The position numbers were made by a program, and so were the translations under genes. Below the pieces are notes generated by a model, which saw nothing but the letters and a program-made list of their open reading frames with translations, was not told the origin of the DNA and ran no database searches. Shown piece by piece: positions 1 through 64,000 of a stretch of 64,000 nucleotides of DNA; position 1 is the stretch's first letter, and each line of letters starts with the position of its first letter. This stretch comes from Antedon mediterranea (Eukaryota > Animalia > Echinodermata), in assembly GCF_964355755.1 (NCBI RefSeq), contig NC_092678.1:20291365-20355364 (forward strand), given 5' to 3'.

Positions 1-249
1 ATGTAAATCAGCTGGTTGAAATGCATGGTTGACCCCACCAGGATAGGCTAGTTAGCTCACTTGATGTCTGGACCCCATGTAGGAAACATGCTTGATGCAT
101 AAGAGTACCCTGTACTATAAACAGTATTTACCCTAGAGTGGTACTGGACATTGAGTCTCTGTAGTGGTTTAGGTACTGCGGGACTGAATAAGGTGAGTGT
201 ATTTGCTTGCTTTAGTAGGCCATTTCAGTGCTAGCCTAAAATCACAACA
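1..249 (+). repeat. 5' LTR (partial)
   Basis: Matches 3096-3344 with no difference seen; ends ...TCACAACA. Confidence 0.95.
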
Positions 250-250
250 T

Positions 251-264
251 TGGCGCTGCGAGCA
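251..264 (+). promoter_or_regulatory. Primer-binding site, probably tRNA-Ser
   Basis: TGGCGCTGCGAGCA, 1 nt after the LTR. Its reverse complement TGCTCGCAGCG-CCA resembles eukaryotic tRNA-Ser 3' ends. Confidence 0.75.
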
Positions 265-1407
265 AAAGCTCGGAAATCTTTTTTTTTGGTGGGGAGGCGG
301 GTGCCTTGATTGCCAGCTGGCATTCTTAACGTGATCGGGTTGATTGCGAGGTATTTCGTCCTCTGCTGAAACTATTAACTTATTGTACTTACGGTGCATT
401 TGTTAGTTTATTGAAGTCGATATCTTTATTGAAGATTACAACATACCGGTAAAGTTAATCACGCAGTATTGTGGCATTTGGATACTTGCTGATTAGCGTA
501 TCGACGGGGTAGTCGATGCGTACCGGGAGTTGTATTTATTTTGCTGTAGTTGAAGGATTAGTGGGCAGTTTACTAGGCCGTATCACCTGGTGGGATACTA
601 GGCGTGGCCGTTGAACTGAGTGGCACCACTAATTTTAACTTTGATTATATACTGGCTGTGCGTAATATATTGTGTTAACTTCACAGTGGCATTACCGCTT
701 TCCTTTCTTTGCATCGGGGGAAGGTTTAGTGGTAAGTGTTGTTAAACTGTATCGACGTCTTTTTAATAATCTAGTTGCTTGTTATTGCAGGTTTGCTGGT
801 GCAATATTTTAACTGTATTTGTATCGCCAGCTGCCATTTTGCAATATTTGTGTGCGGGTTATTGCATTGAAGATATTTTATTATACTGGTGTGCTTGTAT
901 TTATTACTACGTCTATCAGTATTTTAATCCATATTGTATTCTATGCTAAATAACATCTGTTATCTCACACTGCAGCTAGTTTTACCACACTGAAGATCGT
1001 AAAGTGTTACTACAACTTTTATTCCGGGCCAGTCTGTTTTCTTCTGGAAAGCTTGAAGACTGTTCACGTGATTTGTGACTTCAACTTCACACGCTGATTA
1101 TCACTGCCTTTCTGTGGAGGGGAGTGGTCTGGTGATCAGTGTTCGTTGAGCATTACCAAGATCTGGATTTGAAGTATCGTCATCATTTGAATGCTGTGCA
1201 ATTGGTGAATGTATCACAAATGTTTTAATAGTTTTATGTCCATTTTAATAGTACAGGCATTGGTATTTTATGGCATTTTACATTCCTAGTTTATACACAG
1301 TATTCATCTTAAACCGGATAAGTACTAGTGGCAGAACATACATTTAGATACATTTTAATGAAAGTCTTTGACCTCTGGCAATACTTTTATATCGTATGTT
1401 TTAAAGG

Positions 1408-2766
1408 ATGCCTCATGTTGCAATAAATTTCTGGACAGAGCCGGAGCTCGTCCATCTACTAGGAAAGAGAGCTAGGAAAATTACTGATTGGAGGTCCAAA
1501 TTTGGAAATATTAGAGCCTGTGACTTAGAATATTTAACTGGAATCAAGTGCTTGTCATCCAAAACGACTCGCTGGGATTTCACACCGAATCCTCAATTAG
1601 TGAGTAGTTGGGTTCAGAACACTAGCACTCCTCAGTTGTTCCATGCAGCACAAGTTCCATTTGGAACTTATTCTGGTGATTTACCTGGTGGTAGTTTCTC
1701 ATGGAGACACACCAGTACCAACCAACCTAGTTCTGACCACAGAGAAAAGACGGATTCAGGTTGTAGGAATACTCACTATAGGTATGCAACCAAAGCAGAA
1801 TGTCAACCAATATCTGAACTGTTAGCTTTAGACTCTAGTCTTAATGTACGGGGTCACCATTGCACTAAAGGTAGTAAAACCTCAAAAACTAGATCTGTGT
1901 CTAAGCTTTGTAGATTACTGACAGAGGATTGTTTCAGTGACTCTTCTAGTAGCTCTAGTCTTATGGACTCCAGCTCTAGTAATGATGAGAGTTGTACAAG
2001 TGACGAAGATAGTGATCAGGATATGGCTTATGGTAAATATTCTACGAGTGTTCAATCTAGAAGACGACACTCGCATAGGCATTCCCAACAATCACAAAAA
2101 CTATTGAGACAAAAAGACATTCCCAAGTCTCTAACTTTTAATGGCTGGGATGATGACTGGTATCCTTTTAAGAAACGGTTCAGATCTTTCGCAAAGGCGC
2201 AGAACCTTACCACCGGGGATAGTAACAATGCCCTTTTTTGGTGTATGGAGGGACCTGCGGCGAAGTTCTTAACCAATCTTTTAAGGATGGAGCCAACATT
2301 AGACTTCAAAGAGATGATGGATGTCCTCAGTGTACGTTTCGGAGACGGTGAGCGGTCTCTAAAACAGGAACGACACGAAGCTATAGAAAAATGGGGACGT
2401 AGAGTCATGATGGTAACCGAGAAAGCCTGTAGTGATCTACCTAGATCTAGAGTGCAAAAGCTACAGGTGGAATGGTTCTGCACTGGGTGTCACGACAAGG
2501 AGGCTGGTGAGTATGTTTCACGGAAACATTGTGCTACTATCACCAAAGCTCTTGAAAAATATAGGAGGTTTGACTGTCGCCGCAAAGGGTTGTACAGAGA
2601 GCATGGGAGAAAAGTCAGAAATGATTTAATGCCCCGTACTAGGTCTATGACTTATACTCTCTGTAGCTCAACCCATCATCACATATCCTCACACGAAGAT
2701 GAAGCCGAAAACCATTATCAAGCTTCTGAAATCTGGAGTAGGCCGAAACTGGAAACCTCAACCTAA
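1408..2766 (+). CDS. Gag-like protein (452 aa): N-terminal HhH-like segment, Ser/acidic linker, retrotransposon capsid-like domain
   Basis: Intact ORF between PBS and PPT. PKSLTFNG..DWYPFKKRF...L.WCMEGPA..F...L..RFG is a Gypsy capsid-type pattern. Confidence 0.8.
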   Translation: MPHVAINFWTEPELVHLLGKRARKITDWRSKFGNIRACDLEYLTGIKCLSSKTTRWDFTPNPQLVSSWVQNTSTPQLFHAAQVPFGTYSGDLPGGSFSWRHTSTNQPSSDHREKTDSGCRNTHYRYATKAECQPISELLALDSSLNVRGHHCTKGSKTSKTRSVSKLCRLLTEDCFSDSSSSSSLMDSSSSNDESCTSDEDSDQDMAYGKYSTSVQSRRRHSHRHSQQSQKLLRQKDIPKSLTFNGWDDDWYPFKKRFRSFAKAQNLTTGDSNNALFWCMEGPAAKFLTNLLRMEPTLDFKEMMDVLSVRFGDGERSLKQERHEAIEKWGRRVMMVTEKACSDLPRSRVQKLQVEWFCTGCHDKEAGEYVSRKHCATITKALEKYRRFDCRRKGLYREHGRKVRNDLMPRTRSMTYTLCSSTHHHISSHEDEAENHYQASEIWSRPKLETST

Positions 2767-3043
2767 CTCACATCAATATAAACCTGCCAAATGGTTGCAT
2801 TACTTTTGCTCGTGGCAATGTAATGTACATTTGTTGAACTCGGGTTGATCTTGGAAGTTGCTGCAGATGGTAAGTATAGTGATGCAGGAGCTGATATCTG
2901 TACATCAGTATGCCTCCTGAGCTTCACACTTACCATGATGATGTAGAAGAAGACGTACAATACCCACATTTCAGGGAGTTTCCCCGGTGTATTCAAGCTA
3001 GTGTGAGAAAGGTGGAATGCTTCCCTTTTAGAATGGGGAGGTG

Positions 3044-3344
3044 TGTTGTGAAAGGGGTCTCACGCTTGAATACCCTGTCCAGTTTGCTCATTTGCATGTA
3101 AATCAGCTGGTTGAAATGCATGGTTGACCCCACCAGGATAGGCTAGTTAGCTCACTTGATGTCTGGACCCCATGTAGGAAACATGCTTGATGCATAAGAG
3201 TACCCTGTACTATAAACAGTATTTACCCTAGAGTGGTACTGGACATTGAGTCTCTGTAGTGGTTTAGGTACTGCGGGACTGAATAAGGTGAGTGTATTTG
3301 CTTGCTTTAGTAGGCCATTTCAGTGCTAGCCTAAAATCACAACA
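3044..3344 (+). repeat. 3' LTR (301 bp)
   Basis: 8-bp terminal inverted repeat TGTTGTGA/TCACAACA, preceded by the PPT. Confidence 0.95.
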
Positions 3345-4009
3345 CTATGGATGTGGTCAAAGAATATATATGTCATGTGGTGCATGTGGAGGTGTACAGT
3401 CTGTACTGTGCTGCTAGCAAAGAACTTATAACACAAGAATCTCCTGTTCTTCAATTTGCATTCAAAACACAGTATCGGAAGTACAGGGTTAAAAGGTCAA
3501 ACTGGGCGACGCCATTTCACAGCATGGAGCAGCGCCCCCTCCAAACTAGGAAGTCAATTACTCCATCCCCTATAGTATTAGCAGATCCCCTCTATGATTT
3601 TGACTTTCTAATTTGATGCGGGCGCCCTACTCCATGGCTCACAATATGGCGCCACCCATAGCTCTATTCTATCCCACAATGCCTTTCGAAATTGTTGCGC
3701 GCTTCGTACGAACAGGAGATTCTTGTGTTATAAGTTCTTTGCTGCTATGTACACCAACACACGTCACACACGTCACCGCCAAAAAAGGGGTTATTCCAAA
3801 TTAGAACGAGTGTTGACTTCTCTTTGGAAGAATACAGTACTAGGCCTAGGTCAGGTAGGCCTAGTAAGTTAACTAAGTAAGATCGTTTAATAAATTGTAG
3901 ATATTTTCAATTTGAAAATAATTAAATATTATTCGTTATATCGTTTTAATTATTCATTTACAATTCTATTTTTTTGCAATTATGTGGACTACACTTTTTA
4001 ATGCCACAT

Positions 4010-4126
4010 GGAAACTCCCTCTGATACAATTGAGTCGACTAGATACAAGGGGATTTCCCTTTCTTATCCGGAAGTTGATGAGATGATCGTCGAACCTGGA
4101 TCATCCTCGCTGTTTGCTTTCGTTTT
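4010..4126 (+). promoter_or_regulatory. Candidate immune-responsive promoter of the DED gene
   Basis: kB sites GGAAACTCCC (4010-4019, minus-strand GGGAGTTTCC) and GGGGATTTCCC (4049-4059), ETS CCGGAAGT (4068-4075), and IRF-like GCTTTCGTTTT (4116-4126), all within ~120 bp. Confidence 0.55.
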
Positions 4127-4708
4127 AAAAAAAAGAAGAGTAAACTCTATTTATAAACTATGGTTTGTAAACGAACGTATTTTAAATAGTAGAGTGGAAT
4201 TAACCAATAACTAAGTCAGACCCTAGCAGTGCTATTTCAGTTCAGTCTGTACTGACTGATCCAAACAGTCTTGTTTTTAGATGCCCTTTCTTAGGAGGTC
4301 TCGGGGGAGGTCTGGTTTAGAAATAGGGCCTATTCTATAAAAAGTACTTTGATAGGCTAGACCTAGCAGGACGCTGAGTGTTCCACTTGCCCAGATAGGC
4401 TATTGTAATGGACTTTGATCTGTAGTGTTAGGCTTTGACGAATTAATATGTTGAATTGTTGTTATTGCTATTTAATTTCATTTTGACATCTCATTTTTAA
4501 AATTGATTTGATTGAATTAGACACAAAGTTTCAGATTTAACAGTTCTTTTAAGTTCTTTTTTTTTGTGAATTGAAATTGTGTGTACCATTAAATTTCATT
4601 TTGACATTAAAATGCGTACATGATATATATACTCACTTTATTGTTATGTTTCCCAAAGAAGTGTCCCTAAGACATTCTCATTAATTCTAGCATTGATTAA
4701 TTTGCTTT

Positions 4709-5004
4709 GAGGATATTGACCCAAAAGATTTATTTAAATTGTCTCACAACATCAGAACCAGGGGACACAGCTTAAAACTATATCGTCCAAAACTTAGAGG
4801 AAATCTTATGTGCAGGGTCAACTTTTTTACCATCAGAGTCATACATCACTGGAATTCTCTGCCTGAATATGTAATACAAGCCTCTTCAGTGAACATCTTT
4901 AAGTCTAGACTTGACAACTATTTTCGGCTAGAAATGGAATCTAATAGGCACTAGCCTAAACTATTTCCATCAAACATTAAGTGTAAGTGTAAGTGTAAGT
5001 GTAA
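4709..5004 (+). mobile_element. 5'-truncated CR1-group LINE 3' end
   Basis: RTRGHSLKL...R.NFFT.RVI..WNSLP..V..A.SVN.FK.RLD C-terminal motif, then a short UTR and a (GTGTAA)4 tail at 4981-5004. Confidence 0.85.
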
Positions 5005-5246
5005 TTTATATTGAAAGTTGGAAGGGTTTTGAATTAAATCAATAAGCATTTTTGCTGTTTGTATCCCATGTCACGTACACAATTGATCAACCATAAACTT
5101 TGGTATGAAAAATCTTCTATCTTCAAATGTTTTATGTTATAAAACATTGGAGAACATTTTCAACAATTTTTATTTAGAATTAACATTAAAGTTCCTGGTT
5201 ATGCATTATTTCTGTGAGTTCTAAAAACAAATTCTAATTATATTGT

Positions 5247-5691
5247 GTCGTGAGGTGGTTTCCCGAAAGATTGTAAAATCAAAACGGTACTGGGTATGAC
5301 CAACTAGCGTTATTGTCACCGGCTAGTCATCCATTCATAGAAGTACTAATGTAGTAGCCTACCTGTACGGTGACCATAGAATGTGACCCGAGGCATGACT
5401 AACTACGACTTTTAGATGATAGAAAGTTGAGAAAAATTGTTACGAGTAGTTTTACGACATGAAGATGTTTATGAAATTATGTTAAAGATGTAAAAACATA
5501 TTACATTAGGTATATAAACAGTAATGAGTGTTAGTAAAAATAATATAATGTAAAAAAGATATAAGGAAGAAAAGCAAAGAGATTATGGAGCGGCTGTACC
5601 TGAATATACAATATAAATATTGTAAGGTTAAAAACTAGAAATTTAGGCGATCTTGTCAAAGGTCAAGCGCCTTCAGCCTGCCACGTTTCGA
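5247..5691 (-). repeat. PLE pseudo-LTR, 3' copy
   Basis: Appears identical to 9363-9807 (offset 4116). Confidence 0.95.
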
Positions 5692-5720
5692 TATTCAATA
5701 TTGAACTTGACCTGACGTGG
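5645..5720 (-). ncRNA. Predicted non-circularly permuted hammerhead ribozyme
   Basis: Minus strand: CCACG-UC^AGGUCAAG ... AUC-GAAA-CGUGG ... AGGCG-CUUGACCU-UUGACAA-GAU-CGCCU. Stems I, II and III all pair. The core is conserved with a compensatory U3-A8 pair. Confidence 0.75.
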
Positions 5721-6585
5721 TTCCACAATATCTTTATATGAAAAATTTGTAGAGTGGATAGAAAATTATTAAAATGGTTATTGTTAAATTGTTTTTAAAA
5801 TACGTTGTTCGTTTTAATGTTAAACAATGTTTAAATTTTCTCACCTTTTTAGAAAAAATATTATTATTTCAATATGAAGAAGATTGAAAGTTTATGTTAC
5901 GTACTTGTTTCTGTGTATACAGGACGCTAAAAAATTATTAAAATTATTATGCCTAGGCCTAGGCCTAACTAGCCTAGCCTAGATAGGATTTACGTAATAT
6001 GATTATATTTTATAGTTTAACTGAATGTAATTTAAAGTAGAATTTATTTAGTTCTAAATATAATATTAATTAGTCTTACCTTGTGTACAAAGCTATTTGG
6101 TTTGGATTTTATAGAAAAAATGACAATGTCGGAGCTGTAGAAAATTCAATATGTTTTTACCGACCTTTCCTTAGTGAGAATGTTATGTTTGAAAGTAACA
6201 GGTTCGAATGTTTGCTATGCGCGTGTGTTAGAACGCGTTATTGAAATTGACGCGGGTGTTTATGATTACGCGTAAAGGTCTGTATTCTTATTATTAATTA
6301 ACGTACAGGGACAATTTTCATTTAAAAATTTTGTCAAAAGGTAAATTTATGTCAATAAAAATGGGTGCTTATAATATATTTAATCTGGTATAAAAACATT
6401 TTATAAGTCATAAAAAATTCAAAATTAATGAATAAATATAGAGGTAAACATAATGGTACAGTATGCACAACGATTTATTTGACAAAATAAAGGTGTTTAT
6501 AATACAAGAATATTATAAAATACAACAATTTAGTATTAAAATATTATAATAATTAATAATATATAAATTATACAAAACTTTTAAT

Positions 6586-9081
6586 TTAATATGTTTGATA
6601 GGTTGCCAGTTTGTTGTGCAATTGTTTATTAGTGCAGCATATTTGTTTAATCTTTCTGTCGTTATAAAAAACGTATTGTATTTTATACTTGTTTTTGAGT
6701 AGGTGTTTGTGGTTATTTATAATACCTTGCATAATATTTGTTTTATCTGTGGTTTTATCAAATTTGGTTTTAATACAAATTGTTTGTTTATTAATATTCT
6801 TTGTGATCTTTTCTTTGGGGTTCTGTTGAAAATGTGTCAAATGTTTATTTATGAATTTATGGCTGTAACCTATTTTCTTTAGTCGTAAAGAGAAGAGGGA
6901 GGTGATGTGTAGATATTCTTTTATATTACATGAAAGTCGGTTATAACGATGGGACTCTGTTTTGATAATACCTTTAAAAATTGATGGGTTATGGTTGAAT
7001 GTTTTATGAATGTATGTATATTTTTGGTATGGTTTTTGATATATTGAGTAGTGTATTTTGTTTGTTGTTAGTGTTGTATAGTTGATGGAAATGTGTGTGT
7101 CCAAATATATCATGTTAGTAGTATTAAAAGTAAAGTTGAGTGGAATATTGTGTGGGTAGATGTTGGATATGGATTTAATAAGGTCAAGAGAATTAATTTT
7201 AGGGTTGCTGATAATTAGTGCGCCGTCGTCTATGAATCGGGTAAATAAGAAGTTGGAAGGGTTTAGTTGAAATCTTTGTTTTAATGTGGTGAGGAAGTTT
7301 AATTCTTTCAAAAGGAGGGTAAGATTAGCGATTTGGGCGCTGTGGTAAGACCCCATAATGATTCCCTGTATTTGCTTATAAAAATAAGGTCCGGCTTTGA
7401 AGTATGCGTTTTTATTAATTATGTTGTTTAATTTTGTGAGATATAATTTGGTTTCATTGTTAACATTTAAGAGGTCGCAGGCATTTGTGATGGTGTCATT
7501 GGTATCTTGTATAGTGATGTTAGTGTAAAGGCTTTCGAAGTCCCAGGAAATAAAGAAATTTGTGTCGGAGAATTTTGTGTTAATTAATTGTGTTTTGGAA
7601 ACAAATTCGTTTGAGTTTTCAATAATGGGAAAGGGTACATTTTTGTCATAGAACATATCTTTAATTTTGTTTATAATTAATTTAAGATGGTGGCCTAGTG
7701 TTTTGGATAGGGGGGTAGTAGTCCAGCTATGGGCTGTAATAATTGGTCGTCCTTTAAGGTCTTGTTCTGTTTCGGGTGAGGGTGGTTTTTTAAGTTTATG
7801 GGGTTTGGGTAGAATCTTGAGGGTAGGTAATTGTAATTTGGAGTTATCGATCCAGTTTGTAATTTGGTTGATTTCTTTGATAAAATCGTGGTCTTTGATG
7901 TCTGTATCATTAATTAGTTTAATCATGTCATTTCGAACTTTAAGTTTTAATTTTGTTATATAATTTCTTTCATCAATTTTAGGATCGACTTTTTGATATA
8001 TTTCGTTGTTAAGTTGTCTATCATATTCTTGTTTGTACCATTTTGTAGTATTAAGGCATAAACCTAAATTCTTGTCTGATGTTTGTATTATTATTTCTGG
8101 GTTTTTGGCAAGTGTTTTCAATTGTTTGAGTTGTGATTTAGTTGTATTTCTTTTATCTATACATCTAAAATTTTCGATGCATTCTTGGTTTAGTTCTTCG
8201 ATATTGTTGTAGCAGAAAGCAGTTGTGTTTGGTTTAATGTGAGGATGTGTAATTAATTCATGGAAAAGTGTTTTGTGTTTATTATGTATAGGCAATGAGT
8301 GTGGTTTAGTGTGAGTTGTTTTGATTTTATGCTTGTAAATCTCATGTTTCAACATTGTTGTAAAGGAGGACTTAATATCGTTATGTAGTTCTGTTTTAAT
8401 CTGCTGTCCGTTCTTGAAGGTTGTGGGTATAAACGATGGTCCCTTGTTCAATATTGTTTTGGTGTGTTTATTGATTTTAAAGTTAGTAAAATTGTGGAAG
8501 TTCAAATCATCTTTCTTGTTTTCGTTTCTAATTTCGTCTTCCTTCTTTTTAGCATCATAGTTTTTCATAAGTTTTTTAATTAGTATTGTGTGCAAAACAC
8601 TTCTCTGTTGACATAAATTATTTGCATAGTCAAAATCTGAGGTGGTTTTTTTAAAAACGTATTTCTTATTAATTGCATTCTTCTGTTTAATTTCTTCGAT
8701 TGTATCTTTATATTTCTGTAAGATACTTTGTTTCAAGAGTTGTGTTTGTCGGTATCTATGTTTAATAATATCGCTCAATTCTTCCAATGTGTTAATATTG
8801 TCGCTCAATTCGGTGTCCTCAATACTTTCCCCGGTATTTATATTAATGGTATAATTCCTGATTTGGCTGATTTTGTTGTCAACGAATTTTATTTCTACGT
8901 TATGGTTGTTGTTTATTTTGAGTAGGCTAGGTGTCAGTTGTTCTATTTTGTTATAATATCGACTACAGTTAATTATTTCTTCTCTGAAAATATTTTTAGT
9001 CGTCTTGGTATGTATCCTATTCCATTCGTTGATTGTTGTAATTTTCCTAATATCTTTTGGTTTAAATGTTGGATGAACCAT
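6586..9081 (-). CDS. PLE reverse transcriptase (831 aa), no GIY-YIG domain
   Basis: LNKGPSFIP, SDKNLG, GRPII, WDFESLYTNI, QIQGIIMGS..SAQIANL, RFIDDG, YLD and IYQKP...H thumb motifs. The ORF stops just after the thumb. Confidence 0.92.
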   Translation of the reverse strand: MVHPTFKPKDIRKITTINEWNRIHTKTTKNIFREEIINCSRYYNKIEQLTPSLLKINNNHNVEIKFVDNKISQIRNYTININTGESIEDTELSDNINTLEELSDIIKHRYRQTQLLKQSILQKYKDTIEEIKQKNAINKKYVFKKTTSDFDYANNLCQQRSVLHTILIKKLMKNYDAKKKEDEIRNENKKDDLNFHNFTNFKINKHTKTILNKGPSFIPTTFKNGQQIKTELHNDIKSSFTTMLKHEIYKHKIKTTHTKPHSLPIHNKHKTLFHELITHPHIKPNTTAFCYNNIEELNQECIENFRCIDKRNTTKSQLKQLKTLAKNPEIIIQTSDKNLGLCLNTTKWYKQEYDRQLNNEIYQKVDPKIDERNYITKLKLKVRNDMIKLINDTDIKDHDFIKEINQITNWIDNSKLQLPTLKILPKPHKLKKPPSPETEQDLKGRPIITAHSWTTTPLSKTLGHHLKLIINKIKDMFYDKNVPFPIIENSNEFVSKTQLINTKFSDTNFFISWDFESLYTNITIQDTNDTITNACDLLNVNNETKLYLTKLNNIINKNAYFKAGPYFYKQIQGIIMGSYHSAQIANLTLLLKELNFLTTLKQRFQLNPSNFLFTRFIDDGALIISNPKINSLDLIKSISNIYPHNIPLNFTFNTTNMIYLDTHISINYTTLTTNKIHYSIYQKPYQKYTYIHKTFNHNPSIFKGIIKTESHRYNRLSCNIKEYLHITSLFSLRLKKIGYSHKFINKHLTHFQQNPKEKITKNINKQTICIKTKFDKTTDKTNIMQGIINNHKHLLKNKYKIQYVFYNDRKIKQICCTNKQLHNKLATYQTY

Positions 9082-9362
9082 ATTCTGTGGGTGTTTAAAT
9101 AGTTATGTAATATTAGGCTTAAAATAAATATTGTGTGTTGAAAAATTATATTGTGAAACATGATGTTTATGCTATGAATGTCGTACGTAGGTAAAGGAAT
9201 AGAAAAAACAAGGATCTAAATGTAGAAAAATGAAAAAAGTAGTATAGAATGTAGAAATAGGAAAAGTTTGTTAATAAAAAGAATAGATTTTGAATGTGAG
9301 GAATGACTTATGACGGTTAGATCCCACTAGAGATCTATGTCGGCTCCTAGGCCTGTAAAATC

Positions 9363-9807
9363 GTCGTGAGGTGGTTTCCCGAAAGATTGTAAAATCAAAA
9401 CGGTACTGGGTATGACCAACTAGCGTTATTGTCACCGGCTAGTCATCCATTCATAGAAGTACTAATGTAGTAGCCTACCTGTACGGTGACCATAGAATGT
9501 GACCCGAGGCATGACTAACTACGACTTTTAGATGATAGAAAGTTGAGAAAAATTGTTACGAGTAGTTTTACGACATGAAGATGTTTATGAAATTATGTTA
9601 AAGATGTAAAAACATATTACATTAGGTATATAAACAGTAATGAGTGTTAGTAAAAATAATATAATGTAAAAAAGATATAAGGAAGAAAAGCAAAGAGATT
9701 ATGGAGCGGCTGTACCTGAATATACAATATAAATATTGTAAGGTTAAAAACTAGAAATTTAGGCGATCTTGTCAAAGGTCAAGCGCCTTCAGCCTGCCAC
9801 GTTTCGA
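9363..9807 (-). repeat. PLE pseudo-LTR, 5' copy
   Basis: Begins inside the ribozyme (UC-GAAA), 22 nt downstream of the equivalent predicted cleavage site. Confidence 0.95.
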
Positions 9808-9877
9808 GGCTCCTATGACACTGTTTCTTACTACTATTGTTTTTTCTTTTTTATTTTAGAAATGGAGACAAGATAAC

Positions 9878-11646
9878 ATGGCTAAATCAGGTAGAACTTA
9901 ATGGAATTCAAAGACTATGAAGCTTGATTTTACAATCATTGCATATAACATTCACCCTTCCTTACCTTACAGATGATAGAATAATGTGTAATCATTTCAG
10001 ACCAAGAAAATAATTATTTGCCATTACAAACTCTACTATGTTTGCATTTGCCTCATAATTTGCATTCAGAGTATATTTTGCTAAAGGATAACCAAGATTG
10101 TTTCTACTTTACATACTGTATTTATAAATAAAGTTGTTTCTGTTGTTATTGTTTTTTAAGAAATATTTGTGTTCAAACAAGTTGGTATGGTATTTTACAT
10201 TTTTGTTTTCTTTTTTTCCTAGAAATATCTGGCAAATCTTTTAACCAGACTTTGGTATGTTTTTCAACTTGGTATGATGACCGATCCCTCATCACAAAAC
10301 TGAAAGTTTTGTACCAAGGTTATATTGCAGATGCTGACATACACAATGCCACTATGACGATGGACTTAATGAAACAATTGACGAATTCTGGACATCTTAG
10401 TTCAAAAAATCTAACCCTTCTATATGATACCATAAAAGCTACTAAACAGTTTGGTATTGTAGACGAGCTTCGAGTTCACATACCAGTACCATCATTTTCT
10501 AGTGCTAAAGAGATGGTTATTTCAAAATTCAGTCATCATCAACAAAAAGTTCTGAATTTGGGTAATGTTCTAATAGAGGAGGATGTAATAAAAATTGACA
10601 ATATTTACAATGATCCACCAAAGAAGTATAAAGATGGATGGAACCTTATACTTCATCTACAACACAAAACCATCATATGTGAAGCAAAAATGGATGAATT
10701 TGTGGAGACCTTAAAAATTCTTAAAATTCCCCATGCTGTGGACATTTTTACTAAAGGTATATAGCCTACATTAATTCATTTTCAATAGTACATTTTGCAA
10801 TGTAGCACTACTGTATTAGAAAGATCTTAAATTGATGCAGGCCAAAGCATAGTATTTGATACTACAGTTAAATGAAATGTATTATCAGGTAGTATAAAAT
10901 ATTAGGAAGTTGAAATATTTAAACTCTACTGAAATTTAATATAGAAAGACACAATGTATCAAGTGGAACACAATATTGATTAGTTTTGTAGCATACAAAT
11001 TAAATAATGTTTGCTACAACAAGACATAATATTTACTATTATTTTAAAACCGTTTTCAATGAAATTCAACTCTTGCATTTATAGTCATTGTTTGCTAAAT
11101 AATGATTGAACTGTGATAAATTGTCAATTTTCTAAATATGTCTTTTTCAGCCATTAATGTATTTTTCTATTATTATTAAAGAGGCTCAATTACACTTAAC
11201 TCTGAAACGTAAACGAGGACGATCTAACTCAAGCTATCAACCTCCTTCGTCATCAGAAAGAAACCTTGATGAGTATCAACCTCCTCCTGGCCAAAGTACA
11301 AATCCTGTTGAGATTTTAGATCATCTTAACCAACATAAAGGCAATCTGAAGTTTGATGATGCATTGGAATTTACTGATAAACTACAAGAGCTTGTTAACT
11401 ACTACAGTCAGCGTGGTGTAAAATTAACCCTCATGACAGAAGGATGTATAGTCTTCCACTTATCTGTCATTGATAAATATGCGCTGATAAATTTACGTGA
11501 AATCCATGATAGTGGACAACTTTTGAAAGACTTAGCTGAAATATTAGTAGCAGAGGAAAATCAGCAGAAATTGTTTCAAAAGGAATGGATCACACACATT
11601 GATCAACTTGAATACCACAATGGACTTTGCATGCTCATAAAAAAAG
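9878..11646 (+). CDS. Host gene 5' exons: start exon 9878-9890, tandem death-effector-domain exon 10223-10756, TRADD-N-like exon 11182-11646
   Basis: Canonical AG/GT sites, all phase 1, join in frame: MAKSEISGKSFNQTLVCFSTWY...DLMKQL..SG.LS..NL.LL (DED), then a second helical repeat. GCIVFHL.....AL..L...HDSGQL...L..IL is TRADD-N-like. Confidence 0.78.
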
Positions 11647-12253
11647 GTAAACATGTTTTATCATGATCTCTATATATACTGGGTTTATCATCTAATTTTT
11701 CCCCCGAAGTACCCTTTCAGACACATTTGTAATTAGGTTATATGCATTATCATGCATATAACATATAATATTGACTATAACCTTATTGATTTTGTCAGAA
11801 TCTTTATTTATTTATTCTTTCCTTAGCACTATTTTGTTCGTCAATTATCTTGAGATCAATTTCATCAGCTAAGTCAATTTTTCAAAGTATATTCTTTATG
11901 GCCAGGAATCGATGTGGTTATGTTTTCACGATGCGCAATCAAAAATTACGCGATATTAACGAAATCACGTTTGGAATCATATCTTCACAAGCATGTATCA
12001 TAATCAAATTTGGTACTCATAAATTTCATGGCATATATTTTTTTTTTATTCGATCGAAAACAACAGCAATAATTACCGCCACTAACAGGTTTGATACAGA
12101 CAAAGACAGGACTGTTTAAAGCACCTTGATTGGTCCTAACATTGATCAAGGGCTTCTCTCGTCCAATGCCCACTGTTATGTTTGTGGGTTATGATGAAGA
12201 CAACGTTTTTTATCGTGCAGAATCAATCACACGGACACTCGTGGTTATGCGCC

Positions 12254-12312
12254 ATGATGAATGTGTTTTATTACTAGACTTTATGTTACAGCCGTTATTT
12301 CGATATATCACA
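12254..12312 (+). repeat. 59-bp direct repeat, copy 1 (copy 2 at 20417-20475)
   Basis: ATGATGAATGTG...GATATATCACA is identical at both places. Confidence 0.9.
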
Positions 12313-12721
12313 TCACTTCCTTCTATAAGTTAAGTATGACAGACAGTGTATATTATTTTACGAGTTATGTCAGATTAATGATTAAAGACTAAATTGTTAA
12401 AAAAAAACCCGAAACCAAAACTTCAAAACATTATAAAACTCCACTCTAAATTCTAACGATAACAATCATATGCCTCTCGTATTCTTATATAAGTAGCATC
12501 TTCTATGACTACAGTACCTGTACATACTATTGTGATGTTTTGTAACTAAAGTACCGTACAGTGCATATGTCTAAAAACTATAATAAGACTTAAAATCAAA
12601 CATTTTCTTTTTGTTTTGTTAATTAAAACGCTTTTATTTGGCCCTTTGGCAAAAAAAATGTAATCAATCATTTTGACAATTAAAAAGATATGTGTAATAT
12701 TGAAATTATATTATTATTTAG

Positions 12722-13548
12722 CGATTGAGGAACAAGAGCCACTTATGAAGTCTGATGACGTTTTCGTCAAAAAAGGTAGTGGAAATTTAGGGAAATCTGC
12801 TGCTTTAAAAAAGAGGTTTCCAAGACGACGTTCCTCGACCCCCAGCCTTCCTGATATACCAGAAAACAGTCAATTATCAGTGGTTCTACCAAAATGGTGC
12901 TATCGTAAGAATTAAGATCGTTCAATATTCTTTGATTTGCGTGCTTTAAAAAATTAAACATAATGTGTTTTAACTTCTATGAATTATTGCTTAAAACACT
13001 TTTTTGTTTTCATATAGCGTACCTATAATTTGTTTTTAATGGTATACAGTAACGCCTAAATAGATTTCTGTCATTTGATTTCACCCTATTTTTGTCGGCG
13101 GAAGATAAATAAAAAAAAAAGAATAGATCCTTATATTTTATTTTTTATTTTATTTATTTCATGGATTACTTTTTTTATGTGAAGCGCATTTATGACATTA
13201 TGTGCTTAAAAGTCCAAATTTATTATTATTATTGAATAAAAACATATTTTATTTTCATAGAGGATAGGGCAAGAGTTGAACCGGAACATGTTTCTGAAAT
13301 CTCAAAACACATTGGGAAAGAAGTAGCAAGGATTGGTTTCATGCTTGACTTAACAAAAGGGGAAGTGGAAACTATTGAGCATGACCACAAGTCAGATCTA
13401 TCTAGACAGAATTTAGTAGTTTTGCAGATATGGTTGGAAAAGAGAGGTGTTTTTGCTACGAAAAGTGTTCTTGCACGTGCTCTTAACAGTATTGGAAGAC
13501 CCGAACTTGCATTAAAATATTTATGGACTGACCAAGAATGGAAACAAG
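12722..13548 (+). CDS. Linker exon 12722-12904 plus death-domain exon 13261-13548 (paralog 1; no protease exon follows)
   Basis: Phase-1 splice sites. ISKHIG.E..RIG..L.L...EVETIEHDH..D...Q...VL..W.......T..VL..AL..IGR.ELA is a death-domain pattern. Same 288-nt exon length as 49149-49436. Confidence 0.8.
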
Positions 13549-13992
13549 GTAATTCCTTTAGTTTGAATGTTTGTTTTCATGAAAAAGACGTATATTTAAA
13601 GCCATGACCATAGAGATAATATTGAATAACTAGACAGTCAACTCTAACACAATCACATCTCTTTTTAACATGGAGAGGAACCATCCAAATACTGCTGCAT
13701 CGCATTAGCTGTGCCGTGCCTACTACTTGGCCATTCACCACTATATCTCTGTTGTAGTATGTTAAATGTATCAAATGTATTCTTTTACTTTAAATAATTT
13801 CATTTCACTTTCATCAACAATAGTTAATTTTATAAAAAGTGTACTGTATTTAAAACAAATATGTTGCCATTTCGGGGAGTCCTTGCCCTGTCAAATTACT
13901 AATTCTTAAGTTTTTTTCAAAATCAAACATTTTCTTCTTTGTTAAACACTTCGAACAATAACCAACATTTTTAATTTGAACTTCTAATAAAA

Positions 13993-16900
13993 TTATGCTT
14001 CTTCGATCAACCTGCTTCTTGCTTTCTTAATTCTGTGTGGTTTAGTATTAGGACTTTTAAATACATTCACATCACTCCTCTCAACATTTTGAGTAGATTT
14101 TGTACTACCTGTATCAACAATCATATGATCAGGGTGCATCACTTTGACACCGTGTGAAGTATGGATTTCATACTTTCTAGGTCCTAAACATTGGGTTACG
14201 ACTCCCTTCAACCATTTTTCTTCTTTGGATTTGGGTCGCATGTTCTTAATTAAAACATTATCATCGATATGAAATTGTCTTTCTTGATTAACATGACTTT
14301 CACTTTCTGTGACTTTTGTTTTTCTTCGACCCTTTGAGCCATGTTTGGACTAACTAAGGATAGTCGTGTACGTAACTTACGTTTCATTAATAACTCAGCA
14401 GGAGTAAGTCCTGTAGTGGAGTGTGGAGTCGTCTATCAAAATCAAAAAATTGTCGCCGTTCTTTTCTGCAAAATCTATATGTACTCTCTGAAACGGTCTA
14501 CTGGGCCATTTCCAAGGTAATAAGGGGGTGCTAGGTGGGACATTTCTCATACTCTGACAAGTATTACATCTCTTAACTACTACTTCAATATCACAGTCCA
14601 ACTTGGGCCACCATACGTATGATCTGGCAATGGCTTTCATCGCACATATTCCGGGATGCTCCCAATGCATTTCATCAAGCACTTTAGAACGTAGTTTAGA
14701 AGGGATTATGACCCTGGAGCCCCAAAGTAAGCAATTGCCTTCACACGATAGCTCAAGTTGTCTGTTTACATATGGTTTTATATCATCATCAAAATTGTCA
14801 ACGTTTGGCCATCCATGTTTTACATAGTTAAGTACTTTACATAATATATTGTCTCTTAGTGTTTCTTTCTCAATGTCTTTTGCTGTTATCGGAAAGTCGT
14901 CTTCAATCGCGGTAACGTTAAATACGCTTTGCTCTAGGTCGCATTCATCGCTCTTTATTGGTAGTCGCGATAAAGCATCTGCAACCGCGTTCTCGTTTGA
15001 CGAAATATACTGTATATCATAATCGTATTGGTTTAACAGAAGAGCCCATCTTTGGATACGTCCTGCAGCCATTACTGGGACTTCAGTAGTTGGACCAAAG
15101 ATTTTCAGAAGTGGTTTATGGTCCGTCTTGATGGTAAACTTTCTACCCATAAGATATTTGTAAAATCGTTTGATGCCGTAGATGATTGCAAGTGCCTCTT
15201 TTTCTATCATGCTGTAATTTATTTCACTTTTGGTTAATGTTCTTGAAGCGTAGTGTATGGGTAACCTCGATCCATCATCCATCTGATGCATTATTACCGA
15301 TCCGATTCCATACTGACTAGCATCGCATTCAAGAATTATTTTTCGCTTAGTATCGTAGTGTGTCAGACATGATTCGCTGCTTAGGCTTTCTTTGCACCAT
15401 TTAAAAGCTTGTTCTTGTTCATTTTTCCATTGCCACTCGACATCGTCACGAAGCAGCATGTTCAACGGTTGTATGCGCGTAGACAGATTTGGCATGAATT
15501 TTGAATAAAATTGCACCATGCCAAGAAATGATCGAAGCTGTGTAACAGTTTCTGGTCTCGCTGCATCTTTGATTGGTTTAACTTTGTCGTCAATCGGTGC
15601 GATTCCATGTTTGTCAACTCTAAGTCCAAGATATATTACTTCATCTTCTAGGAATTTACATTTCGCTCTCTTCAAACGAACATTATAGTGGTCAAATCGT
15701 CGAAAAACTTCTTTGATTATTGCCAAGTTTTCCTTGACTGTCTTTGTACTAATCAGCACATCGTCCTGATTACATAATACATTATTAATACCATTCAAAA
15801 TCTTATCCATTTTACCCTGGAATATTTTTGAGGCTGGTTTTACACCGTATGGTAGTTTGTTGTATGAGTAAAGACCTTTATGGGTGTTAATTGTAACATA
15901 TTTTTGACTCTCATCATCTAGATTTAGTTGAGCATATGCATGGGATAAATCTAATTTAGTAAAAATACATTTTCCTGCTAACTCTGCATATAAATCATCT
16001 GAGCTTGGAAGGCTATATACCTCATCATCAATAAACTTATTGATCGTTACACTATAATCGCCACAGATTCTAACTGTGCCATCACTTTTTGGAACAACTA
16101 CGATTGGTGTTGCCCAATCACTCTTATCTACTTTGTGTATAACACTATTTTCCTCCAATTTCTTAAGCTCATCTTCAACTTTACATTTGTTGGCATAGGG
16201 GACAAATCTTGCTTTAACATACACAGGGGTAACATTTTCTTTAACATTAATGTGAGCAAGTTCATGTTTCATGCCCTCATACGAATCTTCAAATAATTTA
16301 CCATATTTGTTCAGTAAACCGTTCAAAGTCATAACGTCATTTTTACCCTTATTTACAGATGTGTTATGTTGTTCTACATTCTTGTCTTGCTTACAACTAT
16401 TTACAGTTTTAGAGTTTAACCCTTTCGTGATCTCTTTCCAATTTAACTTTACAACAGCAAGCCAATCTAGTCCTAGTAGTGTAGGTCTATTACTGTAATC
16501 AACCACATTAGCAGTTAAGTTGTGTGCATTACCATCACAATCAATAACATTACACTTTACTTTACCAAGTATCTTTAATCTCTCACCACTATAGTATAAG
16601 TTTTGAGTGGTATGATATCATCATTAGTGATTGGAATATTACTAAAATACTTATTGTAAGTATCGATACTCATTATTGTGTCATCAGCTTGTGTATCTAT
16701 GTACATTTGTAACTCACTACCATTTACATTTAATACAATTCTAAACTTATCTCTATGTAATCTATCATCATTAGTACACATAAACATATCATGTTCCTCA
16801 TCGTCCTCGTAATAATCGTGTTGTTGTCTTTGAGTTTGGTTGACTCGGTGACCACGCGGGCGACGTGAAGCACTATTTCCGCGTCCTCCGCGTGCACCGC

Positions 16901-17360
16901 GTCCTCCTCTCTGCTGATAATGTGATGCGTGCTGCTGTGTATTGCGACAACAACTTGCAAAATGGCCAATTTTACTGCAATTATAGCATTTTTTATCATT
17001 TATTCATTTTATTATTTATTTAGTGTTTGGTGGGTTAGAGCTTCTCTTTACTTTATTTATCTCACCTGATTGTTCAGTACCGCCATCATCGAAATTGGGT
17101 TTAGGATTTTCAATGCTCTCCGCTCGTAATTTTGCTGTTTCTAGAGATCTCGCTTCATTTAATACCTCTGCCAATGTCCATGCTGGGTGTTTAAATATTT
17201 CTCTCCTTAGCTTTTTGTTGCTTGTTTTCTGTAGTATTTGAGCACGTATTTCGTTATCTAGATTATTAAACTGGCAGTGTTCGCCTTCGATTTTTAGCCG
17301 TGTTACAAATTGATCAACGGTCTCATGTACTCCCTGTTTTAACTCACGAAACGTGTATAC
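13993..17360 (-). mobile_element. Decayed Gypsy (Mag-like) retrotransposon internal region
   Basis: Gag (TFRELKQG..E.VD.FV.RL), CCHC knuckle CYNCSKIGHFASCC (~16990), protease IDTQA, RT (CGDY, LDLSHAY, LPYG, NQDD), RNase H (DAS, EKEALA, TDHKPL), integrase HHCC. Frameshifts present, most of the integrase core is deleted near 14430, and the 5' end is lost. A possible PPT/LTR remnant lies near 13570-13666. Confidence 0.92.
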
Positions 17361-20300
17361 TGATAAAGAAATTAAGAAGAAAAATATCGGTGATTATTAA
17401 CACACCTTACTCTAGTAAAGCTAGTAAAACGAGAGGCCGAGTAATGAGCAATCTTATAACTATTGAGAATACTAAGTACATGAACATAAACGTTTTTTCG
17501 TGCCCCAAGATTTTGTTAACAATGTAAGGTCAATTAGAAACAAAGTGGATGAATTTGAGGCTACCCTTAGCAAATACAAAATTGACTTGGCAGTTGTAAC
17601 TGAGACGTGGTTAAATGCCGAAACTGAAAATTTAGCAACTATTCCTGGATATCAACATTTCAATAAGATGCGTGTTGGAAGGAAAGGTGGTGGAGTATCT
17701 GTGTACTCAGTTGACAGGCTAATTATGAATCACACTGAACACCATGATCAGTGTAATTTTGAGTGTCTTTGGTGTTGTATTACAATACCCAATAACATCA
17801 GGCGCTTGAAACACTTATATGTTGGTGCGATATATTATCCACCCGCAGCGGCTGGAGCTGAACAACTTGTATCGCATGTGATTGAAACAGTCGACAGGAT
17901 ACGCAGTGCCAACCATGAAGTTCCAATTATAATTCTAGGTGACTTCAACGACCTTAATACTAATGAGCTTTGTGACAATCTTGGCCTAACTCAAGTAGTT
18001 AATTTTCATACACGGAAAGATTCTACACTTGACAAAATTTTTATGAATTACCCTGAATTATATGATGATATACTGTAGTACGGAAAGCACCCATTGGGAG
18101 CAGTGATCACGTCTCGGTGTTAATGAAGCCTATAACTTGTTTACCTAAAAATGATCATTTCGCGGTAAAGATTAGACCTATGAAGGACTCGTCCATGAGG
18201 CAATTTGGCCAGTGGTTAGTTGATTATGAATGGAATAATGTCTACGACCTTATGGATACAAATGATAAAACTGCGATGCTACTGTAGCTACTACTCTACA
18301 AAATGCCTATTATAGTAATTTCCCGACTGAGTTGCTGAAAATGAGGAGTACTGATCACCCATGGCTTACGAAAAGAGTGAAACAACTCATAAAGCAACGA
18401 CAAAAAGCATATGTTAAATTTGGAAAATCTAGCAAGTGGAAAAAACTTCGAAATGGTGTACAAAAAGCGATTATGGACGCGAAAAAATCTTACTACCAAG
18501 ACGCGATTTCTGGCCTTCACAATTCGGACTCCTCCAAATGGCACAAGAATGTTGGAAAACTTTGTAATCTTAATCAGAAGCAGTCATTTAGCATTCCAGG
18601 TCTTAACGAAAAGGAAACCACTGAATCAATTAATCAGCACTTTGCGGATGTCTGTTGCCAATTACCTGCTCTGGACCAAAACAACTTGCCTGCATATCTT
18701 CCATCCTCGCAGCCGCCTCCTGAAATCTATCCTGGACAGGTCCAGAGATTGCTACAATCAATAAAACCCAAAAAGGCAGGACATCCAGAAGACCTGCCTG
18801 CTAAACTTTTAAGAGAATGTGCTTTTGAACTAGCGCCCCCTATAACCAATGTGTTTAACTGCGCCCTAAAAGCAGGTACTTTCCCTGATAGGTGGAAGCA
18901 TGCGACAGTAGTACCTGTCCCTAAAATCAAAGGAGCTAATACCTGTAACGATCTGCGTCCTATTTCACTTACACCCTTATTAGCAAGAACTTTTGAGACT
19001 TTTTTAGTTAATTGGATCATAGAGGACATTAGCGTTAAGCTTGATAGTCGACAATTCGGGAGCCGCAAGGGTGCATCCACCACCCATTACTTAATTAGTT
19101 TAATTGATTCTGTATTGAAGGATACTGATGGTAAACATTGTTATGTTAATTTATGCGCGGTTGATTTTGCTAAAGCCTTTGATCGGGTTGATCATACTAT
19201 AATTATTAACAAATTAATAGATATCGGAGTGAGATCATCCATAATACCCATCATCTGCAGCTTCCTTACTAATAGAGGCATCAATACCAGAGTGGGTAAG
19301 ACCATCTCGGGTACAAGAAAGATCACCTGCGGCGTGCCCCAGACTAATTAATGATGCCAGTCTAGGAAGCTGCAGAAGATGGAAGTATGTGGATGATCTC
19401 ACTCTAGGTGAAGTCGTGAAAAAAAACAATAATTCCCATTTACAGGTCTCCCTTGATGACTTGGATGACTGGTGTAAAGCTAACAATATGTTGCCTAAAC
19501 CGTCTAATGCCATGTTATGACAATTAATTTTTTGCGTAATGCTAGTGAGTTCCAGCCATTCACCCTCAACAATACTATCCTTGAATGTGTTGGCAACCTC
19601 AAACTGTTAGGGGTTACTATTCAAGATAACATGAAATGGGACATGCATGTCACAGACATAGTCTCTAAGGCATCTCGAAAGATGTTTGCTTTATTTGTGA
19701 TGAGGAGGTCTCGCGCGTCTGTGAATGACCTGATCAAGGTGTTCTGTTGCTATATTAGACCTATTCTTGAGTATGCATGCCCTGTGTGGCATGGTGCAAT
19801 TACTAAAAAATTAGCACATAAAATTGAAGCTGTTCAAAAAAGAGCTCTAAGAACTATCCTGGGAAAAAATTATATATCGTACGATTTAGCTTTAGAGGAG
19901 ACGCAACTCCTTTCGCTTGCGGCAAGGAGGGAAAGTCTGGTGCGTTCCTTTGGTCAGGGTCTCATAAAATCGACTTTGCACAGGGATATGCTCCCTCCTT
20001 GCCGCAAGCGAAAATTAAACCTTAGATCCAATGGTGGAAATCTGGAAGTGCCTAAATGCAAAACCGACAGATATAAACGGTCTGCTGTACCGTATATTGT
20101 TAATCTGCTTAACTCGAAATAATTTTTTTTATATAGGATTTTTATAAGAAAATAAATAAATTCATTTAAATTAATACTATTGTATATATTGCTTAAAATA
20201 AATTAAAACCTTGATAAATATTTTTAAAATACTAGATAAATTTTAATGATTAATGTACAGTATATTTATTTTTCTTATGCATTTTGTAAATTGTTTTGTA

Positions 20301-20416
20301 TTTTTTATCTGTAATGTAAATTTTTTATATAATGTGCTACAATAATTTCAGACTTGTTCTGCTTTTTGTAATGTTTTATATACCGAAATAAATAAAATAA
20401 ATAAATAAATAAATAA
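17361..20416 (+). mobile_element. Decayed CR1/L2-group LINE (APE endonuclease + RT)
   Basis: NVRSI, VTETWL, GGGV, YYPP, GDFN, LD, SDH; RPISLT, QFG, DFAKAFD, GVPQ, KYVDD. Stops, frameshifts and a deletion after GVPQ. (AAAT)n tail at ~20386-20416. Confidence 0.92.
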
Positions 20417-20475
20417 ATGATGAATGTGTTTTATTACTAGACTTTATGTTACAGCCGTTATTTCGATATATCACA

Positions 20476-20680
20476 CCCACCTTGACCAGAACGTCTGAGG
20501 CAGATACTAGATGCAGGGGCTGCCATATTAAGAGTCAGCAATGCTGATTGTAAACGGGACCCCAGCTCAGTATACAGCAGATTTCCAGATGGTCTCCCAT
20601 CCAAGCTCTAACCACCCCCCGACGCTGCTTAATTTCGGTGATATGACGAGAACCGCTGTTTCAACGTGGTAAAGCCGTAT
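20476..20680 (-). mobile_element. 5S rRNA-derived SINE (SINE3-type) or 5S pseudogene with attached body
   Basis: Minus strand TACGGCTTTACCACGTTGAAA..CGGTTCTCGTC..ATCACCGAAATTAAGC...TGGTTAGAGCTTGGATGGGAGACC is a diverged 5S with box A/C. ~90 nt of GC-richer non-5S sequence follows with no oligo-T terminator. Confidence 0.75.
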
Positions 20681-20930
20681 TTCATCATATGGCAATACAA
20701 TTACGTGCGTAGCGCACATAACGCATGTGTACGCGCGCTTATAATTTTAAAAATAGATTTTCCATGAAATTAAAGTACTTTTCAGGAAATTGTAAGCGTT
20801 TACAAAATTTTTATGATTTTCGCGTTAAACGTTATATGCACTCTTTTTGTTTTACAACCTTTCTAAAATAATTTCATCATATTTTATTCACGTTTTAATT
20901 CGAAATTGCGTTATACGAGCACGTCAAAAG

Positions 20931-21235
20931 TACGGTGGCCCACAACTGTCACGCACTCTATACAAATCATATTCACACAATTAAAGAAGGAATCACACAA
21001 TTAAAGAAGAAATCACACAATTAAAGAAGGAATCGCATATAAACAAAAGAAAGCATGAAAATATAAAACGAAATGCACAAATAAAGAAGAAAAGAGCTAA
21101 GCATAATTAAAGAAGTCCGCAACAAATTCGAAAGCTCCTCGCACAATTATAGAAGTCCGCAACAAATTCGAAAGCTCCTCGCACAATTAAAGAAGTCCGC
21201 AACAAATTTGAAAGTACCTCGCACAATTAAAGTAC
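20931..21235 (+). repeat. Dispersed repeat end (TACGGTGGCCCACAACTGTCACGCAC...) with internal CACAATTAAAGAAG subrepeats; second copy 60804-61098
   Basis: Two near-identical copies 40 kb apart. Resembles a non-autonomous DNA-transposon end; the matching other end was not found. Confidence 0.75.
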
Positions 21236-21289
21236 AGTAGTCCGTATGGAACGCCATCACTGCCTCCGGCAGCAAACTTTAATTCTATT

Positions 21290-21525
21290 CGGCTCTTATT
21301 CGGCCCATTTACCATTACGTTCGGCTCTTTCAGCATTCGGCGCATTTCTATTCGGCCCATTTACCATTACGTTCGGCTCTTTCAGCATTCGGCTCTTTTT
21401 TATTCGGCCCATTTACCATTACGTTCGGCTCTTTCAGCATTCGGCTCTTTTTTATTCGGCCCATTTACCATTACGTTCGGCTCTTTCAGCATTCGGCTCT
21501 TTTTTATTCGGCCCATTTACCATTA
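21290..21525 (+). repeat. Minisatellite, about 4 copies of TATTCGGCCCATTTACCATTACGTTCGGCTCTTTCAGCATTCGGCTC...
   Basis: Direct tandem repetition; it explains the 21246-21542 ORF. Confidence 0.9.
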
Positions 21526-22098
21526 TGTGTTATAGATTTTAACATAACGCCAGTGCGCCCTCTTGGACTGGCGATGTTTGTCCGTTTTTGCTGTCCCATG
21601 TAGTTATATTGAGTTATTATTAAAGTCATTAAAATACATTACTCGCATTACATCAGTCAACCTTATTGGCGTAAGAGATGTGAATAGTGAAAATGATCTT
21701 ATTAGTTGCACTATGGTTCTCAAATCACTTCACTACATGATAGAAAATACTGCTTTAGTTTGATTTTCGTTTTCTTTGCATTGTTTGGATATATAATTTT
21801 GTTATTCTGAAATAAAATGATCAATCAAGTGAATTTTTAAAACAATCAAACGTTGACTTGCTTTTTTATAAAACAATTAAATACCCTTTTTTGTGATCTT
21901 TTATTTTTCTGTTTAATAGTGAAAGATGGGTTGTGCAATGTTTAGTTTCATTCATTTGCATAACATTTCTACATAAATGATGATATTTAATTTTGCTGAC
22001 ACTGGGGCTTATGAAGTGAATAAAGAAATCACACAATTTAGAAGATTTTTGTAAAATTAAGATTCATACATTTTTATTTATTATATCTTATCAATTAG

Positions 22099-23804
22099 CC
22101 AAATCAGAGACATTTGTTGAAAAAAGATCAGAAGAATCAAAAGCAGGTGAGGTATAATACTGTAAACACCATAATTATTTCAAGTTGAAATTGCAAATGA
22201 ATATGCAAATGGACTTGAATTCAAATTAGGTCCACAAACATATTCATTCTGCTACATCAATTCTAATTCTCAATCTTGTATTCTAATGATTAAAACATTC
22301 AAGATGTCCGCAACCAATGACCACATTTTAATTCTTGAGACCTTAAAACATATAACAATTACTTTCTTAATTTTACTGTACTAGTTGTTTAGTTACATTT
22401 TACAATAATGTTAACTAGGGGTGGCTGTGGCCTATCTTGTTCAAAGTGATACATCTGCCAATACAATTTAAAAATAAAGTGAATTTTGACCACTTTCCAC
22501 CATTCCGGCTAAATTAACCTCCTGCAAAGCATATTACTGGGATGTATCTTTGTCTTGATATTAATAGAGAAATCACACGATGCATCGTATCAGCCACTGA
22601 AGAAGGAATTACCATTCAGTTCTGAACCAAGTGAAATAAAGTTATTACCAGGTGAATTACAGTTATTTCAATTCAGACCAATTACAAATTGCTTTTATTG
22701 GAAAGAGTGAAGCAAGCATAAAACTACCAGTTAAAAAGTAGTTTGTTTTATGATTTTTATTAATCATTCAAAGTTCTCATTTATGTCTTTTAGAAGAATC
22801 TACGTATTCAGTGCGTCCTAAAATAGGTAAAGTTTTATAGTATAAGTTTTTTTCGTTTCTGTTATGTTTACATATCACTCAGTACTAGATTTTATTATCT
22901 TTGTGAACGCATAGTTGTCGAGAAGATCTGGCCTCAATTCATGTAAGCTAGAAGTTCCCACAACAACCAGGAGAACCTTTGCTGACAGATCTTTTGACGT
23001 CTAAGGTCCACGGTTATGGAACGATCTTCCAGTGACCATTCGGTCTGAAACTAATTTTGATAGCTTTAAGCGTAAACTAAAATGTTTCTTTTCCAACAAG
23101 TTTATGGAACATAATTTTGATGTACAGCGCTTTTGATAATGGTTCATTCTAAGAGCGCTATATCAGATGTGTAATGTGATGTATACCAATAACTTTTTTT
23201 CTGCCACTACAGCATTGTATATATTACCTACATACACCATTTTGACAAATCTTTCCAAAACCATTTTCTATATAAAATATAATGAATCTATGAATGATTA
23301 AATCGGGTAGGTTGAACAATTTTATTGCAAACTGTTTCAATAGCAATTTACACTCGATTTGAACTTGTTGCTTTGGATGAGTTAGGTTATCCGGACAAAC
23401 TCAACAAACTGTACAGTACGTTAAAATATAAACGTGAAACATGAAGAAACAACTTTGGAAGTTAATTGTCTGGGCAACATAATATATATTAATATTTTGA
23501 CATGAATTCATATCTACAATTCAGCAGCTTCCATGTTTTAATTTTCATTCTGAGGAGCTATAACAGATTGGAATATACTATATAGATGAAATTAAGTAAC
23601 CCACTTCATTAAAATGTTATAAAATCTACTTTATTATTTTTAATCTTAACAGCAAATTAAAATTCATTTGAGTGATAATTATAAATTTGCCACTCAGTTC
23701 TAAAATAAAACAACATGAACCAAAACAAAGGTTCTGAATAAAGTGGCTTGAATCAAGTGATAATTATGAATTTTGTGTTATTTTTGTATTTTTTGAAATG
23801 AAAA

Positions 23805-23838
<34 letters not shown>

Positions 23839-26800
23839 TGATAATTATAATTACAGTATTTTAATTGACAACAATTACTGGTTAAATATTGCTTTTTCAT
23901 CAATTATGAAATTAACCTCCTGTAAAATGATTATAAAATTTACCCGTTCTACCGTAATATTTTAATTCGATCAAGACTAATTAAAAGTGATAATTATAAA
24001 AGTGATTATCATTATAAATGTTTTAGTGATAAAAACTATTGGTTAATTATTGCTTTTCATTGATAGGAAACTGGTGAGTTAATACTGAATTAACCTCCTG
24101 TAAAACAATACTATTGTATTTTTTTCTTTATTTCAATAGAGAAATCAGAAGGGCGATTTCATAGGTTAAGGAAGAAACTGGCACCCAGTTCTAAAATAAA
24201 GCGGCTTGAATCAAGTGAAACAAAGTTAGGTGAGTTATTATAGTTTTTATTTATTTTTTTTATAAAATCTACCCTTTCCACCATAATATTTTAATTCAAT
24301 CAAGACCAATTAAAAGTGATAAAAAACGGTTAATTATAAATTTTTAGTGCTAAAAACCACTGGTTAAATCTTCTGAGATGCGCTTTATTTAATGTGCTGA
24401 GTGTACGTGTTGCGCCCAATTACGCACGTGCTGAGCAAGTTTTGAAAAAAATGCCAGAAATGAAGAGACTGAACAATCACAACGGTTATGACATCAACAA
24501 TATGACCACTATTAATTATTTGTTAATTTCCCATATCTATATTACAAATAATTGTGGGCAAAGCCTTTTGTATGTTAAACTTTCCAGTACCAAAAATTAA
24601 AACAGTAAATTAGATTTTAACTTGTCACACATGCACACTAGCGCGCTGTTAATTTAAGCTAGGCCTAGGCTACACTAAAGTGCATGAACAGCTTATAGAG
24701 TACTGCTTTATCAGATTCTGTAAATAAACATTATAACATTTTTTTTAATGTAAAAGGAAATACTAAACAAGAATCTAAACAGCCGATTTAGTAGATTTAA
24801 AATTTATTTATTTTAAAAGAATGTTATTAAATAATAAATAAACAATATAAATATGGGGTTCATGCTCCTCTGTACTCTGTTTACTGTATAGTTAAATGTC
24901 GCAAATATTGTATACACTTAATTATCTATTGTAAGATTGTATAATATTGTAGTTTAAAAATATGAAGCATAACGTAGTTTAATAGGCAAAAAATTTAAGA
25001 CAGAAATGTATTGATTTAAACAAAAGTTTTTTGTATTATTTTTTAGGTGATTTAAGTGAGTATGTAACGAGGAAACTCAAAGAAAAACATATTGATTTAA
25101 GAGGAAAAACTGAAGAATTATCTGAAGCAATGGAACATATGAAGATTACAAGTAAAGGTAGGTATAGAAAATACAAAATTGTGAAAACAAGCTTTTTATA
25201 ACACGCTACCAGACTACTTCATTAAATCAGTAAATTTGGTCTTGTCGTGGTTGCGACTTAATAGATGAGATAATCGATTTAATATTTTAGATTATTTAGA
25301 GAATTGTTTCAGCTAAAATTTGGAAATAGGTCGGTAATCGTTAAGATAGGAAATAATTAATCTTTTCATGATTTCTGCATCAGACATAATATTAATTCCC
25401 ATAAAAATGTTATCCGATTCTGAGACAAATATATTATTCAATGTATAAACTCTAAGGCAATCAGTAAGATTGAATCAACTGAATGAACAAAATACCAAGC
25501 ATTGTCACTGTTAGTTAGCATGTTGAGATATTACAAAACACTCATTTACAGCTAAAGCTGTAATTTTTAAACAATTCATGAAATCATGAAGCCCAGAATG
25601 TAGGCTGAAATCAAAGGTTTATATTTCTATTTCAAATTTTAAAGTGTTTTCTTCCGAACCTTTAGAAGTAATATTTTGTTATTTTGTGTACAGTACATTA
25701 ATAATGGGTTTTTATTCATTAAAATACATATTGTTTATATGACTTAATATACAAAATTGGGTAAAAATATATAATTTAAAAAAAACAAATAATATACATA
25801 AATATGTTATTGAACAGGCACTTAATCAAATGTTGGCAAAAGCTCTGATTTGACCATCACAATTATAAAAATAAATTCAATTTGAAGCCCTTTTTAAAAT
25901 TTTGATACAATATTGTCCGTTTTATTTATTGTCCAAAAACGTCATATTTCAATAAAAAATATAATTGTCACATTGATGATTTCTAAAAATAAATTGTATG
26001 AAATTGTTTTTGATCTTAAATATACGCTTTTTACCAATGTTTAATGTTAAATATTTTAAACAAAAATATTGTAATAATTTACCAAGGCAATGTACAAAAT
26101 GCACTCTGTTAGGCTATGTCTAGGCTACATTAAACTAAAGTACATGAATATAAACTAGTGTTACTATGTTGCATGTACTGATATAATATCCATGTACAAA
26201 ATGCACTCTGTTAGGCTATGTCTAGGCTACATTAAAGTACATGAATATAAACTAGTGTTACTATGTTGCATGTACTGATATAATATCCATGTACAAAATG
26301 CACTCTGTTAGGCTATGTCTAGGCTACATTAAAGTACATGAATATAATCTAGTGTTACTATGTTGCATGTACTGATATAATATCCATGTACAAAATGCAC
26401 TCTGTTAGGCTATGTCTAGGCTACATTAAAGTACATGAATATAAACTAGTGTTACTATGTTGCATGTACTGATATAATATCCATGTACAAAATGCACTCT
26501 GTTAGGCTATGTCTAGGCTACATTAAAGTACATGAATATAAACTAGTGTTACTATGTTGCATGTACTGATATAATATCCATGTACAAAATGCACTCTGTT
26601 AGGCTATGTCTAGGCTACATTAAAGTACATGAATATAAACTAGTGTTACTATGTTGCATGTACTGATATAATATCCATGTACAAAATGCACTCTGTTAGG
26701 CTATGTCTAGGCTACATTAAAGTACATGAATATAAACTAGTGTTACTATGTTGCATGTACTGATATAATATCCATGTACAAAATGCACTCTGTTAGGCTA

Positions 26801-29800
26801 TGTCTAGGCTACATTAAAGTACATGAATATAAACTAGTGTTACTATGTTGCATGTACTGATATAATATCCATGTACAAAATGCACTCTGTTAGGCTATGT
26901 CTAGGCTACATTAAAGTACATGAATATAAACTAGTGTTACTATGTTGCATGTACTGATATAATAATTAATATCCATGTACAAAATGCACTCTGTTAGGCT
27001 ATGTCTAGGCTACATTAAAGTACATGAATATAAACTAGTGTTACTATGTTGCATGTACTGATATAATATCCATGTACAAAATGCACTCTGTTAGGCTATG
27101 TCTAGGCTACATTAAAGTACATGAATATAAACTAGTGTTACTATGTTGCATGTACTGATATAATATCCATGTACAAAATGCACTCTGTTAGGCTATGTCT
27201 AGGCTACATTAAAGTACATGAATATAAACTAGTGTTACTATGTTGCATGTACTGATATAATATCCATGTACAAAATGCACTCTGTTAGGCTATGTCTAGG
27301 CTACATTAAAGTACATGAATATAAACTAGTGTTACTATGTTGCATGTACTGATATAATATCCATGTACAAAATGCACTCTGTTAGGCTATGTCTAGGCTA
27401 CATTAAAGTACATGAATATAAACTAGTGTTACTATGTTGCATGTACTGATATAATATCCATGTACAAAATGCACTCTGTTAGGCTATGTCTAGGCTACAT
27501 TAAAGTACATGAATATAAACTAGTGTTACTATGTTGCATGTACTGATATAATATCCATGTACAAAATGCACTCTGTTAGGCTATGCCTAGGCTACATTAA
27601 AGTACATGAATATAAACTAGTGTTACTATGTTGCATGTACTGATATAATATCCATGTACAAAATGCACTCTGTTAGGCTATGTCTAGGCTACATTAAAGT
27701 ACATGAATATAAACTAGTGTTACTATGTTGCATGTACTGATATAATATCCATGTACAAAATGCACTCTGTTAGGCTATGTCTAGGCTACATTAAAGTACA
27801 TGAATATAAACTAGTGTTACTATGTTGCATGTACTGATATAATATCCATGTACAAAATGCACTCTGTTAGGCTATGTCTAGGCTACATTAAAGTACATGA
27901 ATATAAACTAGTGTTACTATGTTGCATGTACTGATATAATATCCATGTACAAAATGCACTCTGTTAGGCTATGTCTAGGCTACATTAAAGTACATGAATA
28001 TAAACTAGTGTTACTATGTTGCATGTACTGATATAATATCCATGTACACTAAATCAATCAATTGTGTGTGAAATGCTGAGTCAACATTCTACAGATAGTT
28101 ATACCAAATTTTTATCCTCTTTATTGCAATAGAAAAATCAGAGGATGTATTGTATAAGTCAAGAGATGTATTGTCAATTAGTTCTGAAATAATGCAGCTT
28201 GAACCAAGTGAAACGAAGTTAGGTAAGTTTATTATAGTTGTTTATGATTATAAAATCTACCCGTAACATAATATTTTAATTCGATCAAGGCCAATAATTA
28301 AAAGTGATAGTTATAAAAAAATAATGGTTAAAAATATTGCTTTCCATTGATTAGAAAACTGTTGAGTTTATACTGAATTAACCTACTATTGGAAAGAGTG
28401 TAAAAAAGTGGATTAATTAATTAACTCTTCTTCTTCTCTGTCAATTTATTGTGTTAAATTTGGTGTTACATAATATAAACACATTTTTATTTTCTTTAGT
28501 ATAATACATTTGTTTTGTTATTACCTTCAGAACCCATCAATTACACTTACAGTCTACACCTTTTTCTGTTTTTTATATGACCTCTGCAAAAACATTACAA
28601 TATTGTTCTCTGTACTCATAATTACTGTTACAGTTATACATGTAACATAATAGCAATCCCAAAATGTTATCGTCTTTATTTTAATAGAGGAATGAAATTA
28701 ACCTCCTGTAAAATGATTATAAAATTTACCCGTTCTACCGTAATATTTTAATTCGATCAAGACTAATTAAAAGTGATAATTATAAAAGTGATTATCATTA
28801 TAAATGTTTTAGTGATAAAAACTATTGGTTAATTATTGCTTTTCATTGATAGGAAACTGGTGAGTTAATACTGAATTAACCTCCTGTAAAACAATACTAT
28901 TGTATTTTTTTCTTTATTTCAATAGAGAAATCAGAAGGGCGATTTCATTGGTTAAGGAAGAAACTGGCGCCCAGTTCTAAAATAAAGCGGCTTGAATCAA
29001 GTGAAACAAAGTTAGGTGAGTTATTATAGTTTTTATTTATTTTTTTTATAAAATCTACCCTTTCCACCATAATATTTTAATTCAATCAAGACCAATTAAA
29101 AGTGATAAAAAACGGTTAATTATAAATTTTTAGTGCTAAAAACCACTGGTTAAATCTTCTGAGATGCGCTTTATTTAATGTGCTGAGTGTACGTGTTGCG
29201 CCCAATTACGCACGTGCTGAGCAAGTTTTGAAAAAAATGCCAGAAATGAAGAAACTGAACAATCACAACGGTTATGACATCAACAATATGACCACTATTA
29301 ATTATTTGTTAATTTCCCATATCTATATTACAAATAATTGTGGGCAAAGCCTTTTGTATGTTAAACTTTCCAGTACCAAAAATTAAAACAGTAAATTAGA
29401 TTTTAACTTGTCACACATGCACACTAGCGCGCTGTTAATTTAAGCTAGGCCTAGGCTACACTAAAGTGCATGAACAGCTTATAGAGTACTGCTTTATCAG
29501 ATTCTGTAAATAAACATTATAACATTTTTTTTAATGTAAAAGGAAATACTAAACAAGAATCTAAACAGCCGATTTAGTAGATTTAAAATTTATTTATTTT
29601 AAAAGAATGTTATTAAATAATAAATAAACAATATAAATATGGGGTTCATGCTCCTCTGTACTCTGTTTACTGTATAGTTAAATGTCGCAAATATTGTATA
29701 CACTTAATTATCTATTGTAAGATTGTATAATATTGTAGTTTAAAAATATGAAGCATAACATAGTTTAATATGCAAAAAATTTAAGACAGAAATGTATTGA

Positions 29801-32800
29801 TTTAAACAAAAGTTTTTTGTATTATTTTTTAGGTGATTTAAGTGAGTATGTAACGAGGAAACTCAAAGAAAAACATATTGATTTAAGAGGAAAAACTGAA
29901 GAATTATCTGAAGCAATGGAACATATGAAGATTACAAGTAAAGGTAGGTATAGAAAATACAAAATTGTGAAAACAAGCTTTTTATAACACGCTACCAGAC
30001 TACTTCATTAAATCAGTAAATTTGGTCTTGTCGTGGTTGCGACTTAATAGATGAGATAATCGATTTAATATTTTAGATTATTTAGAGAATTGTTTCAGCT
30101 AAAATTTGGAAATAGGTCGGTAATCGTTAAGATAGGAAATAATTAATCTTTTCATGATTTCTGCATCAGACATAATATTAATTCCCATAAAAATGTTATC
30201 CGATTCTGAGACAAATATATTATTCAATGTATAAACTCTAAGGCAATCAGTAAGATTGAATCAACTGAATGAACAAAATACCAAGCATTGTCACTGTTAG
30301 TTAGCATGTTGAGATATTACAAAACACTCATTTACAGCTAAAGCTGTAATTTTTAAACAATTCATGAAATCATGAAGCCCAGAATGTAGGCTGAAATCAA
30401 AGGTTTATATTTCTATTTCAAATTTTAAAGTGTTTTCTTCCGAACCTTTAGAAGTAATATTTTGTTATTTTGTGTACAGTACATTAATAATGGGTTTTTA
30501 TTCATTAAAATACATATTGTTTATATGACTTAATATACAAAATTGGGTAAAAATATATAATTAAAAAAAACCAAATAATATACATAAATATGTTATTGAA
30601 CAGGCACTTAATCAAATGTTGGCAAAAGCTCTGATTTGACCATCACAATTATAAAAATAAATTCAATTTGAAGCCCTTTTTAAAATTTTGATACAATATT
30701 GTCCGTTTTATTTATTGTCCAAAAACGTCATATTTCAATAAAAAATATAATTGTCACATTGATGATTTCTAAAAATAAATTGTATGAAATTGTTTTTGAT
30801 CATAAATATACGCTTTTTACCAATGTTTAATGTTAAATATTTTAAACAAAAATATTGTAATAATTTACCAAGGCAATGTACAAAATGCACTCTGTTAGGC
30901 TATGTCTAGGCTACATTAAAGTACATGAATATAAACTAGTGTTACTATGTTGCATGTACTGATATAATATCCATGTACAAAATGCACTCTGTTAGGCTAT
31001 GTCTAGGCTACATTAAAGTACATGAATATAAACTAGTGTTACTATGTTGCATGTACTGATATCATATCCATGTACAAAATGCACTCTGACTGTTAGGCTA
31101 TGCCTAGGCTACATTAAAGTACATGAATATAAACTAGTGTTACTATGTTGCATGTACTGATATAATATCCATGTACAAAATGCACTCTGTTAGGCTATGT
31201 CTAGGCTACATTAAAGTACATGAATATAAACTAGTGTTACTATGTTGCATGTACTGATATAATATCCATGTACAAAATGCACTCTGTTAGGCTATGTCTA
31301 GGCTACATTAAAGTACATGAATATAAACTAGTGTTACTATGTTGCATGTACTGATATAATATCCATGTACAAAATGCACTCTGTTAGGCTATGTCTAGGC
31401 TACATTAAAGTACATGAATATAAACTAGTGTTACTATGTTGCATGTACTGATATAATATCCATGTACAAAATGCACTCTGTTAGGCTATGTCTAGGCTAC
31501 ATTAAAGTACATGAATATAAACTAGTGTTACTATGTTGCATGTACTGATATAATATCCATGTACAAAATGCACTCTGTTAGGCTATGTCTAGGCTACATT
31601 AAAGTACATGAATATAAACTAGTGTTACTATGTTGCATGTACTGATATAATAATTAATATCCATGTACAAAATGCACTCTGTTAGGCTATGTCTAGGCTA
31701 CATTAAAGTACATGAATATAAACTAGTGTTACTATGTTGCATGTACTGATATAATATCCATGTACAAAATGCACTCTGTTAGGCTATGTCTAGGCTACAT
31801 TAAAGTACATGAATATAAACTAGTGTTACTATGTTGCATGTACTGATATAATATCCATGTACAAAATGCACTCTGTTAGGCTATGTCTAGGCTACATTAA
31901 AGTACATGAATATAAACTAGTGTTACTATGTTGCATGTACTGATATAATATCCATGTACAAAATGCACTCTGTTAGGCTATGTCTAGGCTACATTAAAGT
32001 ACATGAATATAAACTAGTGTTACTATGTTGCATGTACTGATATAATATCCATGTACAAAATGCACTCTGTTAGGCTATGTCTAGGCTACATTAAAGTACA
32101 TGAATATAAACTAGTGTTACTATGTTGCATGTACTGATATAATATCCATGTACAAAATGCACTCTGTTAGGCTATGTCTAGGCTACATTAAAGTACATGA
32201 ATATAAACTAGTGTTACTATGTTGCATGTACTGATATAATATCCATGTACACTAAATCAATCAATTGTGTGTGAAATGCTGAGTCAACATTCTACAGATA
32301 GTTATACCAAATTTTTATCCTCTTTATTGCAATAGAAAAATCAGAGGATGTATTGTATAAGTCAAGAGATGTATTGTCAATTAGTTCTGAAATAATGCAG
32401 CTTGAACCAAGTGAAACGAAGTTAGGTAAGTTTATTATAGTTGTTTATGATTATAAAATCTACCCGTACCATAATATTTTAATTCGATCAAGGCCAATAA
32501 TTAAAAGTGATAGTTATAAAAAAATAATGGTTAAAAATATTGCTTTCCATTGATTAGAAAACTGTTGAGTTTATACTGAATTAACCTACTATTGGAAAGA
32601 GTGTAAAAAAGTGGATTAATTAATTAACTCTTCTTCTTCTCTGTCAATTTATTGTGTTAAATTTGGTGTTACATAATATAAACACATTTTTATTTTCTTT
32701 AGTATAATACATTTGTTTTGTCATTACCTTCAGAACCCATCAATTACACTTACAGTCTACACCTTTTTCTGTTTTTTATATGACCTCTGCAAAAACATTA

Positions 32801-33583
32801 CAATATTGTTCTCTGTACTCATAATTACTGTTACAGTTATACATGTAACATAATAGCAATCCCAAAATGTTATCGTCTTTATTTTAATAGAGGAATCAGA
32901 TAATGTATTGTTTCGTTCAACAAAGGAATTTCCATATGGTTCTAAATCAAGTGAGTCAGGTTAAGGTCAAGTTATTATAGTTTGTGATAAATCTACTGTT
33001 ATTTTAAATCAGAGCAAATAGAAATTCATTTGAGTGATAATTATAAAGTTGCCACTCAATTCTAAAATAAAACAGCATGCACCAACACAAAGTTCTGAAT
33101 CAAGTGATAATTATTTTAATTGACAACAATTACTGATTAAATGTTGCTTTTTAATCAATTATGAAACTGAGTAGTTAATACTTAATTAATCTCCGTAAAG
33201 CATACTAATGTGGTGTTATCTTGATTTAAATAAATAGTAAAATCCGAAGGGAAATTGTATAAGTCAATGGAGGAATTTACAATCGGTTCTGAACTAAAAT
33301 GGGATAAAGCAAGTGAAACAAAGTTATTACAAGGTGAGTTAATAATAGTTATAGTCTGTTATTATAAAATTTACTGTATAATTTTAATCCAGACCAATTA
33401 AAATGTATTATAATTGGAAAGAGTGCAAAAAAGTGATCAAATCTACTGGTTAAATACTACTTTTTAATTTCTCATATAGTAATAATATTATTTGATTACT
33501 ACATAATGGTTATCATTATTATTTTTTAGGAGAATCTGTGCTGCATCCCAAATTGCCAATCAGATATGCTAAATCCAAAACAG
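22099..33583 (+). CDS. Series of short symmetric phase-1 exons encoding a Ser/Glu/Lys-rich repetitive spacer: 22099-22146, 22568-22651, 22794-22826, 24140-24229, 25047-25157, 28133-28222, 28926-29015, 29833-29943, 32336-32425, 32891-32950, 33238-33333, 33530-33583; possible terminal exon 33665-33723
   Basis: Each has AG/GT borders, a length that is a multiple of 3, and an open phase-1 frame. Several share EKS....Y.......SS....EPSETKL. Confidence 0.72.
22905..23183 (+). mobile_element. L2-type LINE 3' fragment
   Basis: ADRSF.V.GPRLWNDLP..IR......FKRKLK, then an AGCGCT...AGCGCTATA stem and a TGTAA-type tail. Confidence 0.75.
26090..28047 (+). repeat. 97-bp intronic minisatellite, 20 units
   Basis: Unit ATGTACAAAATGCACTCTG...GATATAATATCC; nearly invariant. 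Confidence 0.97.
30876..32250 (+). repeat. 97-bp intronic minisatellite, 14 units
   Basis: Same unit, in the duplicated copy. Confidence 0.97.
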
Positions 33584-34993
33584 GTAAGTTAGTACAGTTT
33601 ATTTATCACAGTACATTAATTTTCTGTTGTTAAATGTTTAATTTAATTTTGTTTATTTATTCAGGTATAAAAAAGATACAATTTAGCCAAAGGATAAGGC
33701 ATTGTATTACAAAGAAATCTTAGTATTATAAAAATATAAAAATGTTCACATTTAAACTTTACAATACACAATTATTAAAAGAAAAAACAAGAAAATACTG
33801 TACAAAATGGGCAATAACATTAAAATAAATCATCCAAATTATTACAATATAAAAAATATATTTATAAAATAATTAAATATAATTATAAATTAAACAAATC
33901 TAGTATTGACTTTGGTTAAACATACAGTTAATGATTGTATGTTACCATAGTCGGTAATAGATTTGTTTGTTTAAGTTATATATAGAGAACATAGTGTGGG
34001 TGTAAAGTTATACATTCTTGTTCCTTCACTCACTACTGTTATTATGTTGTATGTACTGATACAGTTGTATCCAGTTACAAAACAATAATAGGTATTTATA
34101 TGATTTAATGAATGAAGTAAGTAATTTACAATATAATGTTTTATTAATGATTACGATACGCTAATACCATGCTGAAAAAATAATAATCAAGAGTAGGCCT
34201 ATTTAGAGAATAAAATCAATCAACTACACAAGTGTTCCCAACACCTAAATTAAATATAATGGCAGAGTCAGATTAAGAAATCTATGTAGGTATAAAACAA
34301 TACGTATAAATAATAAAACTAAATAGTACTAAATATATCCTATGAAGAACATTTAACATTCATGAATTTTGTGAATATTATTATGGTATACTAAGAATTA
34401 TTCACCATCTCCAAATCTGCCACTACGGCAATGAGAAAATGGGAAGTATGCGAAAAGGAGCACTCTGTATTTTAGGTAATAATAATTCTTATTCGCATCC
34501 ATAAAATACCATAAGCAAAATATAACGGTATAATAAAAAAAAAATAATTCAAGATTACAGGAGACTAAAAAGCTTTTTTATTTGGGTATTTCCCATTATT
34601 TCCTAACGTGTTCTCAGAACTCATCTTACTGCTTTATCAGATTCTGTAAATAAACATTATAACATTTTTAAAAGGAAATACTAAACAAGAATCTAAACAG
34701 CCCATTATATTATTTAGTAGATTTAAAATTTATTTAAAATAGTATATTAAAGCATTATTGTAAGATTGTATAGTATTGTAGTTTAAAATATGAAGCATAA
34801 CGAAGTTTAATAGGCAACAAATTAAGACAGAAATCTATTGATTTAAACAAAAGTTGTTTGTTTTAAGTAAAGGTGGCTATAGAAAATACAAAATTGTGAA
34901 AACAAGTTTTTTATAACATATGCTACCAGATACCACTACCACTACCACTACCACTAAATAAGTAAATTTGGTCTTGTCGTGTTTGCAACTTAA

Positions 34994-37375
34994 AATGGAC
35001 CTGAAATGGAATTTCGATTTTCAAGAAATTCACACATGTTATTTAAATGTATCAAATTAACACAAACCCATACAAATAAAAACAAAATGTATAGTATTTT
35101 GAGTAAAAACGAAATTTTAAGATACCATGGTAAATTAGCGAAAATTACTCACGCCATTGCAATATTCTATTTTAACGGCCGTCGGAAGCCTCTATATTCA
35201 CGACGTCACATATACACACGATGATATCGAGAGCGTGTATGCCGCCCGATAGTCAGTGAATGATCGACGGCCTGGAAAGATACGCGAAGCGTTGACACTA
35301 ATACTAATTTATTCAATATCTAATGTTGTTGAAATATAGGTCCCTAAAATGTACTTCGTTTGTTCTAAAACCCGAATTTAGAAGGCCTACCTCCCAAACC
35401 TTTACTAGGCCTAGGCCCCCCAATCCAGCGCGCGGAGTCGATCCACCACCCACATCATGCGGCGAGGCTCCGTTTCATGTGAATCCAAGGACCAAAGCGA
35501 TATCAACAACTTGCTTCGCTCATTGTCAAGCCAAAGTAAAATATGAATAAAATTCGTTTTCGAACTGCCTGATTCGTGACAAATAAATTATCATCTCATA
35601 TTACTAATTTAATTCTGCTAAACTAAAAACTAAAGAAACTAACACATTTTAGCAGTATAAATTACGAACGATATACAAAATACACGAACGGAAAATATGG
35701 ATACGCATCATTGCGCACGGAGCTGTATCCCGGACAACGTTGCCAGGCCAACTTCGGTATTGCCAGAAAAAAACCGTTGATTTTAAGATTTTAAATCGTC
35801 ATTTACTCGATGAATAACCGTTTATACGGTAATAATTTTATCCAGTGGCGTATCCAGTAGGGGGGCCGGGGGGCCCGGGCCCCCCCTGATTTCGTTTCCG
35901 TCGGCACATCATCGCGGCCGTCGGCAAACAAAGGTGCCGGGAAAAAAAAAAAACTATTTATTCTGACAATAATTGAACTGTAAACATAATTCTTTTGAGT
36001 GTTTGTTTATTTACATATCATATCATCATTGATCCCTTCAGGTCAACTATTTTTTATTTTCATTACATCTAACTAAACACGTAAAAAAATGTGTAGCACA
36101 TACGTACGGCCATACGCGGTAGATTGTTTACTCAAAAGTCTTTGACCTTACCCTAAAACCTTGTTTTTGCATGCAGTTGAGCCTCTCATGACCTGGGATT
36201 TGTATGTCTTCCTACGCTAAGAGATTATATAGTTCCACATGCCATGTGCTTTTTTTGTCTAAGATATATTTATTAATTATTATAAGTGCCAAAAACCCGT
36301 TTTTTTTTCTCGATATGAGGCCTTTATTATTCAAAATTTTTAAAGAAAAAGCACGTCATATACCATAAAAAATATCCATGTATTTCATTTTTGGAACAGA
36401 ATATTCCGTGAGGCTCAACTACAAAACCACCATTTTGTGATATGATGTCATCGTAAGCCAATAAAAGCTGAGCTTTCTCGCGATTGGCACTGCTCACGGT
36501 TGAATGATTTAGGATTCTAGCTGATTTGATTGGTGGATGCGAATCACCCGCAGCGGAATGTTTTTTCTCGCGCGTGTACCATGGATCTCTCTGATCGTTA
36601 CTACACAAAGTTAGAGCAATGAATTTGTCCGAAACAACTTTATATATTTTATAAGCATTTAATAACATGTTTTATTGATATTTCCAATGGTGATATATAA
36701 AATAAATTACTAAAAAACGTAATTATATGTAATTATTTTAACCAAAAATGGCGTAGTTAATAGAATTGTCGACTGAGGCCGCAAATTGTTTTACTTCTTT
36801 CGTGGCTAAAAACGATCATTTTCGGCGATGTTTTAGACCCTATATTTCGAAAACTACAAATCAGATTTACCTAATTCTTTCTTTATTGTAATATGAATAC
36901 AATATACTAACATATAATGTTGGTTTGGTTTTAATTTTGCATCGTTATCCCATATAAGACAATATGACTATGTAATCCTAGAACATATTGATCAGAGACG
37001 TCGTGTATGTACAGATAATGACACCAATTTTGTCGGCAAATTGGCAATTCCCGGCCCCCCCAACTTCAAAATCCTGGATACGCCACTGATTTTATCTAAA
37101 AAAATTCTAAATACGTTTCTGCAAATGCACAAGCATTTTTTAGAAAATACTCCATAGATTTCAAGAGTTATAGCCAAAAAACTGCAAATTTTCCATTGGA
37201 GGGATAGGAATATATTCGCAAAGTGACGTCACCCGCGAATTTTTTTGATTTTCAAATGGGGCTTTCCCCAAAGGGCCAATTTATATTTTGTAACAATATA
37301 CATTCTAGCAACACCTAATAGCCCCCAAAACATCATTCTAAAATGAAAAAAATCAAAAATCCATTTCAGGTCCAT
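34994..37375. mobile_element. Non-autonomous TTAA-targeting DNA transposon (Kolobok- or piggyBac-like)
   Basis: TIRs ATGGACCTGAAATGGA / TCCATTTCAGGTCCAT flanked by TTAA. The paralogous empty site GACTTAATAG is at ~25255. No transposase. Confidence 0.8.
35843..37088. mobile_element. hAT-type non-autonomous element nested in the TTAA element
   Basis: 15-bp TIR CAGTGGCGTATCCAG; perfect 8-bp TSD ATTTTATC (35835-35842, 37089-37096). Confidence 0.92.
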
Positions 37376-37947
37376 TTAAAAAAATGGACCTGAAATGGAT
37401 TTTCGATTTTTTTAAATAAAATATTAAATCGATTATCTCAACTATTAAAATAGTTGAGATAATCGATTTAATATTTTAGATTATTTAGAGAATTGTTTCA
37501 GCTAAAATTTGGAAATAGGCCCTGGCTACCTTTAACATAGGAACTAATTAATCTTTTCATAATTTCTGCCTCAGACATAATAGTAATTCCCATAAAAATG
37601 TTGCTGACCGGTTATCCGGTCGGATTCTGAGACAATATAATTATTATTCAATGTATAAACTCTAAGGCATTGAATCAGTGAGATTGAATCAACTGTATAA
37701 ACAAAATACCAAGCATTTCCACTGTTAGTTAGCATGTTGAGATATTACAAAACACTCATTTGCAGCTAAAGCTGTAATTTTTAAACAATTCATGAAATCA
37801 TGAAGCCCAGAATGTTTATATTTCAATTTCAGATTTTAAAGCATTTTTCTTCCGAAACTTTAGAAGTAATATTTTGTTATTTTGTGTACATTAATAATTT
37901 GTTGTTATTCAATAAAATACGTATTGTTTATATGACTTATTATACAC

Positions 37948-40900
37948 AATCTCAGAAACAACATATTAACATGTAGAAGGAATTTGAATACGTAAAATAT
38001 AGATGCGCGCTCTTTTAAATGTGATGAACTATGACGCAAAAGGTGAAAATACGACATTTTTTAGTCAACTGGCCATATGATGACGTCATAACATCTGATT
38101 AGCAAAATTTTCACATGAATTCGTATCTACAATCCAATAGCTTCCAGAAAACGTTTTAATCATGATTATCACTTTTTATTCTTACGAGCTATAACAGATT
38201 GAAATGTACTGTAAAGATGAAAATAAGTGACCCATGTTATTTACATTTTTAGACATGATGACGTCATAAAAATTTAAATATTTTTAACTCATGCGAAAGA
38301 TAGTTGATTGACCTAGACAGTATTAAAATCTTGCAGAAAATGGAATACGGATAAGCGTGATGCGCTCCATTGAATGTGATGAGCAATAACGAAAGAGACA
38401 AAAATCCTATATTTTATATTCGTGTGGCCATACGATGACGTCAAAATGTCCTGTTAGCCATATTAATGTATGATTTGATATCTACAACTCATCAACTTCC
38501 AGAATATGTAATAAAAATAACTTTCACCGTTTAGTTTAGAAACTACGACTGTTTAAAAAAAGGCATAATTTTGACGATTTTTTAAGCTTTTTGATCAAAT
38601 ACGCGCGCAAATTATTCAATTCGACGTGCTCGTAATGACGTAATTTTAAGTCGAAATTGTTTAAAAGTTGGTAAAATTACTAGAAAAGGCTGGAAAAACA
38701 TAAATCACGCAAAAAAAGTATGTTTTTAAAGCTACGTGCGCCCCTCGCGCGTAAAAATTTGCGCACGTGTGGGAATTTTTGACATGCTCGAAATGACAAG
38801 AAATGCATAGAAAGTTGATTTTTCGCATTTTAAAATTTTAAATGCGCGTGCGCGCGTAACTTTGTGTGAAACATGCCATTTTTAATCCACAGAAAGTTGA
38901 CTCTTGATATGAATCAAATTTTCACCAAGTCTCAATACAAAATGACTTTCGGTTTTTAATCTATGATCAATCATTTAAATTCATAAAATTGCGCGCAAGT
39001 CACGTTGTGCAACTCTGACGTTTTTCAAAAATAGGAGGTGCACAACTTCACGTAAATATCTATATGTTGACAAAGTTATGATATGTTCTGTTCACACATT
39101 TTAGAGAAACAGGGCTCACAAAAAAAGGAAGAAAGACAGAAGAATAATACAGAACTAGACATGAAACTCGTCACTTTGACGAGTTAGTTATCCGCACGAC
39201 AAACGCCACGTGCACGTCATACATTGGACACAGAAAAAGATTATGGCATATTGACATGAACTGAAGAGTATAATAATATTATACATATTATGTTGTTAGT
39301 GCTAAATGCTGTATATTTTGTGTCATATACTATTTACAGTATACATAGTATAATCTGTATACATATTAATACAGTGTAGGATAGGCGAAATTACGGGACC
39401 CGCCATTTATTCCAATTTTTAACATGGCGACGGTATCAAAATGAAAAACTAAGATAGTAATTTCGGCAGGAAATTATCTCAGCAACAACATATTACCGTG
39501 TACAAGAAATTTGAATACGTAAAATATAGATGCGCGCTCTTTTAAATGTGATGAACTATGACGCAAAATATGAAAATACGAATTTCTTTATTTAACTGGC
39601 CATATGATGACGTCACAACATCCGATTTGCCAAATTGTTACATAATTTCGTATCTACAATCCAATAGCTTCCAGAAAAAGTTTTAATCGTGATTATCACA
39701 TTTTATTCTTACGAGCTATAACAGATTAAAATTTACTGTAAAGATGAAATTGATGCCACATGTGATTTAAATTTTTAGGCATGATGACGTCAAAAAAATT
39801 AAAATATTTTTAACTCATGCGAAAGATAGTTGATTGACCTACACAATATCAAAATCGGGGTGAAAATGGAAAACGGATAAGTGGAGATGCGCTCTATTCA
39901 ATGTGATGAGCTATGACGAAAGATACAAAAATCCTAAATTTTATATTCGCGTGACCATACGATGACGTCACAATGTCCCGTTAGCCATATTAATACCTGA
40001 TCCGATATCTACAACTCATCTACTTCTAGAATATGTCATCCACAAAAATTTGACCGTCTAGTTTAGAAATTTTTTAACCTTTTCATAAAAAACGCGCGCA
40101 AATTGTCCAATTCGACGTGCTCGTATGACGTATCTTTAAGTCGAAATTGTTTAAAATTGGTTAAAATTACTAGAAAAGGCTGGAAAAACATAAATCACGC
40201 GAAAAAAATACGTTTTCAATGCTACGTGCGCACCGCACACGTAAAAATGTGCGCACGCGTGGGAATTTTTGACATGCTTAACACGACATGAAACGCGTAG
40301 AAAGTTGATTAGAAATTAATTTTGCGCATTTTGAAATTTTAAATGCGCGTGCGAGCGTAACTTTGTGTAAAACACGCAATTTTTTTTCAACATAAAGTTA
40401 GCGCATGATATAAATTAAACTTTTGCGAAGTTTCAAGTTGAAATGTTATTTGGTTTTCAACATATGTTAAATACGAGAAAATCGTTAAATCGCGCGTACG
40501 TCACGTTGCGCAATTGCAAACATCATGAAAAGCTTCGCTTGACGACGTTACGTAAATGTCAATATGTTAAGATAGTTACCGAAATGTTATGTTTGCGAGT
40601 TTTAGAGAAAAGCGTTACACAAAAATCATACAGAAAGAAAGAAGAAAAATAAAAAGATGATGATTTCGTACAATCACAAGAGGTTATCCTGCAACTTCGT
40701 TGCGGATAACCAAAAAAAAAGATGTTGATTTCGTACAATCACAAGGAGTTATCCTGCAACTTCGTTGCGGATAACTAACTAGATTTGAACTCGTCACTTT
40801 GACGAGTTCGGGTTATCCGCGCATACGCAACATGTACATACTTTAAACTATATGAACCTCGACAATTATTATGCCATCCTTTGACATGTTTACAGTGCTT

Positions 40901-43900
40901 AATTGTACCTATTATGTAGCATACACCATATTACAGTATTTTACAGAATAAACTGTATATGTTATATACAGTGTAGCATAGACGAAATTACGAGACCCAT
41001 CTTTTGAATCCAATTATTAACACGATGACATCATCAAATTGACATATAAAGATAACCATTTTAGAAGATAATTATCTAAATAATTATATTAAAACAAATT
41101 TGAAGAATTTTGGGAACGTAAAAGTGAGATGCGCTCTCGTTTAAACGCAATGAACTTTGACGCAAGAGATGAAAATATGACTTTTTGAATTCAACTGGCC
41201 ATATGATGACGTCACAACATCTGATTGGCAAAATATTTACATCAATTCATATCTACAATCCAATAGCTTCCAGAAAACGTTGTAATCATGATTATCACTT
41301 TTTAATCCGACGAGCTATAACAGATTGAAATTTACTGTAAAGATGAAAATAAGTGACCCAAGTTATTTACGTTTTTAGACATGATGACGTCATAAAAATT
41401 AAAATTTTTTTAATTCATGCGAAAGATAGTTGATTGACGTAGACAATATTACAATTTCGGGGGAAATGGAATACGTATAAGCGAGATGCGCTTTGTTGAA
41501 TGTGATGAGCAATAACGAAAGAGTAAAAAATCCTATATTTTACATTCGTGTGGCCATACGATGACGTCATTACATCCGAGTGGTAAAGATTCTGCATGAA
41601 TTCATATCTACAACATATCTGCTTACATATTAAATTTAAAAAATTGGGGGTCGTGGATGATCCTGAGGAGCTATAATAGATTAAAAATAGGCTTAATTTT
41701 GACAATATTTTATAACTTTTTCAACTAAAACGGGCGCAATTTGTATAAATCAACGTGTTCGTATGACGTCATTTTAATTCGCAATGATGTCAATCCTTTT
41801 TTAAATTACTAGGAAAGGCTGGAAAATCACAATTCAAGAGAAAAAAACATGTTTTTCATGTTCCGTGCGCACCTTACGCGTAAATCTTTTCGCGCGCGCG
41901 GTAATTTTTGACATGCTCAAAATGTCATGATCAGCGCAGAAAGTTGATTAGAAATTAATTTTGCGCATTTTGAAATTTTAAATGCGCGTGCGCGCGTAAC
42001 TTCTTGTAAAACATGCCATTTTTAATCCATAGAAAGTTTGCCCTTGATATGACTTAAATTTTCACCAAGTGTCAATACAAAATGACTTTTATTTTTTATT
42101 CTATGATCAATCATTGAAATTCATAAAATCGCGCGTAAGTCACGTTGCGCAACTCTGACGTCATTCAAAATATGGAGGTGCACAACTTCAGGTAAATGAC
42201 CATATAATGACAAAGTTATACAAAAGATATATTCACAAGCAATAGGGGATATGCTGCTCACAAAAATCAGGGAAAGAAAGAAGAACAAAGAAGATGATGA
42301 AAAAAAAGATATTTACAATCACATGGGTTATCCTGCAACTAAGTTGCGGATAACCAACTAGATTTGAACTCGTCACTTTGACGAGTTCGGGTTATCCGCG
42401 CAAACGCAACATGCACATACTTTAAACTATATGAACTTCGACAATTATTATGCCATCCTATGACATGAATTAAGAATGTTTACAGTGCTGAATTGTACCT
42501 ATTTTGTAGCATACAGCATATTACAGTGTTTACAGAATACACTGTATGTTATATACAGTGTAGAATAGACGAAATTACGAGACCCATCTTTTAAATCCAA
42601 TTATTAACACGATGACGTCATCAAATTGGCATATAAAGATAACAATTTTAGAAGATAATTATCTAAATAATTACATCAATATAAATTTTAAGAATTTTGG
42701 GCACGTGAAAGTGAGATGCGCTCTCGTTTAAACGCAATGAACTTTTACGCAAGAGATGAAAATATGACTTTTTGAATTTAACTGGCCATATGATGACATC
42801 ACAACATCTGATTGGCAAAATATTCACATGAATTCGTATCTACAATCCAATATCTTCCAGAAAACGTTTTAATCATGATTATCACTTTTTATTCTGACGA
42901 GCTATAACAGATTGAAATTTTCTGTAAAGATGAAAATAAGTGACCCACGTTATTTACATTTTTAGACATGATGACCTCATAAAAATTAAAATATTTTTAA
43001 CTCATTTGAAAGATAGTTGATTGACGTAGACAATATTAAAATCTCGGGGGAAATGGAATACGTATAAGCAAGATGCGCTCTGTTGAATGTGATGAGCAAT
43101 AACGAAAGAGACAAAAATCCTATATTTTACATTCGTGTGGCCATACGATGACGTCATAACATCCGAGAGGTAAAAATGTTGTATGAATTCATATCTACAA
43201 TTTATCTTCTTACATAATAAATTAAAACAATTGGGGGTCACCATTGATCCTGAAGAGCTATAATAGATTCAAAATAGACATTATTTTGACAATTAATTTT
43301 GCGCATTTTGAAATTTTAAATGCGTGTGCGCGCGTAACTTCTTGTAAAACATGCCATTTTTAATCCATAGAAAGTTTGCCCTTGATATGACTTAAATTTT
43401 CACCAAGTGTCAATACAAAATGACTTTTATCCTATGATCAATCATTGAAATTCATAAAATCGCGCGTAAGTCACGTTGCGCAACTCTGACGTCATTCAAA
43501 ATATGGAGGTGCACAACTTCAGGTAAATGTCCATATAATGACAAAGTTATAAAATGTTATGTTTACACATTTTAGAGAAACGTGACTCACACAAAAAAAT
43601 GGGAAAGAAATAAGAACTAGACATGAAACTCGTCACATTGACGAGTTAGTTATCCGCACCACGACAAACGCCACGTGCACGTCATAAGTTGGAATATTGC
43701 ACACAGATAAAGATTATGGAATTATGACAAGAACTGAAGAATATGATATGCTGTTAGTGCTGAATTCTGTCAATTTTGTGTCATATAGTATATACGGTAC
43801 ATGCAAACAGTATAATCTGTATACATATTACATACAGTGTAGAATAGGTGAAATTACGGGACCCGCCATTTATTCCAATTTTTAACATGGCGACGGTATC

Positions 43901-46720
43901 AAAATGAAACACTTAGATAACAATTTCAGAAGGAAATAATCTCAGGAACAACATATTAACGTGTAGAAGAAATTTGAATACGTAAAATATAGATGCGCAC
44001 CCTTTTAAATGTGATGAACTATTACGCAAAATATGAAAATACGTCTTTTTTTATTCAACTGGCCATATGATGACGTCACAACACCTGATTGGCAAACTGT
44101 TTATATGAATTCGTATATACAGTCCAATAGCTTCCAGAAAACGTTTTAATCATGATTATCACTTATTATTCTGACGAGCTATAACAGATTGAAACTTACT
44201 GTAAAGATGAAAATACGTGATAATATGCTTTACATTTTTAGACATAATGACGTCATAAAAATTAAAATATTTTTTACTCATGGAAAGATAATTGATTGAC
44301 CTACATAATATTAAATATCGGAGGAAATGGAATACGGATAACCGAGATGCGCTCTATTGAAAGTGATGAGCAATAACGAAAGAGACAAAAATCCTATATT
44401 TTACATTCGTGTGGCCATACGATGACGTCATAACTTCCGAGAGGTAAAAATTCTGCATGAATTTATATCTACAATTTATCTTCTTGCATAATAAGTTAAA
44501 ACAAATTGGGGTCACCTTTGATCCTGACGAGCTATAATAGATTCAAAATAGGCATAATTTTGACAATATTTTGTCACTTTTGCAACTAAAACGCATGCAA
44601 ATGGTCTAAATCAACGTGTACGTATGACGTCATTTTAACTTGAAATGATGTCAATCTTGTTTAAAATGACTACGAAAGGCTGGACACTCAAAATTCAAGA
44701 AAAAAAACATGGTTTTCATACTCCGTGCGCCCCTTACGCGTAATTTTTTTCGCGCGCGTGGGAATTTTTGACATGCTCAAAATGTCATGATCAGCGTAGA
44801 AAGTTGATTAGAAATTAATTTTGCGCATTTTGAAATTTTAAATGCGCGTGCGCGCGTAACTTCTTGTAAAAAATGCCATTTTTAATCCATAGAATATTTG
44901 CACTTGATATGACTTAAATTTTCACAAAGTGTCAAAACAAAATTACGCTTGGTTTTTAATCTATGGTCAATCATAGTCACGTTGCGCAACTCTGACGTCA
45001 TTCAAAAATAGGAGGTGCACAACTTCACGTATATGCACATATGTTGACAAAGTTATGAAATGTTATGTTTACAAGTTTTTGAGATACGTGAGACACAAAA
45101 ATGGGGGAGAAAGAAATAAGAACTAGACATGTAACTCGTCACTTTGACGAGTTAGTTATCCGCACGACAAACGCCACGTGCACGTCATACGTTGGAATAT
45201 TCCACACGGAAAAAGATTATGGCATTACTGTATGACCTGAACTGATGAATATGATATGTTGTTAGTGCTGAATTCTGTCAATTTTGTGTCATATAGTATA
45301 TAGTACAAACAGTAAATCTGTATACATATTACATACAGTGTAAAATAGGTGAAATTACGGGACCCCCCGTTTATTCCTATTTTTAACATGGCGACGGTAT
45401 CAAAATGAAACACTAAGATAGCAATTTCGGATGAATATTATCTCAGTAACAACATATTAACATGTAGAAGAAATTTGAATACGTAAAATATAGATGCGCG
45501 CTCTTTTAAATGTGATGAACTATGACGCAAAAGATGAAAATACGACTTTTTTTATTCAACTGGCCATATGATGACGTCACAACGTCGGATTGGAAAAATG
45601 TTGACATGAATTTGTATTTACAATACAATAGCTTCCAGAAAACGTTTTAATCATGATTACCGCTTTTTATTCTGACGAGCTATAACAGATTGAAAGTTAC
45701 TGTAAAGATGAAAATAAGTGACCCACGTTATTTACATTTTTAGACATGATGACGTCAAAAAAATTAAAATATTTTTAACCCATGCGAAAGGTAGTTGATT
45801 GACCTAGAAAATATCAAAATCTGGGTTAAAATGAAAAAAGGATAAGTGGAGATGCGCTCTATTAAATGTGATGCTCTATGACGAAAGATACAAAAATCCT
45901 ATATTTTATATTCGCATGGCCATACGATGACGTCAAAATGTCCTGTTAGCAATATTGATGCATGATACGATATCTACAACTCATCATCTTCCAGAATACG
46001 TAATAAAAATAACTTTTACCGTTTAGTTTAGAAACTAAGACTGTTTTAAAAAAGGTATAATTTTGACAAATTTTAAGGAATTTTTTAACTTTTTCATCAA
46101 AAACGTACGTAAATTATCCAATTCGACGTGCTCGTATGACGTTAATTTTAAGTCGAAACTGTTTAAAAGTTGGTAAAAGTACTTGAAATGGCTGGAAAAA
46201 CATAAATCACGAGAAAAAAATTGTTTTCAACGCTACGTGCGCACAACGTGCGTAAAAATATGCGCTCGTGTGGGAATTTTTTACATGCTCAAAATGACAT
46301 AAAACGCGTAGAAAGTTGATTAGAAATTGATTTTTTCGCATTTTGAAATTTTAAACGCGCGTGCGCGCGTAACTTCGTGTGAAACATGCCATTTTTTTCC
46401 CACAGTCAGTTAGCGCAAGATATAACTTAAAGTTTTTCTAAGTTTCAAATTAAAATGTTATATGGTTTTCGATCTATGTTAAATACGCGAAATTCATAAA
46501 AACGCGCGTAAGTCACGTTTCGCAACTCTGACGTCATTCACAATAGCAGGTGCACAACTTCACGTGAATGCCCACATGTTGACAAAGTTATAAAATGTTA
46601 TGTTTACACGTTTTTGAGTTACACGTGACACAAAAATGACAGAAAGAAAGAAGAATACAGAAAAAAAAAAGATTATGAAACAGGACAGTTACAAGGAGTT
46701 ATCCGCTGAATGCGGATAAC
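37948..46720 (-). mobile_element. Head-to-tail/nested array of six non-autonomous Helentron/Helitron2-like elements (boundaries near 39153, 40777, 42356, 43615, 45121)
   Basis: Diverged 1.2-1.6 kb units. On the minus strand each ends GCGGATAAC-hairpin(ACTCGTCA-AAG-TGACGAGT)-CTAGTT, and complete ones begin GTTATCCGC (asymmetric inverted repeat). No TSD, no ORF. Confidence 0.78.
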
Positions 46721-47432
46721 AGTTTCCACTTCCCCTTTTGTTAAGCCAAGCATGAAACCAATCCTTGCTACTTTTTTCCCAATGTGTTTTGAGATTTCAG
46801 AAACATGTTCCGGTTCAACTCTTGCCCTATCCTCTATGAAAATAAAATATGTTTTTATTCAATAATAATAATAAATTTGGACTTTTAAGCACATAATGTC
46901 ATAAATGCGCTTCACATAAAAAAAGTAATCCATGAAATAAATAAAATAAAAATTAAATATAAGGATCTATTTTTTTTTTTTTATTTATCTTCCGCCGACA
47001 AAAATAGGGTGAAATCAAATGACAGAAATCTATTTAGGCGTTACTGTATACCATTAAAAACAAATTATAGGTACGCTATATGAAAACAAAAAAGTGTTTT
47101 AAGCAATAATTCATAGAAGTTAAAACACATTATGTTTAATTTTTTAAAGCACGCAAATCAAAGAATATTGAACGATCTTAATTCTTACGATAGCACCATT
47201 TTGGTAGAACCACTGATAATTGACTGTTTTCTGGTATATCAGGAAGGCTGGAGGTCGAGGAACGTCGTCTTGGAAACCTCTTTTTTAAAGCAGCAGATTT
47301 CCCTAAATTTCCACTACCTTTTTTGACGAAAACGTCATCAGACTTCATAAGTGGCTCTTGTTCCTCAATCGCTAAATAATAATAATATAATTTCAATATT
47401 ACACATATCTTTTTAATTGTCAAAATGATTGA
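46721..47432 (-). pseudogene. Inverted near-identical duplicate of ~12664-13373 (linker exon plus 5' part of the death-domain exon)
   Basis: Reverse complement matches with only a few substitutions. Truncated within the DD exon exactly at the Helentron terminus. Confidence 0.92.
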
Positions 47433-48147
47433 AATCTTGAAAAGATCCTCTAAAGATGATGAAACTTGTCGTAGAGTTAACAAAAATGTGAACAAGGTAG
47501 ACATTTTAGGCCAGACATGTGTAGAGTTTCCATCAGACCTCCCAACCCCAGGATAAGTCAGGAGTCTCCTGATATATCAAGTCATCTTCCACTAATCTCC
47601 TGCTAAAATAGAATTTCTCCCAATTTGTTTATGCAAAAAAACATCCTTATGGATAAATGTATTACTTTAGGCTCTACTACAAGGCAAGGCAAAAATGTAT
47701 TGCTCTAAAGCATTTACATCTGCCATACCCATTGTTTACTAGAATTATTAGTGATAGCACCTCTATAGTTTTTATTGCACCTTCTCTTGTTTTAAATGCT
47801 ATCATAAACAATTATTCTAATATTTCATTTATTTAACTTGGGGCCTCTGTCTTTTCTGAAGATAGTATTGCATGACAATAGAAGTAAGACAATAAATAGC
47901 AGACTTGAATTGGGGTGTGAGAAGGTATGGAGATAGGAATGGATCAGGGAAGGTGTTGCTGAGGATATCAAAAGAATTTGTGCAAAAAAAGCAGTAGAAA
48001 AAGCTATAGAAATTCAAATTCTATTCATTTCCGCAGTTTTCCTGAATTCAATCTTTATTAACATATGATGCAGTGAAATGTATATAAATGTAAAGTTTTA
48101 TATCAATATGGCAATACTTAATTTTTTCTGAATGTTTGTTTATTCAG

Positions 48148-50818
48148 GTAATGATAATGTACAAAATACTACTACTCCTGCACAAGGTATGTGTACTCTT
48201 TGTTTATTTTCATCATTATATAATATCATAATTACATATATATTGTATACAATATAATACTGTATTTATTTTTGTTAATGAACAGGTACAGTTCATTATT
48301 TTAATTGCTCACTATTCACTTTTCATTCTGAATAGACAAAATGATATAAATTAAAACTAATTATTTTTTTTTTAAAATCAGATAGTGTATTTGAAGAGGA
48401 AAATGACAAGACTGAAGGTAAGTTGGATAGTCAAAAATGGACACAAATTCTCTGTGGGAGGGGGTTTTAGACGTTTTATAGACCATAGATATTAAGAAAT
48501 CAGTTATTTCTTGCCAATAGTCTAATACAAGTGTTATATGGTAGAAAGAAATTAGGCCCCTACTTGTTGATTTATGTATCAAATTTAACGCTCGGACAGA
48601 AAGGTCTAATATTAGTTAACTTACAACATAAATTAATCAACTAGCGTTCACACGATTGTTTTATGGGAATTTTCCAATGAACAAACTAAGTCATCACAAC
48701 GCTATTCCTGGGACGATTCGTCCCAGGGATTCTTTTTGTGCTTCACGAAAATTGTACATAATTTTTGCCCTAAATTCACCCATGAATAGGAGAGTCAAAA
48801 TAAATCATTGAACAAGAGTACAAATACTGAAATGTTATTACTGTTGTTTTAGGAACTGACAATCCTGAGAAAAAGCCTCTTATGAATCCTAATGGAAGTT
48901 CTGTGAAACAAACTAATGGAAGTTCAAGGAAGGGTAAAAGAAGTCTTATGAGCCAACGTTCATCCATCTCCAGTCTTCCTGATTTACCTGAAGATGGACC
49001 TCTAAGTCTACCTAGCTGGTGTTACCGTAAGATAAAGATATTTAAACCTACCTTATTATTGAAATGATATCTGTCAACATCAAGTATGCCATCTTCTTTC
49101 TAAGAAGCATACAAGATTGTTTTCATTCATAAGTTTTCTTTTTTATAGAGGACAATGCAAGAGTTCAAAAGGAACACATATTAAACATCGCACCACACAT
49201 TGGGAAAGAAGTAACAAGGATGGGTTTAAAACTTAACTTTACAAATGGTGAAATGGAAACTATTGAGCATAAGCACGATTCAGATCTATTGAAACAAAAT
49301 TTAGTGGTATTACAGCAGTGGGTGGAAAAAACAGGTGTTCATGCTAAGAAGGGTGTTCTTGCACAGGCTCTTGATGATGTTGGAAAAGCAGAGTTTGCGA
49401 TGAAATATTTGTGGTCTGATCAAGAATGGAAACAAGGTATTTAATTGAGTTAAACATTTTCAAAAACTTTTTTTTCATAATATTGTATTGTTTTTAATAT
49501 TTTGTTTACCATATTTATATTTAAAGAGAAATCTAGTCTTATTGCTGTTTAATATTTTGTTTAGGAATGTCAAATTTTGTCACATTTTGGGAAACAAGAA
49601 AAAGTCAGGAATTTGAGGTCAAACTTGATTCTGGTTAGTATTCTCTGATGAAATATGGTCAAATGATTAAATTCGAAATCAAAGACCCTAGACCTATATT
49701 TTTTACCTATTTTAAGGTCACACACTACATTTATGTAAAATAAATACTATATTGACCTATTGCGATAATTTCTTTCTTTAAATGGTTAAAGTGTAAAAAA
49801 ATAAGTCATTTCTAATAATTTAGGCAGCCCGCTCTAATTCCCAACATGCATTTGATGATATTTCTATTGGTATCTTCTTCTTTTTGCTAAAAAAAACCCC
49901 CCAAAAAACAGGATTATGTTTAATCATAATCACCAATAAATTAATATTTTTAATCTTCTCTGTTCCTTCTTATTTTGTCCCAAATAGCGATGACATATTC
50001 CTCGTTTATAATGAATGATATATTCACAATGTTTAGAATTTATAAATTATTTTATAGGTTATTTTGGTGGCAAGGACTGGACAAAGCAAAGCACATGGCA
50101 AGGGATCTGGGATATTATGTTAGAAAACGACTATGGAAGTTTTAGACAACTAAAATTAGCTTGCGGCACTGTAGAGCTACAACAACCTTGTCTTCATTGT
50201 ATACAAAGATGTCCGTATTTTAACCCTTCAAGTCATAGTTTGGATCACGATTCAGTACCACTGATGAATTCACAGTGCGAAAATCGAAAACCTGTTAGTG
50301 TTCCTCATGGGGTTAATTGTTTATTTTCTGCCGCATCTATTATTTATTCCGGTTCAGAAGATCATTTCCTTGAGTTAAAACTACGAACAGTTATTGAGTT
50401 GACCTATCATAAAGATTATTATTTGAATCAAGAAACACTTATCCATTGTATAAAAGCTGAGTATGCACTGAGTCCAGAAGAGAACATTAAATTAACCAAA
50501 CCGAAACATATAGAAGCACATTTTGAAAGTTTAGTTCGGAAAACATTAGGTAACCAAAGTGATTTCAGCCTACTGGGAAACTCCATCCATTTGTTCGGCC
50601 TTGCTTCAGTTCTAAACTGTAACATTCAGTCCGTCTATCCTACAATAGGTGCATCTGAAACAAGCCCTTTGAATGTACTTATCACTCCACGTAAAAAGGA
50701 GATAGAAGATCCAGCAACTGTTTTCATTATGTGGTCTAGGCACACACCAATACCTGAAGATGGACAGTTTGTTCCTAACCACTTTGTCCCTCTTCTTCAA
50801 ATACCAACCACACATTAG
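48148..50818 (+). CDS. 3' exons: 48148-48186, 48382-48417, linker 48853-49026, death domain 49149-49436, vertnin/OTU-like terminal exon 50058-50818
   Basis: All junctions phase 1 and in frame. The last exon has P.SV.HGVNCLF.AAS...G.E....ELKLRT.IEL, HLFGLASVL...I.SVYP, IMWS and FVPNHFVPL, typical of vertnin-like OTU-fold domains. Confidence 0.82.
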
Positions 50819-53461
50819 GCCGTTTTTTTCCCACACAGAATAATAGTCCCTTGTTAGTTTTATCGAGAATGTAATGAAATCAACTGTTGAGGGCGCTATG
50901 TTGTGACTTCCTCTTCCTCTGCGTTTTTTATTACCTTGTTCTCATTTGACTTTGTCCTTGACTGGTTATTTTTTCGGGGCGAATTTAGAGTTGTTCAAAC
51001 ATTATTTGCTTTGAACTTTTTAAAATTAGTTTTACTGAAAAAAAATATTTTGTGATCGGGGTTTAAGATAAAAACTAATTCTTTCTGCATTGACAAATTT
51101 CAAACCCATCTTAATTTTTATTTGATCCGTCTACAAACAAGTGTCCTTTAAAATTTTATTTTGGCAAGAATATTCCGATATTCAACTTTCTATGCAAGAA
51201 AATATGATAAGGGTGGTTAAAAGATTGAATGCAAAACCTTGAAGTAGTTTTAAATTTGAATACTGTTATTGTAAAATAATCGTTTTATTTTTTATTTTAA
51301 CAAATCCTTACTACAGTACTTACTGCTACTGTTTGGGACCACAGAAGGTAAAGGCTGATTTTAACCTCAAAATAAAAAATAAAAAATTATATTAACAATT
51401 TTTAGAATTAATTAAGGTTTTATAATTGGTATAATTAGTCGAGGTAAATGTAATATATTCATTACAATGGCTGATATATATTATGCATATTTGTGAAAAA
51501 GGAAAGTATTTTTAGATATATTTTCAATTACTATATGACAGTAGATACAAGTTTACTTGTAATTTGTAAATCAATATAATTGAACAAATTTTATATTTCT
51601 TTGAGTTAAACTAAACATTTTAAATGTAAAAAGCAAAAGTGGGCTTATGTTTAAATGGAACTGAAAGAAACTTTGTTGACCGAGTGATCCGAGAAACTGA
51701 CCTCAACTGACCACACAGCTACGCAAAATAGGTCGACATAAGCTGAGTTGATTAGCGGAAATAATAGGGGAAAAAAAACTGTGGACATGACCACGACCAG
51801 TTGTAATGTCAACATGGATCTTGTGCACATTGGTTCTACTCCCTCAATTACAGATTACATCGCGTACGCAGTATGAGTAACCATGACTAGAATTAGGGCT
51901 TGTACACTACTAGTTACTTTCATTTAAGTTTTAATGTTCATATCGGCGTATATTAACTTAATACTGATGTTTTTTATCAAAGTCTGTATAACAGGTGATA
52001 TTGAACAAATTCCAATATCAATCATTCCTAATGAAAATCTGTGTTTGTGTGTTTAAAAAACAAATTAGAAATAGTTTTATTTCAATTGAGTATCAATGTG
52101 TATTGGTATTGTTACTGATGTATGTGCTACTTAAAAATGTAAGTATTTGGATGTTACTTTTAGTAAAAAAGAATCACTCAACTCATCATTGTATCTCTGT
52201 ACATATATATTACTGTATCATAGGCAATTATTTGATACAGCATAACATGTTCATCACATGTGGTACAGTACCTGTATCATGGAATGTTAGGTTAAGATTA
52301 CAAAATGATGCATGTGACATACATGTGTCACTGTTTCACAGAATCTACCTTTGATACTGGACAAAGTACAGATACAGTACTGAGAATTAAGTGTATAACT
52401 TAACTACTACACACATCTTTCATTTGTAGCTGCTTGTATATTATGGGTACTAGAACAAAATAGCTATACATATCAATATATTTTATATTTAATATATTAT
52501 GTGGATTGTGATTTTTGTGTGTTATAAGCGTCAATATTGAAACAGAAATATTAATTCTGTATTCTTGTAGTTTAATAACAAATGTATAACCAAAGTAGAT
52601 AAGTATTATATTTTTAAATGACAAAACCAATTGTAACTAATTAAATATATAACAATTGTATTTATGTATTGTAATAATTAAGTGTCTTTATCACATCATT
52701 ATGTATGGTAGATGGGAAAGAAGATATTTTTAAATTGTATTGTAAAGAAAGTTTTTTATACTAATAATACCATACATATCAATTTTATAAAATACATTTT
52801 TTTTAACTTTAAAAATAGTTTAAATCTGCATATTTTCACATGTAGATAAATAAGATGTATGCAAATTCAATTGTTTGTTTGTCTTTTCACTATAAATCCC
52901 ACCTGAATGATTGACCCCACACTTGACCCAATGTTGATTCCCACTGAGGCCACCTTTATTTCACCTTTATATATAGAGGGTAACAGAGTCTTTAGCACAA
53001 AAAGTATATATTTTTTTTTAATATGAAAAATTTCTGTTAATCTATAGATTCTGATTGGTCAATTATCCTTGCGTCCTATGGCAACCATGCTTTATGATAA
53101 TTCAATGTATTTGGTGCTAATAGTTAGATAAATTGTTTTAATATTTTATTATTCATCATTTTACTAATGTATTTGCACTGCCCGGCTATAATATTTTGCC
53201 ATTATTATAATTATGTCTTCAATTAATGTATGGCGATGCTGTCTTGTAAATAACTTACTAAGTGTCGGTTGAAAAGAGGTTGGGGGGTGGGTGTGTAGAG
53301 GTGAGGGTGAGGGAGATATCATTACTCATTCCATGTGATATACTTTAGTACTATTCCACTGTACATATTCATAGTGTTTTTGTCCTTTTAGATTATTTCG
53401 ACATATGAAAATACAGATAATAGGATGTCTTATATCGAAGTAAAAAAATGTGGTAATTTTG

Positions 53462-53558
53462 AACTCGCATATCTTCTCATAAACCCCTATAAAGGGGACA
53501 CCATTTAAACCAAAAAAAGTGTCCCCTTTATAGGGGTTTATGAGAAGATATGCGAGTT
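53462..53558. repeat. Perfect 40-bp inverted repeat with 17-nt spacer
   Basis: 53462-53501 is the exact reverse complement of 53519-53558. Confidence 0.93.
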
Positions 53559-55114
53559 AATAGGTGTTATAGTTGTATTTTCTTTGGCCATTTAGAGTTA
53601 TGTTTCTACTGTATATATAAATTATGCTTCATTCTGAAATATAAGTGGACACAATACAAGGTTTGAAGATATTGGTTTGTTGGATTTAATGGTTTCATAA
53701 ACAACTATTATAATGCCATGCTTTGAAGTATTTACTTTTGTTAACTGCCTGCTAAAAAAACAATTTAATTTGGTTTTAGTTTTTTATGTAATTAATAAAA
53801 AGAGAAATAATGTATACTAGAGTTATAGAACTCCTACTGTTGGACTCTATTAAAGGGAACAATTGGTTGGTGTCCATTTTTTTATGTGTATATGTAATTC
53901 CACAGTTAAACTGAACTTTTTTTATATGATTATTAAATTATATTAAAATAAATTGTGTTAGACGAAATGTATGCGTTAATGTTATAATGGGTAATTATGA
54001 CTGTTCATAATTTAAGATTTTACTTTAAAAAAGTTGCCATTGACACTTTTTTTTTTAAATTCATTACGCTAAAAGCAAAGTAGTTTTATCCCAAGAATAT
54101 CCACAAAAGTATATTATAGAAATAGTTTAGCTATTAGACTGGTTGAAAAAGATTATTGATTTTAGAAAATATACCCATTGACATTCCAACTGTGTGGGTT
54201 ATTGAAGGTGGTATTTTGTAAAAACCGTAACAATTTTGGCGACACCTGCACCCCATACACGATCAGTTCTGATAAACCGAACGTTATAAAATGTTAAGTA
54301 CCTTGATATACACGTAAACATTAATTTTAATTCATTTCCTTCAGAACACAAACTTAATTATTATTAATCTGGTATGGCCGTCGGGCTACATTTATTTTAT
54401 GATCTTTGCAATTATGTACACTGTATTCTAAAATGTTATGGTATTTTTATGTTACTAAATTTGTATTGCGAAGTTTTACTCATCAATGTATGATATGTAA
54501 TTGCAATAATTTTCTATGCATATAACTATATTAAATATTTGTTTCTTTATAAGTGTTGTGTAGTTATTTCAATTAGCCTACAGTATAATCCCTCCTTTTG
54601 GAAACCACTATTTAGGGAACACGCCAATTAATAATTCCTGAAACAACAAGAGGAAATACTATGTTATAACACTTCGTATAACACTAACACTACTATAGGG
54701 AACACTTGTGTTGGGTCCCAACGGTTTTTCTTAATAAAGACCAATGGATAAAATTGCTAAATATAATGTATTACTTATATACGGTAATTTTGATTTCGAG
54801 TAAAGTTCTCTTCTATGCATCGATGGAGTTTTCGTGTCTCACCTGCAGCGACAGAGATGTAAATACAACAATTTGATTGGCTGTATAGGAGTAACGAATA
54901 ATAATAAAGCGAGTTACAGGTGCAAGAGTATAGCGTGACGGAAAATGGATACCAAATGTATCTTAAAGGTTATTGAAATATATCGTAATGGAATCATAAT
55001 ATCTTTTTGGAATATATGCCTACTTCCAATAGCAAGACAAGAGGACAGTTTAATGTAGATGTAGGCCTACTAAATGCTGGTTCTTAATTTAAGGTAAAAT
55101 TAACCGATATTTTG

Positions 55115-56376
55115 CAATAGGGTTGGTGAAATTCAGTCCAAAATACGCAGAATTTTTTCCAAAATACGTCAAGTTGAGGGCGCTATACTAATCCAAAATA
55201 CGCGAGTCTTTCCAAAATACGTCGACTTGGGGGCGCTATTCATTTCCAAAATACGCGAATTGTCCAAAATACGTCAAGTTGAAGGCGCTAGTCATTTTCC
55301 AAAATACGCAATTTGTCCAAAATACGTCAATTTGGAACCGCTTGTAATTTTCCAAAATACGTCAACTTGAGAGCGCTATTCATTTTCCAAAATACGCAAT
55401 TTAAATAACTCCTTTACTTCTTCTAACCAATTAATTATTGCTATTATTTTAATCACAATACCATATGCTTTTTATTATTATATATTATATGAAATAATTA
55501 TTATGTTAGATTTCAGATTAGGTAACTTATGAGACCATAAGTACTGTACATTAAATTGAAAGCGATGTTGGTCTGTCGAGCTCGGAAAAAATACCGATTT
55601 TGTAGATCACCAAATATATAACACATACCTATCACTATACTTAAATACTATATACGTACATGCTGGTTTTGTAGCCGGTTTATGCCGCATTTAAACTAGC
55701 TACGTCTGGCAATGCAATCGTACATCGTTCAGACATTATTAACGTATATTATAGGCACTGTCTATTGACTGATGTTGGCACATATTTGTTGTTTTTCAGT
55801 AATAAATGATTACATTGAAAAATAATAATTGGCTACTCTATGACATTTTATTTACAAAAAATTCTGCCTTCTAATACTTTCATTTATAACTAAAATGTAC
55901 TTGTTTGTTTTATTCCAAGAAACTTTTTTTGAATACATTAAACTGTAATTTTACCTTACACTCTCAATATGATACATTTGGAATTGGAAAGGCTCTCGTA
56001 TTTTGGAAAAAAAAGTTTGCCGCCCTCAAGTTGACGTATTTTGGAAAATTACTAGCGGTCCCAAATTGCAAATTGACGTATTTTGGACAAATCGCGTATT
56101 TTGGAAATAAATAGCGCCCTCAATTTGACGTATTTTGGACAATTCATGTATTTGGGACAGAGCCATATATATATTATGGCTCTGATTTGGGATAATTTAT
56201 AGCGCCCTCAACTTGACGTATTTTGGACAATTCACGTATTTTGGAAAATGAATAGCGCCCTCAAGTCGACGTATTTTGGAAAGACTCGCGTATTTTGGAT
56301 TAGTATAGCGCCCTCAACTTGACGTATTTTGGAAAAAAATCTGCGTATTTTGGACTGATGTTCACCAACCCGATTC
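55115..56376. mobile_element. Foldback-like non-autonomous element with long modular inverted arms
   Basis: Arms GGGTTGGTGAA...(CCAAAATACG-based subrepeats) and their reverse complement; flanking 8-bp repeat ATATTTTG (55107-55114, 56377-56384). Confidence 0.82.
56158..56184. mobile_element. 27-bp transposon footprint / micro-element
   Basis: CAGAGCCATA-TATATAT-TATGGCTCTG flanked by a perfect 8-bp TSD ATTTGGGA. Confidence 0.8.
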
Positions 56377-56410
56377 ATATTTTGTTGATGTGTGAAATGA
56401 ATTGAAATTA

Positions 56411-56740
56411 TAACTGGACTTGAACTCGTGATTTAAAACGAGTTCACCACGCAAACGCAACATGCACAGAAAATGCGTACACAGAAAATGCGTACACAGG
56501 AATTGATTACGCCATCCTCATGACCAGAAATAAATACATGTGTACTTTAGTTCCGTCTATGTTGAATCTTTATACTACATACAGTGTAGCATTGTTGAAA
56601 TTACAAACTAACCATCAATTATTCTAATTTTTTACATAATGAGGTCATCAAAATGAAACATAAAAACCAAAATAAAGGAAAACAAAGATAATTGTCTGAG
56701 CAAGAACATATTAAAAACTTGGAAGAAAATCGGGCACATG
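56411..56740 (-). mobile_element. Diverged solo fragment of the Helentron-like family
   Basis: AACTGGACTTGAACTCGT...ACGAGTTC..CGCAAACGCAACATGCAC matches the unit starts at 40777 and 42356. Confidence 0.65.
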
Positions 56741-57872
56741 TAGGTGATGACTATTACTTACATTATTACTACACATCAAGAACTCGATAAGTTTAACTTA
56801 GAAATAGAAGATAAACTGAGGTTCATAAAGTATAGGCCTACCTGTGGTTCTTATTATGACATTACATTTAGTTTAATTAGTTTATGTAAAAATATTGAAA
56901 TTATTATTCCCTGACAACAGTATTGTTAAAAAAGTGGTTTATCAGACGACGTCCTTCCGACCCAAGTCTTCCTATCCTCCACTATCATGTGTGCTGATTG
57001 TAGGCCTATTTCCATGTCTTTGCATTCAATTTGTTTTCCCCGTCGTTTCTTAAACGGCAAATCTAAATGATGTGACGGAATTTGACACAAAAACTGCGGG
57101 GACAAGCTTTTTCCATAAAAAAAAACTTTACAGTTCGGGATTTATTGTATGTAGGCTTTAATGATGGTTTTTGAATAATAAAATCGCATGAAATCACAAT
57201 TAAAGTACTTTTAAGAAATATTTTATGAACAAAAGTGCAGTTATCAAAAATATATACGGCGATCATAAAATTGAAAATGTACGATAGGGGGTTGCCTGAA
57301 ACATTTTTATACAAAACTAACAATATCAATGTTATTATCTTTGGTTTATGTATTTATGCTTAATTAATTTTTACAATAATGTTGATTATATTATATTTTT
57401 TAATGATGAATTTTCAGTTTGTATCTCGAGTTGCTACTAATTATTACTCTAACTGCATGGACCATGGAGGTATAAAATGGACTAACTCAAATAGGATTGA
57501 TAGAAATTTAGTTTTGTTTTGACAATCCGGTGGTTCCAAAGTTCAGCTGCAGTTGATTACTTACTGCCCCTAATAATCAAGCTATATTATAATTGTGACA
57601 ACATGAATCACTTGTAATCTAGCAAATGTTGGGTAACACCGGTGTTTTGGCCGCAAATTTGTAAAAAAATTAATATCTGATTCAGATAACATGTTTCTAA
57701 CTACACCGCTCGAGTCTTCTGAACAGGTGTGGAGTTGTTGAGTCGGTTGTCATGTAAATTACGAGACGTTTACTATATAATTTTTTAATTAAATTTAATG
57801 GCTATTTAATTATGTCTAAGCTAAAATATAATATATAATATAACAAATTGTCAATGATCTATTACGTTACAG

Positions 57873-60800
57873 GGTTTACAGGCGAAAAGACCGATATCTG
57901 TAAACATATTGAGTGCTCTCCTGGGTAGGCATACCAGTTGCGAGGGAGGTAGAGACGCTTGTGCTGGAAAATGAGTGTGAACCATGCATAGGTAAAGATG
58001 ATGGTTCCTCTGTAATCAATATTGTTTGTAGTAGCCTATGAAGATGGTATAGTCTGGAATTAATCATATTCTTTCAGTCAACAGATCGAGACGATGATCA
58101 AATCCGGGGTACCTGGGAATTTAGGTAATTGATTCGCTCATACATTCACAAAAATGAAAAAATCTTTAAAATATTGTGTTTTTTACTGACGTCCTTTTTA
58201 AGTGGAAACCCAACTCACAAGACACAAATATGCTATACTCAAACATATCTTTTTTTGCCATGATCTCTGACAGGATTTGAACCTAGAACCTGGGTAGCTA
58301 TAGGCATCTTGCTAAAACTTTTTACATACGTTCTATTTGAGAGTCAAACCTCTCTTTCAAACACGTGTTGTCCTCCTCTGTTGTGGGAAAACCCCTGACC
58401 ATAGAGTGCGCGATGCATGTTATCCATCACTGCACTGTCATATCATGGAACTTATTATTATAGTTCCATGCATGCTGAACTCAAGGACATTTAAAAAATG
58501 ATCGAAGATATGAGCTAGTATTAAGGTGTGTGTAGCCGTTCTTGTTTATGGTGATGAAATCCTAAGCCTTTAAGTCGTATTAAATGGAATTGTCACATTT
58601 CACTATCCCTATTATATTTGTATTTATTCAATATTCTATCATTTTAGCGAGTCCAGTTCAAATTAAGGTAGGTGTAAATAATCATATCCGACCAAACTAG
58701 AGGCTAGGCTAGGCCTAGCTAGGCCCTAGCCTTTATTAAGAAGGCTCGTATAGGGCTTAAAGTATTAGGACTAGGGCCTAGGTAGCGTACCCAGGACTAG
58801 TCTTTGGCCAATTGGAATACAGTACTAGGCCTAGGCCTACTGCTAGCCTACTGTAGGTTTAGATTGGATACTGTGGTATAGGGCCTACTGTAGATAGCTA
58901 GGCCTAGGCCGTGGCATGATTTTAGGTTGACTTGACTGACTGGCAAATTTAGATGGTTTTGGTTGGGATGGAACTTATTATGTGTTCATTCGAATAAAAT
59001 ACAAATAGTTAGTAGGACTAGACTGTGGGCCCTAGCCTAGCCTAGTGTATTAGTTTTATTTCATGATTTATATTGTATTATTTATCATGACTGTAATTAA
59101 AAACAAATGTTTTTACTGTATGTGACAACAAAAAGAAAACAATTTTATCGCATTACACTAACAGTAAAAAAAAACTTTGCCAATCCATCCCCAACATCAT
59201 AATGCTTTGTAATTATAGTACAGTACTTCAAAATACAAATTCCATGAAATAAACAGAGTTTTGTACAAATCTACTTTTAAAAAACCAGTTGCACTAATAT
59301 AAAACTATTGTTTTTTTTATTTTTTATTTTGTACACTATTATTAAGTCAGAGAATAGTGATACTGTATTAAATATCACCTCCGATATATTAATTACATTT
59401 CCATGACACAATTAAATTATGTATTATGTGTGGTAATGTTTGAACATTTTTTCATTATTAAAACCACATATGCTGATGTTATGATTTAATTTGATTGACA
59501 GACCTCGAAACAAAACAAAAATACACATTAGAAAAACCACCTGGAAAGGAAACGCCCACAGTACATTGCTCACTGACAGGATAATATGCTTTAACTTAAG
59601 TACTGTTTTAAGAAACGTGAATGTTTAAACAACAAACAATAAATATTTGATAGGCTAGTTATTTTTCAAAGCATCAATCAAATAATTAAAAAAAAACATC
59701 GTAGATAACAGTTATTTACAACACTTATAATTAAAGATGTATTGTCCCCCTGAAAAATGTTTGACTTTTCTTTTGTTGAATATGCCATTAGATGTCACAT
59801 AATAGTTATCCACTTTGACCATACAATGAATGATAAATGATTAAATGTTCAGCTGTTTGGAAACTTTGTGATTGACTGATCAGAGTTTGAAAACCCAACA
59901 TGAGTGTGCGTTGTATAAAAATGTTCTACTTTGCTACCAAAATTGAAGCGCTTTTTTCAAGCCTATATCCTCATCCTAACAGATTATTAAAATTTAATTT
60001 TAAAAATATTTGACATTTTAGAACAGTAAAAAATAATTAAATAAATAAATGTTTTGTTGTTGGAAAGAATATTTCATTTGTTGAACAATTGTTATGATTG
60101 CCTTCTAAATTTGTTTCTGTTTAAGTTTTCTTTATGATTATCATTTCACAAACCTTGACCTCATTTTTGTGTGTCAAAAGTTATAATAAAAGAAATTTCT
60201 TCTAATTGTTCGTTATGACCACAAGAATACACAAGGGAAGATCGTGTATTGTTTAAGCTTCAATAAAATTCCCTACTCTGTTATTGTTAAATGAACCTGT
60301 AGCAGGTTTACAAAGTTACTCTAAAAGTACTGATACACAGTGATAATAATAATTGGGAAGTATAAAAATTTTAAATTTTATTTAATATAAATGTTGCTAA
60401 AAATGGTTAATTATACTGCAAAGTTTAAAGTCTGGTTCTTATTCTCTTCCTTCTGAATAAGTTGTAGTTGACACGCAGAGCTACAGTATACATTTCATAA
60501 AATATTTTCCACCAAATTGGGCGTGTTCCACAGGGTCAATTTCAAGGTCAAAATATCGCTCAGTTTCATCCAACACAAGAGTACACAATACTATATTTTG
60601 ATTCCTTAAGACCTTTCCATTACAAAAATACCTCAAAATCGGACATGTATTTCCAGAGATATAGCTATTTAAAATGTGGCAGCCACGCCATTTTTCAAAA
60701 ATAAAGAAGAAAATTTAAACTTTAATATCTTGAAACCACTAGTCCGATGAAGTAAGCTTTACTCGGTAAGGTAAGATTTAAAATGTATTTTTTGTGTGAA

Positions 60801-63800
60801 CTGTACGGTGGCCCACAACTGTCACGCACACTATAACACAGAATCACACAATTAAAGAAGGAATTACACAATTAAAGAAGGAATCACACAATTAAAGAAG
60901 AAATCGCATATAAACAAAAGAAAGCATGCAAATATAAAACGAAATGCACAAATAAAGAAGAAACGCGCAATTAAAGAAGAGCTAAGCACAATTAAAGAAG
61001 TTCGCAACAAATTCGAAAGCTCCTCGCACAATTAAAGAAGTCCGCAACAAATTCGAAAGCTCCTCGCGCAATTAAAGAAGTCCGCAACAAATTCGAAATA
61101 TGGTAAATATATTACTAGCTCTCGCGTATGCTTATCGTGTGAAAAATGCGGTGAAGAGGACTGTAAAAAAGTGTGTAATTTAACGACAACACCAAAACCG
61201 CCAGCACGAACAACAACGCAAAAAACAACAATACCTGGTAAGTTTCAATTTATCATAAACTCATGATCTATCCGATTTAAAGGGGGGTTCCGGGTTTAAA
61301 ATGAATAGTAAAAAATGTAAAATATATTTGTTTGTCTCTTGAACGGTAAAAGTTTCAATTTATATAAGCGCCCAGTGAAGCAGAACGAAGGCTGTGAAAT
61401 CAGGCCAGATTACAAGTGCAGCTACGGCAAAATCACACTGTGGTTACAAAATAGGAAATTCGTTAAATGGTCCATCTTCCGACGACTCGTTATCATTAAC
61501 CATATCAATTACTTTTGTAAAATTATACTTATCTGATGTAATATTAGTCGGTCTTCCCATTTATAAAGTCAATTTTTTATGAAAATTCATCAAAACAGTG
61601 AAAAATTAGATATGTTTGCACTTTACGTTTGCCGATTTTCGCACCGACTTAGGCAAAAATCAAAATCAATGAAGCGTAACATATACTCTACATTCCTCCT
61701 GCTGAGGATCGATCGAGCGAGACGACGATACACGTGCTCTCTCTGCTGCCGCCCACCATGCCTGGCATCGTCACGTGATAAGCAGATACAATATACAATA
61801 CCAAACTGGTCGGGTCGAGTATACCCCGTCTATAATCACAACATGAACGATGTACAGTATTTGATTGAAGGTCGACTCGACCTACCGGAATGGTATAGAT
61901 AATATAGCTCGAATAAGAGAGTTGGAATATTTTTGTAGTGCAGCCTATAGTAAAAGGCCTGGTAGTATCAATTCGCATAGGGTCTACTACACTATAGCTA
62001 GCTCAATTTTTAACTGGGCCGGATCAGCTAGATCTGCTTCCTACTACCTGGTCTACTTGCTTGATGCATGAGTATCCGCTTTTTTGGAGAGTAAACTAAG
62101 CCTATTTTAGGCCTACTTAGACGATCGGGACACCATACATGTGGACGGCGATCGGACCTTGTTTTGCTTCAATATTTACAGCCGATTTTGTAGAACGTTT
62201 TAGGTTTAGATTGTTTAGGAGTTTTGGTTGATAGGATGGGTTTTGTTATTTATGGGCCAATCGTCTAGTAGTAGTAGGCTAGCTAGGCCCATGGGCCCCA
62301 TTGTTTTAACGTAGCCATCGTGGCATGGAATCCCTATAGTCAGAATGGCTCTCGCCTATTAGGCTAGGCCTAGAGTAGTATTGTACGTGAAGCCGATAAT
62401 ACGATCTGTACTATAGAGGTATAAAAATAGTATACTTTATGACTCCGTAATCTGTACTAAATTTTGTATTTCATTAAATGTCAAATAAATATATGCTACT
62501 ACTGTTATTATTACACTTTAGGCCTAGCTTAGAAAATCTACAAAAAAATGTATTTCACAATGATCGGGTGGTCGTCGTTTGACAGGGAAGAGAGATGTAA
62601 ATTAGGCCTAGTTGACAAACACAACGTACATGACGTCGCGAGTTTGGAATCCACTGGTGACGTGATTTTGTGAATATCTCATGAATATTAATGAGCTTCC
62701 CTAAGCTGCTGAAAAACAGACTTGCCATGAATTTACCCTAAAATGTATATGAAATTTAATTTTTTAAATTTCTCGTTATTACTTCTTCATTCTGACATGT
62801 CTATATTGTTATATTTTTTTTAATTTAATAAATAAACGATATTTAAAAGCAATTTTAAACCCAGAATCCCCCTTTAAGCAAAATATCTTTGGTTTTTTTA
62901 AATATTTTTCTGCTATTTAATGTTTACATTTCGTTGTTTCTTTATTTATTATTCCTGATTTGTCCTTTTTTACAGCCGAAACCACTGTGCTAACATCACC
63001 AAGTAAGATGTCAAAGACAACAGTGATATCTGAATCTCCTACCGACCCAGAGAAGAAGAGTTCTCCGTGGAAAAATATATACCTTCTGCCGATTCTATGT
63101 AATAAACTTAATATAGTTTCTGATAATTTCACATGTAGAATAATAACTACTAGTTTAATGTAGTACTACTTAAATAACTACACATTTTTTTTTTTTTTTT
63201 TCTGAACCAATCTCTTTGTCTATGTGTACATACAGACACAAAATAAAAACAAAAATCTTGTTAAATTACTCCATAAAATTTACTGCAGAACTTCACATTT
63301 TTCTTGCAGAAGTGCTAACCTATCGTTACCTATGCATACTGTAATTATAATTTATTTGGAACAACAGCACTCTACAGAGAACTTAATTAAAATAAAATAC
63401 ACCTTCAATATTTATAGAAATATCAAGTACAGGTGCAAGAACATTTTTTGGTTCCAAACATCAATTGCAATCGACAGAATTTGCTCAAGCATTGCCAATT
63501 CCTTCAGTCTAATATTCTGGAGGTCAGGTCATGAGGAAAGGATCTTCAGTAGTAGAATTATTTAGGTTACATAAGCTGTCTTTATTGTTATCATCCGACC
63601 AGCTTAATATACATTGTAATGTATTGGACTGCAATTTTAATTTTAAACTTGCACTTTCGAACCCTATACATTGTGGTGCAACTATGTTCTTCTCCTGACA
63701 TGCATAAACAGTGATACTTATTGTGGTCTACAGTACTTGATAATCAAGAGAATGCAGTGTATTTTAAACTTTGTTATATTTTTAGTATTTTTACTCATCA

Positions 63801-63881
63801 TCGGCATAATCGTTCTTTGTTGCAAGTTTAATGAGAAGTTTCGGAAATTTTTGGAAAATCTCTTTCCTGGCTATTCCTTTG
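57873..63881 (+). pseudogene. Disrupted TNF-receptor-superfamily-like gene: degenerate Cys-rich exon 57873-57991, CRD end + Thr stalk ~61099-61237, stalk/TM exon 62976-63881 interrupted at ~63085-63765
   Basis: GKYITSSRVCLSCEKCGEEDCKKVCNLTTTPKP..G/GTAAGT; TACAG/AETTVLTSPS...SPWK; FVIFLVFLLIIGIIVLCCKF...F G/GTAAGC. All phase 1. Confidence 0.55.
61281..62873. mobile_element. Non-autonomous Kolobok-like DNA transposon in an intron
   Basis: 21-bp TIRs AGGGGGGTTCCGGGTTTAAAA / TTTTAAACCCAGAATCCCCCT (2 mismatches), with TTAA on both sides. Confidence 0.82.
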
Positions 63882-64000
63882 GTAAGCTGTTTTTTCTATT
63901 ACTTTAAAAAAAAAATTATATGAAGAATTTTCCCCATCATTCTCTTTGCTCCAACCCATACACGGAAGATAAATGCAAGCAATGCGTCTACAATAAGCAC

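Follow-up and report, generated by a model that had tools for sequence, protein, structure and literature searches.

A type-SGC hammerhead motif with a four-way junction in an endonuclease-less Penelope-like element of Antedon mediterranea

Eckert et al. (2023) have split the hammerhead ribozyme into three blocks, S, G and C, and described the type-SGC permutation, in which the blocks follow in the order S-G-C and a helix joins the free sides of stems I and II (PMC10085705). Five published SGC examples cut at the predicted site, with rates of 0.007–0.19 per minute, and every SGC helix was proven by compensatory mutants (PMC10085705). The HRIMA-1 motif comprises 407 sequences and the SGC variants 176. 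In the available text of this source, the SGC data all come from assembled soil metatranscriptomes, that is from RNA (Supplementary Note 1, Table 2), and the words 'Penelope' and 'retrotransposon' appear only within a reference (PMC10085705). Among Penelope elements, type I hammerheads of Schistosoma carry a U3-A8 pair (PMC4209133), and a 2026 paper, in its available part, still terms the DNA-encoded hammerheads of metazoans type I (PMC13725137). In the literature searched, which covers few subscription journals, an SGC hammerhead is reported from no eukaryotic genome and from no retroelement, and no paper since 2021 combines a hammerhead, a four-way junction and a retrotransposon. The block order reported here is thus not new: it is the type-SGC permutation, published so far, in the available text, from soil metatranscriptomes only. 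New in the literature searched are its host, a Penelope-like element of an endonuclease-less clade recently inserted in an animal genome, and a self-complementary hairpin arm, which sits between stems I and II and creates a four-way junction.

The motif lies in a stretch of 64,000 nucleotides of the crinoid genome (contig NC_092678.1, positions 20,291,365 to 20,355,364), hereafter the window. Its parts are listed below from 5' to 3'; L002 and L003 are two metagenome loci that carry a related motif.

5645..5720, minus strand: type-SGC hammerhead with a four-way junction, whole motif of 76 nt, pairs counted by coordinates
5706..5720, minus strand: block S, with the 5' strand of stem III (5720-5715), C17 (5714) and a strand of stem I (5713-5706)
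5694..5705, minus strand: perfect 12-nt palindrome, either a 4-bp junction hairpin arm or a 12-bp intermolecular duplex
5681..5692, minus strand: block G, with a strand of stem II (5692-5690), G12-A13-A14 (5689-5687) and the 3' strand of stem III (5686-5681)
5673..5680, minus strand: variable 8-nt linker (3 nt in L002, 9 nt in L003)
5668..5672, minus strand: 5' strand of the joining helix, which connects stems I and II at their outer ends and corresponds to helix 'I' in Eckert 2023
5650..5667, minus strand: block C, with a strand of stem I (5667-5660), the core U3-U4-G5-A6-C7-A8-A9 (5659-5653) and a strand of stem II (5652-5650)
5645..5649, minus strand: 3' strand of the joining helix

All helix pairs are present (26/26), with every core base in place. 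Stem I (5713-5706/5667-5660), stem II (5692-5690/5652-5650, including G10.1-C11.1) and stem III (5720-5715/5686-5681) are 8, 3 and 6 bp long, all Watson-Crick, with 8/8, 3/3 and 6/6 pairs. The junction hairpin (5705-5702/5697-5694) shows 4/4 pairs inside the perfect 12-nt palindrome, and the joining helix (5672-5668/5649-5645) 5/5. GAAA is found at 5689-5686 and the core UUGACAA at 5659-5653; the cleavage triplet is GUC, with a predicted cut at 5714/5713. The features of a hammerhead core are all found: the 3-8 pair, U4, G5, A6, A9, G12, A13, A14, A15.1-U16.1 and a base other than G at position 17. The 3-8 pair is U-A in the window and C-G in L002 and L003; the U-A version is active in hammerheads. 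Around the four-way junction, the order is stem I, hairpin, an unpaired U, stem II, joining helix and back to stem I. The unpaired U5693 leaves a 1-nt gap in this junction that is absent from L002 and L003. The linker between stems I and II measures 13 nt in the window and 16 and 10 nt in the two relatives, with a hairpin in all three. Together with this S-G linker, the joining helix (5 bp; 4 and 6 bp in the relatives) would hold stems I and II together. The block order S-G-C differs from those of types I, II and III (CGS, GSC and SCG), whose stems do not cross.

A preliminary description of this locus, made from the letters alone, had proposed such a motif, and our analysis bears it out. All of its segments were recovered at their minus-strand coordinates; so were the three paired stems with the GUC triplet, the U3-A8 version of the core's known C3-G8 pair, the strand order that is no circular permutation of types I-III, and the extra helix and palindromic hairpin that close a four-way junction, though with U5693 unpaired. 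Its caution that the topology class might already be known was justified, since the motif matches type-SGC (PMC10085705), and it correctly foresaw that standard type I-III searches would miss it: Rfam at the gathering score gave no match at 5645-5720. It did not mention the lack of an endonuclease in the host, the self-complementarity of the arm in all three examples or the ending of family copies close to the predicted cut.

A descriptor covering all six block orders was run on 150 dinucleotide shuffles of the window. Stems of at least 8, 3 and 5 bp (I, II and III) were reached in 0/150 shuffles, and an equal total stem length in looser form in 7/150. With the fourth helix included, the window scores 52, a value reached by 0/300 shuffles (best 43); likewise, 0/1000 shuffles of L002 and 0/1000 of L003 reach the real score. 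Loose descriptors give 0.8 matches per shuffled window. At E<=1, Rfam searches on 14 of the 56 related loci returned only one tRNA, and no significant match came from a sequence search of the PDB. In viral contigs, three pattern scans picked up at least 171 loci; none of the matches listed folds as SGC. The pseudoknot-free ViennaRNA fold of the motif is ordinary (z -1.40), as would be expected of helices that cross one another, which ViennaRNA cannot draw together. In the nested minimum-energy fold, part of a stem I strand pairs with core bases, which constitutes a competing fold. Pairs of the three ribozymes were counted by coordinates since MAFFT misaligned them. These results confirm that the window motif is a real and complete hammerhead core in scrambled order.

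The two relatives were found among 56 metagenome loci with a related reverse transcriptase (RT), scanned with a loosened descriptor. Earlier descriptors, which demanded the 10.1-11.1 pair, had missed both; after L003 was spotted by eye the descriptor was loosened to allow a stem II mismatch, and L002 then surfaced. Among the 56 loci, scores of at least 49 are found only in the window, L002 and L003, and the next score is 35. RT identity to the window is 29% for L002 and 28% for L003. Both ribozymes lie on the sense strand, at 1077-1146 in L002 (25/26 pairs, ~1640 nt after the stop codon) and at 4272-4351 in L003 (26/27 pairs, 782 nt after it); in the window this distance is 866 nt. Order and junction are the same in both loci, and each of the five helices is built of other letters than in the window. 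The cores read CUGAUGA in L002 and CUGACGA in L003 versus UUGACAA in the window, so the 3-8 pair covaries. Covariation among related elements, a check suggested in the preliminary description, is thus found in two of them; it is seen across three sequences, too few for a covariation statistic. The sole missed pair in L002 and in L003 is 10.1-11.1, which is non-standard (A.C, C.A), and the triplet of L002 is UUU.

A FastTree phylogeny of 65 rows groups the window with L001, L002 and L003 in a clade of 20 rows (support 99). The tree holds no named reference RTs, so this clade carries no clade name, and 20 of the 56 loci were left out for want of an intact RT stretch, among them L008, L020, L031 and L056. 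Two of the four clade loci having a 3' flank show no motif: L001 within a flank of 828 nt, similar to or below the 782-1640 nt of the positives, and L008 within 1111 nt, of which ~640 nt are an inverted-repeat insert. Small type I hammerheads are found in 5 of the 56 loci (L004, L005, L016, L045 and L056), and the four of these present in the tree all fall outside the clade. The SGC form tracks one RT clade. A canonical reading of the motif over tandem copies was rejected: S-G-C repeats never yield the C-G-S order. Nor would tandem type I copies explain how the SGC form arose, as they yield circular orders only. Some further observations were made on these loci. The L002 contig closes on itself, with 127-nt identical ends (1-127 and 6733-6859); its 6732-nt unit, which holds a single ribozyme and a long stretch of non-coding sequence, is probably repeated in tandem. 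At the contig end of L003 (4700-4784), ~380 nt past the ribozyme, CCCTAA-like repeats could be a telomere-like target or a tail. The type I hammerheads at L004:3562 and L005:1006 have a U3-A8 core and lie beside a non-clade RT that likewise shows no C-terminal endonuclease.

The preliminary description had also placed the motif in a Penelope-like element. This holds, as a Penelope-type RT frame lies on the same strand between 445-nt pseudo-LTRs.

5247..9808, minus strand: whole insertion, 4.56 kb, polymorphic
9363..9807, minus strand: upstream pseudo-LTR copy, identical 445 nt
6586..9102, minus strand: Penelope-type RT frame, 838 aa stop to stop, first ATG at 9081, no GIY-YIG
5247..5691, minus strand: downstream pseudo-LTR copy, 445 nt, with 5247 as the sharp 3' end of the element

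The 445-nt repeat is perfect between 5247-5691 and 9363-9807. The upstream pseudo-LTR starts 22 nt inside the predicted cut, so that blocks G and C (9807-9761) are kept and block S is missing. A Pfam search with the RT protein itself gave no match; its 46 homologues carry PF26215, PF28514 and PF00078, and comparison with the GIY-YIG-bearing relative P0045 gave an E value of 9e-17. The usual Penelope-type RT motifs can be read in alignment A1. The element shows these motifs and a thumb, no RNase H or APE domain, a partial tandem arrangement as pseudo-LTRs and no clear target-site duplication, as expected of Penelope-like elements. The RT frame stops 212 aa past the catalytic DD. No YIG-type motif is present in this frame or in the three frames 3' of its stop, nor in any of the 15 testable clade proteins (16 examined). 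The C-terminal GIY-YIG of the EN+ clades (Penelope/Poseidon, Neptune, Nematis, Hydra) is thus absent, as are the marks of Hydra. A Naiad/Chlamys identity was rejected: the protein is without the N-terminal GIY-YIG, the CxC block and DKA, with DKN instead, and has ~55 aa between motifs A and B (compared with the available text of PMC8557442, where an insertion in the fingers is a further mark of Naiad/Chlamys). The RT clade is recognized by DKN, MGSY and an end in LHxKL. Among ESM Atlas clusters, those nearest to it come mostly from rotifers or cnidarians, which is a lead only, and no RT relatives were found in viral or prokaryotic contigs. Another protein of this endonuclease-less clade, P0054, has an N-terminal extension (residues ~15-145) in which motifs like those of OTU-type cysteine proteases were seen by eye.

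In an empty allele, 5246 is linked to 9809 through 7 other letters, which resemble the 3' tip of the element, and no target-site duplication is seen. The window insertion is recent and polymorphic. Run X3 has 13 contigs that stop at 5246 and differ in their flanks, which indicates that the 3' end is fixed and the family dispersed. Telomere attachment of the window copy was rejected, as its flanks are dispersed and no telomeric repeat, in reverse complement either, occurs at 5247-5645. Joints of 6561 to 9366 and of 7653 to 9362 fuse shortened bodies to a fresh 3' end and would fit re-priming or template jumps. The 5' UTR beside the pseudo-LTR (9234-9362) is deeply covered, with loose ends at 9234 and 9273-9285; short non-coding units seem to be rejoined there to ~5745, which could be a retrozyme-like repeat.

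Other features were noted in the window. An LTR element at 1-3361 has 266-nt direct repeats (1-266 and 3096-3361) and a gag-like frame (1405-2766) with no pol, and a MITE-like element at 3416-3743 is bounded by perfect terminal inverted repeats of 34 nt. At 10132-11666, ~400 nt from the 5' end of the Penelope-like element, lie host-gene exons with a weak death effector domain match (PF01335, E 2e-5, below the curated cut-off). A degenerate 5S rRNA-like sequence at 20569-20682 (minus strand, 43 bits) is found near a LINE-type RT region (17476-20122).

To survey family copies in the same organism, contigs of four runs from two samples (X2, X4 and X5 being one sample) were aligned to 5600-5790 at 80% likeness; all runs consist of contigs, and summed depth is no copy number. 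In X4 the summed depth is ~740,000 at 5684-5690 versus 3,400 at 5600-5613; over a wider stretch it is ~266,000 at the 3' tip versus 371 over the ORF's 5' half. Full elements are plainly fewer than short copies with the ribozyme. Flanks drift among family copies and the motif does not, its letters being the same in independent runs. No variant of at least 1% occurs in stems I, II and III or in block C. Those found are at 5669, a CpG site where the change leaves a U.G pair; at 5672-5674, in the outer pair of the joining helix and the linker (5673-5674 at 19-78% of depth); at 5689, a CpG where G12 changes to A in up to 1.3%, such copies being dead; and at 5694 and 5696 in the hairpin, where the palindrome is broken in one X1 contig group at about 5% of depth (4.6%). 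The depth pattern of run X1, tagged 'RNA?', does not differ from that of the other runs, and X1 is therefore uninformative on expression. On the 5' side, loose ends with 3-4 contigs occur at 5695, 5705, 5708, 5710 and 5713, and none at 5714-5742, among the matches listed (24 of 152); those at 5743-5744, also among the matches listed, resemble the window and mark subfamilies. The listed 5' ends of family copies thus lie 0-18 nt inside the predicted cut. This clustering is suggestive only, as it comes from 24 of 152 rows and three runs of one sample. Depth past 5714 is still about a third of the peak, which means that many copies read through the site.

The window ribozyme is probably active. 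The explanation that we consider best, and reasonably likely, is that an SGC hammerhead braced by its junction cuts the element RNA and so sets the template's 5' end. Stems I, II and III would assemble the usual core, with U3-A8 in place of C3-G8, and the four-way junction would keep stems I and II next to each other, substituting for a loop-loop contact. As the predicted cut is near the 5' end of the motif, the downstream RNA would retain block G and block C, knotted into a 5' cap. Reverse transcription would begin at the fixed 3' end (5247) and proceed towards this cap. Cleaved RNA would give copies of ~450-470 nt ending at 5692-5713, which could account for the abundant short copies and the upstream repeat. 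Copies would run on through the ORF if the RNA has escaped cutting at its downstream ribozyme, or has been re-ligated there into a circle of 4116 nt. The locus amounts to a unit of 4116 nt and a further 445 nt, a length that agrees with two routes: copying of a circle for more than one turn, or a linear RNA in which only the upstream ribozyme has cut. The source of the long copies may be a circular RNA or a linear one, with template jumps; a circle-copying model (PMC4209133) and internal initiation (PMC11167929) are both described in the available texts. In the absence of an endonuclease of its own, the element probably inserts at existing DNA breaks by means of short end homology, or uses an endonuclease in trans, a route that we infer from the empty allele.

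An alternative, which we regard as unlikely, is that cleavage occurs only or mainly in a strand-swapped dimer. The self-complementary S-G arm could form an intermolecular duplex, so that block S of one copy would be swapped over and cleaved by the G and C blocks of its partner; the two repeats of a tandem transcript would then be cut together and release unit-length RNA. The arm is self-complementary over its full length in all three examples (12 nt in the window, 16 and 10 nt in the relatives), which would happen by chance with a probability of ~0.001 for three loops of this local composition, a post hoc estimate. The duplex is more stable than the hairpin (-11.2, -29.3 and -8.8 versus 0, -4.9 and 0 kcal/mol, the window first). 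Penelope hammerheads are reported to cleave as dimers (PMC4209133, PMC6765202; available texts), and the palindromic loop III of minimal type I Penelope hammerheads, between blocks G and S, follows the same logic. However, stem III of 6-7 bp is stable in the monomer, the published SGC RNAs cut in cis with a linker of 3-4 nt (PMC10085705), and the hairpin stacks on stem I (-9.1 versus -8.4). Short palindromes also often give rise to hairpins, and the palindrome is broken in the X1 contig group mentioned above. A wider proposal, which we consider rather unlikely, is that an undescribed dispersed endonuclease-less animal Penelope clade has swapped type I for an SGC form with a strand-swapping palindromic arm, the ends of tandem transcripts cutting each other and perhaps re-circularising. 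If strands are swapped, copies that have lost block S and kept G and C, including the upstream repeat, would be trans-acting enzymes against intact elements.

It is distinctly improbable that the fold is conserved without any cutting in vivo, as a ribozyme-derived structure that binds the RT, stops it or stabilises the RNA. This reading would agree with the mismatch that L002 and L003 both have at 10.1-11.1, with the weak triplet (UUU) of L002 and with the competing nested fold, and a strong RNA structure would stop the RT near 5695-5713 without cleavage; metazoan Penelope hammerheads are also poor cutters in vitro (PMC4209133, available text). On the other hand, the catalytic bases are all kept in three sequences with little helix sequence in common, and the outermost clustered 5' end is exactly 5713 among the matches listed. 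Finally, a chance match or an assembly artefact, for which only the yield of loose descriptors on shuffled windows could speak, is practically eliminated by the stricter shuffles (0/300, 0/1000 and 0/1000), by the identical letters in independent runs and by the absence of an SGC fold among the listed viral matches (0/171).

The locus takes non-circularly permuted ribozymes from anonymous soil RNAs to the chromosomes of animals, where the host is known and natural copies are many. It contributes a protein-coding parent, covariation across elements and a self-complementary arm. The four-way junction would be a new natural brace for stems I and II, of use in structure work and design. Since the predicted cut is at the 5' edge of the motif and copies end there, the role of Penelope hammerheads becomes testable: 5'-end formation, circles and dimer control, a long-open question, can be addressed in one 76-nt RNA and by counting copy ends across the genome. 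Standard descriptors and Rfam miss SGC forms, and verdicts of 'no hammerhead' on retroelement clades therefore need rechecking. The locus also draws attention to an endonuclease-less Penelope clade that spreads outside telomeres.

R2 retrotransposons carry an HDV-like ribozyme at their 5' end; its cut frees the template's 5' end, and its pseudoknotted fold stays. The ribozyme described here would work alike, although the HDV-like ribozyme of R2 (named in the available part of PMC6765202) is of an unrelated class and in an unrelated element. With Athena/Coprina and the Terminons, the window element shares a Penelope-type RT without GIY-YIG and a hammerhead near the 3' end (PMC8557442 and PMC6431247, available texts). 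Those elements attach to telomeres via telomeric repeats beside the ribozyme, whereas the window element is dispersed, has no 3' telomeric repeat and carries its ribozyme ~400 nt from the end. Non-LTR retrozymes (bioRxiv 10.64898/2026.07.22.740005) are likewise short non-coding ribozyme-bearing derivatives of Penelope pseudo-LTRs, but are defined, in the available text, by type I hammerheads. The hammerheads of Penelope pseudo-LTRs (PMC4209133, available text) share the position in terminal repeats, the sense strand, many solitary copies, the U3-A8 variant, a palindrome between two blocks (there G and S) and a proposed part in RNA processing and circle formation. They are all of type I (C-G-S), with a cleavage site towards the motif's 3' end and, as a rule, a rudimentary stem III; the window ribozyme, in contrast, has a non-circular order, a full stem III and a predicted cut near the 5' end.

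Among the closest systems is type-SGC itself (PMC10085705, available text), with which the window motif shares the S-G-C order, the crossing stems I, II and III, the fourth helix, the core bases and the predicted cut. It belongs to the topology class of the HRIMA-1 and SGC-variant alignments, not to those sequence families. The published SGC RNAs lie opposite hairpin ribozymes, whereas this one is encoded in the DNA of a retroelement. Their core is CUGAnGA in all but 1 of 583, versus UUGACAA with U3-A8 in the window, and their stems I and II are of ~5 bp each, versus 7-8 bp and 3 bp here. The descriptor of Eckert et al. (CUGAUGA(U)G, linker <=8 nt) would miss the window, L002 and L003. Lastly, published SGC ribozymes have an S-G linker of 3-4 nt and an optional hairpin in the G-C linker (PMC10085705); here, by contrast, a self-complementary hairpin sits in the S-G linker and turns the junction into a four-way one.
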